A stretch of 64,000 nt of DNA, taken from assembly GCA_965215565.1 (NCBI GenBank), contig CBDCDZ010000004.1, forward strand, positions 3,936,001 to 4,000,000. The letters are read 5' to 3'. A program made the translations under genes and the position numbers. The DNA is from Trueperaceae bacterium. GTDB lineage: Bacteria > Deinococcota > Deinococci > Deinococcales > Trueperaceae. This document shows positions 1-64,000 of the stretch, piece by piece (the first letter of the stretch is position 1; every line of letters starts with the position of its first letter). The notes under the pieces are model-generated. The model was given only the letters and a program-made list of their open reading frames with translations. It was not told the DNA's origin and did not search any database.

Positions 1-779
1 GTGGCGTTTTGCTGCGTCATCTGGCCGCTCACCAAGACCCCCGCGCCGTAACCGCGCATCCGTCCCAATGTTTCGGTGAGGTTGGGCAGGTCGCGCGTGA
101 CCAACTCGGAGAGGTAGACGATCTCTTGCCTGTTATCAAACTTGAGCGTCGAGGTGTTGCCCGCTGCGGCGAGCGTCAAGAAGAGTTCGTTTTGGAGCCA
201 AGCGGTGTGCATGTTAAAGACTTCGCCCGAGGGAAGCGTGAAGAGGTTTTCCTCAATGTTGCGCCAGCCCGCTTCTAAGGCGGTTAGTTGGCTCGAGAGT
301 TGCAGATTGCCGTCCACTTGCGCCTCAAATGCTAAAACTTCTGCTAAGTTTGTGTTTACACGGTTCTGCAAGTCTTGGCGACGTTCCGCCACTGACTCGT
401 TACCGTTGCGTAAGGTGTTGGTAATCCCCCGGTGCTGCGGTACGAGCTGCACTAGGTCGCCTGCTTCGCGCAAGAACTGTGCGCCTTGGTCTTTTTGCAG
501 CGCGGTGCTCACGTTTTCCTGAAGCGACGCAGCGTAGAAGAATACAAAGATGATAAGGGGTAAGGCGAGCGACGCCGCAATGAGCGCCAGCTTCTGCCAG
601 ATTTTCAGGTTGGCGAGCAGACCGCCTGCCGCGCCGCTGTCCGTATTCTTAGCAACCTTCGTAGGCGCAGCCCGCTTCTTCTTGCCCTTCTTAACCTTGC
701 GCGTCTGCCGCGCCTTCGTCCCCTCGCTCACCCCCTGTTGGGTGGGCTCGAGCTTTTCAATGTCAGGTGTATTGTCCAT
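1..779 (-). CDS. Methyl-accepting chemotaxis protein, N-terminal part (runs off window start); NIT-like periplasmic sensor
   Basis: Not in ORF track (no stop in window). Manual translation from ATG at 779: MDNTPDIEKLEPTQQGVSEGTKARQTRKVKKGKKKR...LKIWQKLALIAASLALPLIIFVFFYAASL (TM1)...LVQLVPQHRG...LPNLTETLGRMRGYGAGVL. Upstream AGGAG RBS; follows another MCP in the same orientation. Confidence 0.75.
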   Translation of the reverse strand, partial: MDNTPDIEKLEPTQQGVSEGTKARQTRKVKKGKKKRAAPTKVAKNTDSGAAGGLLANLKIWQKLALIAASLALPLIIFVFFYAASLQENVSTALQKDQGAQFLREAGDLVQLVPQHRGITNTLRNGNESVAERRQDLQNRVNTNLAEVLAFEAQVDGNLQLSSQLTALEAGWRNIEENLFTLPSGEVFNMHTAWLQNELFLTLAAAGNTSTLKFDNRQEIVYLSELVTRDLPNLTETLGRMRGYGAGVLVSGQMTQQNA

Positions 780-887
780 GTAGATGGTGTCTCCTGTAGA
801 TGTTCAGCCGCGCCCCCCAAAGAAGCGCGGCTGAGAGAAAGGGTTAGTTGCGGTGAGGATGTTCTCCCCTAAGGTTGCTCCTATGGC

Positions 888-911
888 AACAAGGGGTTGC
901 AACCCCTTGTT
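888..911. repeat. Perfect 24-bp palindrome, REP-like family member
   Basis: AACAAGGGGTTG|CAACCCCTTGTT; related hairpins at 6094-6115 and 58622-58638. Confidence 0.7.
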
Positions 912-3301
912 TAATTCAAGCGAAAGCGCTCCAAGTTCAAGGTGAGGTTGGCGGCTAACTGCTGCAACTTCTCCGCCGTCTGGCGGCCCTCTTGACCCGT
1001 CTCACGTGCGCGGACCGAAATCTGCGCCATCGACTGGACTTTATCCCCTACTTGCTCGACCCCTGCCACCTGAGCGTTCGTTGCTTGCGAAATGGACTGG
1101 GCGAGTTGCGCGGATTGGGTCACGATCTCCGCAATTTCGCGGAGGCGTTCCCCGGCTTGCGTGGCGACGCGGTAGCCGGTCTCCACCTCGCGCGTCCCGT
1201 CCTCCACCGAGCCAATGACCTCTTGAACCTCAGCCTGAACGTTCTTAATGAGACCGGCGATGCGCTGGGTGGCGCGCTCGGAATCCTCCGCCAGTTTGCG
1301 CACCTCACCTGCAACGATGGCGAAACGGCTGCCGGCTTCACCCGCACCCGACGCCTCGATCGCGGCGTTGAGCGCCAAGAGGTTCGTCTGTGACGAAATA
1401 TCGGAAATCGTATCCACAATCTCGGAAATCTCCAAGGAGCGGTCGCCTAAGCTCTTGATACGCTTAGAGATCGACTGCACCTCGCGGCGGATGCCCTGCA
1501 TACCCTCGAGCGTGTCCGTCACCGCAGCTTCACCTTGACGCGACGCCTCGAGCGCACGCTGAGACGCCGTAGCGGACTGCGACGCGCTCTGTGACATCTG
1601 GCGAATCGAAGTCGTGACCTCTTGCACGTTGCGCTCTGCAAGCTGCGCTTGGCTCGCCGCTTCGTCTGACGAGGCGCTAATCGCGTCAGTGATGTTAAGC
1701 ATCTCCTGTGACCCTTGGTTGACCGAGAGGGTCGCCTCTTGAACGTCACGCAGCAGGTACGCGACCTCTTCCACCATCAAGTTAATCGCGTCGACAACGT
1801 TCCCGAGAACGTCTTCTGAAACCGAGCCGCGCTTGGTGAAGTCGCCGTCGGCGATGTCCATCGCGACGTCTAAGAAGTTACCGATGTTGCTCTGGAGCAT
1901 TTCACGCTGGCGGCGCTCTTCGTCGCGGTCTTCCTCGGTCTGCACCATGCCGCGCAGACGGACCGTCGTCTGGTTGAGCGAGTTCGCCAAGAGCCCCAGC
2001 TCGTCGTTGGACTTGATGTCGAGAAGCTGCGACAAGTCACCGCGTCCGATGCGGCGCGCGGCGAAGGTGAGCTTGTAGAGCGGCGCGGTGATACTGCGCG
2101 CGAAAAGAACCGCCAAGATGCTGGCGACGATAGCGGCGATACCGCCGACGATGATGGCCTGAAGGGTGACTTGAGAAACGGCGGCGAGCGCTTCGGCGGC
2201 TTCCTGGCGGATAACGACGAAGAAGCCTAAGTCTTTGACAGCAGCCAAGGTGCGCTGCTCGAGCGTGCCTGCGCCCTCCGCTAACACCTCTTCACCGACA
2301 AGCAGGCTCGCGTAGCTGTAGAGCACCTCTTGACCGTTCGCGCCGATGAAGCGGCCCGTTCCCTCTAACTCTTCGCCAAACGAACTCGCTAACGCTGCGT
2401 TAGCGAGTTCGTTTGTCACGCCTTCCTGAGCGCGGGGATTGTAGACGAGGCTGCCGTCCGCGTTGGCGAGCACAGCGTAACCCGTTTCGCCGAAGGTCAC
2501 GGCGTTGACAAACTTGAAGAGCGCCGCGCCGTCCACCGTAGTGCGGAGCACACCCACGGGCGCTTGCCCGGTGCTGTCGTAAACAGGTACAGCGATGTCG
2601 AAAGAGGTTATGTTTGCGCTCTCGTCGAACCCGGGTGGTGAGATGTAGACTGCGCCTTCGCCGCTGTTCCAGGCTGCTTGCCACCAGGTCTCGTCGGCTT
2701 GGTTATAGTCTGAAAGCGTGTTGGTCGTTGCGACGGTTGCGCCGTAGCGGTCGGTCACGAAAACCTCAACATGCTCTTCAAAGCCGCTCGAGAACCTGGT
2801 GAGCTTAGCGGCGGCGGGATTCGCGGCCGCGTTGGTGAGCCCGGTAAATTCGGCTGCCGTTGCGCCGCTCTCGCGGTAGAGAACGTCCAATGCTTCGACA
2901 GCGCCGATGGTCTCCGCTTCGCTGCCCGTGTAGCTGGCGTTACGCTCATCTATAGCGGCGCGCAGCGTGTCTGAAAACGCGAGCACCTGAACGCGGCTCG
3001 CCTCTTCAACGAAGAAGAGGTCGATAAGTTCGGTAAGTTCCTCGGATGTCACCGTCTGTTCTTCGATAACCGTTTCGGTAATCGCGGCGCGCGTATTCAC
3101 CGTTACGACGATGATCGTCGTGATGAGCGCCACACCTAAAAGACCGATGATAATCGCGGGCAGCTTGACCGAAAGCGACAGGATGCTCATCTGGTTTTCG
3201 CGCGTCTGTTTGCGCTTCTTGCCGCCCTTCTTGACCTTTCTGGTCTTAGGCGACGCCCCTGCGTTTTGCGGGGGGATGACTTGGGGTTCGGATTGATCCA
3301 T
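911..3301 (-). CDS. Methyl-accepting chemotaxis protein (PilJ-like): Cache-type sensor, HAMP and MCP signalling domain
   Basis: Two TM helices, HAMP (DELGLLANSLNQ), signalling motif ISSQTNLLALNAAIEASGAGEAGSRFAIVAGEVRKLAE; ATG at 3301 behind AAGGAG. Confidence 0.92.
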   Translation of the reverse strand: MDQSEPQVIPPQNAGASPKTRKVKKGGKKRKQTRENQMSILSLSVKLPAIIIGLLGVALITTIIVVTVNTRAAITETVIEEQTVTSEELTELIDLFFVEEASRVQVLAFSDTLRAAIDERNASYTGSEAETIGAVEALDVLYRESGATAAEFTGLTNAAANPAAAKLTRFSSGFEEHVEVFVTDRYGATVATTNTLSDYNQADETWWQAAWNSGEGAVYISPPGFDESANITSFDIAVPVYDSTGQAPVGVLRTTVDGAALFKFVNAVTFGETGYAVLANADGSLVYNPRAQEGVTNELANAALASSFGEELEGTGRFIGANGQEVLYSYASLLVGEEVLAEGAGTLEQRTLAAVKDLGFFVVIRQEAAEALAAVSQVTLQAIIVGGIAAIVASILAVLFARSITAPLYKLTFAARRIGRGDLSQLLDIKSNDELGLLANSLNQTTVRLRGMVQTEEDRDEERRQREMLQSNIGNFLDVAMDIADGDFTKRGSVSEDVLGNVVDAINLMVEEVAYLLRDVQEATLSVNQGSQEMLNITDAISASSDEAASQAQLAERNVQEVTTSIRQMSQSASQSATASQRALEASRQGEAAVTDTLEGMQGIRREVQSISKRIKSLGDRSLEISEIVDTISDISSQTNLLALNAAIEASGAGEAGSRFAIVAGEVRKLAEDSERATQRIAGLIKNVQAEVQEVIGSVEDGTREVETGYRVATQAGERLREIAEIVTQSAQLAQSISQATNAQVAGVEQVGDKVQSMAQISVRARETGQEGRQTAEKLQQLAANLTLNLERFRLN

Positions 3302-3311
3302 CAAGGGCTCC

Positions 3312-3761
3312 TTAGATGACCTCGAGCTGCTGCTCGAGCGCCTTAAATAGGGTAGGGATATTGAGAACGGTGACGCTTTCGCCCGACTGCTTGACCTCGC
3401 CTAAACCGTAGTGCTGCATCTCGGCGGAGGCGTCTTTGAGGGGCATTAGAGCGGAGCGGTCGAGCGCCGAAAAGCCTACGACCTCGTCGATTTTGAGCGC
3501 GACAAAGCGGTCTTCATAGGTGATGAGCGCGGCTAAGTCGGCGGTGGTTGAGCTGTCTGTCAGCTCTAAAAGTGGCGCGAGGTCGATGAGCGGCAAGACG
3601 CTGCCGCGCACCGCGAAAACCCCTAAGAGGCTCTCGGACGTGCGCGGCACGGGTGTGAGGTTAGGAACCGTCACGACCTGCTGCATGTAAGCGCCCTCGG
3701 CGGCAAAAAGTTGACCGCTCAGGCGAAAAAAGCAGGCAGAACTGACCGTGGCGACTGGCAC
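3312..3761 (-). CDS. cheW: CheW-domain coupling protein (PilI-like)
   Basis: LTPVPRT...LLGVFAVRGSVLPLIDL...VALKIDEVVG; operon context. Confidence 0.88.
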   Translation of the reverse strand: MPVATVSSACFFRLSGQLFAAEGAYMQQVVTVPNLTPVPRTSESLLGVFAVRGSVLPLIDLAPLLELTDSSTTADLAALITYEDRFVALKIDEVVGFSALDRSALMPLKDASAEMQHYGLGEVKQSGESVTVLNIPTLFKALEQQLEVI

Positions 3762-4121
3762 TTAGACGTGGCTTTGAACAGCCGCAAGGATGGAGTCGGG
3801 CGTGAAGGGCTTGGTCACGTAGTCGGCTGCGCCCTGGCGCTTGCCCCAGCGGATGTCGGTATCTTCGCTCTTGGAAGAGACCAAAATGACGGGGATGTCT
3901 TTGGTGGCGGCGTTGCGGCGCAGACCGCGCAAGACTTCGTAGCCGTTGCGAGCGGGCATGACGACGTCCAACATAATGAGGTCGGGCTTGTCGGCGGCGA
4001 CTTTGTCCTCGACGGCTGTCGCGTCGGTGTAGCTGCTCACGCTGTGGTTCGCGCCCTTCAAGATGCCCGCGAGCATGTCGATAGTCGCTTGTGAATCGTC
4101 GATTAGGATGATCTTTGCCAT
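3762..4121 (-). CDS. Single-domain response regulator (PilH/CheY-like)
   Basis: ILIDDS, PDLIMLDVVMP, IPVILVSSK, WGKRQGAADYVTKPF. Confidence 0.92.
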   Translation of the reverse strand: MAKIILIDDSQATIDMLAGILKGANHSVSSYTDATAVEDKVAADKPDLIMLDVVMPARNGYEVLRGLRRNAATKDIPVILVSSKSEDTDIRWGKRQGAADYVTKPFTPDSILAAVQSHV

Positions 4122-4596
4122 GTGTGTTTCCTCCTCAGGAACGTGAACCCTTGGGTCCTAAAGTGAGAGATGAAGTGTGAACTAAGATCGAGAGTTTTGC
4201 GGATACGTTTCTCAGTGGGTTTTAGGTCAACCTCAGTCGTCACACTCCTCCTCGTGTAGTCGCCGCCCGCTTGGATGGTATAGATAAATACGGGTCAAAA
4301 AGACGCAGCGCGGCTTTACGCCCTCAATTATGAGCGGCCGCCGCGCTGCTAAGCTGGTAAGTTTTCAACGTGTGCAGGGGGAGATTTTTCACTTAGAGAC
4401 GGGACGTGCGGCGCGCCCATAAAGCGCGACTCTAAAGCGTCGGCGGAAGTTTTTAGCGAGAGGCGCGACTACAGCGCATATCACCGTTAAACCGGGAGAG
4501 ATAGAAAGCGGCTCGCGCTTTCGCGAACTTTCTAAATGTAAAAAATCAACTGTGTAGGGCTCACAGCAGGAGACAGCTTGCGGCGAGGCAAAAAAG

Positions 4597-4621
4597 AAGA
4601 GGCGACTTTGAGGTCGCCTCT
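4597..4621 (-). terminator. Intrinsic terminator of the FmdB-family gene
   Basis: AGAGGCGAC-tttgag-GTCGCCTCT hairpin preceded on + strand by an A-run (U-run on - strand). Confidence 0.65.
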
Positions 4622-4668
4622 GCGTTACTCAGATCAGCTATAAGCAAGAGGTAGTTTTGGCGCGCTCG

Positions 4669-5010
4669 TCAGTCTTTTGACGCGCCCGCTTTCGTCGTCT
4701 CTTTGGGCTCGCTCTTGTGCTTCACTTCGCCCTTGCTCTCCTTCTCGGGCTTGCCCTCAGTTTTGCTCTCGGGCTTACCTTCAGACTTACCTATGTCGTC
4801 TTTCTTCTCGCTAGTAGTCTCCTTGGGCGTGCTTGACCTCGAGTCGGTCACATAGAACCCGGAGCCCTTAAAGGCGATGCCTACAGGCTGAATCAGCCGT
4901 TTGACGGGCTCGCCCGTTTCGGGGTGCTCGGTGAGCGCCGACTCGGTGATGCGCTGCTGAAGCTCGAAGGTCTCGCCGGTAATGAGGTTTTTATAAACGT
5001 AGACAGGCAT
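4669..5010 (-). CDS. FmdB-family zinc-ribbon-like protein lacking cysteines
   Basis: MPVYVYK...HPETGEPVKRLIQPVGIAFKGSGFYVTDSR plus low-complexity charged tail. Confidence 0.8.
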   Translation of the reverse strand: MPVYVYKNLITGETFELQQRITESALTEHPETGEPVKRLIQPVGIAFKGSGFYVTDSRSSTPKETTSEKKDDIGKSEGKPESKTEGKPEKESKGEVKHKSEPKETTKAGASKD

Positions 5011-5062
5011 TCATCCTCCACAAAAACTGCTGCAACTATATCATCCTTGCTAAGCTGGAACG

Positions 5063-6058
5063 ATGTCGGACGCTTCACAAATTTCAAACCTGGCAGTCGT
5101 CGGCGCGGGCGCGTGGGGCACGACGCTGGCGGTGCTACTTGCTCAAATCAATCCAGAGCAGAAGATCACGCTCTGGGCGCGTCGCCCCGAGTTCGCTGAA
5201 CAACTCCGCAAAGCGCGTGAGAACCGCACTTACCTCCCGGGGTTGACGCTACCTGAAAACGTCTCCATTACCTCGGACTTACGAGAGGTTGGAGGCGCAC
5301 GAACGTTCATCGCCGTGCCGAGCAAAGGGCTCAGAGCGGTGATGGAAGCGTTGCCCGCTGTGCCCGCTCTCATCTGCTGCGCGAAAGGTTTGGAACTCGG
5401 CTCGTTCAAGCGGTTCTCTGAGGTGTTGGGCGAGTATCAGCCGGGCGCAGCCCTAGCCGCGCTCTCGGGTCCGAACTTGGCGAAAGAGATCGCGGCGGGG
5501 CTGCCTGCGTCGGCGACGGTGGCGTCAGAGGATGAGGGTTTAACGGAAGAGGTTCAGCGCCGGCTCTCAGGTCCTACCTTCCGCGTTTACACGAGCCGTG
5601 ACATTGTCGGCGTCGAGGTCAGCGGGGCGCTCAAAAACGTCATCGCATTGGCGGCGGGGATGTGCGACGGATTGGGGCTAGGCGACAACGCTAAAGCGAC
5701 GATCATTACGAGAGGTCTGGCTGAAATCGTGCGCTTAGGGACGCATATGGGCGGCGAGATGCAAACCTTTTACGGGCTGGCGGGTTTGGGTGACGTAGTG
5801 GCGACGTGTGGGGGCTCTGGCTCGCGCAACCACACCGCCGGGGAGCGCATCGCAAGAGGTGATACGCTCGCGGACTTAGAGCGCGATAAGCTCAACGCAG
5901 AAGGGCTTCCGACGGTTCGCGCGGTGGTGGCGTACGCCCAAAAAGAGGGGCTCGAGCTGCCCATCTCGCAAGAGGTCTACCGCGTCGTGTTCGAAGAGAA
6001 GTCGCCCCGGCAAGCGCTGCACGATCTGATGACGAGAGGCACGAAGGCGGAGTGGTGA
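5063..6058 (+). CDS. gpsA: NAD(P)H-dependent glycerol-3-phosphate dehydrogenase
   Basis: VVGAGAWGT, LSGPNLAKEI, GALKNVIALAAG, GLAGLGDV, SRNH; TAAGCT-N6-ATG. Confidence 0.95.
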   Translation: MSDASQISNLAVVGAGAWGTTLAVLLAQINPEQKITLWARRPEFAEQLRKARENRTYLPGLTLPENVSITSDLREVGGARTFIAVPSKGLRAVMEALPAVPALICCAKGLELGSFKRFSEVLGEYQPGAALAALSGPNLAKEIAAGLPASATVASEDEGLTEEVQRRLSGPTFRVYTSRDIVGVEVSGALKNVIALAAGMCDGLGLGDNAKATIITRGLAEIVRLGTHMGGEMQTFYGLAGLGDVVATCGGSGSRNHTAGERIARGDTLADLERDKLNAEGLPTVRAVVAYAQKEGLELPISQEVYRVVFEEKSPRQALHDLMTRGTKAEW

Positions 6059-6170
6059 ACGAGGTGCGTATGAGATAGCAAGGGACTGAGATAGCAAGGG
6101 GCTTGAGCCCCTTGTTGGTTGGTGGAGGTGACGCTCCGCACGAGATGGACCTCATCTGCTCGAGAGGCGT

Positions 6171-6860
6171 TTACGCACGGTTCTCCGCGTACCATTCACA
6201 GATATCGGTGAGCGGACACTGTGCACACTTGGGCGCTTTCCACACGCATACCTGCTGACCGTGAAGGAGCAGCGCGATGTGGAAGTTGTAAAGGACATGT
6301 GGGTCTCTGGGCAAGAGCCCGGCAAGAGGTTTGTGCGCCGCCGTGGACGACTTGACCTTCTGCGAGATGAGCCCGACACGTTGGCTGACGCGGTACACGT
6401 GCGTGTCTACAGGAAGAATGGGTTTGCTGAAGCAAAAGAGCAAAACCAGCGCCGCCGTTTTGATGCCGACACCCGGCAGCGCGGTGAGCCAAGCTAAGCC
6501 GTCTTCCACGCTCGAGTCCTGCAAGAAGTCGATCTTCGCCTCGCCGCGCTCCTCTATAATCTGCGCGAGCGTCTTCTTGATCTGCGGCGCTTTGGTCTCG
6601 GGGTAGTTCGAGGGCGCGATGGCTTTGGCGAGGGCGCTTTCCGGCGCGTCCCTTATTCCCTCCCACGAGCCGAAGCGTTCCCACATCCGCTTGTACGCAA
6701 GCTCCTCGTTTGCCCACGTAGTGCGCTGTGACAAGATGGTCGAGATGAGTTCGTGCAGGGGGTCACGGCGCGGGGTGAGGTCACGTTCGCCGTAGGTTTC
6801 GACTAAGCGGGTGTAGACCTCTTTTGTTTTCGTGTCGCTGATGGTTTGCGCAGACTGCAT
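6171..6860 (-). CDS. nth: Endonuclease III / HhH-GPD DNA glycosylase with 4Fe-4S cluster
   Basis: LISTILSQRT, LPGVGIKTA, PVDTHVYRV, C-x6-C-x2-C-x5-C; start moved to ATG 6860. Confidence 0.85.
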   Translation of the reverse strand: MQSAQTISDTKTKEVYTRLVETYGERDLTPRRDPLHELISTILSQRTTWANEELAYKRMWERFGSWEGIRDAPESALAKAIAPSNYPETKAPQIKKTLAQIIEERGEAKIDFLQDSSVEDGLAWLTALPGVGIKTAALVLLFCFSKPILPVDTHVYRVSQRVGLISQKVKSSTAAHKPLAGLLPRDPHVLYNFHIALLLHGQQVCVWKAPKCAQCPLTDICEWYAENRA

Positions 6861-7062
6861 AAGGACAGCTTGCCGAGAAATATTCGTGGTGACAAGAGGT
6901 GGGGCTGCTTTTAAGGAGTTGAAAGCAATTAGCAACGAGTAATGAGTAAAAATCAAAGACTTTCAACTCATTGCTCATTGCTCGGAACTCATTGCTCAAT
7001 CTATTCAGCGCAACGTGTCTCAAAGCCAAGCGGTGTAAGCTCAAACTCGAGAGGAGCTTTTT

Positions 7063-7425
7063 ATGATCGCAGTTGCTAACCGAATCTTTGTCAACCCCGA
7101 CTACGCCGAGGCGTTCGAGGCGCGTTTTCGTGACCGCGCCGGGCTCGTGGATGAGATGCCCGGTTTTATCTTCAACCAAGTTCTGCGCCCGAGCCAACCC
7201 GGAGACCCTTATGTGGTGATGACCTATTGGGAATCGCACGAACAATTCAAAGCCTGGACGGAGTCCGAAGCGTTTAGAGAGGGTCACGCTAAGAGTGGGT
7301 CACTCCCGAAAGAGGCGTTTGCGGGGCGCAATAAGTTGGAGATTCATCAAGTCATCCAAGATTCTCGCGAGCCAGATATGACGCCTGAGCCCCCTTTAGA
7401 ACTCAGCGAAAACGTCCACGGGTAG
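7063..7425 (+). CDS. Antibiotic biosynthesis monooxygenase-family (IsdG/HmoA-like) protein
   Basis: MIAVANRIFV...FEARF...PGF...YVVMTYWES...AWTESEAFREGH; GAGGAG RBS. Confidence 0.85.
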   Translation: MIAVANRIFVNPDYAEAFEARFRDRAGLVDEMPGFIFNQVLRPSQPGDPYVVMTYWESHEQFKAWTESEAFREGHAKSGSLPKEAFAGRNKLEIHQVIQDSREPDMTPEPPLELSENVHG

Positions 7426-7504
7426 GCTGGCTGAATTTGAAGACAAGTTCATAGTCTTTTGACCTCTTCGTGTCTTACTTTAGGGCGAGGAGGCAGATTA
7501 GATT

Positions 7505-7720
7505 ATGGCAGACCACCTGAGCAGTGACCCGCTAGAGAATCCGGCGGCCTCGAGGCAGTCCTACAAAGTCCACGAACTCGCCAAAGAACTCGACACGTCC
7601 GAGGAGCAAGTCAGAGTGTGGATACGCGAGGGCGACATCGAAGCGATGTCGGATGAAGAGCACGCCGGGTATCATGCGGACACCATCGAACAACTCCGCG
7701 CTTTTCAGAATAACGGCTAG
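7505..7720 (+). CDS. Small helix-turn-helix protein
   Basis: YKVHELAKELDTSEEQVRVWIREG; GAGGAGG RBS. Confidence 0.6.
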   Translation: MADHLSSDPLENPAASRQSYKVHELAKELDTSEEQVRVWIREGDIEAMSDEEHAGYHADTIEQLRAFQNNG

Positions 7721-7888
7721 AGAGAATAGAGAGGGCGGTATAGCTTCGCATTCTTCTTTTGCTTTTGCAGAGCACTTCAGCATAGGTGAAGCACATAGTG
7801 CTTTGAGCTTCGCTCTAACCTATGTCAGCCAGTCAGCACTTCAGGTTTTCCTGATAAGCTGACTGGCTGATACGCTGACTAGCTTCTT

Positions 7889-8704
7889 CTACCTCTCCCA
7901 ATCCGGCCCACTCTGAGGGTCAACCAAGCGCTCTTCACGGCGCAAACCGTAAATTTGCTCCATCTCCTTATCTGACAGTTCAAAGTCGAAGATGTCGAAA
8001 TTCCCCTCGCGGTGCTCGGCGCTGCTCGCTTTGGGAATCGCGGCGACGTGGTCTTGTTGAACGAGCCACCTTAGCGTGACCTGCACGGGCGACTTGCCGT
8101 GCGCTTCGCCAATCTCTTTTAAGGTAGAGTCGCTTATGATATCGCCTTGTGCGATAGGGCTGTACGCCGTCAAGAGGTAGTCCAGGTTCTTTGCCTGCTC
8201 GATGAGTTTGTCTTGCGACAAGTACGGGTGATACTCCACCTGGTTTGCAAAAATCTTCGCATGTTGCTTGGCTTCTTCAACCAAAGAGGGCGTAAAGTTG
8301 CTGAGCCCCAAATGTCGCACGCTGCCCTCTTCGACGAACTGATTCAACGCGCCGAGCGTTTCGCCAATCGGTACGTCCGGGTTAGGCCAGTGCAAGAGCA
8401 AGAGGTCTACGTAGCCCGCATCAAGTTTCTCTAAACTCTCCCTCGTCGTGCTTACAGCCTTATCTTCTGTGAAGTTGTCCGGTCTCAGCTTTGTCACCAA
8501 AAAGATGTCCTCGCGGCTCACTCCTGCGCTCTTGAGCCCACGTCCAACCTCGGCCTCGTTGCTGTAACCCTGCGCCGTGTCGATGTGTCTATAGCCTAAA
8601 GAGAGCGCGTGTTCGACGCCCTTGACGCAGTCTTCACCCGAGAGTTTCCAGGTCCCGAAGCCCAGTGCAGGAACTTTTTGTCCTTGAATAGTTTCTAAAA
8701 TCAT
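7889..8704 (-). CDS. Aldo/keto reductase
   Basis: LGFGTW, GYRHIDTAQGY, DLLLLHWP, NQVEYHPY, AYSP, IPKASS. Confidence 0.95.
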   Translation of the reverse strand: MILETIQGQKVPALGFGTWKLSGEDCVKGVEHALSLGYRHIDTAQGYSNEAEVGRGLKSAGVSREDIFLVTKLRPDNFTEDKAVSTTRESLEKLDAGYVDLLLLHWPNPDVPIGETLGALNQFVEEGSVRHLGLSNFTPSLVEEAKQHAKIFANQVEYHPYLSQDKLIEQAKNLDYLLTAYSPIAQGDIISDSTLKEIGEAHGKSPVQVTLRWLVQQDHVAAIPKASSAEHREGNFDIFDFELSDKEMEQIYGLRREERLVDPQSGPDWER

Positions 8705-8959
8705 AGCCGCCTCCTATAGCAGGTTACTTCGTTTACGGAGTTTCCCTTTGGGAAAAGCTTCGCGCAATTATGCTGGTCAGAACCTATCTGAGAAGATGAA
8801 GCGTCGTCTATCACCTACAGAATGATGATGCCTGCGCCATCTCAGCTTGATGCTTCCGACAACCGCTATTTCCCAACCTAAACGTTGCTGAACAACTTGA
8901 CAGAAAGCTAAAATGCACTTTTGGAAACCTAAGAGGTCAAAATAGGTCATAATCCCCTC

Positions 8960-9742
8960 ATGGCAAATAAAAAAGCTGAAATTTTAGGTATCGACATCGG
9001 CGGCTCGGGCATCAAAGGGGCGACGGTGGACTTAGGGACGGGTGAACTCACCCGAGAGCGCTACCGCATTGAAACGCCGCAACCCTCCAAACCGGAGGCG
9101 GTGGCCGAAGTCGTGACAGACATCGTCAAGCATTTCGAGTGGGACGGTCCCATCGGCTGCACCTTTCCCGCTATCGTTAAAAATGGCGTCACCCTTTCGG
9201 CAGCAAACGTAGACGATGATTGGATAGGTACGGACGCCGCCGCACTGTTTCAAGAGGCGACGGGTTGCCCGGTGAGCCTCCTCAACGACGCGGACGCCGC
9301 TGGCGTGGCGGAGATGACCTTCGGCGCGGGCAAGGGCAAAGAGGGTGTCGTCTTCACCCTGACCTTCGGCACGGGCATCGGCAGTGGGATGTTCATCGAC
9401 GGTAAGCTCATCCCGAACACCGAACTCGGGCACATGGCGCTTAAAGAGCACGAGGACGCCGAGAAGTGGGCGGCGAGCAGCGTGCGCAAAGCCGAGGATT
9501 TAAGCTGGAAGAAGTGGGGCAAGCGCGTGAACGTGTACTTGCAGAAGCTCGAGGCGCTATTCTCCCCCGACTTGTTCATTATCGGCGGCGGCGTCAGCAA
9601 AAAGAGCGAGAAGTTCTTTGAGTTTTTAGAACTCAATACGCCTTTTGTACCTGCGGAGTTGCGTAATGAAGCGGGGATTGTGGGAGCGGCGATTGTTGCC
9701 TCGAGAGAGGTAGAAGTGGCGTCTCGAGTGGCGACCTCTTAG
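8960..9742 (+). CDS. ppgK: Polyphosphate glucokinase (ROK family)
   Basis: [46 protein letters not shown]. Confidence 0.93.
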
Positions 9743-9830
9743 CTATTAGTCTTTCAGTTTTGCTAATTGCCAAGAGCTAATGGCTAACAGCTTTCAATTC
9801 ATTCTCAGCGCCTAACGCTATAATCAACTT

Positions 9831-10217
9831 ATGCCAACAGTCACCGTCAACGGGCAGAGCAAAGAGGTCGAAGCAGATAAGCGCCTTACCTTAGCTATCA
9901 AAGAACTCGGCGTCAATATCGGACACCGCTGTGGTGGTCAGGCGAGATGTACGACTTGCCGCGTCGAGTTCGTCTCAGGCGAACCTAATGAGATGACCCG
10001 CGCAGAATTTCTCAAACTCGGGCTTGGGACGCTCGGACAAGAGCCCCCGACCTACCGCTTGTCGTGTCAAATCAAATGCTCGCAGGACATGGTGGTTGAG
10101 GCGGTCATGACTTTAGAGAATCAAGACTGGAGTAATACCGGACCCGAACTCGCCGAAGAGGTGGAGCCGGAGCCGATATGGTTTACGAAAGAGGAGTTGA
10201 TGCAGACAGCGGAATAA
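9831..10217 (+). CDS. 2Fe-2S ferredoxin-like protein
   Basis: HRCGGQARCTTC...RLSCQI; TATAAT-N6-ATG. Confidence 0.88.
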   Translation: MPTVTVNGQSKEVEADKRLTLAIKELGVNIGHRCGGQARCTTCRVEFVSGEPNEMTRAEFLKLGLGTLGQEPPTYRLSCQIKCSQDMVVEAVMTLENQDWSNTGPELAEEVEPEPIWFTKEELMQTAE

Positions 10218-10252
10218 TTGCGTCGGCTCTCGAAAGCACGTATTCTAGTTCT

Positions 10253-10498
10253 ATGACTGTAGAACTGACTCGAGAGCAGGAGCAACTCATCAAAGGGCTG
10301 ATTGAAAGTGGGCGCTACGAAGATGATAGCGCCGTGCTCAGCCAGTCTTTGAAGCTGATTCAGGAATACGAGAGCAGACTCTCTTACCTCCGCGCCGAAA
10401 TTCAGAAAGGTGAAGACAGCGGCGACTATAAACCACTCGACGTGGATAGCATACTCATGAAGGCGAGAGAGCAGCACGAACAGCGCAAGCTAAAGTAG
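10253..10498 (+). CDS. parD: ParD-family antitoxin (ribbon-helix-helix)
   Basis: MTVELTREQEQLIKGLIESGRYED...LRAEIQKGEDSG; TATTCT-N6-ATG; 1-nt overlap with toxin. Confidence 0.85.
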   Translation: MTVELTREQEQLIKGLIESGRYEDDSAVLSQSLKLIQEYESRLSYLRAEIQKGEDSGDYKPLDVDSILMKAREQHEQRKLK

Positions 10499-10794
10499 TG
10501 CCGCGCGTTATTCTCCGCCCAGCGGCAGAGGTTGACCTCTTGCTGATTTGGGACTTCATCGCACAAGACAGTAGCGCTGCCGCTGACAACTACATCAAAT
10601 GGCTCACCGAAAAGCTGGAAGTGCTGGCGACGCAGCCCCACATGGGAAGAGCCCGCAACGAGCTAAAGCCTAACCTGCGCAGCTTTGCAGTCGGTAATCA
10701 CCTTGCGTTTTACTATCCGCTCGAGGACGGCGTAGCGGTTGAGCGCGTTCTGGATGGGCGGCAAGACATTCATGCAGTTTTTAGTGACGAATAG
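10498..10794 (+). CDS. parE: ParE/RelE-family toxin
   Basis: AEVDLLLIWDFIAQDSSAAA...PHMGRARNEL...RSF...YY...VERVLDGRQD. Confidence 0.88.
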   Translation: MPRVILRPAAEVDLLLIWDFIAQDSSAAADNYIKWLTEKLEVLATQPHMGRARNELKPNLRSFAVGNHLAFYYPLEDGVAVERVLDGRQDIHAVFSDE

Positions 10795-10925
10795 CGGTCT
10801 GCTCGAGTCTCATAAACTCATCCAGCTCTGCTCGCTCAACCTCGCTGATGACGTTCTCGCGCTCTTTCTCGAGCAGCAATTCAACGCGCTCCTGCTCGGT
10901 GTCGGAAAGGTGGTAACAACCTCTT
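10781..10925 (-). pseudogene. C-terminal remnant of a small helical hypothetical protein
   Basis: LSDTEQERVELLLEKERENVISEVERAELDEFMRLEQ reads as protein, but the upstream part of the frame does not. Confidence 0.35.
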
Positions 10926-11127
10926 GGGGTGAAGGATTGGTTTTGAAAAAGGTGATGAGGGCGTCGTGTACTAAGACGCTGTTCAGCCGTTGAAGTAGTA
11001 AGGCTCGAGACTAGTATAGACTTAGCTGTCAGTGCGAACGATAGTGCTAATTGATTGTAAGAGAATCTACGCCTTCTACCGCAACTGTGAATAGTTGATA
11101 TAGTTGAATCTCTCACTAGGAGGTTTT

Positions 11128-11760
11128 ATGTTGGAACCAACCTTGCTTTGGTCGTTCATTGCGGTTTGCGCTGTAACGCTTATGGTACCTGGTCCTGATA
11201 TGCTACTCGTGTTGAGTAGCACGTTCGCGAATCAACGGCGTGGGGGTATCATCACTTCCTTTGGCGTTTGTAGCGGGTATCTCGTTCACATCGTTGCAGC
11301 CGTGCTGGGATTTACCGCAATTATTCTGGCTTCTGCCACTTTGTTCTCTCTCGTTAAGTTTATAGGAGCGGGATATCTCATCTATCTGGGGTTTCGTGCT
11401 TGGCATAGTAATAGTGCGCTCTTTCTTGATAGAGGTGAGCAAGATACATCGCTCAACCTATTTACTCAAGGCTTTCTTGGAAACGCGCTCAACCCAAAAG
11501 CTATCTTGTTCTTTATGGCGCTTATACCTCAATTCGTCAGCCCGAGTCTAGGCAATATAGCTCTACAAGTCGTTATCCTTGGGGTTGTTGATATAGGTAT
11601 AAGCCTTATCTGGTATATCAGCCTCGTGTTGTTGGCTAATCGAATCAGGTTGGTCCTTACTAGCCGTCCCAAAGTCGTTGCGTGGATAGATAGGGCGATG
11701 GGTAGCCTACTCGTCATTATTGGTGTGCGTCTTCTATTTACAAAACGTCCTGCCACTTAA
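11128..11760 (+). CDS. LysE/RhtB-family amino acid exporter
   Basis: PGPDMLLV, GAGYLIYLG, QGFLGNALNPKAILFF; AGGAGG RBS; visibly AT-richer than neighbours. Confidence 0.9.
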   Translation: MLEPTLLWSFIAVCAVTLMVPGPDMLLVLSSTFANQRRGGIITSFGVCSGYLVHIVAAVLGFTAIILASATLFSLVKFIGAGYLIYLGFRAWHSNSALFLDRGEQDTSLNLFTQGFLGNALNPKAILFFMALIPQFVSPSLGNIALQVVILGVVDIGISLIWYISLVLLANRIRLVLTSRPKVVAWIDRAMGSLLVIIGVRLLFTKRPAT

Positions 11761-11783
11761 ACCTCACCAGGTACGATACCCTC

Positions 11784-13484
11784 ATGCCCACCCCCCGCTT
11801 CGACACGTACTACCGCTATGACGAGTTCTCGAGCCTCCTCCACGCCTACGCTGACGAATATCCAAACCTCGTCCAAATAGAGAGCATCGGCAAGAGCTAC
11901 GAAGGGCGCGACGTGTGGCTCCTCACCCTCACGAATATAGAAACAGGTGAAGCCCTCGAAAAACCCGCACTATGGATAGACGGCAACATCCACGCAACGG
12001 AAGTATCCCCTTCGATGGCGTGTCTCTACCTCTTGCACACGCTCACGAATGGCTACGGTAATGACGCCGACATCACCCGCTGCTTGGACACCCGCACCCT
12101 CTACCTCTGCCCCCGCGTCAACCCCGACGGCGCAGAGTGGGCGCTCGCCGATAAGCCCAAAATCATCCGCTCCTCTACGCGCCCGTATCCTTACGACGAG
12201 GACGCGCTGAGCGGTTTGGTGCGTGAGGACGTGGACGGCGACGGGCGGATGCTGATGATGCGTTTTCCTGACGAGAACGGACCCTGGAAAGTTTCAGAGC
12301 ACGATTCGCGCCTCTTGGTGCGCCGCGAGCCAGCGGAGACGGGTGGGACGTACTACCGCGTGCTGCCCGAAGGTACGTTGGAGAACTACGACGGCGTTTC
12401 GCTCGAGCTGAAGTCCGTCAAAGAGGGCTTAGACCTCAACCGCAACTTCCCCTCGGAATGGCGGCAGGAGGGCAAGCAAAAGGGCGCGGGGCTCTATCCA
12501 ACCTCGGAGCCGGAGGTGCGCAACGTGGTGGATTTCGTCGCGAAGCACCCCAACATCACGGGCGGCATCAGCTTTCACACGCACGGTGGCGTTTTGCTGC
12601 GCCCCTCGTCGCATCAACCCAACGAGGCGATGCCCGCCGAAGACCTCTGGACCTTCAAAAAGATAGGGCAAAAGGGCACCGAGCTGACGGGCTACCCGAA
12701 CGTTTCGGTCTACCACGACTTTCGCTATCACCCTAAAGAAGTCATGACGGGCGCGTTTGACGACTGGCTGTTCGACCACTTGGGCGTGTTCGGCTGGACG
12801 GTGGAGATATGGAGCCCGCAGGTGGAGGCGGGCATCGAGGGGCGCAAGTTCATCGAGTGGTACCGCGAGCATCCGGTAGAGGATGACCTCAAGCTTTTGA
12901 AGTGGAGTGACGAGGTCTTAGAGGGCAAAGGGTATGTAGAGTGGTACACATATGAGCATCCGCAACTCGGTGAAGTCGAACTCGGTGGGTGGAACATGCT
13001 CTACGCATTCAGAAATCCGCCGCCGCACCTCTTAGAGAAAGAACTCGAGCGCTTTCCCCAATGGGTCGTCTGGCACCTCCTGATTTCACCTAAGTTGGAG
13101 CTTTTAGGTGCAACGAGCGAACCGCTTGGGAATGACCACTACCGCATCAAACTCAACGTTCACAATACGGGTTGGCTACCGACGTACGTCACGAAGAAGG
13201 CGTTGGAAAATAAAGTCGTGCGCGGCGTCGTAGCGGAGATTGAGCTACCCGAGGGCGCAAACCTCATCTTCGGTAAAGCTCGAGAAGAAAGAGGTCAGCT
13301 AGAAGGACGCGCTTACAAACCTTCTGTGCCCCATCCCTTTTTCAGCGCGGACGAGACGAATGAGCGGATGGGGCTCGAGTGGGTCATCTATGCGCCGAAC
13401 GGGGGAGGGGTGAAGTTGACGGCGCGGCATGAAAGAGCGGGGGTGGTGAGGACAAAGGTAAAAGTTGAAAGAGAAAAGGACTGA
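11784..13484 (+). CDS. M14-family zinc carboxypeptidase
   Basis: IDGNIHATE (HxxE), NPDG, DLNRNFP, SEPE, SFHTHGG. Confidence 0.92.
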   Translation: MPTPRFDTYYRYDEFSSLLHAYADEYPNLVQIESIGKSYEGRDVWLLTLTNIETGEALEKPALWIDGNIHATEVSPSMACLYLLHTLTNGYGNDADITRCLDTRTLYLCPRVNPDGAEWALADKPKIIRSSTRPYPYDEDALSGLVREDVDGDGRMLMMRFPDENGPWKVSEHDSRLLVRREPAETGGTYYRVLPEGTLENYDGVSLELKSVKEGLDLNRNFPSEWRQEGKQKGAGLYPTSEPEVRNVVDFVAKHPNITGGISFHTHGGVLLRPSSHQPNEAMPAEDLWTFKKIGQKGTELTGYPNVSVYHDFRYHPKEVMTGAFDDWLFDHLGVFGWTVEIWSPQVEAGIEGRKFIEWYREHPVEDDLKLLKWSDEVLEGKGYVEWYTYEHPQLGEVELGGWNMLYAFRNPPPHLLEKELERFPQWVVWHLLISPKLELLGATSEPLGNDHYRIKLNVHNTGWLPTYVTKKALENKVVRGVVAEIELPEGANLIFGKAREERGQLEGRAYKPSVPHPFFSADETNERMGLEWVIYAPNGGGVKLTARHERAGVVRTKVKVEREKD

Positions 13485-13564
13485 GGTTAAAGACTTTCCT
13501 CTCAGTCCTTTAACCTTTTCTCTCATTACGTCTTTCCGCTCCATCTCTCCGTATGATAACAACC

Positions 13565-13915
13565 ATGAACGTAAACCGCGAAGCTAACATCCGCCTGCGC
13601 GTGCGCCGCGACGACGAAGACAACATCGAAACGATTGACTGGCAAGCTACGGACGCGCCCACGAACGGCAAGCAGAGCGCCAACGCGATGATTTTGGCGC
13701 TCTGGGACCCCGAGGAGCGCAACTCGCTCCGCATCGACCTGTGGACGAAAGCGATGACCGTGGAGGATATGAACGACTTCTTCTTTCAGACCCTTTTGAC
13801 GATGGCGGATACGTACAAAAACGCGACGAACAACTTGGAAATCATGGCGGACATCAAGACGTTCGCGCGCGAGTTTGCGGAGAAAGCGGCGCAGAAAGAG
13901 CAGCGAGGCGTTTGA
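13565..13915 (+). CDS. gldC: GldC-like protein (Bacteroidota gliding-motility-associated family)
   Basis: AMILALWD...SLRIDLWTKAMTVEDMNDFFFQTLLTMADTYKNAT...FAREFAEK matches the GldC pattern as recalled. Confidence 0.75.
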   Translation: MNVNREANIRLRVRRDDEDNIETIDWQATDAPTNGKQSANAMILALWDPEERNSLRIDLWTKAMTVEDMNDFFFQTLLTMADTYKNATNNLEIMADIKTFAREFAEKAAQKEQRGV

Positions 13916-14694
13916 GAGTCTCAATTTTAGGTTGCGGCTGGGTGGGCTTGCCCCTCGGGGCGGCGTTAGCAGTGAAAGGTCATGAGGTGAGAGGGTCTAA
14001 AACCTCCCCGGAGAGGCTAGGCGATTTGAAGGACGCAGGGATTGAGCCTCACCTTGCTAAGCTCGAGCCGGAATTCGTGGGTAATAAGGCGTGGCTCGAG
14101 ACGGACGTGCTCGTCCTCACCTTGCCCCCCGAACGCCGCGACGACATCGAGACGCACTATCCCGCGCAAATTCAGAATGCTTTAGAGGTTGCCAACGCTG
14201 AGCACGTTATCTTTACCAGTTCAACCTCGGTCTATCCGAATTTGAACCGCGTCGTGACCGAAGAGGACGCGAAAGACCCTGATAAGAGGTCCGGGCGCGC
14301 AGTTTTGGCAGCGGAAGAGGTCTTGCAAGGCCATCCCAACGCGACGATTCTTCGTCTTGCCGGGCTCTACGGCTACGGGCGGCAGCCTGGGCGGAGGTTG
14401 GCGGGCGAAGAGGTCACAGGGGGAGATGCGAGTGTCAACCTCGTGCACCGCGATGATGTCGTTTCGGTCTTGGTCAAAGTGATTGAAGAGAATATTCGAG
14501 GGGTTTTCAACGTCTGCGCCGACACGCATCCGTCCCGCAAAGAGGTCTATACCGCGCAAGCTGAGCGGTTGGGCTTCGAACCGCCGCGTTTTGTGGAGCC
14601 GCACAAGGTGGACTACAAAGAGGTCAGCAGTGAGAAGCTGAAGGGTTTAGGGTATGCGTTTCAACATAGAGACCCGCTCGAGCCTGCTCCCTAA
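13912..14694 (+). CDS. NAD-dependent epimerase/dehydratase (atypical SDR)
   Basis: TTG start overlapping the gldC stop; VSILGCGWVGLPLG, FTSSTSVY, LRLAGLYG, VNLVHRDD. Confidence 0.88.
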   Translation: MRVSILGCGWVGLPLGAALAVKGHEVRGSKTSPERLGDLKDAGIEPHLAKLEPEFVGNKAWLETDVLVLTLPPERRDDIETHYPAQIQNALEVANAEHVIFTSSTSVYPNLNRVVTEEDAKDPDKRSGRAVLAAEEVLQGHPNATILRLAGLYGYGRQPGRRLAGEEVTGGDASVNLVHRDDVVSVLVKVIEENIRGVFNVCADTHPSRKEVYTAQAERLGFEPPRFVEPHKVDYKEVSSEKLKGLGYAFQHRDPLEPAP

Positions 14695-14703
14695 ACCGTA
14701 GAC

Positions 14704-15390
14704 ATGACGATTCCCGACTACTGGCTCCCGCGCCCCGAAGCTGAGCTTTCAAAGGAGGTGAGGTCTGAGCTAGAAACCCTCTACACCGAACATGTCGAGA
14801 AGGGACAAGGCGAGTGGCTGAGCGCACCTCTTCCGGTTCCTAAGTGGGTATTTTTAAGTTGGCTCGCTGACGAGAAGGGCTTGCTCATGCACGGCACGGG
14901 AGACTCAACTATCACAATGTTCGAGCCGCGCACGCCCAATGACAACTCGCCCGACGAGTTCAGCAAACAGAAGGCGGTTTTTGCGGCAGGTGACGGCATC
15001 TGGTCTATCTTCTACGCGGTGATTGACCGCGTGAACTTTCGCTTGCGGATGCTCAACGGTGCATTGCAGTTCGAAGTGGCTGAGAGTTGGACGCGGATGC
15101 ACTATTTCTTCTCAGTCACAGAAGAGGTCTTGAAGCGCTACCCCTGGTGTGAAGGGACGGTGTATGTACTTCCCTCAGAAGGATTCGTGCGGCAGCTACC
15201 GTATGTGCTCGGGAAGCACGGGAGGATATATGAGCCTCATTACGCGAATCCGAACTCCGTCCGACCTCTTGTAAAACTCCGCGTCATACCCGAAGACTTC
15301 CCCCTCTTAGCGCAGGTGAGAGGTCACGACAACGACGAGGTGATGGCGAACGCGGCGCGGGAGCCCTACGGGTTTCCTTGGCTCGAGTAG
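14704..15390 (+). CDS. Hypothetical protein (possible ADP-ribosyltransferase-like fold)
   Basis: Long ORF in operon; LMHGT...FEPR...AVFAA...GTVYVLP. Confidence 0.65.
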   Translation: MTIPDYWLPRPEAELSKEVRSELETLYTEHVEKGQGEWLSAPLPVPKWVFLSWLADEKGLLMHGTGDSTITMFEPRTPNDNSPDEFSKQKAVFAAGDGIWSIFYAVIDRVNFRLRMLNGALQFEVAESWTRMHYFFSVTEEVLKRYPWCEGTVYVLPSEGFVRQLPYVLGKHGRIYEPHYANPNSVRPLVKLRVIPEDFPLLAQVRGHDNDEVMANAAREPYGFPWLE

Positions 15391-15472
15391 CTCACAATCT
15401 TTTCTAAACTCGTCAAGATGAACGGGAAGCCAACTCATGGTGACGCTTAGCGCCTCTTTGCTAGACTACCCT

Positions 15473-16753
15473 ATGAAAACCACAGCGTATCTTACCGTGT
15501 GCCTGCGCAGCCTTTGGCTCATCCTCTTTCTATGTTTGGGCGCAGCGACGGCGCAGCGTATCGCCTACGTCACGCCGGCGGGCGAGCTTGCAACCGTAGA
15601 ACCGGATGGTTCGCAGATGCGCGTCCTCGCAGACGCGGGGCGCTACCAGTTCCCGGCGTGGTCGCCTGATGGGGAGCGCGTCGCGGTCATCGGGGCAGAT
15701 GCGGAAGGCGCGGCGATTTTTAGCGTGGTGGACAGAGCGCTGAGCGAAAGCGTGCGTCACTACAGCAGCCAGCGCGAAGCGCCCATTTACCTCTATTGGT
15801 CGCCCGACTCCGAGACAATAAGCTTTCTCGCCAACCGTCCCGAGGTCGGGCTGGCGCTGCACCTCGCGCCCGTGAGCGGTGAGGATAACCCCGAAGAGAG
15901 CCGACTCCTCTCGGTGGGGAGCCCTTTTTATTGGCAGTGGAGCGCGGACGCGCGGCGGCTGCTCGTGCATACAGGGCTAACGGGCGAAGATGCGCGGCTC
16001 GGCTTTATGGCGGCGGCGGAGGACAACTTGACTGAGAACCTCTCGAGTCCTGGGCTCTTTCAAGCGCCAGGGATTTCGGCGAGCGGCGACTACATCGCTT
16101 ACGCGGAGATAGACGCTTCGGAAAGGGGGCGCGTCGTCCTGACGGATACGCCCGGCGACGAGCGCGACGCCGACACGGTGCGCGAAGTGCCGCACCAGGG
16201 GCTTGTGGCGCTCTCGTGGAGCCCGGCTGAGGACACGCTCGCGCTGATGAGCCCGCAAGTGGCCGCGCCGCACACGTATGGTCCTATTCGCCTCCTGGAC
16301 GCTCAGACGGGTGATTTGACGACGCTCATCGAAGAGACCGCCATCGCTTTTTTCTGGTCGCCGGACGGCAGTAAGATCGCCTACCTCTCGCCGCTCGCTG
16401 GTGATGATGGCGGCGGGCGCGTGACGGAACTGGGCACAGAGGTGGCCGGGATGAAAGTAAGCGCCGCCGCTCAGCCTAGAGCGCCGCTGCTGCTCAACCT
16501 TTCGGTGGTCGACGTGGCGAGCGGCGTCTCTGAGCGCCTCACTACGTTCGCGCCGAGCCCACTGTTCGTCGGTCAGTACTTGCCCTTTTTCGATCAGTAC
16601 GCGCTCAGCCACCGCGTGTGGTCGCCGGCGAGTGACGCGCTCGCCCTGCCGATGTTGGTTGGTGACGGTGTGACGCCGCAAATCGTCGTCGTGCCGCTCC
16701 GAGGGGAGCCGCAACCCGTCGCGCCGGGCGACATGCCGTCTTGGAGTCCTTGA
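15473..16753 (+). CDS. Secreted TolB-like/PD40 beta-propeller protein
   Basis: Signal peptide; repeated (P/L/F)xWSPD motifs; TAGACT-N5-ATG. Confidence 0.85.
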   Translation: MKTTAYLTVCLRSLWLILFLCLGAATAQRIAYVTPAGELATVEPDGSQMRVLADAGRYQFPAWSPDGERVAVIGADAEGAAIFSVVDRALSESVRHYSSQREAPIYLYWSPDSETISFLANRPEVGLALHLAPVSGEDNPEESRLLSVGSPFYWQWSADARRLLVHTGLTGEDARLGFMAAAEDNLTENLSSPGLFQAPGISASGDYIAYAEIDASERGRVVLTDTPGDERDADTVREVPHQGLVALSWSPAEDTLALMSPQVAAPHTYGPIRLLDAQTGDLTTLIEETAIAFFWSPDGSKIAYLSPLAGDDGGGRVTELGTEVAGMKVSAAAQPRAPLLLNLSVVDVASGVSERLTTFAPSPLFVGQYLPFFDQYALSHRVWSPASDALALPMLVGDGVTPQIVVVPLRGEPQPVAPGDMPSWSP

Positions 16754-17022
16754 CGTTAATAGCTCGAGTCCTTCCGTTCATCAACGCCGAGATAACCAGG
16801 TGGTGAGCTTCGGAGGAACGCCGCGATTTTGTTCAGCCGCACGGTTATACGAGGTTGCACGGCTTAGTTTGCAAAACTAAGCCGTGTATGTCACGGATGG
16901 GACGTAAACTCGGCGCGACCCGCTAGCTAAAGCTGAGCCGCTGAAAAGCTCTATGCACGAAGTAAAGTCGCAAGCTCCCGCTGGGCGAAGCAACGCCCTC
17001 AGTTGGGGTAAGTAAACTGTGC

Positions 17023-17133
17023 TAGCAGTTCCAAAACATACTGAGACGGATAAGCGCAGATATCATTTCGGGATGTGCGTGCTAAACGATGTTCTCCGTA
17101 GTGGGAGTGTTTCAGACCAGATGATACCTGCTA
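17023..17133 (+). mobile_element. 111-bp MITE-like element, copy 1
   Basis: TAGCAGTTCCAAAACATACTGAGACGGA...ACCAGATGATACCTGCTA; TAGCAG/CTGCTA inverted ends. Confidence 0.85.
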
Positions 17134-17232
17134 TGCAATTCCGTATTACGGCAACAAGAGGTCGAGCGACGTGAGCTTGCTACTCGAGCCTCTGTGTCTA
17201 GCAGGCGTTACTCAGCCTCGAGTCATGAGATA

Positions 17233-17267
17233 AAAGAGCGCACCGCGGGTCTCGCGGTGCGCTCTTT
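17233..17267. terminator. Strong hairpin terminator between convergent genes
   Basis: AAAGAGCGCACCGCG-ggtct-CGCGGTGCGCTCTTT. Confidence 0.8.
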
Positions 17268-17320
17268 CATCTTGGTGTGCTTTCGTCTCAGTTTACTCTG
17301 AGGCGGCTATTTCAACTCTT

Positions 17321-17431
17321 TAGCAGTTCCAAAACATACTGAGACGGATAAGCGCAGATATCATCTCAGAATGTACGTGCTGCACGATGTTCTCAAAAGT
17401 GAGCGTGTTTCAGACCAGATGATACCTGCTA
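17321..17431 (+). mobile_element. 111-bp MITE-like element, copy 2
   Basis: Same ends and length as 17023-17133. Confidence 0.85.
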
Positions 17432-17450
17432 TCTTGTTCTACAGAGTGTT

Positions 17451-20400
17451 TTACCGAGAGAGAAATTCGGGCGCGAGCGCGACGGATTCGGCGTTGTCGA
17501 CTTCAGCCGAGGCGGAAGGTCGGATGTTCCAGTCGCCCTCGCCGTAGTCCAACAGACCTGCAAACGCCAACACGCGGTCCTTCGTCTTCTCTGCGACGAA
17601 GAGGGTGTCGCCGTCAAAGGTGATATCAACTGGGTTACCCAGAGTCGTGTTAGAGCCGCGCACCCGCGCTACTGGCTCGGCGTTGCCGTCTGCGCTGCTC
17701 GCATCGGTCAGCACGTAGAGTTCGCCGTCCGCGTCGAAGTCGGGCTGGTCCGGGGTCGTCGCCGCGCCCACGTCGGCGAGGATGAGGAGGTCTTTGTCCG
17801 CTACGTGGACGACGCCGTGCAGGTTCGCCGAAACTTTGTTACCCGCTCTCGTCGGGGTGATTTCTCGGTCAGGACCGCCCGCGCCGTAGTCCGCCGTGTA
17901 ATCTTCATAGACGAGCGCGGTGCCGTCGGTGCCCGCCACGAAGAGCGTGTCGCTGGTAGGGTCATAGTCCACGTCCCAGACGCTGCGCGTGTCGCTGCCG
18001 AGGTTTGTAGTGGTGAAGCGCGGGGAAGCGTTGCCGCCCACTTGGGTACTGAACACCTTGATGTCCTTCGCGCCGAAGTCCGCAACGATAACGACGCCCA
18101 GCGAATCCACCACCTCTAGACCCTTCGGCGCAACTAGACCCGTGTTGTCGCCCGTGATGGTGCGGTCTCTCGAGGCGTCGAAGGTCCCGCCGTCCCGCTG
18201 CGTCGCCAAGCGGTTGACGACAGCGATACCTCCCATGCTCGGCGTCGCGCCGTCGTCGAAGGTAAGGTAGGCGTCGCCGTTGCCACTGAAGGTGATGTTT
18301 TCGGGGTTGACGGTTGCGCCCGCTGTGTCAAAGGTACTTTCCATGGTGGAGAGGTCGGGCTCCACGCTGACCACGAAATCGTCCCCCGACTCGGGCGTAT
18401 TGCTGACGGCGAAAAGGGCGTCTATGACGGTCGCCGTGTCGTCGATATCCGTCACGTCGGGGTTGCCTAGTGCGAAGTCAGCAGCCTCGGCGACGAGCGA
18501 TTCAGGCTTGGACTCGTCCACGGCTAAGTCAGGGGCAACGTCGCCGCTCGCGCCGTCAAAGACGTTGTCGAACACGAGGAATTTGTCGCCCGCTTTCTCC
18601 GCGATGCGTGCCTCGTCGCCATTCAAGATGAGGTCGACGGGATTGCCGAGCAGCGTGCTGGGACCGCGAAGGATGCGGACGGGCTGCGTCTCGCCGCGCG
18701 CTTCGCTGGCGTTTTCAAACACGTAGAGGCTGCCGTCCGAATCAAAGCCGTCTTGGTCCGAAGTGGTCGCCGCGCCGACGTCCGTCACGACGAGGGCGTC
18801 TCTTTCGGCGTCGTAGGCGACGCCGTGAAGGTTGTCCGAGAGCTTGTCGCCGTTTTCGTCCACCGGGGTGAGGACCGTGACCGGCCCGTCGGGACCGTAA
18901 CCGCTCGCCACGTAGTCCTCGAAAACGCAGACCGTGCCGTTAACGCGGGCGACGAACAGGCGGTCATTCGCCTCGTCGTAAGCGAGGTCCCAGGGTGCGA
19001 CGGTAAAACCCGTGACGGCGAGCGGCGCGACGTTGCCGCCCGCCGCGGTGCCGAAGACCTTGACGTTGCTGTCGCCGAAGTCCGCCACGATGAGGAGACC
19101 CGCTTTCTGCGCGATATCGAAGCCTTTAGGCGCGACGAGTCCCGTGCTGTCCCCTTTGATCTCGCGGTCGAGTGTGGCGTCGTATGCGCCGCCGTCAGGA
19201 CGGTTGCGAATCTGCGAGAGCACGCGGAGGCTGCTGCCGCTCTCCCTGTCGCCTGCGTGATAGAGGTTGCCTAGCGCGTCTAAGTCGACGCCTTCGTTGT
19301 TGCCAGATTGAAAGGTTTTGAGCCTCTGGAAAAGTGCGTTGAACGTATCCAGCTCGCCGACGTTGTCAGGACCGTTGTTCGAGCCGTAGATGTTGAGGTC
19401 GAAGTCGGAGTTAAAGCCGCCCCCGGGCTCGGGGCTCGGATTGGGGTTTTGGTCCGGGACGAAGTCTTCGGGCGCTGCCACGAGTGACTCGGGCTTCGAC
19501 TCGGGCTTGACCAGGTCCGGCATGACCTCGCCGTCCGGCGCGTCAGGCGCGAAGAAGTCGTCGAATACGAGCAAGACGTCGTTCGCCTTTTCGGTGATGC
19601 GCACTTCGTCGTAGCCGTTAAAGATGACGTCCACCGGGTTGCCCAGGAGCGTCCAGCGCCCTCTCACGACGCGCTCCGGGTCAGCGTTGCCGTCCAAGGT
19701 GCTCGCGCCTAAAAAGGCGTAGATGCTGCCGTCGGTCTTGAAGCCGGGTTGCTCCGGGGTGGTGGCTGCGCCCACGTCGGTCACGACGAGCGTGTCCGAG
19801 CCTGAGTCGTACGCAATACCGTGCAGGTTGTCGGAGATTTTTTCACCGTCCCGGTAGGGGGTGATGGTGCGTGCGGGACCGTCCGCGCCGTAGTCCTCCA
19901 AGTAGCTGTCGAACACAGCAACCGTGCCGTCGGTGATCGCCGCGAAAAGGCGGTCCGTGTTCGGGTCATACGCGACGTCCCAGGCGGGCGTATCTAAAGT
20001 GGTGGTGGCGACGGGGGCGACGTTGCCATCTACCGAAGCGCCGAAAACCTTGAGAGAGCCGTCGCCGAAGTCAGCGACGATGAGGAGCCCGGCGTCCTCG
20101 GCTAGCTCGATCCCTTTGGGCGCGGCGAGCCCGGTGGCGTCGCCGCTGATTTCGCGGTCTATGTCGGGGTCAAAGGTGCTGGCGTTTTCGGGGCGGTCAT
20201 AGAGCTGCGAAACGACGCGGATACTAGGACCGTTCTCCCCGTCGCCTGCTTGGTAGACGTTGCCGGAGCTGTCCACCTCGACGCCTTCGTTGTTACCCGC
20301 GTTAAACGTGCTCTGAAGCGTAAAGGTTTCGTCGAAGGTGTCGATGAGCCCGGCGTTGCCCGGTCCATTGTTCGAAACGTAAACGGTTCTTTCATCAGGC

Positions 20401-20870
20401 GTAAACGCGCCCGAGCTTGGGTTGACAACGATGACGATGGTGACGCTCAAGGTCTCGCCGCTCTCCGTCTCGAGCCTCAGCGTGAGCGTGTAACCGCCCA
20501 TCGCGAGGTCTGAGAGGTCGACGGTGAAGGTGTCGCCGTCCAGCGTGACCGGGTTGTCCGCGCTGATGACCTCGTCGGCGCTGCCCTGCACGGTGTAGCG
20601 CACGCTCGTCACCGGGACGTTCACCGTGCCCGCGAGGGTCAGCGCGCCGTCACTCATCATGAGCGTGCAGTCGCCCGATACGTCCGCGCAGACGGCGGGC
20701 TCGCTCAGCGTCACGGGGGAGGCGCTCGGGTCGGTTGGATTTGTCGGCTCGGTGAGCGGGCTGCCGCACGCCGCGAGCAGTCCAGCGGTGAGTAGAAGTG
20801 TCAGAATGAGGCGTGTGTTTAGGATAAGACGTGGGCGAAGTGATTTCTCTCTGCGGATGGGTTGCTTCAT
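17451..20870 (-). CDS. Large acidic lipoprotein: Ig-like domain plus three tandem beta-propeller-like domains
   Basis: Lipobox LLAAC; three ~310-aa repeats each with APKG, IVADFG, WD(V/L)xYD, NLHG, DVGAATT, LGNPVD, EK. Confidence 0.85.
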   Translation of the reverse strand: MKQPIRREKSLRPRLILNTRLILTLLLTAGLLAACGSPLTEPTNPTDPSASPVTLSEPAVCADVSGDCTLMMSDGALTLAGTVNVPVTSVRYTVQGSADEVISADNPVTLDGDTFTVDLSDLAMGGYTLTLRLETESGETLSVTIVIVVNPSSGAFTPDERTVYVSNNGPGNAGLIDTFDETFTLQSTFNAGNNEGVEVDSSGNVYQAGDGENGPSIRVVSQLYDRPENASTFDPDIDREISGDATGLAAPKGIELAEDAGLLIVADFGDGSLKVFGASVDGNVAPVATTTLDTPAWDVAYDPNTDRLFAAITDGTVAVFDSYLEDYGADGPARTITPYRDGEKISDNLHGIAYDSGSDTLVVTDVGAATTPEQPGFKTDGSIYAFLGASTLDGNADPERVVRGRWTLLGNPVDVIFNGYDEVRITEKANDVLLVFDDFFAPDAPDGEVMPDLVKPESKPESLVAAPEDFVPDQNPNPSPEPGGGFNSDFDLNIYGSNNGPDNVGELDTFNALFQRLKTFQSGNNEGVDLDALGNLYHAGDRESGSSLRVLSQIRNRPDGGAYDATLDREIKGDSTGLVAPKGFDIAQKAGLLIVADFGDSNVKVFGTAAGGNVAPLAVTGFTVAPWDLAYDEANDRLFVARVNGTVCVFEDYVASGYGPDGPVTVLTPVDENGDKLSDNLHGVAYDAERDALVVTDVGAATTSDQDGFDSDGSLYVFENASEARGETQPVRILRGPSTLLGNPVDLILNGDEARIAEKAGDKFLVFDNVFDGASGDVAPDLAVDESKPESLVAEAADFALGNPDVTDIDDTATVIDALFAVSNTPESGDDFVVSVEPDLSTMESTFDTAGATVNPENITFSGNGDAYLTFDDGATPSMGGIAVVNRLATQRDGGTFDASRDRTITGDNTGLVAPKGLEVVDSLGVVIVADFGAKDIKVFSTQVGGNASPRFTTTNLGSDTRSVWDVDYDPTSDTLFVAGTDGTALVYEDYTADYGAGGPDREITPTRAGNKVSANLHGVVHVADKDLLILADVGAATTPDQPDFDADGELYVLTDASSADGNAEPVARVRGSNTTLGNPVDITFDGDTLFVAEKTKDRVLAFAGLLDYGEGDWNIRPSASAEVDNAESVALAPEFLSR

Positions 20871-21252
20871 CGTTTCCTCTCTAGGTTCGTCGCGTCTGAG
20901 CCGGCTGATACGTTAGCCGGTAAGACGGTTGGGGTCTCTACTAAAACGTTGCTGAGCGCGTCGTTTTTCTCAGCGCTTCTAAATACCGAGGCAGAACGCC
21001 GCAGCTCAACAAAACTTCATCGCGGTAGCGTGCGTGCTGAGCAGTGTTTTTTGCAGTGAGCGTGTTTCTGGTCAGAATCATTGTACGAAATTTCTTCCGG
21101 CTCCTCTGGAGCGCGAAGCGTTTGCTGAAAGCAAAATTTCATAATGGAAAACTTCTGTGAGCGAAGTAACTTGCTATCTAAGCCTCCCCTAAAACTAGAA
21201 CGCGCCGCCGAGCCGCTAGCTGACCCTCAGCGCTTTTCCTACTTGTCTTACG

Positions 21253-21374
21253 AAACGCGCAAAACTTCACTTTAGATGCGTATTAGATGCATAGGTGTCG
21301 CCGAGTTTAGCGTCACGCAGCCCGAGTGAGCGAAGACGACTCCCCTCGCATCCAAACTTCGCTAACGTGCGTTT
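21253..21374. promoter_or_regulatory. Divergent pair of candidate ECF-sigma promoters
   Basis: GCATCT-N16-CGTTT on - strand (21253-21279) and GCATCC-N16-CGTTT on + strand (21348-21374); third site GCATCC-N17-CGTAA at 21765-21792. Confidence 0.45.
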
Positions 21375-21554
21375 CTTAACAGATGAAGGGGGCGCAATGA
21401 GGTTTCCGGGTAATTTCTGTAGGAATTACCCCGAGCGTAGCGAGTTGAAAAAACTACGGATTCTGATGAGTACGGAATCAACTCCGACTCCAACGAAGTG
21501 CGCAGTGTCGGAGTCGATGTAGTAGTCAATCGGAATCCGTACAAGGGAGGCGCT

Positions 21555-21779
21555 ATGGTAAACTACAAACACGACGAAATCGGCGTAGAAGCGGAGCTGA
21601 GCGGAAACGTCCAGCACATTTCGAAAGGTGATCTGCTGGCGCTCATCCGTCGAGTTGAAGATGCTGTGTTTAGAGGCACGGCGCAGATGCGGGACTACGA
21701 GACGTTTGTGTGCTGCCAAGAGGAGCTGTTGAGGCGTGAAGTTCTCCACTTTGAACGTGAGCGGGCATCCAATCGCTAA
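21555..21779 (+). CDS. Small hypothetical protein upstream of ECF sigma
   Basis: AGGGAGG RBS then ATG 21555; 74 aa. Confidence 0.6.
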   Translation: MVNYKHDEIGVEAELSGNVQHISKGDLLALIRRVEDAVFRGTAQMRDYETFVCCQEELLRREVLHFERERASNR

Positions 21780-21805
21780 GGTGCGCGCGTAAGGATGGAT
21801 AGAGC

Positions 21806-22393
21806 GTGAAGGGCTCACCACCGGACGCACCGGCAGACCCGCCGGTGGACCCGGAGGCAGCCCTCGTCATCCGTTTAGGACGTGGCGACGAAAGCGTTCT
21901 GGACGAGCTTTATGCTCGTTTAGGCGGGGGCGTTTTCGCCGCCGCGTTCGATCTACTCAAGAGCAGAGAGGAGGCTGAAGAGGTCGTGCAAGACACGTTC
22001 TTAACGCTGTGCCGCAAGGCGCACCTTTACAACACACCCGAACGCTCGCCTCGAGCCTTCATCTACACCGTAGCCCGCAATAAGGCGCTCTCGAGGCTGC
22101 GCAGGCGCAAAGCGCGCCCCGCGAAGGCGAGCGGCTGGGACGTGCATGAGCCCAGCGTCCCTTTCGCCGCGCCTCAGGGCGAGGACCAGGCGACGCGCCT
22201 CTACGCTGAAGACCTCTTGGCGAAGCTGAGTGACGAGGAGCGGCGGCTCTTGGAGGGCGCGTTTTACCAAGGTCATACGCACGCTGAACTCGCTGAGCTG
22301 ACCGGGCTGCCTCTAGGCACCTTGAAGAGCAAGCTGCGCCGCGCGCTGCTCAAACTCAAAGACTACGCTCGAGCCGAGACGAAGCCGTCATGA
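21806..22393 (+). CDS. ECF RNA polymerase sigma factor (SigK-like)
   Basis: EAEEVVQDTF (region 2), GHTHAELAELTGLPLGTLKSKLRRAL (region 4). Confidence 0.92.
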   Translation: MKGSPPDAPADPPVDPEAALVIRLGRGDESVLDELYARLGGGVFAAAFDLLKSREEAEEVVQDTFLTLCRKAHLYNTPERSPRAFIYTVARNKALSRLRRRKARPAKASGWDVHEPSVPFAAPQGEDQATRLYAEDLLAKLSDEERRLLEGAFYQGHTHAELAELTGLPLGTLKSKLRRALLKLKDYARAETKPS

Positions 22394-23472
22394 ACGAGCT
22401 TCTGACCATATCCAGTGACCACCCCAAAGACCTCTTGCCGGACTACGTTTTGGGACTGCTCACCCCCGAAGAGGTCGAAGAGGTCGAGGTACACCTAGCG
22501 GGCTGCGCCGAATGCCAAAGGGAGGCGTGGGATCTAGCCGAGCCGCTCGTCCTGCTCACCGAAGCGCTGCCGAGCGAACCGCCGCCCGCGCGCATCCTGC
22601 AGGCGGTTAAAGCGGAACTGGCTGACGCCCCGCTGCTGCCTGAAGTCGCCGCTACAAACCCGGTAGGTGATAGAGACAGTACCCGCGAAACTGCCCCACC
22701 TATTCCACCACAGACGACGCGCCCGGCGGTGCGTTACGCCTGGCCGCTCACCGCCGCCTTTGCCCTCTTGCTCGCCCTCGGCGGGCTCTTGTGGGGCGCG
22801 GACACCTACGGAACGCTTCAGCAGGTCCGCGCTGACGAACGCCTGCTGAGCGGCTACCTCGCGCGCCCAGAGGTGCAAAAAGTCGTGCTCGAGAACGTCT
22901 TGACAAGTGACCGTACCGAGCCCATCGGCAGCGCCCTCCTGGTTTCGGAGAGACCCTCCGAGGTGCTCTTTGTGCTTAGTGAGAACGCACCTCAAGGACG
23001 CACCTACCAGGCCTGGGGACATACCAGCAGCGACTGGGACCCGGAGGGCGGCGAGCGCTTGACCTCTCTGCTCACCTCGCAAGATGAGGTCTTCGAGGTG
23101 GACGCGGCAGGGTTCGCCTCGCTCTACCTGAGCCTCGAGCCCGCTGGCGGCAGCCCCCAACCTACGGACCCGCTGAGCAAGGTGTCCCTCCTCAACCCGG
23201 TGGCGGACGCGCCCATCGAGATCACTACGCCCGAAGACGGGAGCACCGTGTCGGCGGACAGCCTTATCGTCAGCGGCGCAGTCGATTCTGCCATAAGGGA
23301 CCTCAGCTACACGCTTAATGGTGGCGAGCCCACCCGGACGAGCGCGGCGAATAACCGCTTCAGCTTCACGGTGAACGGGCTGCGCGAGGGGCGCAACACA
23401 GTCGAAGTCGCCGCTACGGATGGAGACGGCGGGCGCGTAGTCGCGTCCGTTCAGGTGACCTATACGCCCTGA
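22390..23472 (+). CDS. Anti-sigma factor: zinc finger (HxxxCxxC), TM, RskA-like domain and C-terminal Ig-like domain
   Basis: EVHLAGCAEC; TM helix; TYQAW...LSLEPAGGSPQPT; ATGA overlap with sigma gene. Confidence 0.88.
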   Translation: MNELLTISSDHPKDLLPDYVLGLLTPEEVEEVEVHLAGCAECQREAWDLAEPLVLLTEALPSEPPPARILQAVKAELADAPLLPEVAATNPVGDRDSTRETAPPIPPQTTRPAVRYAWPLTAAFALLLALGGLLWGADTYGTLQQVRADERLLSGYLARPEVQKVVLENVLTSDRTEPIGSALLVSERPSEVLFVLSENAPQGRTYQAWGHTSSDWDPEGGERLTSLLTSQDEVFEVDAAGFASLYLSLEPAGGSPQPTDPLSKVSLLNPVADAPIEITTPEDGSTVSADSLIVSGAVDSAIRDLSYTLNGGEPTRTSAANNRFSFTVNGLREGRNTVEVAATDGDGGRVVASVQVTYTP

Positions 23473-23589
23473 TTGGCCAAGTCTCTAACCCCTTGTGCCA
23501 ACCCCTTGTGTACTGCCCCGGTGTGGCGCGGTCTTCATGACGAGCTGTTAAACTGTCCCTGCGAGCAAAACGCTCTCAGGGAGGCTTCA

Positions 23590-24717
23590 ATGAAGAGACG
23601 AGTGCGTGCGTTCAGGATCAACATCCTCTTATTCACCCTGTTCGTACTCTTGGCGGGAGGGTTAGCAGGCGCTGGCTTCGCCTCTGCGCAGCGTGAGGGT
23701 GCAGGTCTCATCATCGTGAGCAAGCCGCCGCCGCCCGCCGTGCCGAGTGACCCCTCTCAAGGGCTGATCTTTCGCGCACCCCTCGACATGTCCGCCTCGA
23801 GCATCACCTTCGACACCTCCAATACAGCAGAAGGTGAAGCTGTAGACGCCCCTAAAAGCCTCGAGTACCTCCGCCTAGACAGCGCTGGCGACGCCTATAT
23901 CACCTTCGACGACGGACCCGCCGAAGCTGCGCCCGGCGGCGTTATGGTCATCGAAGACTTCATGAACCGGACGGGCTTTGGTTCGTCTAAAGACCGCCTC
24001 ATTACGGGCGAAGCGGCGGGCTTAGTCGCGCCAAAAGACCTCGTGGTGGCGGACGACTCAGGCGTCGTCATCGTCTCGGACTTCGCCGAGGCGAAGGTGG
24101 CGGTTTTCGACGTTCTAGCTGACGGCGATACTGCGCCGCGCTTCGTCACGCCCGAGCTTGGTCTAACGGAGGCGGGCGAGCCGCGCCGCCCTTGGGGTCT
24201 CGCCTTCGACGCGGCGGCAGACAGGCTTTTCGTGGGTGGCACCGACGGCACGGTGCTCGTCTTTGACGCCTACCTCGCCGACCGGGGCGAGGGCGGACCG
24301 GACCGCGTATTCACGCCCTTTCTGGGAGGCGAACAGGCGTCCGCTAATATTCATGACCTCGTCTACCTAGCAGACGAAGACGTACTTATCGCGACGGACG
24401 TGGGCGCGGCGACTACTGCCGACCAGCCGGGTTTCGACGCGGACGGCAAGGTGTTTGTGCTCGAGAATGCGAGCACCGCCGAGGGCGAAACCGAAGTCAA
24501 GGCGCAACTCGCCGGGTCAAGTACCATGCTGGGCAACCCCGTCGGCGCGGCGTCCCACGGCAGCGACCTCTTCATCACTGAGAAGACGAAGGACGCCGTG
24601 CTTCGTTTCAGCGGCGTTCTCGGCATGTCGGGTGCGGTTGACATTGCGCCGACGGGCGCGGTCACGGTGGCGAAACCCGAGGCGGTGGCGTTGGTGTCTG
24701 AAGCAAACGCCGACTGA
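23590..24717 (+). CDS. Secreted single-domain paralogue of the 17451-20870 propeller repeats
   Basis: AGGGAGG RBS, signal peptide; APKD, VSDF, PWGLAFD, NIHD, DVGAATTADQPGFDADG, LGNPV, EKTKD. Confidence 0.85.
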   Translation: MKRRVRAFRINILLFTLFVLLAGGLAGAGFASAQREGAGLIIVSKPPPPAVPSDPSQGLIFRAPLDMSASSITFDTSNTAEGEAVDAPKSLEYLRLDSAGDAYITFDDGPAEAAPGGVMVIEDFMNRTGFGSSKDRLITGEAAGLVAPKDLVVADDSGVVIVSDFAEAKVAVFDVLADGDTAPRFVTPELGLTEAGEPRRPWGLAFDAAADRLFVGGTDGTVLVFDAYLADRGEGGPDRVFTPFLGGEQASANIHDLVYLADEDVLIATDVGAATTADQPGFDADGKVFVLENASTAEGETEVKAQLAGSSTMLGNPVGAASHGSDLFITEKTKDAVLRFSGVLGMSGAVDIAPTGAVTVAKPEAVALVSEANAD

Positions 24718-24956
24718 TTAACGTTTCAGATCAGGTTCGAGCAAGGCGTCGCTAGCGGCTGCGCGAAGCTATGGACTCGTGTGCCATAAGGTGCAGCGCG
24801 GATAGTTACGAAGGGGCGCTAGATGAAGGCTTCGTAAACGTTTCTTCAAGCCTCAACCAGGTGTTTTTGTGTGCCCTGAGCCTGCTTAGCCCTCCGAAAT
24901 CCTTATAGTAAAGAAAACTAGCGAAATCTATAGCTAAGTTGTCACCGTAAGATGAC

Positions 24957-24989
24957 CGCAGCAAAGAACGCAGCAAAGAACGCAGCAAA
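24957..24989. repeat. 12-bp tandem repeat (CGCAGCAAAGAA x2.75)
   Basis: Directly visible. Confidence 0.75.
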
Positions 24990-25005
24990 AGCGACGTGTA
25001 GGCAA

Positions 25006-25116
25006 TAGGAACGAACATAACCACTGAGCTTGAATCACACAGGGATCATCACTAAAAGTACGCGTTACGCGGTGTTCCTGAAGGTGAAATTGGCTCAAAC
25101 CAGATGATACCTGCTA
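25006..25116 (+). mobile_element. Degenerate 111-bp MITE-like copy
   Basis: Intact right end ACCAGATGATACCTGCTA, internal CAGGGATCATC, TAG exactly 111 bp upstream. Confidence 0.6.
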
Positions 25117-25132
25117 TCTTCAAAGGAGAACC

Positions 25133-27127
25133 ATGAACACGGCAGCGAAAAGCGTCTCTCGGGTGCCCCACCCTTCCGCACCCGGGCCTACAGGCACCTA
25201 CACCGCACCTGAAGGGACAGGGCACGCCGTTTTGGGGCGCACGCTGCCCTCCTTGCTCGACGAAGCGTGCCGCAACAACCCGAACGAGCGGGCGTTCAAC
25301 CAGTTCAGGGAGGGCGTGTGGCAGCCCCTATCCACCGCCGACTTCCGCATTCAAATCGAAGCTTTGGCGCTCGGACTCACTGACTTGGGTTTGAGGAGAG
25401 GCGACCGCGTCGCCTTCTTCACGCACAGCGACCTCTCGTTCTGCCTCCTCGACATGGCGTGCGCCGTTGCGGGCCTGGTCAGCGTCCCGATCTACCTCAC
25501 GCACACGCCCGAAGCGATTCACTTTATCTTGGATGAGACCCGGGCGAAGGTGCTCGCCGTTTCGGACGGGGTACTTCTGGCGGATATCGAACCGCTGTTA
25601 GGTGACGTGGAAGGGCTCGAGTCCCTCCTCCTCTATGACGCCGAGAACAGTGCCCCAACCTCTAAGCGTCCCCTCCTCACCTACAGCGACGTGCAAGAGC
25701 GTGGTGAGCGTGTACGCCGCGAAGACCCGGGCGCGATTCAAACACTCCGCGCGGACCTGCAACCCGACCATCTCGCCACCATCATCTATACCTCCGGCAC
25801 GACGGGCACACCCAAAGGTGTGATGCTCAGCCACGAGAACCTAACTTCGAACGCGGTCGCGGCCTTTAGCGGCATCCACGAACTCAAGCGCGGCGAAGAG
25901 GTGGCGCTCTCCTTCTTGCCCCTCACGCACGTGTTCGCGCGGGCGATTCAGTACGGCTACATGGCGTGGGGCGTCGCGGTGTACTTCACGACACCGGACA
26001 AGGTCGGCGAGCACCTGCGCGACGTGGAGCCTACCGTCTTCGCCACCGTGCCGCGCGTGTTGGAGAAGGTCTACGAGCGCATCTTGACGGCGGGCAGCGC
26101 CCTCAGCGGTACCAAAAAGCGGCTCTTCGACTGGGCGCTAGAGCTGGCGCGGCGCTACCGCGTCGGCGAGATACCTAAAAGCCTCTACGCGCTGCAACTT
26201 CGCGCCGCCGACAGGCTCGTCTTAGCGCGTTGGCGTGCGGCTTTAGGCGGCGAGATGCGCCTCGTCATCGTAGGCGGCGCGGCTCTGCGCCCCGAGCTGG
26301 TGCACCTCTTCGGCGCAGTCGGCATCGACGTATTGCAAGGCTACGGTCTCACCGAGACGAGTCCGATTATCGCGTACAACCGCCCCGAGGCGAACCGCGC
26401 CGGGACGGTTGGGCAAGTCTTAGCTGGCGCAGAGGTCAAGCTGAGCGAAGAGGGCGAAATCCTGACGCGCGGTCCGCATGTTATGAAGGGCTACTACAAT
26501 AACCCCGAAGAGACGAACAAGGTCATCGACGAAGCGGGCTGGTTTCATACCGGCGACTTAGGCGAAGTGTCCGAAGACGGCTTTCTCAGCATCACCGGGC
26601 GGGTCAAAAACCTCTTCAAGCTCTCGACGGGTAAGTACGTGATGCCGCAGCCCTTAGAGGGCATGTTGGAAACCAACGACCTCATCGAAACCGCGCTAGT
26701 CGTGGGCGAAGGCGAGAAGTACACCGCCGCGCTGCTCTTTTTAAGCCAAGATCAACTTAGGAGCTTCGCCAAGCGCCTCGAGCTAGCGGGGGAGACGGCG
26801 GATTGGTTGGGGTCCGACGCTCTGCAGACTCACCTCAAAGAGGTCTTAGGGCGCGCCAACCGCAGCCTGCCGCACTGGTCACACATCAAACGCGCGGCGC
26901 TGATTGCGGAGAGTCTGACGCTCGAGAATGGGCTCCTCACGCCTACTCTAAAAGTTAAACGCCAAGAGGTCGTGAAGCGCTATGAGGCGCAGCTAGACGC
27001 TCTATTCGGGCGCGGCGGAGCGCCTAGTGAGACAAGCAGCGCGCAAGATAGCGAGGGACACAGCGGAAAGGTCCCGCCTGCGAGTGCTATCATAAATGTC
27101 GAAATGCAAAAAAGCGTCCAGGCTTAG
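25133..27127 (+). CDS. fadD: Long-chain fatty acid-CoA ligase (AMP-dependent synthetase)
   Basis: IIYTSGTTGTPKGVMLSH, QGYGLTETSP, GWFHTGDLG, LTPTLKVKR. Confidence 0.92.
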   Translation: MNTAAKSVSRVPHPSAPGPTGTYTAPEGTGHAVLGRTLPSLLDEACRNNPNERAFNQFREGVWQPLSTADFRIQIEALALGLTDLGLRRGDRVAFFTHSDLSFCLLDMACAVAGLVSVPIYLTHTPEAIHFILDETRAKVLAVSDGVLLADIEPLLGDVEGLESLLLYDAENSAPTSKRPLLTYSDVQERGERVRREDPGAIQTLRADLQPDHLATIIYTSGTTGTPKGVMLSHENLTSNAVAAFSGIHELKRGEEVALSFLPLTHVFARAIQYGYMAWGVAVYFTTPDKVGEHLRDVEPTVFATVPRVLEKVYERILTAGSALSGTKKRLFDWALELARRYRVGEIPKSLYALQLRAADRLVLARWRAALGGEMRLVIVGGAALRPELVHLFGAVGIDVLQGYGLTETSPIIAYNRPEANRAGTVGQVLAGAEVKLSEEGEILTRGPHVMKGYYNNPEETNKVIDEAGWFHTGDLGEVSEDGFLSITGRVKNLFKLSTGKYVMPQPLEGMLETNDLIETALVVGEGEKYTAALLFLSQDQLRSFAKRLELAGETADWLGSDALQTHLKEVLGRANRSLPHWSHIKRAALIAESLTLENGLLTPTLKVKRQEVVKRYEAQLDALFGRGGAPSETSSAQDSEGHSGKVPPASAIINVEMQKSVQA

Positions 27128-27180
27128 TGGCGTTGTAACCGCAAATAGCAAACGTGTAAAACCCAAGATTGGAGCACTAC

Positions 27181-28533
27181 ATGGCGATTAAAAACCCTAT
27201 GAAGATGATGGAGCTGATGAATAAGCTCGACGTGGATAAGGTTGCGAAACTCTCCGAAAAGGTTGACCTCAACAAGCTCATCGGCATGGTCTCCTCGATG
27301 GACGAAAAGACCCTTAACCGCATGATGAAGATGGCTGCGCCGAAAAAAGCGAGCGACTTACCTCCTGCCAACGGCGACTTCTACGACATGGCGTCCACCT
27401 TCACCGAGCGCCAACGCAGCATTCAGATGAAGCTCCGTCACTTCATGGAGCGTGAGGTCGAGCCCATCATCAACGACTACTGGCAGCGCGACGAGTTCCC
27501 CAAAGAACTCATTCCCAAGTTCCGCGAGTTGGACCTCATCAAAGAGATTTTTGACGAAAATGGTGAGCGTACACCCGACGCTTCGATGATCGAGGGCATC
27601 ACCACGATGGAGATGTCGCGCATCGACGTGTCTACCACTGTCTTTTTCGGCGTCCACGCCGGTCTCGCTATGTGCTCAATTCTGGTCGGCGGCTCCGAAG
27701 CGCAAAAGCGCAAGTGGCTCCCCAAGATGCGCGATATGGAGATCATCGGCGCGTTCGGTCTGACCGAGCCCGACGTCGGCTCCGCCGTCTCGCAAGGGAT
27801 GAAGACCACCTGCCGCCGCGAGGAGGACGAGTGGGTCCTAAACGGTGAAAAGTACTGGATCGGTAACTCGACGTTTAGCGACATCACGATTATTTGGGCA
27901 AGGGACGAGGACGACGGACAGGTCAAAGGCTTCATCGTCCGCAACGACACGCCCGGCTTCAGCGTGAAGAAAATCGAAGGTAAAATTGCCCTTCGCGCTG
28001 TCGAAAACGGCCACATCACCATGCAGAACTGCCGCGTTGCCGAGGAGGACCGCCTCCAGAACGCCAACTCGTTTCGCGCCACCGCTGATGTCTTACGCAT
28101 GACCCGCGCGGGCGTCGCCTGGCAAGGCGTCGGCTGCTCGATGGGTGCGTACGAAAAAGCGCACGCCTACGCGCAGAGCCGCACGCAGTTCGGTCGCCCG
28201 ATTGCCAACTATCAGCTCGTCCAAAACCTCCTGGTGCAGATGCTCGGCAACACCACCGCGCTGCAAACCATGTGCATACGGCTTTCGCAACTGCAAGACG
28301 AGGGTGAGATGACCGACGAGCAAGCCTCACTCGCCAAAGTCTTCTCCGCGAAGCGCTGCCGCGAATCCGTCGCCTTGGGCCGTGAAGCGTTCGGCGGCAA
28401 AGGGATATTGTTAGAGAACCACGTCGCCCGCTACTTCTGCGATACCGAAGCGATCTACTCGTATGAGGGAACGAATGAGATCAACACGCTCGTTGTTGGG
28501 CGTGCGGTGACGGGATTGAGCGCGTTTGTTTGA
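27181..28533 (+). CDS. Acyl-CoA dehydrogenase (glutaryl-CoA dehydrogenase/ACX4-like) with N-terminal helical extension
   Basis: [41 protein letters not shown]. Confidence 0.92.
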
Positions 28534-28604
28534 GCTTAGCTGTTAAAGTAACGTTGAGGACACTTAAAGTGTCCTCTTTTTTTAGGCATATTTTAAGGAG
28601 AGCG

Positions 28605-28781
28605 ATGAAATACAAACGTGTTTCGGTCAAGCTGAGCGGCGGCGCGGTAGCCGGGAAGCGAGAGTTCGGTTTTGATCACGAGAGTTTAGCGCATCTCGTC
28701 AATGAACTTCTATCTGTAGCGGAAGCGGGCGTGGCGCTAAGTGTTGTCATCGGCGGCGGCAACATCTTAGTCCACCCTTAA
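28605..28781 (+). pseudogene. pyrH: Truncated UMP kinase (N-terminal 58 aa only)
   Basis: AAGGAG RBS; MKYKRVSVKLSGGAVAG...VVIGGGNI then stop; no continuation seen. Confidence 0.8.
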
Positions 28782-29032
28782 AGTAAGCGGCGCGCCTAGT
28801 ATCCTTTAAGTCAAACCTCACCCTCGAGCGTTGCTCCAAATCTCATCAGGAACAGAAAAACTAAGCGTTAAAAATCTTAAAAACACCCTACAAAAGCGGC
28901 GTTACGCCTCTATGCTAAGGCTCTCGTAAGAAATCTATACGCTCTACCCTTATATGTAGCCTCTGAATTGCTCGAGGTTTAGAAGGTGTCCGTTGTCTTT
29001 ACTGAGAACGACACCCATAGGGAGAGGGTTCT

Positions 29033-30868
29033 GTGATACAGCCGAGAAAAGGTTTAGTGACGTTATTTCTACTTTTGTTAGGGTTTCTTGTAAGTTGTGG
29101 TGGATCAGGTACTCAGAGCGGATCAGTTGAGGCGCAGGCGCAACTCCGGTTGGAGCCGCAAGGAATTTCAGTAATGGACGCTGGCGCTGAAGGTGGGCAG
29201 GCTGTTGCGCTGTGGAGCGGCGCAGACGGCGCTTACTTCTCTCTTGACAAAGTGCCTGACAGTTGCTACGAGATAAGCGTGCGAGTTAGAGCTGACCTCT
29301 ATGAAGGTCCGCCCAAACTGCGTCTAAGTGTAAACGGTAGCCTTGCAAAGGACCCTAAACCCGTCGCGAACACGTCTTATAAGGACCTGTCGTTTGGTTA
29401 CGTCTGCTTAGAAGGTGGACGCATCGACGCTAACCTTCTTGATGACCGCTATGACGGCGCAGGTAAAGACCGCAACCTTTACGTTGACAGTTTGACCCTC
29501 ACCACACCTGCTGAAGAGAACATCTCCAAGCCTATAGCGCCGCCGCCCATCGAGCCCGGAACTCAACCTGACGCTAAAGGGCTTAGTTTGAGCATCGACG
29601 CGAACGCGAGAGGTAAGGCTGTGCGTCCGGTAGGACTTGCGCTCAACCCGATCAGAGACACCATGAGCTTAGAGGCGGCGGCGCAAGGGGTAGGTGCGAA
29701 GACCTTGCGCTGGGGCGCGATGGAAGCCTATTTCGACAAGGCGGCGGCTCCCAAATTCAAAGTCGGGGTTCAAGACCCCAATCACTGGATGGCGTGGGCT
29801 ACCGATAGCTCAGGTCACCGCACGCTCGACTTGCCTTTTGACGACTTTATGAAGCTCGCTCAGAACATGGGGGCAGAGCCCATCCTCGTCGTCCACATTC
29901 ACTCCGCTCTTTACGAAGGACCGCTTCCCCATGGCGACTGGAATACCATCGTCCAAGCCGCGGCGGACTGGGTTGAATACGCCAATATTACTCAAGGATA
30001 CGGCGTCAAACGTTGGGAAATCGGCAACGAAGTGGACCTAAACGGCTGGTCACCCGAACAGTACGCCAAGATGGTCAAAGACATTTCGGCGGCGATGAAA
30101 GCTGTTGACCCTACGATTAAAATCAGCGCGAACAGCATGGGCGGCAAGGCCTGGTGGGACAAGGTCATGCCGAGTATCGCTGGCGATATAGATTTTTTGG
30201 TGACGCACCAGTACTCCTGGTACACGGACTACGATCAGTGGAAGGACGATCCCTACAGCGTCGGCAACTTCATCGACGACGCACTCTACGCACGTGACAC
30301 GTACCTGCCGGGCGCGCCGCTCGTCCTGACGGAGGTTAGCGCCTTACAGCCTAACCAGGCTACGGAAACGAACTCCGTGTGGCGGGCGGTTCATAACGTT
30401 GAGGTGCAAGCCACGGCGCTTCACAAGGGCGTCGATCAAAATTACTTTTGGGTGAGCCGCTGGTTTGGCGACGAAAATGCCGACATGACCCGCGCGTTCA
30501 ACGCCGACTACCAACCGCTCGCTACCGGAACGTCATTAATGTTCCTCAACCGTTTTGTCGGCGGCAATATCCTGAGCTACGATCCATTTGTGAGTAGCAG
30601 CGTGCGCTCCTGGTCTTTTGTGGACGAAGCGGGTAACCTTACGGTCCTCATGCTCAACAAAGCAACCGAGCCCCAAGCGTTAAACGTCAACCTGCAAAAC
30701 TACCGAGGTACGCTTGAGAACAGCCGCGCTTCGCTCTCAGGTGACGCGCCGAACTCGACCGAGATTCGTATCACTGATGAAGCACCCGTAGGCGCGACGA
30801 ACGAAGGCTTCAACCTCACGCTCCCAGGACTTTCCGTCACGGCGGTTCGGTTTGGCACAACCCCTTAG
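29033..30868 (+). CDS. Lipoprotein glycoside hydrolase (clan GH-A, GH51/GH79-like) with N-terminal carbohydrate-binding module
   Basis: Lipobox LVSC; DRNLYVDSL CBM-like motif; RWEIGNE acid/base and VLTE nucleophile candidates; C-terminal beta-sandwich. Confidence 0.75.
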   Translation: MIQPRKGLVTLFLLLLGFLVSCGGSGTQSGSVEAQAQLRLEPQGISVMDAGAEGGQAVALWSGADGAYFSLDKVPDSCYEISVRVRADLYEGPPKLRLSVNGSLAKDPKPVANTSYKDLSFGYVCLEGGRIDANLLDDRYDGAGKDRNLYVDSLTLTTPAEENISKPIAPPPIEPGTQPDAKGLSLSIDANARGKAVRPVGLALNPIRDTMSLEAAAQGVGAKTLRWGAMEAYFDKAAAPKFKVGVQDPNHWMAWATDSSGHRTLDLPFDDFMKLAQNMGAEPILVVHIHSALYEGPLPHGDWNTIVQAAADWVEYANITQGYGVKRWEIGNEVDLNGWSPEQYAKMVKDISAAMKAVDPTIKISANSMGGKAWWDKVMPSIAGDIDFLVTHQYSWYTDYDQWKDDPYSVGNFIDDALYARDTYLPGAPLVLTEVSALQPNQATETNSVWRAVHNVEVQATALHKGVDQNYFWVSRWFGDENADMTRAFNADYQPLATGTSLMFLNRFVGGNILSYDPFVSSSVRSWSFVDEAGNLTVLMLNKATEPQALNVNLQNYRGTLENSRASLSGDAPNSTEIRITDEAPVGATNEGFNLTLPGLSVTAVRFGTTP

Positions 30869-30961
30869 ACGTGTAAAGAGTCAGTCCGTTGTAAGCTTTC
30901 TCGAGGTTAGCGCGAGGGTGCGCTTCACTGCACCCTCTTAGCCCAAAGAGGAATTTTGCGA

Positions 30962-31804
30962 ATGAGACAACCGCTTACCCTTGTCACCGCTCAAAGCTAT
31001 ATTTCGGCAGATGTAGCAGAAAACGGACGCGAAGTGCGCCGCTTGATGAGGCAAGCTCGTCAGGGGGGCGCGGACCTTGTCCATTTTACAGAGGGTGCGT
31101 TATCCGGTTGTGTCAAAAAACAGATACGGAGCTGGGAAGAGGTTGACTGGACGCTGTTGAGGCGAGAATTGGACGCTATAGCAAACTTAGCAGGTGAGCT
31201 GAGCATCTGGACCGTGTTGGGCCGCAACCACCGTCTAACGCCTCCGAACAAACCTCATAACAGTCTCTACATCATCTCCGCTGAGGGTCAATTAGAGACC
31301 CGCTACGATAAGCAGTGGTGTTCGCACACTGAAGTATCTGACTGGTACACGCCAGGCCAAGGTCTATGCATCTTTGAGGTTGAAGGATGGCGTTTTGGGT
31401 GCGCTCTCTGTATTGAAATCCAGTTTCCTGAACTCTTCCTTGCCTACGCCGAAAATACGGTTGACTGTGTGCTTTTCTCGTCCTATTCAGACTCGGCGAT
31501 GTTCGGCATACAAGCACAAGGTTACGCCGCGTCTCACAACGTCTGGTTTAGCGTCTCTGTACCCGCGCAGATGAGCCACGCGCTTTCCCTTTCCAGCCGA
31601 ATGATTGCGCCAAGCGGAGAACTTCAAGAAGTCTGTGGGCGCGAAGCTTCGACGTTCGTTCTTAGCGTGCTCGATCCCAGAGCGCCCGAGCTAAACATTC
31701 CTCTAAACTATGCCAAACCGTGGCGGAGGGAGGCTCGAGCCGGTGACATCTACCGCTCGCGTTACGTCGCCGACACTCGAAGTGAGGAGAAGACAAAGTT
31801 CTAG
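30962..31804 (+). CDS. Carbon-nitrogen hydrolase (nitrilase superfamily)
   Basis: E-K-C triad: FTEGALSG, RYDK, LCIEIQFPE. Confidence 0.88.
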   Translation: MRQPLTLVTAQSYISADVAENGREVRRLMRQARQGGADLVHFTEGALSGCVKKQIRSWEEVDWTLLRRELDAIANLAGELSIWTVLGRNHRLTPPNKPHNSLYIISAEGQLETRYDKQWCSHTEVSDWYTPGQGLCIFEVEGWRFGCALCIEIQFPELFLAYAENTVDCVLFSSYSDSAMFGIQAQGYAASHNVWFSVSVPAQMSHALSLSSRMIAPSGELQEVCGREASTFVLSVLDPRAPELNIPLNYAKPWRREARAGDIYRSRYVADTRSEEKTKF

Positions 31805-31831
31805 CTCCGTTGGTACGTAACCTTGCTAGTT

Positions 31832-32794
31832 TCAATATCCCCGCCTCTTATCCACCACATGCGTCAGCGCTTCCCCTCTCTCATACAGCCGCAAATTCTC
31901 CAAAAAAATCTTGAGCGCTCTTTCATCATAGTGGGGCGTATCCCCCGAGTAATGCGCTGTCACGATGACGTTCTCCATCTCCCAAAGCGGCGAGTCTTCC
32001 GGCAACGGCTCCTCTTCAAAGACATCTAAGCCTGCCCCGGCAATCTGTCCCTCTTTAAGCGCTCGGATGAGGTCAGCCTCGTTCACCGTGCCGCCGCGTC
32101 CGATATTGATGAGGTAACTTGAGTCTTTCATCAACCCGAACTCATCTGCCGACATCACATGCCGCGTCTCTTCGGTTAGAGGTACAGTCAGTATGACGAA
32201 ATCAGCGTCGGGTAAGAGGGTGCGGAGTTCGCCTCGAGCCACCATCCGCTCGACATATTCAACCTCTTTCGAGGGATCACGCCGCACTCCCCAAACGCGC
32301 ATCCCTAGCGCGGCGGCAAGTTTAGCCGTGCGTTCACCGATTGCGCCTACGCCGATGAGTAGCACCGTCTTACCTGCGAGTTCGATGACACTTCGCTCGT
32401 CCGCCTTACGCCACCTATGCTTCACTTGGTCACGCACCGCGCCCGGCAGACCTCTTGCGAACGCGAGCATGAACGCTAAGACGTGTTCACTAATCGGAAC
32501 TGCGTGAATACCCGAGACGTTCGTCAGGGTGAAAGGATGCTCGGCAGCGTCAGAATACTTGAGGAGCCAGTCCGCGCCCGCGCCCCACTGCTGAAACCAC
32601 TTGAGGTTCGGCGCTTTCGCTAAAAGGTCTCGAGGGAAAGATCCCGCCGCAACTTCAATGTCACCTAATAAAGAGGTGATTTCGTCTTTATCCCTCGAGC
32701 CGCGAACCTCTAGCTGCGGCGCAGCTCGGCGAATCTCGTCCCACTGCTCATTTGAAAAGTGGTCTTCGTTAAAACCGACAAGGAGGATACTCAT
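31832..32794 (-). CDS. D-2-hydroxyacid dehydrogenase
   Basis: IGVGAIG, INIGRG, GLDVFEEEPL, TAHYSG; start moved to ATG 32794. Confidence 0.92.
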   Translation of the reverse strand: MSILLVGFNEDHFSNEQWDEIRRAAPQLEVRGSRDKDEITSLLGDIEVAAGSFPRDLLAKAPNLKWFQQWGAGADWLLKYSDAAEHPFTLTNVSGIHAVPISEHVLAFMLAFARGLPGAVRDQVKHRWRKADERSVIELAGKTVLLIGVGAIGERTAKLAAALGMRVWGVRRDPSKEVEYVERMVARGELRTLLPDADFVILTVPLTEETRHVMSADEFGLMKDSSYLINIGRGGTVNEADLIRALKEGQIAGAGLDVFEEEPLPEDSPLWEMENVIVTAHYSGDTPHYDERALKIFLENLRLYERGEALTHVVDKRRGY

Positions 32795-32920
32795 AGAGAT
32801 AGACTCGGTCAAACTAGTCAATATGTTCGTAAGGTAGCGCGAAATGTTGACGTTTCTCGAGGTATTTACAGGGATGAAGGGAAACCGAATTCCCTTTGCT
32901 CGAGCCTGAGCGAAACTCGA

Positions 32921-33010
32921 GTGCAATCTCTTGACGAATAGCGTATACGGGTATATAATAAATCTTATAACCAGTTGAAAGAGACGCGCTCACAAATGAG
33001 CGCTTTTTTT
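32921..33010 (+). ncRNA. Promoter plus short terminated RNA cassette, copy A (candidate sRNA)
   Basis: TTGACG(32931)-N17-TATAAT(32954); hairpin GCGCTCA-caaa-TGAGCGC plus T7. Confidence 0.65.
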
Positions 33011-33029
33011 GTGGCTTATACAGGTGGGC

Positions 33030-33063
33030 AAAAAAGAAGCCGAGCAAGTCTCGGCTTCTTTTC
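33030..33063. terminator. Terminator of SRPBCC gene
   Basis: AAAAAGAAGCCGAG-caagt-CTCGGCTTCTTTTT. Confidence 0.8.
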
Positions 33064-33078
33064 ACATCAGTTTAATAT

Positions 33079-34059
33079 TTAGTTCTTCTTGCTGGTATCC
33101 CCCGACGCTTTAGGCGGCAGTGCGCCTTCTGGTTTTTTGACGAGTTCGTCTGTATCGGCGTAGCCTGTCGCTTCGCTGTTGGCGCGCCTAGCATTGAGAT
33201 TATCCCCCTCGGGTGTGGGGATGGCGTCACCGTCGGTATGGATGGGGTCTTTCTCGACGTTGTCCGAGCGTAGACCGCTGCTCGAGCCCGGTACGCCCAA
33301 AGACGGCGTCCCCTCTTCATGACCTAATATCGGGCTTCGGGATGTTTGGCTCTGAGACTTTGTGCTCGTAAGGCTACCCGCCGCGCCCCCAATCGTCCCT
33401 GACTCCATCTCGCGCTTGAACCGCGCCAGGTCGTCGCTGATCTGCTGCGCGGGCTCCTCGCCGAAAAGTTTGGCGACGGCTGCGCCGAGCTGTCCGCCGG
33501 GCGGATGGTAGGTCAGCGAAACGATGACTTCGGTGTGTTCGTTGTTTCTACCCGTTGGACTGAAGCGCACCGCGCCTTCGTTGGGCACGTCCGCGTTTTC
33601 CACGGAGCGCCACGCGATGAGTTCGTTCTGCCTGTCGTCGGTGATGACCGCGTCCCACTCGACACTCGTACCTAGTGGTCCATTCGCCACCCAGCGCGAA
33701 CGTTCGCCGCCGAGTTCACGCACGCGCTCCAGGTGCGTCATGATGCTACCTAAGTTCTCCAAATCGCGCCAGTATTTGTACAACTCGCTCGCCGACTTCT
33801 CCACCGTGGCGCTCTCACGGACCTGCACGCCGTTGATGCGACTGCGGTTGTCGTAAAAGCCGTCGTCTGTCTCGCCGTAAGCCGTGATACCCCGGTAGAT
33901 GAGGTAGCCGCCCGCTGCGGAGAAGAGCGAGCCCGCTACGAGAAAGGTCCAATCCGCGCTCTGACCCTTGCCGCTGGAATGGTACGACGCATTCTCTTCG
34001 ATGTCGCGGTTTTGAAAACTGTCATTCTGAAGATAGGTTTCCGAAGGTTTTCGTGTCAT
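33079..34059 (-). CDS. SRPBCC (polyketide cyclase/START-like) protein with N-terminal TM and disordered tail
   Basis: ELYKYWRDLENL...SRWVANGPLG..VEWDA...IAWRS...GAVRF...YHPPGG...EEPAQQI. Confidence 0.88.
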   Translation of the reverse strand: MTRKPSETYLQNDSFQNRDIEENASYHSSGKGQSADWTFLVAGSLFSAAGGYLIYRGITAYGETDDGFYDNRSRINGVQVRESATVEKSASELYKYWRDLENLGSIMTHLERVRELGGERSRWVANGPLGTSVEWDAVITDDRQNELIAWRSVENADVPNEGAVRFSPTGRNNEHTEVIVSLTYHPPGGQLGAAVAKLFGEEPAQQISDDLARFKREMESGTIGGAAGSLTSTKSQSQTSRSPILGHEEGTPSLGVPGSSSGLRSDNVEKDPIHTDGDAIPTPEGDNLNARRANSEATGYADTDELVKKPEGALPPKASGDTSKKN

Positions 34060-34316
34060 TGTTGCCTCCTATATGCTGAAGTGTCCTATTTTGCGCTACT
34101 ACGGACGTGCAAGCGCCCTGTTAAGTTTTACAAAGTTCTGAACGCAGAGCGCAGTGCGCTGTCTATACCCCACATGGTAGGTGTCTCGCCCGCAACCCTT
34201 TACGCCTCATCTCACAATTGACCTTCATCATTGGGCCTCACAGTTACATTTTCGGAAAGTTTGAAGGTAGAAAACGAACCTCTCGCAGGTGCGTTCGTTC
34301 GTATGAACGAACTCGA

Positions 34317-34416
34317 GTGCAACCTCTTGACGAATAGCGCATACGGGTGTACACTTAAATTATATACGCGCTGAGGACGTTGCAGGAAACTGCGAAGGGT
34401 CCCCGGCGATTTTTTT
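34317..34416 (+). ncRNA. Promoter plus short terminated RNA cassette, copy B
   Basis: TTGACG(34327)-N17-TACACT(34350); long hairpin with GAAA loop plus T7. Confidence 0.6.
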
Positions 34417-34475
34417 GTTCCCTACAGTCTGAGGCTCGAGTCCAAGCTGCCGTCCACGTGCGGTAAGATGGAGCC

Positions 34476-35066
34476 ATGGCGCTTCCCAGGCTACAACCCG
34501 AATACGAACCTCGCGCGTTCACCTACCGCGAACTGCTGGCGATGGAGCGGGCAGGGATTTTAGGCGAGGACGAGCGCGTCGAACTTCTCCATGGGAGTAT
34601 CGTCCCTATGACTGTCAACCCACCCCACGCGCTAGTCGTGCGTGAACTCACCGAAACGCTATCTCTGGCTTTTCTAAATGTCGCCAAAATTGATGTGCAG
34701 AACCCTCTGCGGCTTTCAACTGACTTAGATGACCGCCAACTGCTCGTGCCTGACCTGATGCTTTTAGCGCGGCGCGACTACGAGGACCACCCGCAGCCCG
34801 AAGACGTTTACTTGCTGATCGAGGTTTCGGACACCACGCTGCTCAAAGACCGCAAGGTGAAGCTGCCTCTTTACGCCGCCGCAGGTGTGCAAGAGGTCTG
34901 GCTCTTCAACCTCGCAGAGAAGCGTTTGGAAGTCTACGCTGAGCCGCAGGGCGAGATATACGGAGCAGTGAGCAGCCTCGAGCTAAGTGGGCCTACCGCG
35001 CCCCGACGTTTTCCTGATCAGGCTCGAGTATGGCTGAGCGAAGCTATTGTAGCAAAGCTGCCCTGA
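34476..35066 (+). CDS. Uma2-family (DUF820) PD-(D/E)XK endonuclease-like protein
   Basis: RVELLHG, PDL, LLIEVSDTTL..DR..KLPLYAAAGVQEVW; TAAGAT-N6-ATG. Confidence 0.9.
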   Translation: MALPRLQPEYEPRAFTYRELLAMERAGILGEDERVELLHGSIVPMTVNPPHALVVRELTETLSLAFLNVAKIDVQNPLRLSTDLDDRQLLVPDLMLLARRDYEDHPQPEDVYLLIEVSDTTLLKDRKVKLPLYAAAGVQEVWLFNLAEKRLEVYAEPQGEIYGAVSSLELSGPTAPRRFPDQARVWLSEAIVAKLP

Positions 35067-35297
35067 TAACGGGGAATGGGCTGAACAAAACCGAACGAAA
35101 GGTGTTCTTTCGAGTTTAGAGCGGTTTATGCACACCTTTTTTCGAATTCCGGTGCAATCTGAAACCCGGATGAAGTTCGCTTAGCGCCGTTCAGTACGGC
35201 AAACCTGACAGCTAATCTAAAAATGGATAGTTTCCTCGTGCCAAACAGCGCTTTTTGTAAGTTTCAAGAAGCGTCATGCAGACTTTTGTCGGTTCCA

Positions 35298-35385
35298 GTG
35301 CAACCTCTTGACGAATAGCGCATACGGGTGTATAATTTCTTTTATCAATCAACAAAAAACCGCGCTCAGGACGAGCGTTTTTTTT
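35298..35385 (+). ncRNA. Promoter plus short terminated RNA cassette, copy C
   Basis: TTGACG(35308)-N17-TATAAT(35331); hairpin CGCTC-aggac-GAGCG plus T8. Confidence 0.65.
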
Positions 35386-36442
35386 ATTGCTCCTTTCGAG
35401 CTTTGCTCGTACTGAGTGGCGGCTGATTGTGACGCTTTGCGGCGCGGTCCGAGAGCGTCGTAAGGAGGGAGGGGGCCCAGCTCGAATGGACCTCCCGCCC
35501 CTGCTTCACGTCGTCGCCGTCCACAGGATTCAGGCCCGGCAACAGGCGGTTCGTTGTGCTGAGCAATTTCGCCGTGACCTCCGGTAAGAGGGCATTGGCG
35601 AGCACCGCGCCCCTCGCGGGAAGCGTGAGTATCTGCTGCGCCTTTCCTCGGCGGCACGCCTCGACGATCTTTCGCGCGGCTTGGGGTGCGCTCATGGTGA
35701 GAAGAGGGAGCGAGTCGCCCACGGCAAACCAGGCGAGTTCTTGGGCGTGCTGCCCTTTGAGGCGCACGTTGGGGTAGGAGCCTGTGCGCAGCAAGCCGGG
35801 GCAGACCGTCGTCACTTTGACGCCTGCTTGGGCGAGTTCGGCGCGGAGCCCTTCTGACAAGCCAACCAGCGCAAACTTGCTTACAGCGTAAGGGAGCAGG
35901 TGTGGCACGGCGACTTTACCGCCGATTGAAGAGATGTTGACGATGCGTCCCCCTGTGCGTCCCCCCGTACCTTTTCGTGTCCTTTCGAGATGTGGCAATG
36001 CGGCTAGAACCGTATAGAGTGCGCCCCATAAATGAACCTCGAGCGCATCTCTGAAGTCATCCTCTTGCATGTGCGCGAAGGGTCCCGCCTGGATGACCCC
36101 GGCGTTGTTGACCAGTACACCGAGTGAACCGAAATGCGCTACGGTCTCCTTCACAGCATTTTCAACCTCTTGACGTTCACGAACATCGCAAGGGAGTGTG
36201 AGGACTTGTGTTCCCTTTGCGCGAAGCTCCCCAGCGGCTCTCTCCAACTCGTTCTCGTCTCGAGCTAGCAGCGCCAAGTGTGCGCCCTCTTCCGCAAAAA
36301 CTCTCGCCAACGCCAACCCGAGCCCGCGTGACCCACCCGTGATGAGCACAACTTTGTTCTCGAAGTCATAAGCGGGACGCTTGAGGGCGTAGGTCAGTGC
36401 ACCTAGCCCGAGTGCACTTAAGAGAAAGCCCATTTTCTTCAT
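35384..36442 (-). CDS. SDR-family oxidoreductase
   Basis: ITGGSRGLG, NNAG, ISSIGG, YAVSK; start moved to ATG 36442 with AGGATGAG RBS. Confidence 0.9.
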   Translation of the reverse strand: MKKMGFLLSALGLGALTYALKRPAYDFENKVVLITGGSRGLGLALARVFAEEGAHLALLARDENELERAAGELRAKGTQVLTLPCDVRERQEVENAVKETVAHFGSLGVLVNNAGVIQAGPFAHMQEDDFRDALEVHLWGALYTVLAALPHLERTRKGTGGRTGGRIVNISSIGGKVAVPHLLPYAVSKFALVGLSEGLRAELAQAGVKVTTVCPGLLRTGSYPNVRLKGQHAQELAWFAVGDSLPLLTMSAPQAARKIVEACRRGKAQQILTLPARGAVLANALLPEVTAKLLSTTNRLLPGLNPVDGDDVKQGREVHSSWAPSLLTTLSDRAAKRHNQPPLSTSKARKEQ

Positions 36443-36450
36443 CTCATCCT

Positions 36451-36960
36451 CTATTCTCTCGCCCTGCGCCACAGCGTTATGCCCAAAAAGACGAGCACTA
36501 GTCCTACGGCGAAAAACCCAAAATCCCACGCCAACTCGTTCGGTCCTGGCTTGATGTGGTGCAGCCCTAAGAGGCGGTGGTCTACGATTTCGTCGAACAC
36601 GTGGAAGCTGCCGAAGCCGACGAGAACCGCGCCCAAGAGACGCTGACGCGAGAGCGGTACGCCCGCGCGCAAGCCGACGCGCCATAAGAGAACAATACCG
36701 ACAATTGTAAACCCGTATGCGCCGAGGTGGAACACGCCGTCTGCGAGCGTGTTCCACCTGAGCCCCGCGAGCGTCTGGGCGGTGCGCCAATTCGAAACCA
36801 TGTGATGCCACTGCAAGACTTGGTGCAGGACAATTCCGTCGAAGAAGCCGCTGAGCCCGAAGCCTAGAACCATGCCCGCGCGGAAAAGACCTCTTTCCGT
36901 GCTCTGCTTTTTCCCCCGCACTACGCGGACCTTCTCGTCTCGCTGATTCTGCGCGTCCAC
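36451..36960 (-). CDS. DUF2243-like membrane protein
   Basis: GFFDGIVLHQVLQWHHM, DGVFH, DHRLLGLHHI. Confidence 0.85.
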   Translation of the reverse strand: MDAQNQRDEKVRVVRGKKQSTERGLFRAGMVLGFGLSGFFDGIVLHQVLQWHHMVSNWRTAQTLAGLRWNTLADGVFHLGAYGFTIVGIVLLWRVGLRAGVPLSRQRLLGAVLVGFGSFHVFDEIVDHRLLGLHHIKPGPNELAWDFGFFAVGLVLVFLGITLWRRARE

Positions 36961-38129
36961 TACGGTTGCAGCACCACCTTTACGCAGCTATCCTCTTTAT
37001 GTTTGAAAATATCGTAGCCGTGCGGCGCGTCGTCCAGGCTCATGTGGTGGGTGATGATCCTCGAGGGGTCTAAAGCCCCATCTACGATCTTCTCCGTCAG
37101 CGTCTCTAAGTAGCGGTGGACGTGCGTCTGCCCCATCTTAAAGGTGAGCCCTTTGTTGAAGGCTGCGCCCAGCGGAATTTTATCTAGAATGCCGCCGTAC
37201 ACTCCGCCGAGCGAGACCGTGCCTCCTTTGCGGCAGATTTGGATGGCTTCGCGCAGAACGATGGGGCGTCCTGTTTGGAGCATCACTGCCTGCTTCGCCT
37301 TATCGAACACATCTAAGACGCCCGCGCCGTGCGCTTCCATACCGACTGCGTCGATGCACGCGTCCGGTCCGCGCCCCGCCGTCATCTCCCGTAAGGTTTC
37401 GATGACGTCTTTCTCTTCATAGTTGATAACTTCTGCGCCGCCGAAGGTCTTCGCCATCGCCAGACGCTCCTCGAGGCGGTCGATCGCAATCACGCGCTCC
37501 GCGCCGAGCAAGTAGGCGCTCTTAATCGCGAAGAGCCCCACCGGACCGCAGCCCCACACCGCGACGGTGTCGCCGCCTTGAATGTTACAGTTTTCCGCCG
37601 CCTGGTAGCCCGTCGGCAAGATGTCGGTCAAGAAAAGCACCTGGTCATCCGTGAGGCTGTCGGGCACCTTGTACGGACCCACGTCCGCGAAGGGCACGCG
37701 CACGTACTCCGCTTGCCCGCCCGCGTAGCCGCCCATGAGGTGCGAGTAGCCGAATATCCCGGCGGGCGCATGACCGAACATGGTTTCTGCCAAAACGGTG
37801 CTCGGGTTCGAGTTGTCGCATAGAGAGTAGAGGTCGTTGCGGCAGAAGTAGCAGTCGCCGCACGCGATAGGGAAGGGGACGACGACGCGGTCTCCTACGG
37901 AGAGGTTCTTGACCTCCGCGCCCACCTCGACGACTTCACCCATGAACTCGTGCCCTAAGATATCCCCTTTTTGCATCGTCGGGATGAACCCGTCGTAAAG
38001 GTGCAAGTCGGAGCCGCAAATGGCGGTGGACGTGACCTTGATGATGGCGTCGCGCGGATTGAGGAGTTCCGGGTCAGGAACCTGCTCGACGCGGACGTCG
38101 TTCGAACCGTACCAGCAAAGTGCTTTCAT
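36960..38129 (-). CDS. Zinc-dependent alcohol/formaldehyde dehydrogenase (YbdR-like MDR)
   Basis: ICGSDLH, GHEFMG, CxxCxxC...[16 protein letters not shown]. Confidence 0.93.
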
Positions 38130-38310
38130 GATGCCCCCCTATAAAGTTGTTGGAAATTAAATCCGTAAGCTCGAGATAATTCCAGTAAGCTTTGTGCCTC
38201 GAGTCCTAACTATTGTGAAAGTTAAGAACGCTCGAGCCTCAACCTCTTACCTGTTGCGAGTCTAAAAAAGAAGAGGGGCGCACCTTTTGAGGTGCGCCCC
38301 ATCGGTCCCG

Positions 38311-39066
38311 CTAGTTTCCGCTTGGCTGACCCTGCGTCGTCGCGGTGACACCCGTTTCCATGCGCTGCTTGAAGCGGCGCAAGTCGTCGCTGAGCTGCTG
38401 TGAGGGCTCCTCACCGAAGAGCTTGGCGACGGCTGCGCCGAGCTGACCGCCCGGCGGGTGGTAGGTCAGGTTGACGCGCACTTCGGTGCCGCGTCCGCCC
38501 GGCGCTTCGGCGAAGGTCACGCTGCCTTCGTTCTGCACGTCGGCGTCCTCGACGGCTTTCCAGGCGATGAGCTGATTCTCGATATCTTGAGTGACTTCGG
38601 CGTCCCATTCGACGCTCAAGCCGACTGGTCCTTTCGCCACCCAGTGCGAGCGCGTGTCGGTCTTCTCCGTGACCGACTCCAGATGGCTCATGATGTCGGA
38701 GAGGTTGCTGAGGTGACGCCAGTAGTGATACAGCTCCGAAGCGCTTTTGTTGATGGTAACGCTCTCGCGCACGTGCTGGGTTTTGCCCTGGTTGTTATTG
38801 CTGCGGTTTTGCCCGTAGCTGCTGGTGTTACGGCTGCTTGAGCCCCCTTGCTTCGCCACGCCGCGGTAGATGAGGTAGCCCCCAACACCCAACAGGACGG
38901 TACCGGCGATAGCGGCGGCTATGCCCGCGCCTGCGTCCTCCTTACTACCTCCGTCGTTATAGTGCCCCGTCTGGTAGTTGCTTGCCCCATAGTTGTCCGA
39001 TCCGTAGTTGTCCGACTGATAACGTCCGTACTCGTCTCTTCTATCGTTCATTTTCCTATCGTCCAT
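38311..39066 (-). CDS. SRPBCC protein, paralogue of 33079-34059
   Basis: Shared GYLIYRG, VRES, YHPPGGQLGAAVAKLFGEEP; AAGGGGG RBS before ATG 39066. Confidence 0.88.
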   Translation of the reverse strand: MDDRKMNDRRDEYGRYQSDNYGSDNYGASNYQTGHYNDGGSKEDAGAGIAAAIAGTVLLGVGGYLIYRGVAKQGGSSSRNTSSYGQNRSNNNQGKTQHVRESVTINKSASELYHYWRHLSNLSDIMSHLESVTEKTDTRSHWVAKGPVGLSVEWDAEVTQDIENQLIAWKAVEDADVQNEGSVTFAEAPGGRGTEVRVNLTYHPPGGQLGAAVAKLFGEEPSQQLSDDLRRFKQRMETGVTATTQGQPSGN

Positions 39067-39261
39067 CTTCTTACCCCCTTGAAATGTATGTAGTGACTCT
39101 CTCGGATTAGAGAGCCTGGACAGCATTATGGTAGGCGGCTGCGGATTGCCGCGCTTAGCCTTACCTTACAGTTTTACCCCGTCTCCTTAGGGCAGAAGAA
39201 AGAAAGCGCCCTCAGTAGGGCGCTCCAAACCTGTTGTACGCGCGTGGTTTCGGAAGTTGCG

Positions 39262-39834
39262 CTAAGGCTGCATAATGACGCCACACGCGACACGGCTGCC
39301 GCTGTCGCCGCCGGGGTCCGTGATGTAATCATCCGCGTCTCCATGAATGATCAACGCGCTGCCGTCGCTGTCAAAAAGCGTACGCTCGCCGTCCACCGTA
39401 ACGAGCGCTGTCGTCACCACGTAGTCCACGGTGCCGTTCTCGCTCACCATGAGGTTGGGCAAATCGCCCGCGTGAGGTCCCTCTGGGTTGAGCAGTCCGT
39501 GCTGCGCGCCCGCCGGGTTATAGTGTCCGCCCGCGCTTTCAAAGTCAGGTGCGCTGCATTCGCCCACCTCGTGAATGTGAACGCCGTGCTCGCCCGGCGC
39601 GAGCCCCGAGCCCTCCGAGAGACCGACTTGAACGGTGACAAAACCTGAGTCATCCATGCCCGTCGTGAAGTTCGCGTCGCCGATGACGTTGCCGTCTGCG
39701 TCCATAATTTCCGCCGTCGCCACTAAGTTCGCACTCTCGGAAGGGGACACGCCGCCCTCTGCGCCGCCCGTATCCTGCGCGTGAACGAGACCGAGCGTCA
39801 GCGTGACCGTTAAAAAAGCTATGAGTTTAGGCAT
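39262..39834 (-). CDS. sodC: Cu/Zn superoxide dismutase, secreted
   Basis: Signal peptide; HGVHIHE, GGHYNP, HG...HAGDLPN, IIH, RVACGVI. Confidence 0.92.
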   Translation of the reverse strand: MPKLIAFLTVTLTLGLVHAQDTGGAEGGVSPSESANLVATAEIMDADGNVIGDANFTTGMDDSGFVTVQVGLSEGSGLAPGEHGVHIHEVGECSAPDFESAGGHYNPAGAQHGLLNPEGPHAGDLPNLMVSENGTVDYVVTTALVTVDGERTLFDSDGSALIIHGDADDYITDPGGDSGSRVACGVIMQP

Positions 39835-40165
39835 AAATGCTCTCCAATCGCTAGGACCTTATCCTACCGGGACGAAATACGTCTTGTTGACAGTGCACCT
39901 CACAATGTTTCGTTTCGTCACCCCTGTATAAAACGGCTCCTCGGCGCTTTCGTAGTGGTCTCGAGCGAGGTTTGGAGGTGTTCTTGACGGTGTGGTCTGC
40001 GCCAGAGAAGAGGTCGGGTGCAACCTGAGACTCGGACACAACTCGTTTAGCTCCGTTCAGCATGGTGAAACTAGCGGCGAACCTCAAGATAGCCAGTTTT
40101 CTTGTCCTCAACAGTATTCTCCAAGAACCTCGAAGAGCGTTATGCAGACTTTCGTCTAGGTTTGA

Positions 40166-40267
40166 GTGCAACCTCTTGACGAATAACGTATACGGGTGTA
40201 TAATGCTTTTTATCAATCAGTAAGAAGCCGCGCCCCCAAGGATTGTTTATGGGCGAGCGCTTTTTTT
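40166..40267 (+). ncRNA. Promoter plus short terminated RNA cassette, copy D
   Basis: TTGACG(40176)-N17-TATAAT(40199); GC-rich hairpin ending GAGCGC plus T7. Confidence 0.65.
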
Positions 40268-40382
40268 ATCGCTTCCTACGCTTACCGGGGTAGATGCTCG
40301 GGACTCGCTCATCTCTACGGCTTCTACTACAGTGTCTTCGCCGCTGAGTCTTTATGGTTTCAAGATGGGAGAGGGGTAAGCC

Positions 40383-40553
40383 ATGAACGAAGACCAGCGC
40401 AGAGAGTACGACGCTCTAATTCGCGGCATTATGGACCAAGCCGAAGAGATGAAAAACCCGGAGGACGACGAGGAGATGCTCTTTAGTAGAGTGAGTGACC
40501 TCTCGAGCAAGGTGGACGAGCTGCGGGACTTGCTAGGGACGATATACAGTTAA
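40383..40553 (+). CDS. Small acidic helical protein (56 aa), below ORF-track cutoff
   Basis: GGAGAGGGG RBS; MNEDQRREYDALIRGIMDQAEEMKNPEDDEEMLFSRVSDLSSKVDELRDLLGTIYS. Confidence 0.65.
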   Translation: MNEDQRREYDALIRGIMDQAEEMKNPEDDEEMLFSRVSDLSSKVDELRDLLGTIYS

Positions 40554-40729
40554 TAGCAGGTATCATCTGGTCAGCTACGCCCTCGCCAAAAAGAACATCG
40601 TTTCCTTCGGAAAACTTCGTCTGCTTCGCAGCTTTCAGAAATTAGCACGCACTTGATTGTGATGAAGTTCCGTTACAGCAAAGCTGTGAAATCTGCGGAG
40701 AAGTGGTGCAACGATAAATGGAACTGCTA
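40554..40729 (-). mobile_element. MITE-like copy (reverse) with internal insertions, 176 bp
   Basis: Starts TAGCAGGTATCATCTGGT, ends TGGAACTGCTA. Confidence 0.7.
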
Positions 40730-40921
40730 TAAAACAGAGGTTGAGGGCGTGCGCCCGACTCGGGTACACGCCTTTTAGGTTGCATCGGCGTTCGATTTCA
40801 AGAGGTACGCCGGAAACCCTCACGTTACCTAAAGTTTGCATCCTTTCCCCTCGCTTCTCCGTTCAGCACGGTAAGTCTCAGCTTCGAGAAGTATGAAACA
40901 TCAACAGAATCTAAACAGAAC

Positions 40922-42703
40922 CTAGTTGCTGGCGAGCGGGTCTCGAGCCGTTCGACTGCCGGTTTGCACCTGCCAGAGTCCTGCGTAGATGCCGCTATCT
41001 TCCAGCAGCGTTTCGTGTTGCCCCGCTTCGGCAAGTCGTCCATGCTCTAGCACATAAATTTTATCTGCGTTGCGAATCGTTGATAGCCTATGCGCGATGA
41101 GGATGACCGTGCGGTTCTCCGAAATCTTCTCGAGTGAGCGCTGAATCGCCGCCTCAGTCTCATTGTCCACCGCTGAGGTTGCCTCGTCCAAGATCAAGAT
41201 GGGCGGGTCTTTGAGGACCGCTCTAGCAATCGAGATGCGCTGACGCTGCCCGCCCGAGAGCTTCTGACCTCGTTCGCCTACAACCGTGTCGTAGCCGTTC
41301 GGCAAGCTCTGAATAAACTCGTGCGCTTCGGCGATTTTGGCGGCGCGAACGATGCGCTCTTTATCTGCGTCCAAGTCACCGTAAACGATATTTTCCCACA
41401 CCGTCCCGTGAAACAAAAAGACGTCCTGGCTGACGAAGCCAATAGCGCTACGTAGACTTTTCATCTGCAAATCGCGCAAGTCTACACCGTCCAGCGTCAC
41501 TTGCCCTTGGGTAGGGTCATAGAAGCGCAGCAGTAACTTGATGAGCGTGCTCTTGCCCGCGCCCGTCGCGCCGACGATGGCGGTGGCCTCACCTTCTCGC
41601 ATGGTGAGCGAGAGGTTGTGCAAGACGCTGGGACCATCCTTGTAAGCGAAGCTGACCTCTTCCAAACGGATTTCGCCGCGCACCTTGTCTAAAACTTTAG
41701 AACCGTCCGTCATGCTCGAGTCCGTATCGAGCAGGTTCAAAATCCGCCTCGTGGACGCCATCGCCCGCTGGTAGAGGTCCAACGTCTGCCCGAGCCGTGT
41801 GAGGGGCCACAAAAGCCGCTGAGTCATAAAAACCAATACGCTATAGACGCCCACCGCCATCGCCCCGCTCGTTGTAAGGTAGCCGCCGTACACGAGCGTC
41901 GCGATAAAGCCCATCACAATCGCCATGCGAATGATCGGCACAAAGAGCGAGCTGAGCCGAATCGCCTTTTTATTGCTCTCGCGGTACTCGTCACTGCCCT
42001 CTTCAATCCTCTTCGCTTCGAACGCCTCCGCCGCGAAGCTCTTGATCGTCGCAATGCCGCTCAAATTGTTTGCAAGCTGTGAGTTTAAGAGCCCAACACG
42101 CTCGCGCACCTCCGCGTAGCGCGGCACGATGCGTTTTTGAAACCGTAGCGAACCCCAGATAATCACGGGCATCGGCAAAAAGGCGAGCCACGCCACCCCC
42201 GGAGCCGCCGCGAAGAAGATCGCCCCGATGATGAGGACCGTCGTCACGAGCTGCACGATGTCGTTCGCGCCCACGTCCAAAAAGCGCTCCAACTGGTTGA
42301 TGTCGTCGTTCAAGATGGACAAGAGCCCGCCCGTCGAACGGTCCTCAAAGTACGCCAACTCCAAGTTCTGCACGTGGTCGTAGGTTTCCACCCGCAGTTC
42401 ATGCTGCAAGGTCTGCGCGAGGTTACGCCACAGCACCTCCGCGATGTAATCCGTGACCGACTCCAAGCCCCATACGATGAGGGTGATCGCCGCTAAGACC
42501 CAAAGCTGCGTCATCACGTCCACAAGCCCGAACCGCGCCAAAAAGGAGTCTTGCTGCTGCACCACGGTGTCCACCGCCACGCCGATCAAGAGGGGCGGCG
42601 TGAGGTCGAAGGCTCTATTCCCGATGGAGGCGATGACGGACCAGACGACGTGGGTGCGGTGGTTGCGGGCGTAGTGCCAGAGGCGCGTGAGGGGGTGGGA
42701 CAT
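40922..42703 (-). CDS. ABC exporter, fused permease and ATPase (MsbA-like)
   Basis: [34 protein letters not shown]; six TM segments. Confidence 0.93.
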
Positions 42704-42718
42704 GGTTTAGGCTACCTC

Positions 42719-43090
42719 ATGAACTATATAGACCTCATCACTTTGGCTCACCAAGTGGCGCGTCCCATCTATCCGAGTGAGTCTTGTCGAGCGGGGACGG
42801 TTGGTGCAGCTATCGTGTCTTCTTCTGACAATGTCTACACAGGTATCTGTCTGGACTTCTCGTGCAGCTTAGGGTTTTGTGCGGAGCACGCGGCAATTGC
42901 AGACATGCTCAAGCATCGCGAGTCGGAGATCGCTCGAGTTGTGGCGGTAACGCATACGGGAGAGGTGCTGCCCCCTTGCGGACGCTGCCGGGAGATGATG
43001 TGGCAACTGAACGAAAAGAACAGGGAGGCGACTATTATTCTTAGCACGAGTGAAACGAGACCTCTTTGTGAGTTGTTGCCGCTTCGGTAG
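42719..43090 (+). CDS. Cytidine deaminase-family protein
   Basis: VGAAI, CAEHAAI, PPCGRCRE; start moved to ATG 42719 (TAGGCT-N5-ATG). Confidence 0.88.
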   Translation: MNYIDLITLAHQVARPIYPSESCRAGTVGAAIVSSSDNVYTGICLDFSCSLGFCAEHAAIADMLKHRESEIARVVAVTHTGEVLPPCGRCREMMWQLNEKNREATIILSTSETRPLCELLPLR

Positions 43091-43177
43091 CTCGAGCAAC
43101 CACCACCGAAAGGCTACAGTCTCCGTGCTAAACTCACTTCACAGCGCTAAGGCGTCATCTCACTACGGAGTTATCTT

Positions 43178-44131
43178 GTGAAAATCATTCTTCCAGGGGG
43201 TTCAGGTCAAGTTGGATCGCTGTTGGCTCGAGCCTTTCACACGGGCGGGCACGACATTACCGTGCTGAGCCGACAGCCAACCTCTAGCCCCTGGCATACT
43301 GCCGCTTGGGACGGTGAAAACCTCGGTCCTTGGGCGGAAACGTTTGAAGGCGCAGATGTGGTCATTAACCTCGCGGGGAAAAATGTCAACTGCCGCTACA
43401 CGCCGGAAAACAAGCGCGAGATCATGCGCTCACGGGTCGATTCGACGCGGGTTGTCGGCGAGGCTATCGCGCGGTGCAAACGTCCGCCGAAGCTATGGCT
43501 CCAGTCGAGCACTGCGACGATCTACGCGCACCGCTACGACGCACCGAATGGCGAATTGACAGGCATCATCGGCGGCAACGAGCCGGACGCGCCGCGGGGT
43601 TGGGACTACAGCGTCGAGGTCGCTAAAGCGTGGGAAGCCGCCGTTGACGAGGCTAAGGTTCCCCGTACGAGAACGCTCAAGCTGCGCTCCGCCATGATCA
43701 TGAGCCCGGACGAGGGCGGCATCTTCGCGACACTGCTTCGCCTCGTTCGCTTTGGGTTAGGCGGCAGGGCAGGCGACGGGCGGCAGTACGTATCGTGGAT
43801 TCACGAGCGCGACTTCGTCCGCGCTCTATATTGGCTGATTGAGCATGAGCAGTTAGAGGGTGCTATGAACCTCTCCGCGCCCAACCCCTTGCCCTACGCG
43901 GACTTCATGCGGGAGTTGCGGGAGAGTGCAGGCGTACCTATAGGGCTACCTGCAACCGAGTGGATGTTAGACCTTGGCACGTGGCTACTCCGAACGGAGA
44001 CGGAACTCGTTTTGAAAAGTCGGCGGGTCGCGCCGACGCGGTTGCTGAAAAGTGGCTTCTCGTTCGACTATCCCGAATGGTCCGGGGCTGCGGATGAGCT
44101 GTGTGAGCGGTTTAAGAAGCGGCGTGACTAG
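43178..44131 (+). CDS. TIGR01777-family oxidoreductase (epimerase/DUF1731)
   Basis: PGGSGQVG, VINLAG, SRVDST, GDGRQYVSWIH, LKSRRVAP. Confidence 0.9.
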   Translation: MKIILPGGSGQVGSLLARAFHTGGHDITVLSRQPTSSPWHTAAWDGENLGPWAETFEGADVVINLAGKNVNCRYTPENKREIMRSRVDSTRVVGEAIARCKRPPKLWLQSSTATIYAHRYDAPNGELTGIIGGNEPDAPRGWDYSVEVAKAWEAAVDEAKVPRTRTLKLRSAMIMSPDEGGIFATLLRLVRFGLGGRAGDGRQYVSWIHERDFVRALYWLIEHEQLEGAMNLSAPNPLPYADFMRELRESAGVPIGLPATEWMLDLGTWLLRTETELVLKSRRVAPTRLLKSGFSFDYPEWSGAADELCERFKKRRD

Positions 44132-44710
44132 GTGAGCAAGAATCTCAAACGCACCAGTAAATTTTTAAGTCTCGTGCTGCGGCATAAGCCGGAGGTCATC
44201 GACTTGTCGCTTGATGCAAACGGCTGGGCAGACATCGGCGCCCTCCTCTTTGCGGCGCAGCGTCACGGTCATCCGCTCACCAAAGACCTCTTAGACGAAG
44301 TCGTTTTTACCAATGACAAGCAGCGTTTCGCTTACAGCCCGGACGGGTCGAAGATTCGGGCGAATCAGGGACATTCGGTGACGGTGAATTTAGAGCTTGA
44401 ACTCACTAAGCCGCCCCTTGTGCTCTATCACGGCACGGTGGCAAAATTTTTAGAGTCGATAAGGGTGTCTGGGCTCGAGAAGCGAAACAGGCAGCACGTC
44501 CACCTCTCCGCAACGGTTGAAACAGCGCGGCGCGTCGGCGCACGTCGCGGTGAGCCTGTTGTTCTCTCAGTTGACGCCAGAACCATGCACGAAGAGGGCT
44601 ATCTCTTTTACCTCTCCGCTAATGGCGTCTGGCTGACGGAGGTGGTTCCTCCAGTCTACATCGGCGAACTCAGCAATTGGAAACCAATTGGCAAGAAGAA
44701 ACGAGGGTAA
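44132..44710 (+). CDS. kptA: RNA 2'-phosphotransferase (Tpt1/KptA)
   Basis: SKFLSLVLRHKP, NDKQRF, IRANQGHS, LYHGT, RQHVHLS, NGVWLT. Confidence 0.93.
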   Translation: MSKNLKRTSKFLSLVLRHKPEVIDLSLDANGWADIGALLFAAQRHGHPLTKDLLDEVVFTNDKQRFAYSPDGSKIRANQGHSVTVNLELELTKPPLVLYHGTVAKFLESIRVSGLEKRNRQHVHLSATVETARRVGARRGEPVVLSVDARTMHEEGYLFYLSANGVWLTEVVPPVYIGELSNWKPIGKKKRG

Positions 44711-44752
44711 AAGCGCTGTCTGACCCCTCAACCCTACGTGCTAAACTACCTT

Positions 44753-44968
44753 ATGAAGTTCACAGCCGTATTCGAAAAAGTATCTAAAGGCTACATCGGC
44801 TTTACCCTGGAACTGCCGGGCGCAAATACTCAGGGAGAAACGCTCGAGGAAGCCCGTGAAAATTTGAAAGAGGCGGTTGAACTTGTACTTGAAGCGAACC
44901 GCACTCTAGCTGAGGAATCGTTACGAGGACGTGAGGTTATCAAAGAAAACTTTCTGTTGACTGCTTAG
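44753..44968 (+). CDS. hicB: HicB-family antitoxin
   Basis: ELPGANTQGETLEEARENLKEAVELVLE. Confidence 0.88.
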   Translation: MKFTAVFEKVSKGYIGFTLELPGANTQGETLEEARENLKEAVELVLEANRTLAEESLRGREVIKENFLLTA

Positions 44969-45153
44969 TAAAGCGCCGTAACCTTGTCAAGCATCTCGAG
45001 AAGAGCGGCTGCTAGTCCTTCCGTAAAGGTGGTAGGCATACGGTTTACGTCAACCGCTCGGCTGGCAAGTCCTCTGCTGTACTAAGACACCGCGAAATCA
45101 ACGACAACCTCGCTAAGAAGATTTGTAAGGACCTAGAAATTTCTGTGCCATAG
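44968..45153 (+). pseudogene. hicA: Inactivated HicA toxin
   Basis: (GTA)KRRNLVKHLEKSGC*SFRKGGRHTVYVNRSAGKSSAVLRHREINDNLAKKICKDLEISVP*; no start codon, in-frame TAG at 45013-45015. Confidence 0.85.
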
Positions 45154-45159
45154 CTATCT

Positions 45160-45375
45160 CTACACCTTATCGTCCGGCAGGTTTTCGTCCGGTCCTTCAC
45201 GTATCTCGGGGTCAGGCTGGTCGGGCATCTCTCTAGGCTCGGGCGGCGTTTCTAGGTCGTCCGGGGTTTCAATAGGTCGCTCAGTGGGCGGCGCGGCGGG
45301 CGCGTTCCCTGGCGTTTGCACCGGCGCGTCGTTCGGGCTCGGCATGGTGGGCTGCTGTGGGTTGTAGTCGTTCAT
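45160..45375 (-). CDS. Small Pro/Asp/Glu-rich disordered protein
   Basis: AGAGGGGG RBS; MNDYNPQQPTMPSPNDAP... Confidence 0.6.
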   Translation of the reverse strand: MNDYNPQQPTMPSPNDAPVQTPGNAPAAPPTERPIETPDDLETPPEPREMPDQPDPEIREGPDENLPDDKV

Positions 45376-45450
45376 GGATATATCCCCCTCTAACCTCACT
45401 ATGCGCCACATCGCGGTGGAAAACAACGCCTTTAGGCTACGATTGACCTC

Positions 45451-45942
45451 ATGGCAAAGTTTAATTACGACTTAGATTTTGACTCCATAGACTTCCGCGA
45501 GCAGCCCGAGCTTTACCGCGTCGGCAGGGGCGAGCAGGGTGTCTTGAAGGTTGAGCCCTATAAAAGCGAAATCCTCCCGCACTGGCGTTTCAAAACACCC
45601 GACATCGCTGAAGCGTCTTCAGAGAAAATACTGGAGATGTTCTACGAATATCTGGATAACGGAGATTTTGTCGGCGCGGACATGGCGCGTAAGTTCTTGC
45701 AGATGGGCTGGACGCGCTCGAGGCGCTACGCCAACCATAAGGGCGGCAAGAAGTATAAGGGTGCTGTTCCAGATGACAAAAAAGGGCAGAGCGGCGCACA
45801 TGGACGCGAAGAATTGCCCCGCGAAATCGACGAAGAAAAAGCCCGCTCAGCCGAAATTTTTTACGGAAAGTACGTCGAGGCGCGGGAGAACGAGCGGTAC
45901 AAGGAGATGAAAGAGAAGCATAAAAAGAGCAATGAGCGATGA
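45451..45942 (+). CDS. DUF4385-family protein
   Basis: YRVGRGEQGVL..EPYKSEILPHWRFKTP...DMARKFLQMGWTRSRRYANH. Confidence 0.85.
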   Translation: MAKFNYDLDFDSIDFREQPELYRVGRGEQGVLKVEPYKSEILPHWRFKTPDIAEASSEKILEMFYEYLDNGDFVGADMARKFLQMGWTRSRRYANHKGGKKYKGAVPDDKKGQSGAHGREELPREIDEEKARSAEIFYGKYVEARENERYKEMKEKHKKSNER

Positions 45943-46059
45943 GTTTTTGGATTTCACTCATTGCTCATTAGGTTAAGGCTGAAAGCCGTTGCACTTCGTG
46001 CTCACCTATAAGAGCCTTTGAGCTTTGCTCTAACCTATGCTTTTAACTCATTGCTGCTT

Positions 46060-46308
46060 TTAGTCTATCCACCCGTACGTATCTTTCTCTTCCCCCGGCT
46101 GATACGTCCCCTCGCGCCCGCAGTTGCCGCACTTCGCTTCGACTTCTGCCGCTTCCTTGCCGCCACCGCCCTCGGCGGGGTCACTCGCGAGTTCGACGTG
46201 GACGTCGCTCGAGCCGCAGTTGGGGCACTCGGTCTTCTCGTTGCGCTGAAATGTTTGCCAGAGAGCCTCGAGTTCGTCGTGTGTGTAGTGTTCCTGCGTG
46301 GTTGCCAT
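46060..46308 (-). CDS. Small zinc-ribbon protein
   Basis: CPNC...CGNC; TACACT-N6-ATG. Confidence 0.7.
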   Translation of the reverse strand: MATTQEHYTHDELEALWQTFQRNEKTECPNCGSSDVHVELASDPAEGGGGKEAAEVEAKCGNCGREGTYQPGEEKDTYGWID

Positions 46309-46496
46309 GCCTCAAGTGTACGTGCAACCTTTCACAAAGAAAGTAGACCGCAACCCTGTAGCGCCGCGTAGAAGTTCACAGTTCTCCGCAGAGGACGCTT
46401 ATAGAAAATATGACGCTGTCCTACCCTCTCACAAGAGGTGACTCGCTATAGTTCTTGGAGTGAAGTGCGCTTTTACACGCACTTGGAAAGGAACTT

Positions 46497-47393
46497 ATGG
46501 CACAACAGGAAAATATGCAGGGTAAAGTCTGCTTAGTTACGGGCGCAAGCTCAGGCATTGGACACGAGCTTGCAAAGGCGTTGGCGCGAACAGGGGCGAC
46601 GGTAGTGACGGTCTCACGTGGTGGTGGCAGCGGCGACGAGAAGACCTCGCAGATTCGCCGTGAGACGGGCAACAGCGAGGTCATCTTCATGCCCGCTGAC
46701 CTCTCGTCCACGAGTGAGGTGCGCAACCTTGCGGCGCGGTTCAAGGCACGCTTTGACCGCCTCGACGTGTTGGTCAACAACGCAGGCATCTTCATGTCTA
46801 AACGTCAGCTCACTGAGGATGGGTACGAGAAAACGTTTGCGCTCAACCACCTCGCGCCCTTTTTGCTCACACACCTCTTGATGGAGCCGTTAGTGAGAAG
46901 TGCGCCTGCGCGCATCATCACGACTTCCTCCAAAGCGGAGAGCTTCGGCAAGATGAACTTTGACGATTTGATGCTGGAAAATTACGGCGGCTGGAAGGCC
47001 TACGGTCAGTCCAAGCTCGCCAATTTGCTCTTCACCTATGAGTTGAGCAAGCGGCTTTTAGGCACGGGCGTCGCGGCGAACGCCTTTCACCCAGGCGGCG
47101 TGGCGACGGGCTTCGGGCTCAACAACGACGGATTTGTGTCGCTGCTTTTCGGCACGGTGATAAGACCGCTTCTTAAAACGCCCGAGGAGGGCGCGCAGAG
47201 CGGCATTTACCTGGCGTCTTCGCCTAACGCAGAGGGGGTGACGGGGCGCTACTACATCGACGAGATGCCCGCGACCTCGTCCAAACGCTCCTACGACGTG
47301 AACACGCAGAAACGGCTGTGGACCGAAAGCGAGCGGCTGGTAGGGTTGAGTAAAGAGGAGAGCGCGCCGCTCAATCTTGCGGGCGTGGTGTAG
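46497..47393 (+). CDS. SDR oxidoreductase (retinol dehydrogenase-like)
   Basis: TGASSGIG, NNAG, NHLAPFLLT, YGQSKLAN, HPG. Confidence 0.92.
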   Translation: MAQQENMQGKVCLVTGASSGIGHELAKALARTGATVVTVSRGGGSGDEKTSQIRRETGNSEVIFMPADLSSTSEVRNLAARFKARFDRLDVLVNNAGIFMSKRQLTEDGYEKTFALNHLAPFLLTHLLMEPLVRSAPARIITTSSKAESFGKMNFDDLMLENYGGWKAYGQSKLANLLFTYELSKRLLGTGVAANAFHPGGVATGFGLNNDGFVSLLFGTVIRPLLKTPEEGAQSGIYLASSPNAEGVTGRYYIDEMPATSSKRSYDVNTQKRLWTESERLVGLSKEESAPLNLAGVV

Positions 47394-48017
47394 ATGCCTC
47401 CTGAGCAACCGGCTAAGCGTGCGCAAACGGACTATGAGGTCTTGGATTTGATCGAAAAACGCTGGAGCCCGAGGGCATTTGCAGATAGACCCGTCGAGCA
47501 GGAGAAACTCTTGAGCGTTTTAGAGGCGGCGCGCTGGGCGTCCTCCTCGAACAACCGCCAGCCTTGGCGCTTTATCGTAACGCGGAAGGGTGAGGCGAGC
47601 TTCGGCGCGCTCCTCGGCACGTTGCGCGAAGGCAACGTGAGCTGGGCGCAGCGCGCGCCCGTACTTATCTTGAGCCTCGCGGAAAAGGAGTTTCCGGCTC
47701 GAGGAGATAAGCCCGCGCGGGCGAACCGCCACGCCTGGCACGACGTCGGCGCGGCGGTCAACACGCTCACCTTGCAAGCCGCAGCGCTCGGCCTCTATGT
47801 TCACCAGATGGCGGGCTTTTACCCTGAAAAGGCGGCGGAGGTGTTCGAGGTGCCGGGCATGTTTGAACCCGTCGCGGTTTCAGCGCTCGGTTACTTGGGC
47901 GACCCTGACGATTTGTCAGAGCCTTTACGCGAGCGCGAACTTGCCGAGAGGACGCGCAAGCCGCTCGGTGAGCTTGTCTTTGGGAAGAGGTTTGGCGAGC
48001 CGTGGGCGGGGCTCTGA
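47394..48017 (+). CDS. Nitroreductase-family protein
   Basis: RWSPRAF, EAARWASSSNNRQPWRF, HQMAGF, RTRKPL. Confidence 0.92.
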   Translation: MPPEQPAKRAQTDYEVLDLIEKRWSPRAFADRPVEQEKLLSVLEAARWASSSNNRQPWRFIVTRKGEASFGALLGTLREGNVSWAQRAPVLILSLAEKEFPARGDKPARANRHAWHDVGAAVNTLTLQAAALGLYVHQMAGFYPEKAAEVFEVPGMFEPVAVSALGYLGDPDDLSEPLRERELAERTRKPLGELVFGKRFGEPWAGL

Positions 48018-48312
48018 TCTATCCACCCGCTCGTAGACGTTGAATGTCTCGTAACTGCCTTACCCGGACGACGTCTTTTTTGCGCCTCGGTATGGTCAGG
48101 GTTGCTAAGAGGTCGTCGGGATGACCTGCTCGGACCTCTTGTCCGTGCGGAGAAGTGTAGCAATGATAAGTGGAATTGCTATAGCAAACGCGGCACGTCA
48201 GGTGCCCGTCTGTGCTGAACTTGTGGCATCCACACAGCACAAAAGCCAGGCGCTAGTTTGACTACGCCTGACTTCGCTGTGCTTAAATCTCAGCTATGGA
48301 ATAATTAAAAGG

Positions 48313-48504
48313 TCAAATTCCCTCTGACTGCGGCATCACCAACCACAAGATGATGTAAAGAATCAGCCCGCCCCCCGAAAAGAGCGTCAAAAGCACGAAA
48401 ATCACGCGCACCAACGTTGCGTCGATGTCGAAGTAGCGTGCTAAACCGCCACAAACCCCTGCGATTTTTTTATCCAAGCTGCTGCGTACGAGTCTCTTTT
48501 CCAT
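48313..48504 (-). CDS. PspC-domain protein
   Basis: [27 protein letters not shown]...YIILWLVMP. Confidence 0.9.
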
Positions 48505-48742
48505 AAACCCTCCTTATAAGGCTAGTGTAACGTGCACTCTAGCAGAAAAAAAGGGCCGACCTCATACTGAAGATGTCGATGTTTGTGGAGTGTGCTATCC
48601 AAAGCTTCGGAGCCGCCTGGGGCAATGAAGTGTGCGTCGTTGATACTACGGCGATACCTTGTTACGTTAAGCGTTGCTTTCGTGCGAATTCCGGTTGATT
48701 CGCCCTCATGCGCGCGTCAATCCGAGTGGAGTTCGTGTCACT

Positions 48743-48897
48743 TAGCAGTTCCAAGACATACTGAGACGGATGAGCGCAGGTATCATCATCGAATGTGCGT
48801 GCTAGTTAGGCACTTTTCGCAAAGCGAAACGTCGTTTCATCTAGTGAGCGTGTTGCTTCGCACAACTTCGTACACTCAAACCAGATAATACCTGCTA
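48743..48897 (+). mobile_element. MITE-like copy with internal insertions, 155 bp
   Basis: TAGCAGTTCCAAGACATACTGAGACGGA...ACCAGATAATACCTGCTA. Confidence 0.8.
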
Positions 48898-48919
48898 ACT
48901 CAACCTCTCGGGAGGCGTC

Positions 48920-49714
48920 ATGGATTTGCAACTCACAGGTAAACAAGCGCTCGTCACCGGCTCAACGGCGGGCATCGGCTTCGCTATCGCTAAGCGGCTC
49001 GCGCACGAGGGCGCGTCCGTCATCGTGAATGGACGCACGCAAGAGCGCGTGGACGCGGCGGTAGCCAAGATTCAGCAGGACTCGCCCGAGGGCGAGGTAC
49101 TGGGCGCAGCCGCTGACCTCTCATCTGCCGAGGGCGTGCAGCGCGTGACCGAGGCGTACCCCGGTGTGGGCATCCTCGTCAACAACGTTGGTATGTTCGA
49201 TCCTAAGCCCTTCGTCGACATCTCGGACGACGAATGGCTGGACTTTTTCAAGCTCAACGTGCTCTCCGGCGTGCGGCTCTCGCGCTACTACCTGCCTAAG
49301 ATGAAAGAGCGGGGCTGGGGGCGCATCGTCTTTATTTCTTCGGAGTCCGCGGTTCATATTCCCGAAGAGATGATCCACTACGGGATGACCAAGACGGCGC
49401 AGATCGCGGTGGCGCGCGGTCTGGCGGAGACCACCGTAAAGAGCGGCGTCACGGTCAACTCGGTGCTGCCCGGTCCGACGCGCTCGGAGGGCATCGAGGC
49501 ATTCATCAGCGGCGTGGCGGAGGACCAGGGCGTGAGTTGGGACGAGATGGAGGCGCAGTTCTTCGAGACGGAGCGTCCGACGTCGCTCCTAAAGCGTTTT
49601 ATCGAGGTGGACGAGGTGGCGAACCTGACCGCGTACGTCTGCAGTCCGCTCTCGTCCGCGACGAACGGCGCGGCTTTGCGCGTGGACGGCGGCGTGGTGC
49701 GGGCGGTCTTCTAG
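48920..49714 (+). CDS. SDR-family oxidoreductase
   Basis: VTGSTAGIG, NNVG, ISSES, YGMTK, RVDGG. Confidence 0.92.
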   Translation: MDLQLTGKQALVTGSTAGIGFAIAKRLAHEGASVIVNGRTQERVDAAVAKIQQDSPEGEVLGAAADLSSAEGVQRVTEAYPGVGILVNNVGMFDPKPFVDISDDEWLDFFKLNVLSGVRLSRYYLPKMKERGWGRIVFISSESAVHIPEEMIHYGMTKTAQIAVARGLAETTVKSGVTVNSVLPGPTRSEGIEAFISGVAEDQGVSWDEMEAQFFETERPTSLLKRFIEVDEVANLTAYVCSPLSSATNGAALRVDGGVVRAVF

Positions 49715-49715
49715 G

Positions 49716-50669
49716 TTGGGGGCTCGAGCGGAAAAAACGAGCGCAGACGAACCCGGAGTGCGCTTCGTGGTGAACGACGAGCGGTTGAGCGCCGCCCTCC
49801 TTCATGACCTTTACGGCGCTGTGGAGTGGAACGCCCAAAGTAAGCGAACCCACGCTAAAACGGAGAAGATGCTGCATTCTTCCTGGTATGTCGCTGCGTG
49901 GTCCGAGGGACGGCTCGTCGGCTTCGGGCGGATTCTGGCGGACCCCTACACCGCGCAAATCTTGGACGTGATGACGCACCCCGGCTACTGGAAAACCGGG
50001 ATTGCGTCGGGCGTGATGGCGCGGCTGCTGGACTACGCGAGAGGTCGATTCCTGAGCGTGACGCTCGTCGCGCCGAGCGGCTTGGAGGGGTTCTATGCCC
50101 GCTTCGGCTTCGACGTGGCGAGCCCCCGAAGCGACGCGCTGATGATTTTGACAGACGCGCAGCAAGCTGCGGGAGATGTGGGTACCCAAAAGACGGAAAT
50201 CGACGAAAGCTGGTACGAGCGTCCTAGAGACGAACGCGGAGACGAAGTGAGCGAACGGCTCGCAGCGGGCGGCGTCGTGGTCCGCGTGGAGGGCGAACGC
50301 CTAAAGGTGGCGCTCGTGCGTGAGGCGGGGCTCGGCCGCGTCATCTTGCCCAAAGGTGGCGTGGAAGTCGGTGAGGACGTGTTGGCAGCGGCGGAGCGCG
50401 AAATCGCGGAGGAGGCTGGCATCACTGACCTCAGAATGGTCCTCAAACTCGGCGTGAAAGAGCGGCTGTCTTACGACAAAAAACGCTGGACGGTGACGCA
50501 CTACTTCCTCTTCTCCACGGAGCAAGTCGAGGGCACGCTGAGCAACGACGCGCACGACTACCGGCTCGAGTGGCACGATTTAGCCAGCCTGCCGCCGATG
50601 TTTTGGCCCGAACAAAGGGCGCTCATCGAGATGAACAGGGAGACCATCAGGATGTTTCTAGCGCCTTGA
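49716..50669 (+). CDS. GNAT acetyltransferase-NUDIX hydrolase fusion
   Basis: LVGFGR...HPGYWKTGIAS...FYARFGF then LPKGGVEVGEDVLAAAEREIAEEAG; exact start uncertain. Confidence 0.8.
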   Translation: MGARAEKTSADEPGVRFVVNDERLSAALLHDLYGAVEWNAQSKRTHAKTEKMLHSSWYVAAWSEGRLVGFGRILADPYTAQILDVMTHPGYWKTGIASGVMARLLDYARGRFLSVTLVAPSGLEGFYARFGFDVASPRSDALMILTDAQQAAGDVGTQKTEIDESWYERPRDERGDEVSERLAAGGVVVRVEGERLKVALVREAGLGRVILPKGGVEVGEDVLAAAEREIAEEAGITDLRMVLKLGVKERLSYDKKRWTVTHYFLFSTEQVEGTLSNDAHDYRLEWHDLASLPPMFWPEQRALIEMNRETIRMFLAP

Positions 50670-50757
50670 CGGGCTCGAGCTTAGCGAGGTTTTGAAAACA
50701 TTCAATGTTAGGGTTGCCGTATCTACTCAGGTAAGGGATTTTAGCTCCTGGTGCGTA

Positions 50758-50919
50758 TAGCAGGTATCATCTGGTTTGAAACACTCTTACTGTCCGAAGC
50801 GACGTTTAACACGCACATTCGGTGATGATGCCTTTGGCGTTGCCAAAACTTCCGTCTCCCGCCTTTGGCGGAAGCCTACGGAAAGCGGCATTCTGTCTCA
50901 GTATGTTTTGGAACTACTA
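50758..50919 (-). mobile_element. MITE-like copy (reverse) with internal insertion, 162 bp
   Basis: TAGCAGGTATCATCTGGT...TCTCAGTATGTTTTGGAACTACTA. Confidence 0.8.
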
Positions 50920-51012
50920 AGAGAAGAAAAGCCTCGAGCCTGACCTAAACCTCTACGCCGCGTGCATGTTCCCTTACATCAAAACCTTAAAATTTAAGGT
51001 ATATTCGAGTCC

Positions 51013-52443
51013 GTGACTCATCCAAGAACCCAAGTCGTCTGGTTCAAGCGAGATTTGCGCGTAAGCGACCACGCCCCGCTGTGGGAGGCGTCGCGGCGCG
51101 GTCCCGTCCTGTGCCTCTACGGCTACGAGCCCGAACTCTACAACGAAGAGGTCGACGCTTCGCACATCGAATTTATCAACCAGTCGCTCTTAGACTTAGA
51201 CGTGAGGCTCAGCGAGCTTGGCAACAAGATGACCTACCGCGTCGGCGAGGTGACGCAAGTTTTAGAAGCACTTCGCGCGCAACTCGGTTCCTTCACCCTC
51301 TGGAGCCACGAGGAGACGGGCAACGCACTGACCTATCGCCGCGACAAGCGCGTGAAAGCGTGGGCAAAGGCGAGGGGCGTCCGCTGGGTAGAGGTGCCTC
51401 AACCCGGCGTCACAAGAGGGTTGCAAGACAGACGTGGTTGGGGCGACACGTGGCGGCGGCAGATGAAGGTGCGGCTCGCGCCGACGCCCTCACATCTCGC
51501 GCCGGTGCCCGGCGTCGCCCCCGAAGTGGTTCGCACGCCCGTGGATTTAGGCTTGCCGCCGAGTAGCAAAGTCGAGGCGCGGCTGGGCGGCGAAACGCAG
51601 GCGAGGCTCGAGCTAAAGACGTTTTTAAGCCACAGGGGGCGCAGCTACTACGTCGAAATGTCGAGCCCCGAGAGCGCGAGGCGCGCGTGCAGCCAGTTGG
51701 GTCCGTATCTGTCATTCGGCAACCTCTCCACCAAAGAGGTCTATCAGAAAGCGACGCGGCAGTTGGACACTTTAGAGGTCTTGAAGCTGGAGGGCGCGCC
51801 CTATGACTGGCGCTGGCTGCGCTCCCTGACCTCGTTTCAGTCGCGGCTGCGCTGGCGCTGCCACTTCATTCAGAAGCTCGAGTCGAATCCGAGCTTGGAG
51901 TTTGGCAGCTTAGACCCCAGATTCGACCTCTTAGAAGACACGCATCGTCAAGACCTCTTCGACGCCTGGTGCGCCGGGCGGACGGGCTATCCGCTCGTGG
52001 ACGCCTGTATGCGCGCGCTGCACCGGAGCGGCTGGATCAACTTTCGGATGCGCGCGATGCTCGTCTCCTTTGCTACCCATCATTTGGGGTTACACTGGCG
52101 ACAGGTGGGTATCTACACCGCTAAGCACTTTCTGGACATGGAGCCGGGCATCCACTGGTCACAACATCAGATGCAAGCGGGCACGACGGGACGCGGTACG
52201 CTCCGCATCTACAACCCCGTCAAACAGGCGCAGGAGCGCGACCCGGCAGGCGCGTTTATCCGCCGCTACGTGAACGAACTCCGCCCGCTGCCGACGCCCT
52301 ACCTCGCCGAGCCGCACAAAACGCCGCCCCTCACACAAGGGATGCTCGGGTGCGTCATCGGGCAGGATTACCCCGCGCCTATTGTAGACGCGAAGCGGAG
52401 TTACCGTGAGGCAAAGGCGCGCCTGAGCGCGGTGCGTTCGTAG
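51013..52443 (+). CDS. Cryptochrome/DNA photolyase-family protein
   Basis: WFKRDLRVSDH, SQLGPYLSFG, GRTGYPLVDACMR, GWINFRMRAM, RIYNP. Confidence 0.92.
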   Translation: MTHPRTQVVWFKRDLRVSDHAPLWEASRRGPVLCLYGYEPELYNEEVDASHIEFINQSLLDLDVRLSELGNKMTYRVGEVTQVLEALRAQLGSFTLWSHEETGNALTYRRDKRVKAWAKARGVRWVEVPQPGVTRGLQDRRGWGDTWRRQMKVRLAPTPSHLAPVPGVAPEVVRTPVDLGLPPSSKVEARLGGETQARLELKTFLSHRGRSYYVEMSSPESARRACSQLGPYLSFGNLSTKEVYQKATRQLDTLEVLKLEGAPYDWRWLRSLTSFQSRLRWRCHFIQKLESNPSLEFGSLDPRFDLLEDTHRQDLFDAWCAGRTGYPLVDACMRALHRSGWINFRMRAMLVSFATHHLGLHWRQVGIYTAKHFLDMEPGIHWSQHQMQAGTTGRGTLRIYNPVKQAQERDPAGAFIRRYVNELRPLPTPYLAEPHKTPPLTQGMLGCVIGQDYPAPIVDAKRSYREAKARLSAVRS

Positions 52444-52491
52444 CGGACGAACCTTCCTCGCACCTTTGTCCCAGGGTGCTACACTCTCTCC

Positions 52492-53226
52492 ATGAGCCGC
52501 AAAGGGCACGAGTTTTTTGACGACGAAGAGGTCTTAGCGACCTACACGTCTCGCCGGGCGCTGCCCACCAGCCCAAACGAAACCATCGAATACCCTATCT
52601 TCCGAGAGCTGATTGGCGAGGTTAGGGACCTAGACGTGCTCGATTTGGGCTGCGGCGAGGCGGAATTTGGTCAAGAACTGTTGGGTAGGGGGATAAGGTC
52701 ATACGTGGGGCTCGAGGCGTCCGAAAAGATGGCGAGCTTAGCGGAGGAGAGGCTGAAGGGTCTTAACGCTGGGGTTGTGCGCTCCACAATCGAAGCGTAC
52801 GACTTCGCGCCCACCTCTTTCGGTCTCATCATCTCGCAACTCGTTTTACACTACATTCAAGACCTCTTGACGACGTTCGAACATATCTATAGAACACTCG
52901 AGCCGGGCGGCAGGTTCATCTTCTCCGTAGAACACCCCGTCATCACCTCTTGCTCGCAGAGCTTACGAATTTCAGAGCGGCGCACCGCTTGGCTCGTGGA
53001 TGATTACTTTAAGACGGGCGAGCGCAGCCACCCTTGGATGGGCAAAGAGGTCATTAAGTACCACCGCACGGTGGAGGATTATTTTTCTACGTTGCAAGAG
53101 GCTGGTTTCATAGTTGAGACGTTGCGCGAGTCGTGCCCTCGGCGGGAGCACAGCGTGGACGCGGAGGAATACGAGCGGCGCTTGCGGATTCCGCTGTTTA
53201 TCTTTTTTGCGGCGAGAAAGGGTTAG
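52492..53226 (+). CDS. Class I SAM-dependent methyltransferase
   Basis: VLDLGCG, LVLHYI, LEPGGRFIFSVEHP. Confidence 0.9.
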   Translation: MSRKGHEFFDDEEVLATYTSRRALPTSPNETIEYPIFRELIGEVRDLDVLDLGCGEAEFGQELLGRGIRSYVGLEASEKMASLAEERLKGLNAGVVRSTIEAYDFAPTSFGLIISQLVLHYIQDLLTTFEHIYRTLEPGGRFIFSVEHPVITSCSQSLRISERRTAWLVDDYFKTGERSHPWMGKEVIKYHRTVEDYFSTLQEAGFIVETLRESCPRREHSVDAEEYERRLRIPLFIFFAARKG

Positions 53227-53672
53227 CTCAATTTTTTCGGTGCTTCTCTTGCGTTGTCCCACCGCTCACGTAGCGTCGCAAAGCCCGCCTCCAGCCTCCC
53301 CTTATTCATCACTACCTGCGTCGTCGTTCCTTCCCCAACCTTATCGCCAAGTTCATTCGACGCTTCGCAACGTGCGTAGATGCGCCCCTTCTCGGTGCGG
53401 AGGTGTTGGGCGGTGAGTCTCACCTCCATCCCCGGTAGAGCAGATGCTAAGTGCTTCACCGTGACCTCAAAGCCGATACCCTCTTCGTTCTCTTCCAAAA
53501 AGGGGAGGATGAGTTTTCTCGAGACCAGTTCCATGTGTTTGGTCAGCCAGTACGTTGCGTATACCGGATGGAGCTTGCCGAGTTCGGGCTCAGCTTGCTC
53601 GAAGTCTACGGTCATATTCTCAGAAACGATGAGCGTGTGTGTGGCGGTGGTGCCTTTAGGAATCGGTTTCAT
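53223..53672 (-). CDS. FlK-like hotdog thioesterase
   Basis: HPVYATYW..HMELVSR...EEGIG..V.VKHLASALPGM; start moved to ATG 53672. Confidence 0.8.
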   Translation of the reverse strand: MKPIPKGTTATHTLIVSENMTVDFEQAEPELGKLHPVYATYWLTKHMELVSRKLILPFLEENEEGIGFEVTVKHLASALPGMEVRLTAQHLRTEKGRIYARCEASNELGDKVGEGTTTQVVMNKGRLEAGFATLRERWDNAREAPKKLS

Positions 53673-53676
53673 CAGC

Positions 53677-54261
53677 CTACCGTTGTTTAGGCGTTTCAAA
53701 GTCAATTTGAAAATAGACTTCGCTCAGCCTTAGTGTGCAGCTAATCGTAGGTAGAGGTGCGGTAGCCTCTAAACCTGAGTACTCTCTAAAGAGCCAGGAA
53801 TCATCTTCTTGACGTTCGAATACCTCGACAAGAGGCTCGTGCTGAGAAATGAGCACGTAAGTCTGTAGTGAACTCAATGTGCGGTAGCGTCTGAACTTCT
53901 CGCCCCTATCGTAACCTTTGGTAGAGGGCGACAGAATTTCGGTAATGAAGGTTGGATTGAGGAGGATGTCACGTCTAATGTCAGCAAACTCAGTTTTTCC
54001 GCAGACGACGAGCACATCAGGGTAAACGTAGCACTTGGCAACCTCAGTGCGCATTTGGCTCACAAAGATGTAGCTTGACGTTTCTCTAAGCTGTAATCCT
54101 AATTCGGTTGTGCAATTTACAGAGATGAGACAGTGGTTTTGATTTGCACCTGTCAGTGGAGAGATTTCACCATCAACAAATTCACTTTTGTATTCGGCTT
54201 GGCGTTCAAGCTCGAGATACTCCTCCGCCGTATACCGCTTGTCCTTAACGCGCAGAGCCAT
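53677..54261 (-). CDS. Uma2-family endonuclease-like protein
   Basis: EYLELER..EYKSEFVDG, YPDV, EILSPST.GYDRGEKF. Confidence 0.9.
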   Translation of the reverse strand: MALRVKDKRYTAEEYLELERQAEYKSEFVDGEISPLTGANQNHCLISVNCTTELGLQLRETSSYIFVSQMRTEVAKCYVYPDVLVVCGKTEFADIRRDILLNPTFITEILSPSTKGYDRGEKFRRYRTLSSLQTYVLISQHEPLVEVFERQEDDSWLFREYSGLEATAPLPTISCTLRLSEVYFQIDFETPKQR

Positions 54262-54299
54262 GGCTCAGTCTAACGGTTCTTCTTATCGTCCGCTTCAAC

Positions 54300-54872
54300 T
54301 TACTCAAAGTCAATTCTGTCGTAGACCTCTTCCAGCCTAAGCTCACAGCCGATGCTAGGTAAGGGGATGCTGGAGTCTAATCCCGCATATTCAGTGAGAA
54401 CCCAGCGTTCACCTTGCCGCTCGAAAACTTCTGAAAACGCTCTGTCTTGCGAAACGAGCACATAGGTCTGTAAGGAGTTGAGCTTACGGTAATGCTCGAA
54501 CTTTTCTCCTCTGTCGTAGCCTTGAGTAGACGGTGACAGAATCTCGATCACGAGGGTCGGGTTCTTCAGCGTATCTTGGGTCTCGCTCGTGAAATCAAGC
54601 TCACCGCAGGTCACGACGACATCGGGGTAAAAGTAGCGTGTGGAGTCGGAGAGTTGTACGCGCACGTCACTTGGATAGGTCTCGCACTGTTTTCCTCTAA
54701 GCTGTCGTCTAAACTCTGCGCCGATGTTAAGCGTGATGAGGCTATGAGGTCTGCTCGCCCCCGCCAGCGCAAAAATCCCACCGTTTACAAACTCGCTTTT
54801 GTATTCGGCTCGGCGCTCGAGTTCCAAGTACTCCGCCGCCGTGTACCGCTTGTCCTTGACAGGTAAAGCCAT
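54300..54872 (-). CDS. Uma2-family endonuclease-like protein (tandem paralogue)
   Basis: Same motifs as neighbour. Confidence 0.9.
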   Translation of the reverse strand: MALPVKDKRYTAAEYLELERRAEYKSEFVNGGIFALAGASRPHSLITLNIGAEFRRQLRGKQCETYPSDVRVQLSDSTRYFYPDVVVTCGELDFTSETQDTLKNPTLVIEILSPSTQGYDRGEKFEHYRKLNSLQTYVLVSQDRAFSEVFERQGERWVLTEYAGLDSSIPLPSIGCELRLEEVYDRIDFE

Positions 54873-54880
54873 ACCCTATT

Positions 54881-56236
54881 CTACAAGTTCCTTTCGTCCA
54901 CAATCCGCCGCAGCTTCCCGCCCGCACTCCTGGGCGCACTCCCCGGCGCTAAGAGGTTGACCTTGATGTTGACGCCTACGGTGTCTTTGATTTTGTGCTG
55001 CACCTTATCGCGTAAGTCGCTCAGGTATTGATTGGTCTCGAGCAATTCCTCAGATAACACCTCTTGACCACCTTTTTGTTTCACGTGGTCAAAGGCATCT
55101 TGGGACAGCTCGAGCCTCAGTTCACACGTGTCGAGAGTGCCTTGGCGAGAGAGTGCCAGTTGATAGTGCATCGCCACGCCCTGCACGCGCTGCAAGACCT
55201 CTTCTATCTGCGTCGGGTAGAGGTTCACGCCGCGCACGATGATCATGTCGTCACTGCGCCCCTTGATCATCCCCATGCGCGCGTGCGTCCGCCCGGACGC
55301 GCCCACGTCGCGCCGCAAGTGGGTGATGTCACCCGTCCAGTAGCGCAGCAGCGGCAGCGCCTCTTTCGTGAGCGTCGTAATGACTAAAACGCCGTCTTCG
55401 CCCTCTGCTACGGGTTCGCCCGTTTCAGGATGCAAGATTTCAGGATAGAAGTGATCTTCCCAGACGTATGAGCCCTCCTGCTCGTTCACGTCCTCGTTCG
55501 ACACGCCTGGACCGATAATTTCGGAGAGCCCGTAGATATTCGTCGCCTTGACACCTAAGCCCGCTTCGACGTCAGTGCGAATGGCGTCCGTCCAGGGCTC
55601 GGCACCTAACACGGCAACCTCTAAACTCGTCTCTTCAGGGGCAACCCCTCTTTCCCGCATCGCCTCGGCTAAGGTCTGCGCGTAAGAGGGTGTGCACGAT
55701 ATGACCTTGGGCTGCAAGTCCTGAATCAGCGTCACCTGCCGCTCGGTCATCCCGCCTGAGACCGGAATCACCATGAGCCCCAACCGCTCGCCGCCGTAGT
55801 GAAGCCCCAAGCCGCCCGTGAAGAGCCCGTAGCCGTAGGCGTTGTGAAAGACCATCCCCGGCTCCGCGCCCGCCGCCGCCAAGCACCGCGCGTTGACCTC
55901 TGCAAAAGTTTCGATATCCTTTTTTGTATAACCGACGATGGTCGGTCTACCCGTCGTGCCGCTGCTTGCGTGGATGCGAGAGACCTCTTCCATCGGTACG
56001 GCGAAGAGCCCGGTGGGATAATTGTCGCGCAGGTCGGTCTTCTTGGTGATAGGGAGCTTGGTGATGTCGTTGATAGTCCTGATATCACCCGGCTTTATAC
56101 CTCTTTCGTCCAGCGCGGTTTTGTAAAAGGGGACACGCTCGTAGACGTAGTGAACTAAGTTTTGTAGACGTTCATTTTGCAACGTGCGGAGTTCGTTTTG
56201 GGGGAGGGTTTCGATGTCGGGTTGAAACATACTCAC
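54881..56236 (-). CDS. paaK: Phenylacetate-CoA ligase
   Basis: RIHASSGTTG.P, AYGYGLFTGGLG, GAEPW, IYGLSEIIGPGV, WEDHFYPE, GRSDDMIIVRGVN. Confidence 0.93.
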   Translation of the reverse strand: MSMFQPDIETLPQNELRTLQNERLQNLVHYVYERVPFYKTALDERGIKPGDIRTINDITKLPITKKTDLRDNYPTGLFAVPMEEVSRIHASSGTTGRPTIVGYTKKDIETFAEVNARCLAAAGAEPGMVFHNAYGYGLFTGGLGLHYGGERLGLMVIPVSGGMTERQVTLIQDLQPKVISCTPSYAQTLAEAMRERGVAPEETSLEVAVLGAEPWTDAIRTDVEAGLGVKATNIYGLSEIIGPGVSNEDVNEQEGSYVWEDHFYPEILHPETGEPVAEGEDGVLVITTLTKEALPLLRYWTGDITHLRRDVGASGRTHARMGMIKGRSDDMIIVRGVNLYPTQIEEVLQRVQGVAMHYQLALSRQGTLDTCELRLELSQDAFDHVKQKGGQEVLSEELLETNQYLSDLRDKVQHKIKDTVGVNIKVNLLAPGSAPRSAGGKLRRIVDERNL

Positions 56237-56652
56237 GCTCCTACTCGAGAGGTCAAAATTCGCAAGAGGTTGGTAAAGAAGGGCTCGAGGTCACGAACGT
56301 CGTCATAGAAAATAATCTCTTCCGAAATTCCTCGTAAGGTCTCTGAAATATCACTTCCACGCTTTGCTACCGTCACCACTGGAATGCCTTTAGCGCAAGC
56401 ATACCCCGTCTCGATACCGAGCCCGACGCCCTTTTCGCTCAGTTCGATAATAACGAGGTCGCACTCGCCAATGAGGTCGAAGGTTTTTTTCATGAGGTCT
56501 CGAGCCTCAAATTTGACCTCGCCCCATTTTTCTAAATCTCGAGCCACGCAAGCGGTTGTTGCACCACACCGAGCGAGCACCTCAGAAATGCCTTCGATGA
56601 CCTCTCGGTTACGGTTGTCAGCGTGATACTTGACGCCCAAATACGCCCTCAT
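56233..56652 (-). CDS. Nucleoside 2-deoxyribosyltransferase-like protein
   Basis: CDLVIIELSEKGVGLGIETGYACAKGIPV; start moved to ATG 56652. Confidence 0.75.
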   Translation of the reverse strand: MRAYLGVKYHADNRNREVIEGISEVLARCGATTACVARDLEKWGEVKFEARDLMKKTFDLIGECDLVIIELSEKGVGLGIETGYACAKGIPVVTVAKRGSDISETLRGISEEIIFYDDVRDLEPFFTNLLRILTSRVGA

Positions 56653-57017
56653 AGCGGGACGACTTGCACCGCGACAGCCTGCCAACGTCCCTCTCGCTTG
56701 GCATAGATGCGAGTAAAGCGTTGCTGGATGAAATCATCTGCCGTTTTGATTGTGACCTGTCCGGTTGTGACCGCCGCACCTCCGAAGAGGTACACCGCTC
56801 CCTCTTCAAAGGTGCTCTGGACCTCTTCGGGGGGCGGGGCTTGGCGCTGGGACTCGAGCAGGACCTCTTTGGTGATGACTTCATGCGCGAGCGTCAGCCC
56901 AACCCAGTTATCGGCTAAAACCTCGCTCAGCGCCACCAAATCCCTCTCTTGGTAGGCTCTATTCCAAGCCTGGTCAAGCTGCTTGACCTCTGCACTACCC
57001 GATACGAAATCAGACAC
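56649..57017 (-). CDS. NTF2-like / DUF4440 protein
   Basis: AWNRAY..RD...L.EVLAD...AVTTG...RFTRIYAKREGRWQ. Confidence 0.8.
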   Translation of the reverse strand: MSDFVSGSAEVKQLDQAWNRAYQERDLVALSEVLADNWVGLTLAHEVITKEVLLESQRQAPPPEEVQSTFEEGAVYLFGGAAVTTGQVTIKTADDFIQQRFTRIYAKREGRWQAVAVQVVPL

Positions 57018-58227
57018 GCTCTACCACCATTGCGATACCCTGACCCACGCCGATGCACATGGTTGCCAAGCCGAACTGGACCTCTTCGCGGCGCTTCATC
57101 TCAAAGAGGAGCGTCGTGAGGATGCGCGCGCCCGAGCAGCCGAGTGGATGACCGAGGGCAATCGCGCCGCCGTTCGGGTTGAAGCGCGTGTCGCCTGGGT
57201 CAATCCCTAAGTCACGCAGCACGGCTAGGGCTTGCGCGGCGAAGGCTTCGTTGAGTTCGATCAAGCCAGCATCATTTAGAGTAATCTTTGCACGCGCCAG
57301 CGCCTTGCGCGTCGCTGCCACCGGACCGATGCCCATGACGCGCGGCGGCACGCCCGCCACAGCCATGCTCTTGACCTTGGCGAGAGGGGTCAAGCCGTGC
57401 GCGCTGGCGTAGTCTTTTGAGACAACGAGCACGGCGGCGGCTCCGTCGTTGAGCGTGCTGCTGTTGCCCGCCGTCACGCTGCCCCCCTCGCGGAATACGG
57501 CGCGGAGCTTGCCGAGTTTTTCTAAAGAGGTGTCGGGGCGCGGTCCTTCGTCGGTATCGACGGTCGTGTTTGACTTGCGAGTTTGGACCTCGACGGGGAC
57601 GATTTCGTCCCCAAAGCGCCCTGCCTGAATTGCGGCGAGCGCTTTTTGGTGGCTCTTTAGCGCGAACGCGTCTTGTGCCTCGCGCGAGACGCGGTAGTCC
57701 TCCGCCAAGTTCTCCGCCGTCTCGCCCATCGCCTCGGTGCCGTAACATGCTTTCATTTTAGGGTTCACAAAACGCCAGCCGAGCGTGGTGTCGTACGCCG
57801 TGACGTTGCCCGTCGGGAAGGGGCGTTCGCTTTTGGGTAGCGCCCAGGGTGCGCGGCTCATCGACTCGACGCCCGCGCCGATGTAGGCGTGCGCCTCGCC
57901 GAGTATGACCGCGCGCGCCGCGCTCGCCACCGCGTCCAAGCCGCTGCCGCACAAGCGGTTGATGGTCGTGCCCGCCACCTCGGTTGGAAAACCCGCCAAA
58001 AGTGCACACATCCGCGCGACGTTGCGGTTGTCCTCGCCCGCCTGGTTCGCGCAGCCCATATAAACGTCTTCGATGTCGGCTTTCGGCGTGCCTGACCTCT
58101 TTAAGAGTTCGTCAAGGACGGCTGCGCCCAAGTCGTCAGGGCGGACGCTCGAGAGTGCGCCGCCGTGCCGCCCGATGGGGGTACGCACCGCTTCGACTAA
58201 ATAGGCTTCGGTCACATGTCGCTCCAT
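57010..58227 (-). CDS. paaJ: Acetyl-CoA C-acyltransferase (PaaJ/PcaF-type thiolase)
   Basis: GCANQAGEDNRNVARM, NRLCGSGL, NEAFA, GHPLGCSG, MCIGVGQG; upstream of paaK. Confidence 0.88.
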   Translation of the reverse strand: MERHVTEAYLVEAVRTPIGRHGGALSSVRPDDLGAAVLDELLKRSGTPKADIEDVYMGCANQAGEDNRNVARMCALLAGFPTEVAGTTINRLCGSGLDAVASAARAVILGEAHAYIGAGVESMSRAPWALPKSERPFPTGNVTAYDTTLGWRFVNPKMKACYGTEAMGETAENLAEDYRVSREAQDAFALKSHQKALAAIQAGRFGDEIVPVEVQTRKSNTTVDTDEGPRPDTSLEKLGKLRAVFREGGSVTAGNSSTLNDGAAAVLVVSKDYASAHGLTPLAKVKSMAVAGVPPRVMGIGPVAATRKALARAKITLNDAGLIELNEAFAAQALAVLRDLGIDPGDTRFNPNGGAIALGHPLGCSGARILTTLLFEMKRREEVQFGLATMCIGVGQGIAMVVERV

Positions 58228-58262
58228 TTCGCTAACAAACGTTCGTTATTTGTAGGTTCATC

Positions 58263-58373
58263 TAGCAGTTCCAAAACATACTGAGACGGATGAGCGCAGG
58301 TATCATCCCTTAAAGTGCGTGCTAGACATTGTTTTGTAAAGTGAGAGTGTCTCTGACCAGATGATACCTGCTA
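58263..58373 (+). mobile_element. 111-bp MITE-like copy
   Basis: TAGCAGTTCCAAAACATACTGAGACGGATGAGCGCAGGTATCATC...ACCAGATGATACCTGCTA. Confidence 0.85.
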
Positions 58374-58681
58374 ATCCTATGAAGAGGTGTGTAGCGCTGT
58401 CAAGACTTTGCACTGATAGAGCCACCTACGAAAGTTGCATGAATGTTTTGGATTACAGTTCGGAAGCGTTCCCCTAAGTCTCATCCTGATCGGATTTTAC
58501 ACGGAACCCCTTGTTCATCACATGGAACCGGCGCAAGACGTACCCGTCGGCACTCGCCCCGAACCCACTACCTGAGCGTTTTGCTAAGCTTCTCGTTCAA
58601 CCTCTACCGATGTGTAAATTTAGGGGTTGCTAACCCCTTCATGACTCTGTTAAACTACTTGTCGCTCTAAAGAGCGCGTAT

Positions 58682-58756
58682 TCCGCGGTAGCTCAGTGGT
58701 AGAGCGACCGGCTGTTAACCGGTTGGTCGTAGGTTCGAATCCTACCCGCGGAGCCA
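58682..58756 (+). tRNA. tRNA-Asn(GTT)
   Basis: Cloverleaf TCCGCGG/CCGCGGA, anticodon arm ACCGG-CTGTTAA-CCGGT, GGTTCGAATCC, encoded CCA. Confidence 0.97.
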
Positions 58757-58760
58757 CCCT

Positions 58761-58803
58761 AGACCCTGCCCTGAGCTTAAAAACTCGGGGCAGGGTCTTT
58801 TTC
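58761..58803 (+). terminator. Terminator after tRNA-Asn
   Basis: AGACCCTGCCCTGAG...CTCGGGGCAGGGTCT plus T-run. Confidence 0.8.
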
Positions 58804-58826
58804 TTTGCGCCCGTTATACTCTTTCT

Positions 58827-60170
58827 ATGCCTGACCTCTTCTCTCTTACGCTAAGCGAGCTAGCGCGTACCTACCGCAGGGGCGAACTCACCGCCGTACG
58901 GGTTGCCGAAGCTTATTTGGAACGGCTCGAGCCCAGCCCCATCTACCGCCTCATCACCGAGGAGCGAGCGTTAGCGCAAGCTGAGCGCGCAGATGAAGCG
59001 TTCGCGAGAGGCGAAGATAAGGGACCCCTCCAGGGCGTACCCATCGCGCTTAAAGACCTCATGGATACAGGGGGAGAGGTCACGGCGGCGGGCTCTACGG
59101 TCCTAGCGAAGAACCCGCCTGCCACGCGCGACTGCCCAGCGGCGGCGCGCTTAGACGAAGCGGGCGCAGTATTTCTAGGCAAGACGAACATGACCGAGTT
59201 CGCGTTTTCCGGTCTGGGTCTGAACCCGCACTACGGCACGCCGGGCAACGCTTTAGATTCGGCGCGTATTCCCGGTGGTTCCTCGTCGGGCTCGGCGGTG
59301 GCGGTGGCGAGAGGTCTCGCCGCTGCCGCCATCGGCTCGGACACGGGCGGCTCGGTGCGGATTCCGGCGGCGTTCAATGGGCTCGTCGGGCTCAAGGCGA
59401 CGGATGGTGCGGTGCCGACAGAAGGCTGCGTGCCACTTTCTACCACGCTCGACACGCTCGGACCGATCACCCGAACGGTAGAGGATGCCTGGCACCTGTG
59501 GCGCGTTCTCGCAGGTCAGCCTCCGGCGGCATTTATACCCCAAGAGGTGACAAGCCTCAGATTCCTCGCGCCCACCACAGTTTTACAAGAGGATTTAGAT
59601 GCGGAAGTGAAAGAAGCGTTCGAGCAAAGCTGTAAGAGGTTAGAAGCGCTAGGCGCAACGGTCGAGTATCGTGAAGTATCCGCTATAGACGAGATCGGCG
59701 CGGCGCGCGCGCGTTACGGCTCGTTTGCGGGGCTCGAGTCCTTAGCTCTCTACGAAGACCTGATAGGGCGCGAGGGCGACCAGATAGACCCCCGCGTCAC
59801 CTCGCGTATCTTGAAGCAAAGAGGTAGAACGGCGACGGACTACATCCGTCTAACTTACGCGAGAAAGAGGGTTCAAGCTGCCTTTTGGGAGGCGTGCGCC
59901 TCCTTTGACGCGGTTCTCGCACCCACTGTCGCCACGCTGCCTCCAAACATTGACGACTTGGCGGACGACGCACGCTACTTCGAAACGAACAGCCGCGTGC
60001 TGCGCAACACCTCGGTGTTCAACTTTTTAGGGACGCCCACCGTGAGCGTGCCTGGTGGCACGTCGTCCACAGGCTTATCTGTCGGGCTGATGATCGCGGC
60101 GCGACCTCATGAAGAGCACTTGGCGCTCTCTATAGCGCGGGCGGTGGAGGAGGACCTTAGGAGAGATTGA
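58827..60170 (+). CDS. Amidase signature-family protein
   Basis: GVPIALKD, GKTNMTEFA, PGGSSSGS, GSDTGGSVRIPA; TATACT-N6-ATG. Confidence 0.93.
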   Translation: MPDLFSLTLSELARTYRRGELTAVRVAEAYLERLEPSPIYRLITEERALAQAERADEAFARGEDKGPLQGVPIALKDLMDTGGEVTAAGSTVLAKNPPATRDCPAAARLDEAGAVFLGKTNMTEFAFSGLGLNPHYGTPGNALDSARIPGGSSSGSAVAVARGLAAAAIGSDTGGSVRIPAAFNGLVGLKATDGAVPTEGCVPLSTTLDTLGPITRTVEDAWHLWRVLAGQPPAAFIPQEVTSLRFLAPTTVLQEDLDAEVKEAFEQSCKRLEALGATVEYREVSAIDEIGAARARYGSFAGLESLALYEDLIGREGDQIDPRVTSRILKQRGRTATDYIRLTYARKRVQAAFWEACASFDAVLAPTVATLPPNIDDLADDARYFETNSRVLRNTSVFNFLGTPTVSVPGGTSSTGLSVGLMIAARPHEEHLALSIARAVEEDLRRD

Positions 60171-60230
60171 ACCCGAGCCCAAAAAAGAACAGATGCTTGA
60201 AGACACCTGTTCGTCGCTGATTGAGCGTTT

Positions 60231-60677
60231 TTATCCCGATTTGTCGTTCCGCTGCGTCGCTAGAATGACGCCTAAGATGATAAGACCGACAGCTACTACA
60301 GGTAAAAGCCAACTTGGACCCGAAGAGGATGCAAGCCTGAGCGCCGCACGCTTGTTCGCGAGCATCACATCGCTTACGCGCCCGACGCCGGGAACGCTGT
60401 AACCTTTGCCACGCGCCTTCTCGCCTAAAACGAGGAGCGGTCCGCGTCTGTCGGCGACTTCTAAAGTCAAGCCTTCGTCCGCGAGCAGTGAGGGCACATC
60501 CGTCGCCGAGTAGGTCGTGCCGGCGCGCTGGAAGTTGGGCAGAGAGACCTGGGAGATTTTACGCAGGGTGCCGGCGTTTTGGACCTCTAAACGCATGTGA
60601 CTACCCCTCCCCGTGAACTTGGCGCTCTGACCATCTATCTCGAGGTCTAAGTCAGCGAAGACGCGGCGCGGTTTCAT
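60231..60677 (-). CDS. Hypothetical protein with C-terminal TM helix
   Basis: ORF coupled to 60692-60925. Confidence 0.65.
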   Translation of the reverse strand: MKPRRVFADLDLEIDGQSAKFTGRGSHMRLEVQNAGTLRKISQVSLPNFQRAGTTYSATDVPSLLADEGLTLEVADRRGPLLVLGEKARGKGYSVPGVGRVSDVMLANKRAALRLASSSGPSWLLPVVAVGLIILGVILATQRNDKSG

Positions 60678-60691
60678 CTGTGCGGTTTCAT

Positions 60692-60925
60692 CTACTGATC
60701 AGGTTCGGAGGTAGTAACGCGGATGGTGCCGTCCATCTTCCAGACCGCGCGGGGCGAGTTGGGTCCGGTGTCGCGGGGAATCTCGACGGTCATCTTGTCG
60801 AATTCATAGGTGATCGTTGCGTTGCGCCCGGTCAGCCGCTCGTAAAGCGCCATCCCTAAATCCACAAAGGTAACGCGCTCTTTATCCTCGATATTGGTTG
60901 AGTTGGTCAGTTTGGTATCGGCCAT
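60692..60925 (-). CDS. Small hypothetical protein
   Basis: AAAGGCGG RBS; LYERLTGRNATITYEF...WKMDGTIRVTT. Confidence 0.7.
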   Translation of the reverse strand: MADTKLTNSTNIEDKERVTFVDLGMALYERLTGRNATITYEFDKMTVEIPRDTGPNSPRAVWKMDGTIRVTTSEPDQ

Positions 60926-61238
60926 GTGTTACCGCCTTTCTTGATGTTCCCCACACGGTACGTGAAAGTGACCGAGTAGACCGTAGGCTGCGCCAAAGAT
61001 TCTCTACAAAGCTGCGCTAAAGCTACGCTTGAGGGTGACTGCCAGGCTGCGCCAAAGATTCCCTGAGAATTACCTAAAACCGAGCCCTTAGCTTTTAGCC
61101 GTTAAAGAAGGCTTCTAAGCTAATACCTAGGAGCTAAAAGCCTTGCAAAAAACTGCGTCCAGGACAGCATAATGTGTTTTTGCAAAACATAAGTTCAAGG
61201 TGTTTGGGACGGAAACCTCATGACTAAATCCCAATCTT

Positions 61239-62135
61239 TTAAGCCGCGTGAGCCAGCGTCGGATTCGCGTCCTTGCTGCGCAGCAAACGCGCCGCCGCCA
61301 GCAGCCCGATGACTGTTTTCGCGAGAATATCCGCGAAGACGATTTCACCCATCGCTGCAACGCTCAAGGTCCCCGCGAAAGCGATTACCGTAAAGGTAAC
61401 TGAGTCAATCGGGATGCTGACCGCGTTTGAGGTGGCGACGCGGGTCAGCCAACGACGCGAGATAAAGCGCTGATAGACCTCGGTGTCGGCGGCTTCCGCT
61501 AAGACAATGGCGAGAAAGCCTGCCAAGAGAAAGCGGAGCGGAATTCCCAAGTAAAAGCTCAGCAGCATGTTCGTCACCGCCGCGACGAAAATCATCAGGT
61601 AGACCTGTGTGCGCCCGTAGCGGTGGACGCGGTCTCGTTGGGTGAAGGTGACGCCGAAGAATAGCGTACCGACGGAGAGCAGACCGAAAAGTGGCAAGGG
61701 GATAAAGGTGTCGAAGGTGAAGTTTGCCAAGAGCGTACAGAGGACGTAGACCGTCATCGCGGCGAGCATGGCGGCGTCCTCTTGTAAAAAGCGAGCGTAA
61801 AATTCGCCCATCAAAATAGCGATTAGTGGCGCGGTAAAAAAGAGGGGAGACGCGCCCGCGAAGAGGGTGAGCAGGCTCGAGACCAACCCATTGAGCAGTA
61901 ACGCAGTAAGGATCGTTCCTGCGAGCCGACCTCTTTCCCTAAGCTGCTGGCGCAGATGGTACATCACACCCGTAAAAAGTCCGCCAAAAAAGATAATGAC
62001 GATAAGAGGCAGCGTTGCAGATGCGGCGGCTACACCGTCATCCGATTGTGCTAGATAAAGAAGCAGCGAGCAGCCTAAATTTGCTGTAAGTGTAGCAATA
62101 AGGTAACTAACTATCGGGGAAACCCTAGAAAACAC
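61239..62135 (-). CDS. VUT/YhhQ-family (queuosine precursor) transporter with extra N-terminal TM region
   Basis: LLAN, FFGVTFTQRD, EAADTEVYQ, RVATSNAVSIPIDS..F..IAFAG; AGAGGAG RBS. Confidence 0.8.
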   Translation of the reverse strand: MFSRVSPIVSYLIATLTANLGCSLLLYLAQSDDGVAAASATLPLIVIIFFGGLFTGVMYHLRQQLRERGRLAGTILTALLLNGLVSSLLTLFAGASPLFFTAPLIAILMGEFYARFLQEDAAMLAAMTVYVLCTLLANFTFDTFIPLPLFGLLSVGTLFFGVTFTQRDRVHRYGRTQVYLMIFVAAVTNMLLSFYLGIPLRFLLAGFLAIVLAEAADTEVYQRFISRRWLTRVATSNAVSIPIDSVTFTVIAFAGTLSVAAMGEIVFADILAKTVIGLLAAARLLRSKDANPTLAHAA

Positions 62136-62369
62136 GTAAAACTCCTCTTAAATTTGCGGTTGAGTGGAGCGGTCATGTCACCTCCCGCCGAAATAGAAGT
62201 ATAACGTACGTTCTGCCTCTCTACGCGGCTTGATGAACGAACGCTGAATCTTGTGAGGCACGTGCTGCAGACAGTTGGGCAGCTCTCGCAATCCTTTCTT
62301 CAAGCTTAGTTTGAATTCTAGGGCGTACCCCTCACCACTACCTCTTTAGCATTCAGTTATGCTCGCTAT

Positions 62370-62786
62370 ATGGCAAGCGAATTCACAAGCGAAGACTTTG
62401 TAGGTACAGCGGCAAATTCACTTTTAGAAACACTGAATATAGAGGTCACGTACGCCACGCCCGACGAGGTCAGGGCGACGATGCCCGTCACCTCCAAAGT
62501 CCATCAGCCCTACGGCATCTTGCACGGCGGCGCGTCCGTCGTTTTGGCAGAGACCGCCGCGAGCGTCGGCGCGTCGGTGAGCGTGGACTTGAAACAGCGG
62601 GCGGTGGGCTTGGAGATCAACGCGAACCACCTCCGCGCCAAACGTGACGGGACGTTAGAGGCGGTAGCGACGCCGCTTCACAAGGGGCGCACCACGCAAC
62701 TCTGGCAGATCGAGATTCGGGATGAAGAGGGCAAACTGGTATGCGTGTCGCGCTGCACGTTAGCGATTATCGAGGTGGAAGGCTAG
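62370..62786 (+). CDS. PaaI/MenI-family hotdog thioesterase
   Basis: HQPYGILHGGASVVLAETAAS, VGLEINANHLR; TATGCT-N6-ATG. Confidence 0.92.
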   Translation: MASEFTSEDFVGTAANSLLETLNIEVTYATPDEVRATMPVTSKVHQPYGILHGGASVVLAETAASVGASVSVDLKQRAVGLEINANHLRAKRDGTLEAVATPLHKGRTTQLWQIEIRDEEGKLVCVSRCTLAIIEVEG

Positions 62787-62978
62787 GTAGACCTCTTGGC
62801 AGTTCGCCCGAGTTAGATGAGTTCAAGTTTTTCGTTTGCAAGTTTCCTTATCTCGACCTCTTGCCTAGCTCCACGCAAAGAAAAATCCTCTACACCTTGT
62901 TGGATGCAGAGGTTTTCTCGAGGTACCGCGTTTTCAGCGAGAGGATACTTTTTCATCAGCCATACACTCAATTAAAAT

Positions 62979-63059
62979 AGCGCAGGTACCATCTTTGAAC
63001 GTGCGTACTAAGCGATTTTCTCTCCTAGTGCGAGCGTTTCTGACCAGATGATACCTGCT
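62979..63059 (+). mobile_element. Short MITE-like copy lacking the left ~30 bp
   Basis: AGCGCAGGTACCATC...ACCAGATGATACCTGCT. Confidence 0.75.
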
Positions 63060-63063
63060 TGCG

Positions 63064-63140
<77 letters not shown>

Positions 63141-63146
63141 ATGTGC

Positions 63147-63225
63147 AGCAGGTATCATCTGGTTTACTACACGCTCAGCCGAGAAAACACTAACTAACGT
63201 GCGCATTTGAGAATGATATCTGCGT
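63147..63225 (-). mobile_element. Short MITE-like copy (reverse)
   Basis: AGCAGGTATCATCTGGT...ATGATATCTGCG. Confidence 0.75.
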
Positions 63226-63457
63226 AAGTATTTGGCAACCTGTTACGGAGCCGCTAATAGTCTACTCGAGAATGCGTAAGAGCGTCAAGCAACCACGCTG
63301 CCGAGATACCCCCAAAAGTCGTATGACCTTAAGATTCTAACTGTTCCGGCTCTCGTCAAAACTTTGTAGATCGCCCGTTAGGAACACAGTTTCAACGCTT
63401 AGCACGGAATTGTAACCCAAAACACTCATACAACTTTTATAGGTGACTCCACGCTGC

Positions 63458-63904
63458 CTAGTTATCTTGCCGCACCACCATCACCGTGCAGGGCGCGTGC
63501 CGCACGATGCTTTCAGCGTCGTTGCCCAAGAGGATGCGCGAGGCGGTATTCTGCTCGCGGTTGCCAATAATGATGATGTCTATGCCTAGCTCTTCACTTA
63601 ACTTAATGATTTCGCCGTCTACTTTGCCCATGCGCACATAGGACTCAGTGATGGTACCGTTCATGTCTCTAATTTGCTGAACGTCCCGGTCAAGGCGTTC
63701 TTGCGCCTCTCTTTTGAGCTTGTCATACTGCGCGTTTGAAAGCGTGTCGGGGTGCGTCCACCGGGAGAGCATTCCGACGTGGATAACGTGCAACTCGGAG
63801 TCGGTCTTTTTGGCTAAGTCCACCGCCGTCTTCATGGTATGGGATATTCCCTTGATACCGTCCACAGTTAAGAGCAACTTCATGGGAAAGGTTTCTGCGT
63901 TCAT
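63458..63904 (-). CDS. Universal stress protein
   Basis: LLLTVDG, LHVIHV, DIIIIG, ILLGNDAESIVRHAPCTVMVVR. Confidence 0.9.
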   Translation of the reverse strand: MNAETFPMKLLLTVDGIKGISHTMKTAVDLAKKTDSELHVIHVGMLSRWTHPDTLSNAQYDKLKREAQERLDRDVQQIRDMNGTITESYVRMGKVDGEIIKLSEELGIDIIIIGNREQNTASRILLGNDAESIVRHAPCTVMVVRQDN

Positions 63905-64000
63905 GATTCACCCCTCTTCACTGATGAAAGCGTCGTTTGACTGAGCGACGCGCCCACTTGACCTCTTGTTTTCCTCTTGCTTTCTTACGGTTTTTTACCC

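Follow-up and report, generated by a model that had tools for sequence, protein, structure and literature searches.

The lambda PR'-tR' region with its Q protein and the AlpA system of Pseudomonas combine a strong promoter, a conserved element located between -35 and -10, and an early terminator, and parS, a promoterless palindrome of 16 bp, is bound by ParB. The PeSL cassettes of T4-type phages are repeated intergenic units of a sigma-70 promoter and a terminator-type stem-loop, and recombination between them shuffles the genes that they bracket (available text of PMC2839356). On ColE1, a locus prone to recombination (cer, Pcer and Rcd) couples an ArgR-type site to a promoter and a short non-coding RNA (excerpts of PMC4393325 and PMC2831885). 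The small non-coding repeats (SNRs) of D. radiodurans, a member of the phylum studied here, are intergenic, dispersed and 60-215 bp in size (portions of PMC11276467 and PMC1978522), and certain IS elements use REP sequences as a preferred, repeated, intergenic target (PMC1525189, in excerpt). Each of these partly resembles the unit described below.

The DNA analysed (the window) is a stretch of 64,000 nucleotides from a Trueperaceae bacterium, for which a first-pass annotation had reported four promoter-plus-tiny-RNA cassettes punctuating a stress gene cluster. The four cassettes are confirmed: the motif occurs exactly (0 mismatches) at 32921, 34317, 35298 and 40166, always on the + strand, against an expectation of 0 from 100 shuffles, and the promoter is near-consensus for sigma70 with a 17-bp spacer, its -35 and -10 hexamers scoring 11, 9, 11 and 11 of 12 in copies A, B, C and D, respectively. 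A hairpin followed by a U-run folds in all four (z = -3.75, -3.60, -2.79 and -2.03), and no ORF is shared among them, as had been claimed. The earlier estimate of 45-60 nt for the RNAs was approximately right, the predicted lengths being 44 nt (A), 55 nt (B), 42-43 nt (C) and 56-57 nt (D) when counted from the conserved +1 A. Copies A and C do lie opposite convergent genes, and the gene identities originally proposed for the window match protein-family assignments. The palindrome CG(T/C)ATACG noted in the spacer is present but lineage-specific; what the phylum keeps is a pair of direct-repeat boxes 20 bp apart.

Copy A has its promoter at 32922..32959 on the + strand (box 1, 32922-27; -35 TTGACG, 32931-36; box 2, 32942-47; -10 TATAAT, 32954-59) and its predicted RNA, with an A-rich 5' end, a hairpin and U7, at 32967..33010 (+ strand, -14.1 kcal/mol). 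To its left lies a D-2-hydroxyacid dehydrogenase gene (31832..32794, - strand), and between A and B is a gene for an SRPBCC (Polyketide_cyc) protein (33079..34059, - strand). The promoter of copy B (34318..34355, + strand; -35 at 34327, -10 TACACT at 34350) precedes a predicted RNA with a long hairpin and U7 (34362..34416, + strand); B and copy E, which lies outside the window, are near-twins (91% over 139 bp). A gene for a Uma2-family protein (34476..35066, + strand) separates B from C. Copy C (promoter 35299..35336, + strand, -35 at 35308, -10 at 35331; RNA predicted by folding at 35344..35386, + strand) and copy D (promoter 40167..40204, + strand, -35 at 40176, -10 at 40199; RNA predicted by folding at 40212..40267, + strand) are each preceded by a remnant (MITE) of the same IS, of 140 bp (35153..35304) and 142 bp (40019..40172), respectively. 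The remnant before C has terminal inverted repeats and is flanked by 6-bp direct repeats, the right one being box 1 of C; the one before D is flanked by identical 6-bp direct repeats, the right one being box 1 of D. These remnants of 140-142 bp had been overlooked in the first-pass annotation. They frame the block between C and D (35384..39834, - strand), which encodes SDR, DUF2243, Zn dehydrogenase, SRPBCC and SodC proteins. The hairpin of C doubles as a predicted minus-strand terminator beside the SDR stop codon. To the right of D is a 56-aa ORF (40383..40553, + strand) with no Pfam or NCBIfam match, which is shared with three relatives. The genome has six copies in total, two of them outside the window at C4:2563175 (+ strand) and C4:3534513 (- strand); copy F is a mosaic, with the loop of D and a 5' end matching that of A.

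The cassettes are copies of a unit of ~75 bases, apparently uncatalogued, that is found in nearly all searched relatives from the Deinococcus, Thermus and Truepera groups (phylum Deinococcota). Genomes of thermophiles carry ~1 copy, those of the window's family 1-9 and those of Deinococcus type up to 24, mainly on the main chromosome, and at least one copy is retained in 41 of 46 genomes, at changing addresses. The order is constant: box TGCATA, -35 TTGAC, a second box (20 bp after the first throughout the phylum), -10, start ATCA, GC hairpin and U-run. The boxes and -35 carry ~1-2 bits per position, figures partly fixed by the search patterns, compared with <1 bit around and after the start; the conserved part is untranscribed DNA. 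Box 1 is 86-98% conserved at G, C and A although it was left out of the search pattern, and the boxes are conserved in all five families; in one genus the -35 has drifted to TTGCTG while the boxes, -10 and terminator are unchanged. As the annotation had argued for A and C, the unit is not a gene leader, the downstream gene lying on the same strand in 91 cases and on the opposite strand in 81. The suggested tie to stress genes or to Uma2 did not hold, the genes flanking ~170 copies being mutually unrelated; the cassettes are not a feature particular to the stress cluster. Among 149 flank proteins scanned (182 clusters) there were a handful of arginine/polyamine and RNA-repair neighbours, a post hoc and uncounted observation.

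In Rfam searches the window yielded two tRNAs only, and the unit had no match at E<=1 (five loci from four families). The searched literature held no description of the unit, a comparison limited to sources other than the original D. radiodurans SNR/Dsr sequences, and the motif was absent from the supplements of PMC8217566 and from the searched supplement files of PMC4007540. Exact motif matches in viral contigs numbered 0 and 2, one of the 2 without a terminator; phage records gave short chance matches only, as did plasmid records apart from one partial match to a Deinococcus plasmid. As far as the available text of PMC2839356 describes them, PeSL cassettes differ from the unit in being phage-borne, in driving a downstream gene via a Shine-Dalgarno sequence and in placing the stem-loop at or before the start, where it halts upstream transcripts; the unit is chromosomal and phylum-wide with two conserved boxes, its gene orientation is even, and its hairpin comes after +1 and halts its own transcript. 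The cer site, in the excerpts of PMC4393325 and PMC2831885, is a plasmid site with XerC/XerD sites and a full ArgR site, whereas the unit has half-sites only and a predicted RNA of ~29 nt; no Xer-type 28-30-bp core with inverted arms was found in the unit alignment or column counts by inspection. The SNRs are set apart by description as mobile mosaics, reported absent from D. geothermalis (portions of PMC11276467 and PMC1978522), whereas the unit is phylum-wide, although it may overlap with one SNR type.

An ArgR motif was learned from 23 argG/argR upstream regions, with the unit excluded. The two boxes have median scores of 5.9 and 7.2 bits as left half-sites, compared with -8.5 and -7.3 bits at 125 other promoter-like sites, and their period of 20 bp compares with 20-21 bp in argG promoters. 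Right half-sites at the boxes score -5.5 and -11.8 bits, and whole-box medians are 0 and -4.7 bits versus 10-19 bits for most real boxes; the best whole boxes reach 8-12 bits, in two lineages. By these scores the boxes correspond to a half-site of the phylum's ArgR motif and not to a full site. More than 10,000 places in the window genome outscore the unit as tandem ArgR boxes, and the 20-bp box pair shows no genome-wide enrichment. The argR gene is present in 317 of 326 genomes; one Thermus genome has decayed boxes and still has argR. Promoters of the same grammar on lower-GC metagenome contigs lead to an integrase, an antitoxin-like gene and others; since no arginine genes are among them, these contigs lend no support to ArgR.

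The predicted RNA is 27-58 nt long (median 29 nt, mostly 27-32 nt), with lengths up to ~80 nt tolerated among copies, and starts with AUCA or AUAA in 131 of 174 copies. It keeps structure, not sequence: stem sequences and 5' ends differ between families, and Thermus copies have no AUCA and an interrupted U-run, but 80% of cells in the stem are paired, with 36 double changes, a level reached in 0/500 shuffles (the pairing register being the one picked from the count's own slide control). RNAalifold gave no alignable consensus fold because the stems are out of register, and the unit profile model consequently scores sequence only. In one RNA-seq run of one relative, transcription rises at a copy and read-through tracks terminator quality; the tiny RNA is not visible there, since 51-nt reads are unable to show it. 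Contigs of 31 nt over the predicted RNA (runs X13 and X5) were dismissed as graph artefacts, with one mismatch and a length equal to the assembly word. A conserved antisense peptide (minus-strand reading IHPYALFVKRLH) was also rejected, as the frame is lost in relatives and the -10 varies as TAnnnT, and so were the tandem spacers as CRISPR-like or conserved RNAs, the 12 spacers sharing only short words. A toxin ORF of a type I toxin-antitoxin (Sib/LDR) system was sought without success: none is shared across A-D, and Thermus loci have no room for one.

Measured along the replichore, 54 of 127 copies are no more than 10% away from dnaA; 115 are in the origin half and 6 in the last quarter, in either orientation (62 co-directional). 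Counted by clusters the bias is 34/93 (p 7e-12); outside Deinococcus-type genomes it is weaker, with 5/27 within 10% and a cluster p of 0.07, p values that overstate because the genomes are kin. The four copies in the window are found 0.59 of the way along the replichore. Much the same distribution would be expected if the unit were an RNA gene placed for its dosage, or if copies had spread locally from an ancestor close to the origin. Like parS, the unit is short, multicopy (1-24 here), intergenic, orientation-free and origin-clustered (clearly in Deinococcus-type genomes, weakly in the window's family); unlike the parS palindrome, it consists of direct repeats, promoter hexamers and a terminator. 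The dif site occurs as a single copy at the terminus, and an identity with dif/pdif was rejected, as the unit is multicopy, origin-side, depleted near the terminus and without inverted arms.

The reading that we tentatively favour is that the unit is an origin-linked docking site for a protein and RNA polymerase, with the RNA as a by-product. A box-binding protein, possibly ArgR, would dock together with RNA polymerase, holding the boxes either side of the -35 along a single face of the helix, and the terminator would confine a promoter that must stay able to fire; the role may lie in organisation of the origin region or in dosage sensing, as for parS-type sites. What survives of the co-regulated multicopy sRNA family in the annotation is a multicopy promoter/tiny-RNA unit with a putative protein site in and around the spacer, without the pairing RNAs. 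The unit may have been missed earlier because an RNA of ~29 nt would drop out of standard libraries. A non-coding unit found phylum-wide would point to an unknown basic process in a group with two model organisms.

That the product itself is functional, in the form of an abundant hairpin RNA of 27-30 nt that has a 5'-triphosphate and a U-tail, is repressor-controlled and binds a protein, is possible although doubtful. Such an RNA might signal a checkpoint in the manner of Rcd, act as a decoy for a nuclease or sense ongoing transcription, and extra copies near the origin would raise its dose in fast growers. The common AUCA/AUAA start, the tight length around 29 nt, the covarying stem and the retention of the unit despite its moving address are all consistent with this, but the stem and 5' end vary by family, neither AUCA nor an unbroken U-run is present in Thermus copies, and lengths to ~80 nt are tolerated. 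A search for 6S RNA found none in 5/5 Deinococcota genomes or in two named phylum controls, which favours a functional RNA, as does the joining of ArgR site, promoter and protein-binding RNA in ColE1 cer (in the excerpts of PMC4393325 and PMC2831885). That the copies form a co-regulated family of RNAs acting by base-pairing or as guides through variable seeds, in line with the annotation's main proposal, is very improbable. The basis for this reading is the unpaired A-rich 5' end of 17-18 nt in the window's genus; most phylum copies have an unpaired 5' end of only 4-5 nt, stems diverge between families, and the longest genomic matches of the window 5' ends (11-13 nt) are no better than those of shuffles. 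These A-rich 5' ends pair with the U-tail, resembling two-way terminators, and do not track convergent genes (no difference, p 0.28).

The docking site must also be weighed against two further readings. In a lambda Q- or AlpA-type switch, which is quite unlikely, a box-bound factor would move onto RNA polymerase and allow read-through of the terminator into downstream genes such as rtcB or a pseudouridine synthase gene, and copies facing no gene would be shuffled leftovers. The spacer element and early terminator resemble those of Q/AlpA promoters, read-through does occur in the relative, the rtcB ribosome-binding site directly follows the U-run in 8/8 clustered Thermus-type loci, the same placement is seen for the pseudouridine synthase gene in 8 Meiothermus-type loci, and RlaP, an RNB-domain RNase, YchF and RIO1 are among the further neighbours on the same strand. 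Gating of a dedicated operon by the terminator is thus plausible for these two genes in thermophiles, though not in other groups. Unlike Q/AlpA systems, however, the unit has no consistent downstream operon (91:81), its terminator is equally strong whichever way the downstream gene points (p 0.5), gatB carries its own -10 past the terminator in several genomes, and a -10-like pause element after the start was not seen by eye. That the unit is a shuffling cassette of PeSL-like or selfish type and a landing pad for the IS, with no host function of its own and with gene conversion keeping its copies uniform, is unlikely. Copies are indeed homogenised within a genome, similarity being higher among copies of one genome than across genomes (0.74 vs 0.58; 0.66 vs 0.43), identical IS-plus-unit triplets occur on different flanks, five of the six window-genome copies have flanks that are parted in a same-genus genome, and the IS is missing from both single-copy families (0/17 and 0/64). 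Lone copies would then survive only where they serve as a gene promoter, but families free of the IS still have intact lone copies, in front of a gene that has a promoter of its own; the boxes are conserved in all five families, and most copies are not accompanied by a recombinase or transposase. A further elaboration, improbable as a whole, is a cer/Rcd-like chromosomal device in which ArgR hexamers would bridge the half-site pairs of two copies and gate a promoter whose firing or tiny RNA would report the replication and arginine state, while the IS, homing to occupied -35 elements, would exploit the units and drive much of the shuffling in the phylum.

The associated IS is an IS4-like, unclassified element (transposase DDE_Tnp_1, E 5e-11; best NCBIfam IS4 model 52 bits versus a cut-off of 115) that inserts just upstream of the -35. 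The unit itself was rejected as a MITE or IS end, since the inverted repeats belong to the adjacent IS and the unit is the target. At a docking site, the bound complex would draw the IS, and breaks at the left edge of the unit would be repaired off other copies, exchanging flanks and building A-B-C-D, a cluster that was likely built by recombination between copies. Two genomes of the same genus each join the D-2-hydroxyacid dehydrogenase left flank to a different right flank; background rearrangement between these genomes is high, control sequence of 40 kb containing 4 long-range breaks. Of the alternative in the annotation, boundary or recombination sites for gene cassettes, the rearrangement breakpoints stand (5/6 copies) and the cassette-shuffling system does not: the shuffling is most readily explained as a by-product of the IS plus inter-copy recombination. 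The unit marks many breakpoints in a group known for double-strand-break repair. The IS is of interest in its own right, as its insertions appear to fall upstream of a sigma-70 -35, at a constant distance from it, and to leave the promoter intact, for which retrotransposons that target tRNA-gene promoters provide a parallel. Unlike the REP-targeting elements (as excerpted from PMC1525189), it lands at a fixed distance from the -35 and also at TTGAC sites outside the unit, with differing target duplications; TTGAC stands 9-11 bp from 17 of 24 unbiased IS ends, for which the chance level is ~0.3%.

The genome of the Trueperaceae bacterium (G000, 4.49 Mb) encodes exactly six copies of the unit by three agreeing methods: A, B, C and D in the window (32921, 34317, 35298 and 40166, plus strand), E (C4:2563175, plus strand) and F (C4:3534513, minus strand). 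The first-pass annotation had described the four window copies as near-consensus promoters with a hairpin ahead of a U-run, and all four are present in that form, with none expected by chance; the Rfam comparison that it proposed returned no match to the unit. All six copies pass a hairpin-plus-U test; among 125 further TTGAC-N18-TAnnnT sites of G000, only 2 do. Copy E (C4:2563025-2563480; L001 8025-8480) consists of a MITE, a B-like unit and scraps of a Uma2 gene, and the same site is empty in the same-genus genome G002.

Across 174 copies, pre-filtered for a T-run and with pattern positions invariant by construction, the unit is laid out as box 1, 3 nt, TTGAC, box 2 (exactly 20 bp past box 1), 6 nt, TAnnnT, 6-7 nt, start, hairpin and U-run. 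Box 1 and all sequence past the -10 lay outside the exact-scan pattern, yet were recovered in its loci. The predicted start is ATCA in 99 copies and ATAA in 32, and the predicted RNA has a median length of 29 nt (27-46 nt for 5-95% of copies). The stem sequence varies from family to family and covaries, with 80% of cells paired and 36 double changes in a register selected after an earlier pair count (as high in 0 of 500 shuffles; 34-49% in slid registers). Many lineages have a third repeat between the two boxes. Units occur in tandem, 150-310 bp apart and separated by non-coding spacers, at L152, L175, L176, L208, L219, L227 and other loci; several of these spacers contain box 1 in inverted orientation and, near the spacer end, a short common word.

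When prokaryotes were scanned with the exact pattern, one genome per species, 63 loci emerged, of which 57 are titled as Deinococcota taxa (Trueperaceae, Meiothermus, Thermus, Deinococcales) and 6 only as 'uncultured bacterium'; no other phylum is named, and since the pattern was fitted to Trueperaceae, this lack holds for undiverged forms only. Within the phylum the unit was found in 184 of 326 genomes (including the unpublished G295), with no matches in reversed-pattern controls. Looser patterns found it in 61 of the 105 family-f2 genomes and in 58 of 80 earlier negatives (one control match), and a sequence profile in 41 of 46 genomes picked to take in the remaining negatives, one of the five misses having a decayed copy at the customary place. 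The two thermophile families mostly have a single copy, the window's family has 1-9, and f2 genomes have as many as 24; we infer that f1 is Trueperaceae, f4 Thermaceae and f2 Deinococcus-type. Two scans of viral contigs gave 0 and 2 matches, and the terminator is present in 67 of 80 metagenome matches examined. One copy (L011, named MAG locus L089) adjoins a Rep3 plasmid initiator gene and precedes a TerB gene, so plasmid-like replicons can carry the unit.

Twelve Deinococcus-type chromosomes carry 127 copies in all. Of these, 54 are no farther from dnaA than 10% of a replichore; the origin half holds 115 and the last quarter 6, and 62 are co-directional with the fork. Counted as clusters, the origin bias is 34/93 (p 7e-12), kin genomes not being independent. 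The unit lies at 0.01-0.29 of the replichore in six single-copy thermophiles. The window's family shows a weak bias, and the cluster in the window is at 0.59. By heuristic gene calls, the downstream gene is on the same strand in 91 and the opposite strand in 81 of 176 cases, and the flanks form 182 clusters of mixed functions. The unit lies upstream of rtcB in Thermus-type genomes, of a pseudouridine synthase gene in Meiothermus-type genomes, and of gatB, which has its own -10 past the terminator, in family f3 and one f5 genome; thus the unit shifts address yet persists.

Transcription is evident in one relative (G094), where 984 raw 51-nt reads of run X24, too long to reveal a 27-nt RNA, were placed on a three-copy tandem, with strand deduced from adjoining genes. 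On the unit's strand, read depth is 6-27 across the gene upstream, 143-189 past copy 1 (stem mismatch), 45-87 past copy 2 (intact stem, U5) and about 4 past copy 3 (intact stem, U6). At copies 1 and 2, read ends accumulate 11-14 nt inside the predicted start. This profile, from one run at one locus, fits active promoters with leak governed by terminator quality. 6S RNA (RF00013) was not found in five Deinococcota genomes (G000, G034, G094, G191, G215) or in the phylum's two named controls.

An IS4-like element encoding a 439-aa DDE transposase (under every curated cut-off) targets the unit; the 326 genomes include 22 with the transposase, none of them among the 81 of the two thermophile families. 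Among loci retrieved via the transposase alone, 24 start-side ends were scorable (two more abut another IS end and two are too short): in 17 a TTGAC lies 9-11 bp from the end; this is the unit's own in 12, and in 5 it belongs to another site, where the duplications differ. The remaining 7 lie at other sites, two of them decayed units. At L236-L265 (22 genomes) the element keeps a constant distance to a downstream TTGAC -35 hexamer, with the transposase facing away; at L238, L244, L254 and L262 the hexamer is unrelated to the unit. The element is possibly guided by bound RNA polymerase.

G000 lacks this transposase and has three 140-142-bp remnants of the element, each directly ahead of one copy (C, D or E), where box 1 is the target that was duplicated; the C-to-D block lies between two remnants, as in a composite transposon. 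Copies of one genome resemble each other more than they resemble those of other genomes, a contrast partly biased by the search patterns. In two genomes, each with three identical IS-plus-unit copies, the right flanks differ and the mismatched duplication is identical, which fits conversion rather than three insertions. Relative to the same-genus genome G001, five copies (A, B, D, E, F) have separated flanks and C alone is intact. The excess of long-range breaks (3 in the 7.3-kb A-D stretch versus 4 in 40 kb of control stretches) is real, atop high background shuffling. We read the A-D cluster as a product of IS, conversion and recombination events.

The palindrome that emerges from 23 regions upstream of argG and argR, with the unit left out, is the ARG box, and 5 of 12 argG promoters have two half-sites 20-21 bp apart. 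The unit's boxes agree with the left half-site and this period; its right halves, which fall on the -35 and on the stretch leading up to the -10, score poorly. In one genus the -35 is TTGCTG and box 1 climbs to 5.6-8 bits. ArgR, encoded in 317 of 326 genomes, is on these sequence grounds a conceivable but doubtful binder of the boxes. PepA is the partner of ArgR at cer; in a single thermophile (L142 6364-11336), genes for a PepA-family (M17) peptidase, an IS110 transposase and a Zot-family filamentous-phage protein lie upstream of the unit. Arg-rich short leader ORFs (e.g. MVKLTSAFSRVRRR in G000) are found in 9 of 12 argG leaders (L442-L453), suggesting arginine attenuation alongside ARG boxes. 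For D. deserti, 14 leader peptides are reported, and the main text of that study does not name argG (PMC4007540).

We tentatively favor the unit as a docking site for RNA polymerase and a repressor-like protein close to the origin, because conservation sits in untranscribed DNA and the map resembles that of chromosomal sites; a protein would be bound at the unit, and the site rather than the RNA would carry the role. A functional hairpin RNA comes next and is less likely. It is improbable that the unit is a selfish cassette, and quite improbable that it is an antitermination switch. Seed RNAs are very improbable. Predicted RNAs in the window's genus are longer, and no target was matched by their A-rich 5' ends, which pair with the U-tail.

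Sites of the parS type and Q-type promoters share part of this picture, each with at least one defining feature missing from the unit or only possibly present in it. The same holds for PeSL cassettes (PMC2839356) and cer/Rcd (PMC4393325, PMC2831885), as far as the consulted portions describe them. No description of the unit was found in the literature searched, including parts of the supplements of PMC4007540 and PMC8217566 and the consulted portions of PMC1978522, PMC11276467, PMC7022480 and PMC8944449, and a prior listing among SNR repeats or Dsr RNAs is possible.

Four loci matched by the unit search pattern (L322, L334, L363, L367) were rejected as chance matches; on these lower-GC gut-type contigs a palindrome directly precedes a 358-aa tyrosine recombinase gene, a difSL/xerS-like layout. 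The window also contains a high-copy repeat family of ~110-170 bp (17018-17440, 21030, 25023-25124, 40555-40730, 48738-48900, 50759, 58258-58381 and 62979-63189) with a conserved end word and hundreds of matches genome-wide, apparently of the MITE/SNR type and bearing no relation to the unit. An 83-aa ORF (28530-28781) with no Pfam match at the default threshold is probably a fragment, which we take to resemble the start of a UMP kinase gene. Three ~1-kb coding repeats (17920-20185, 66-71% identity) are probably a repeated-domain protein or paralogues.
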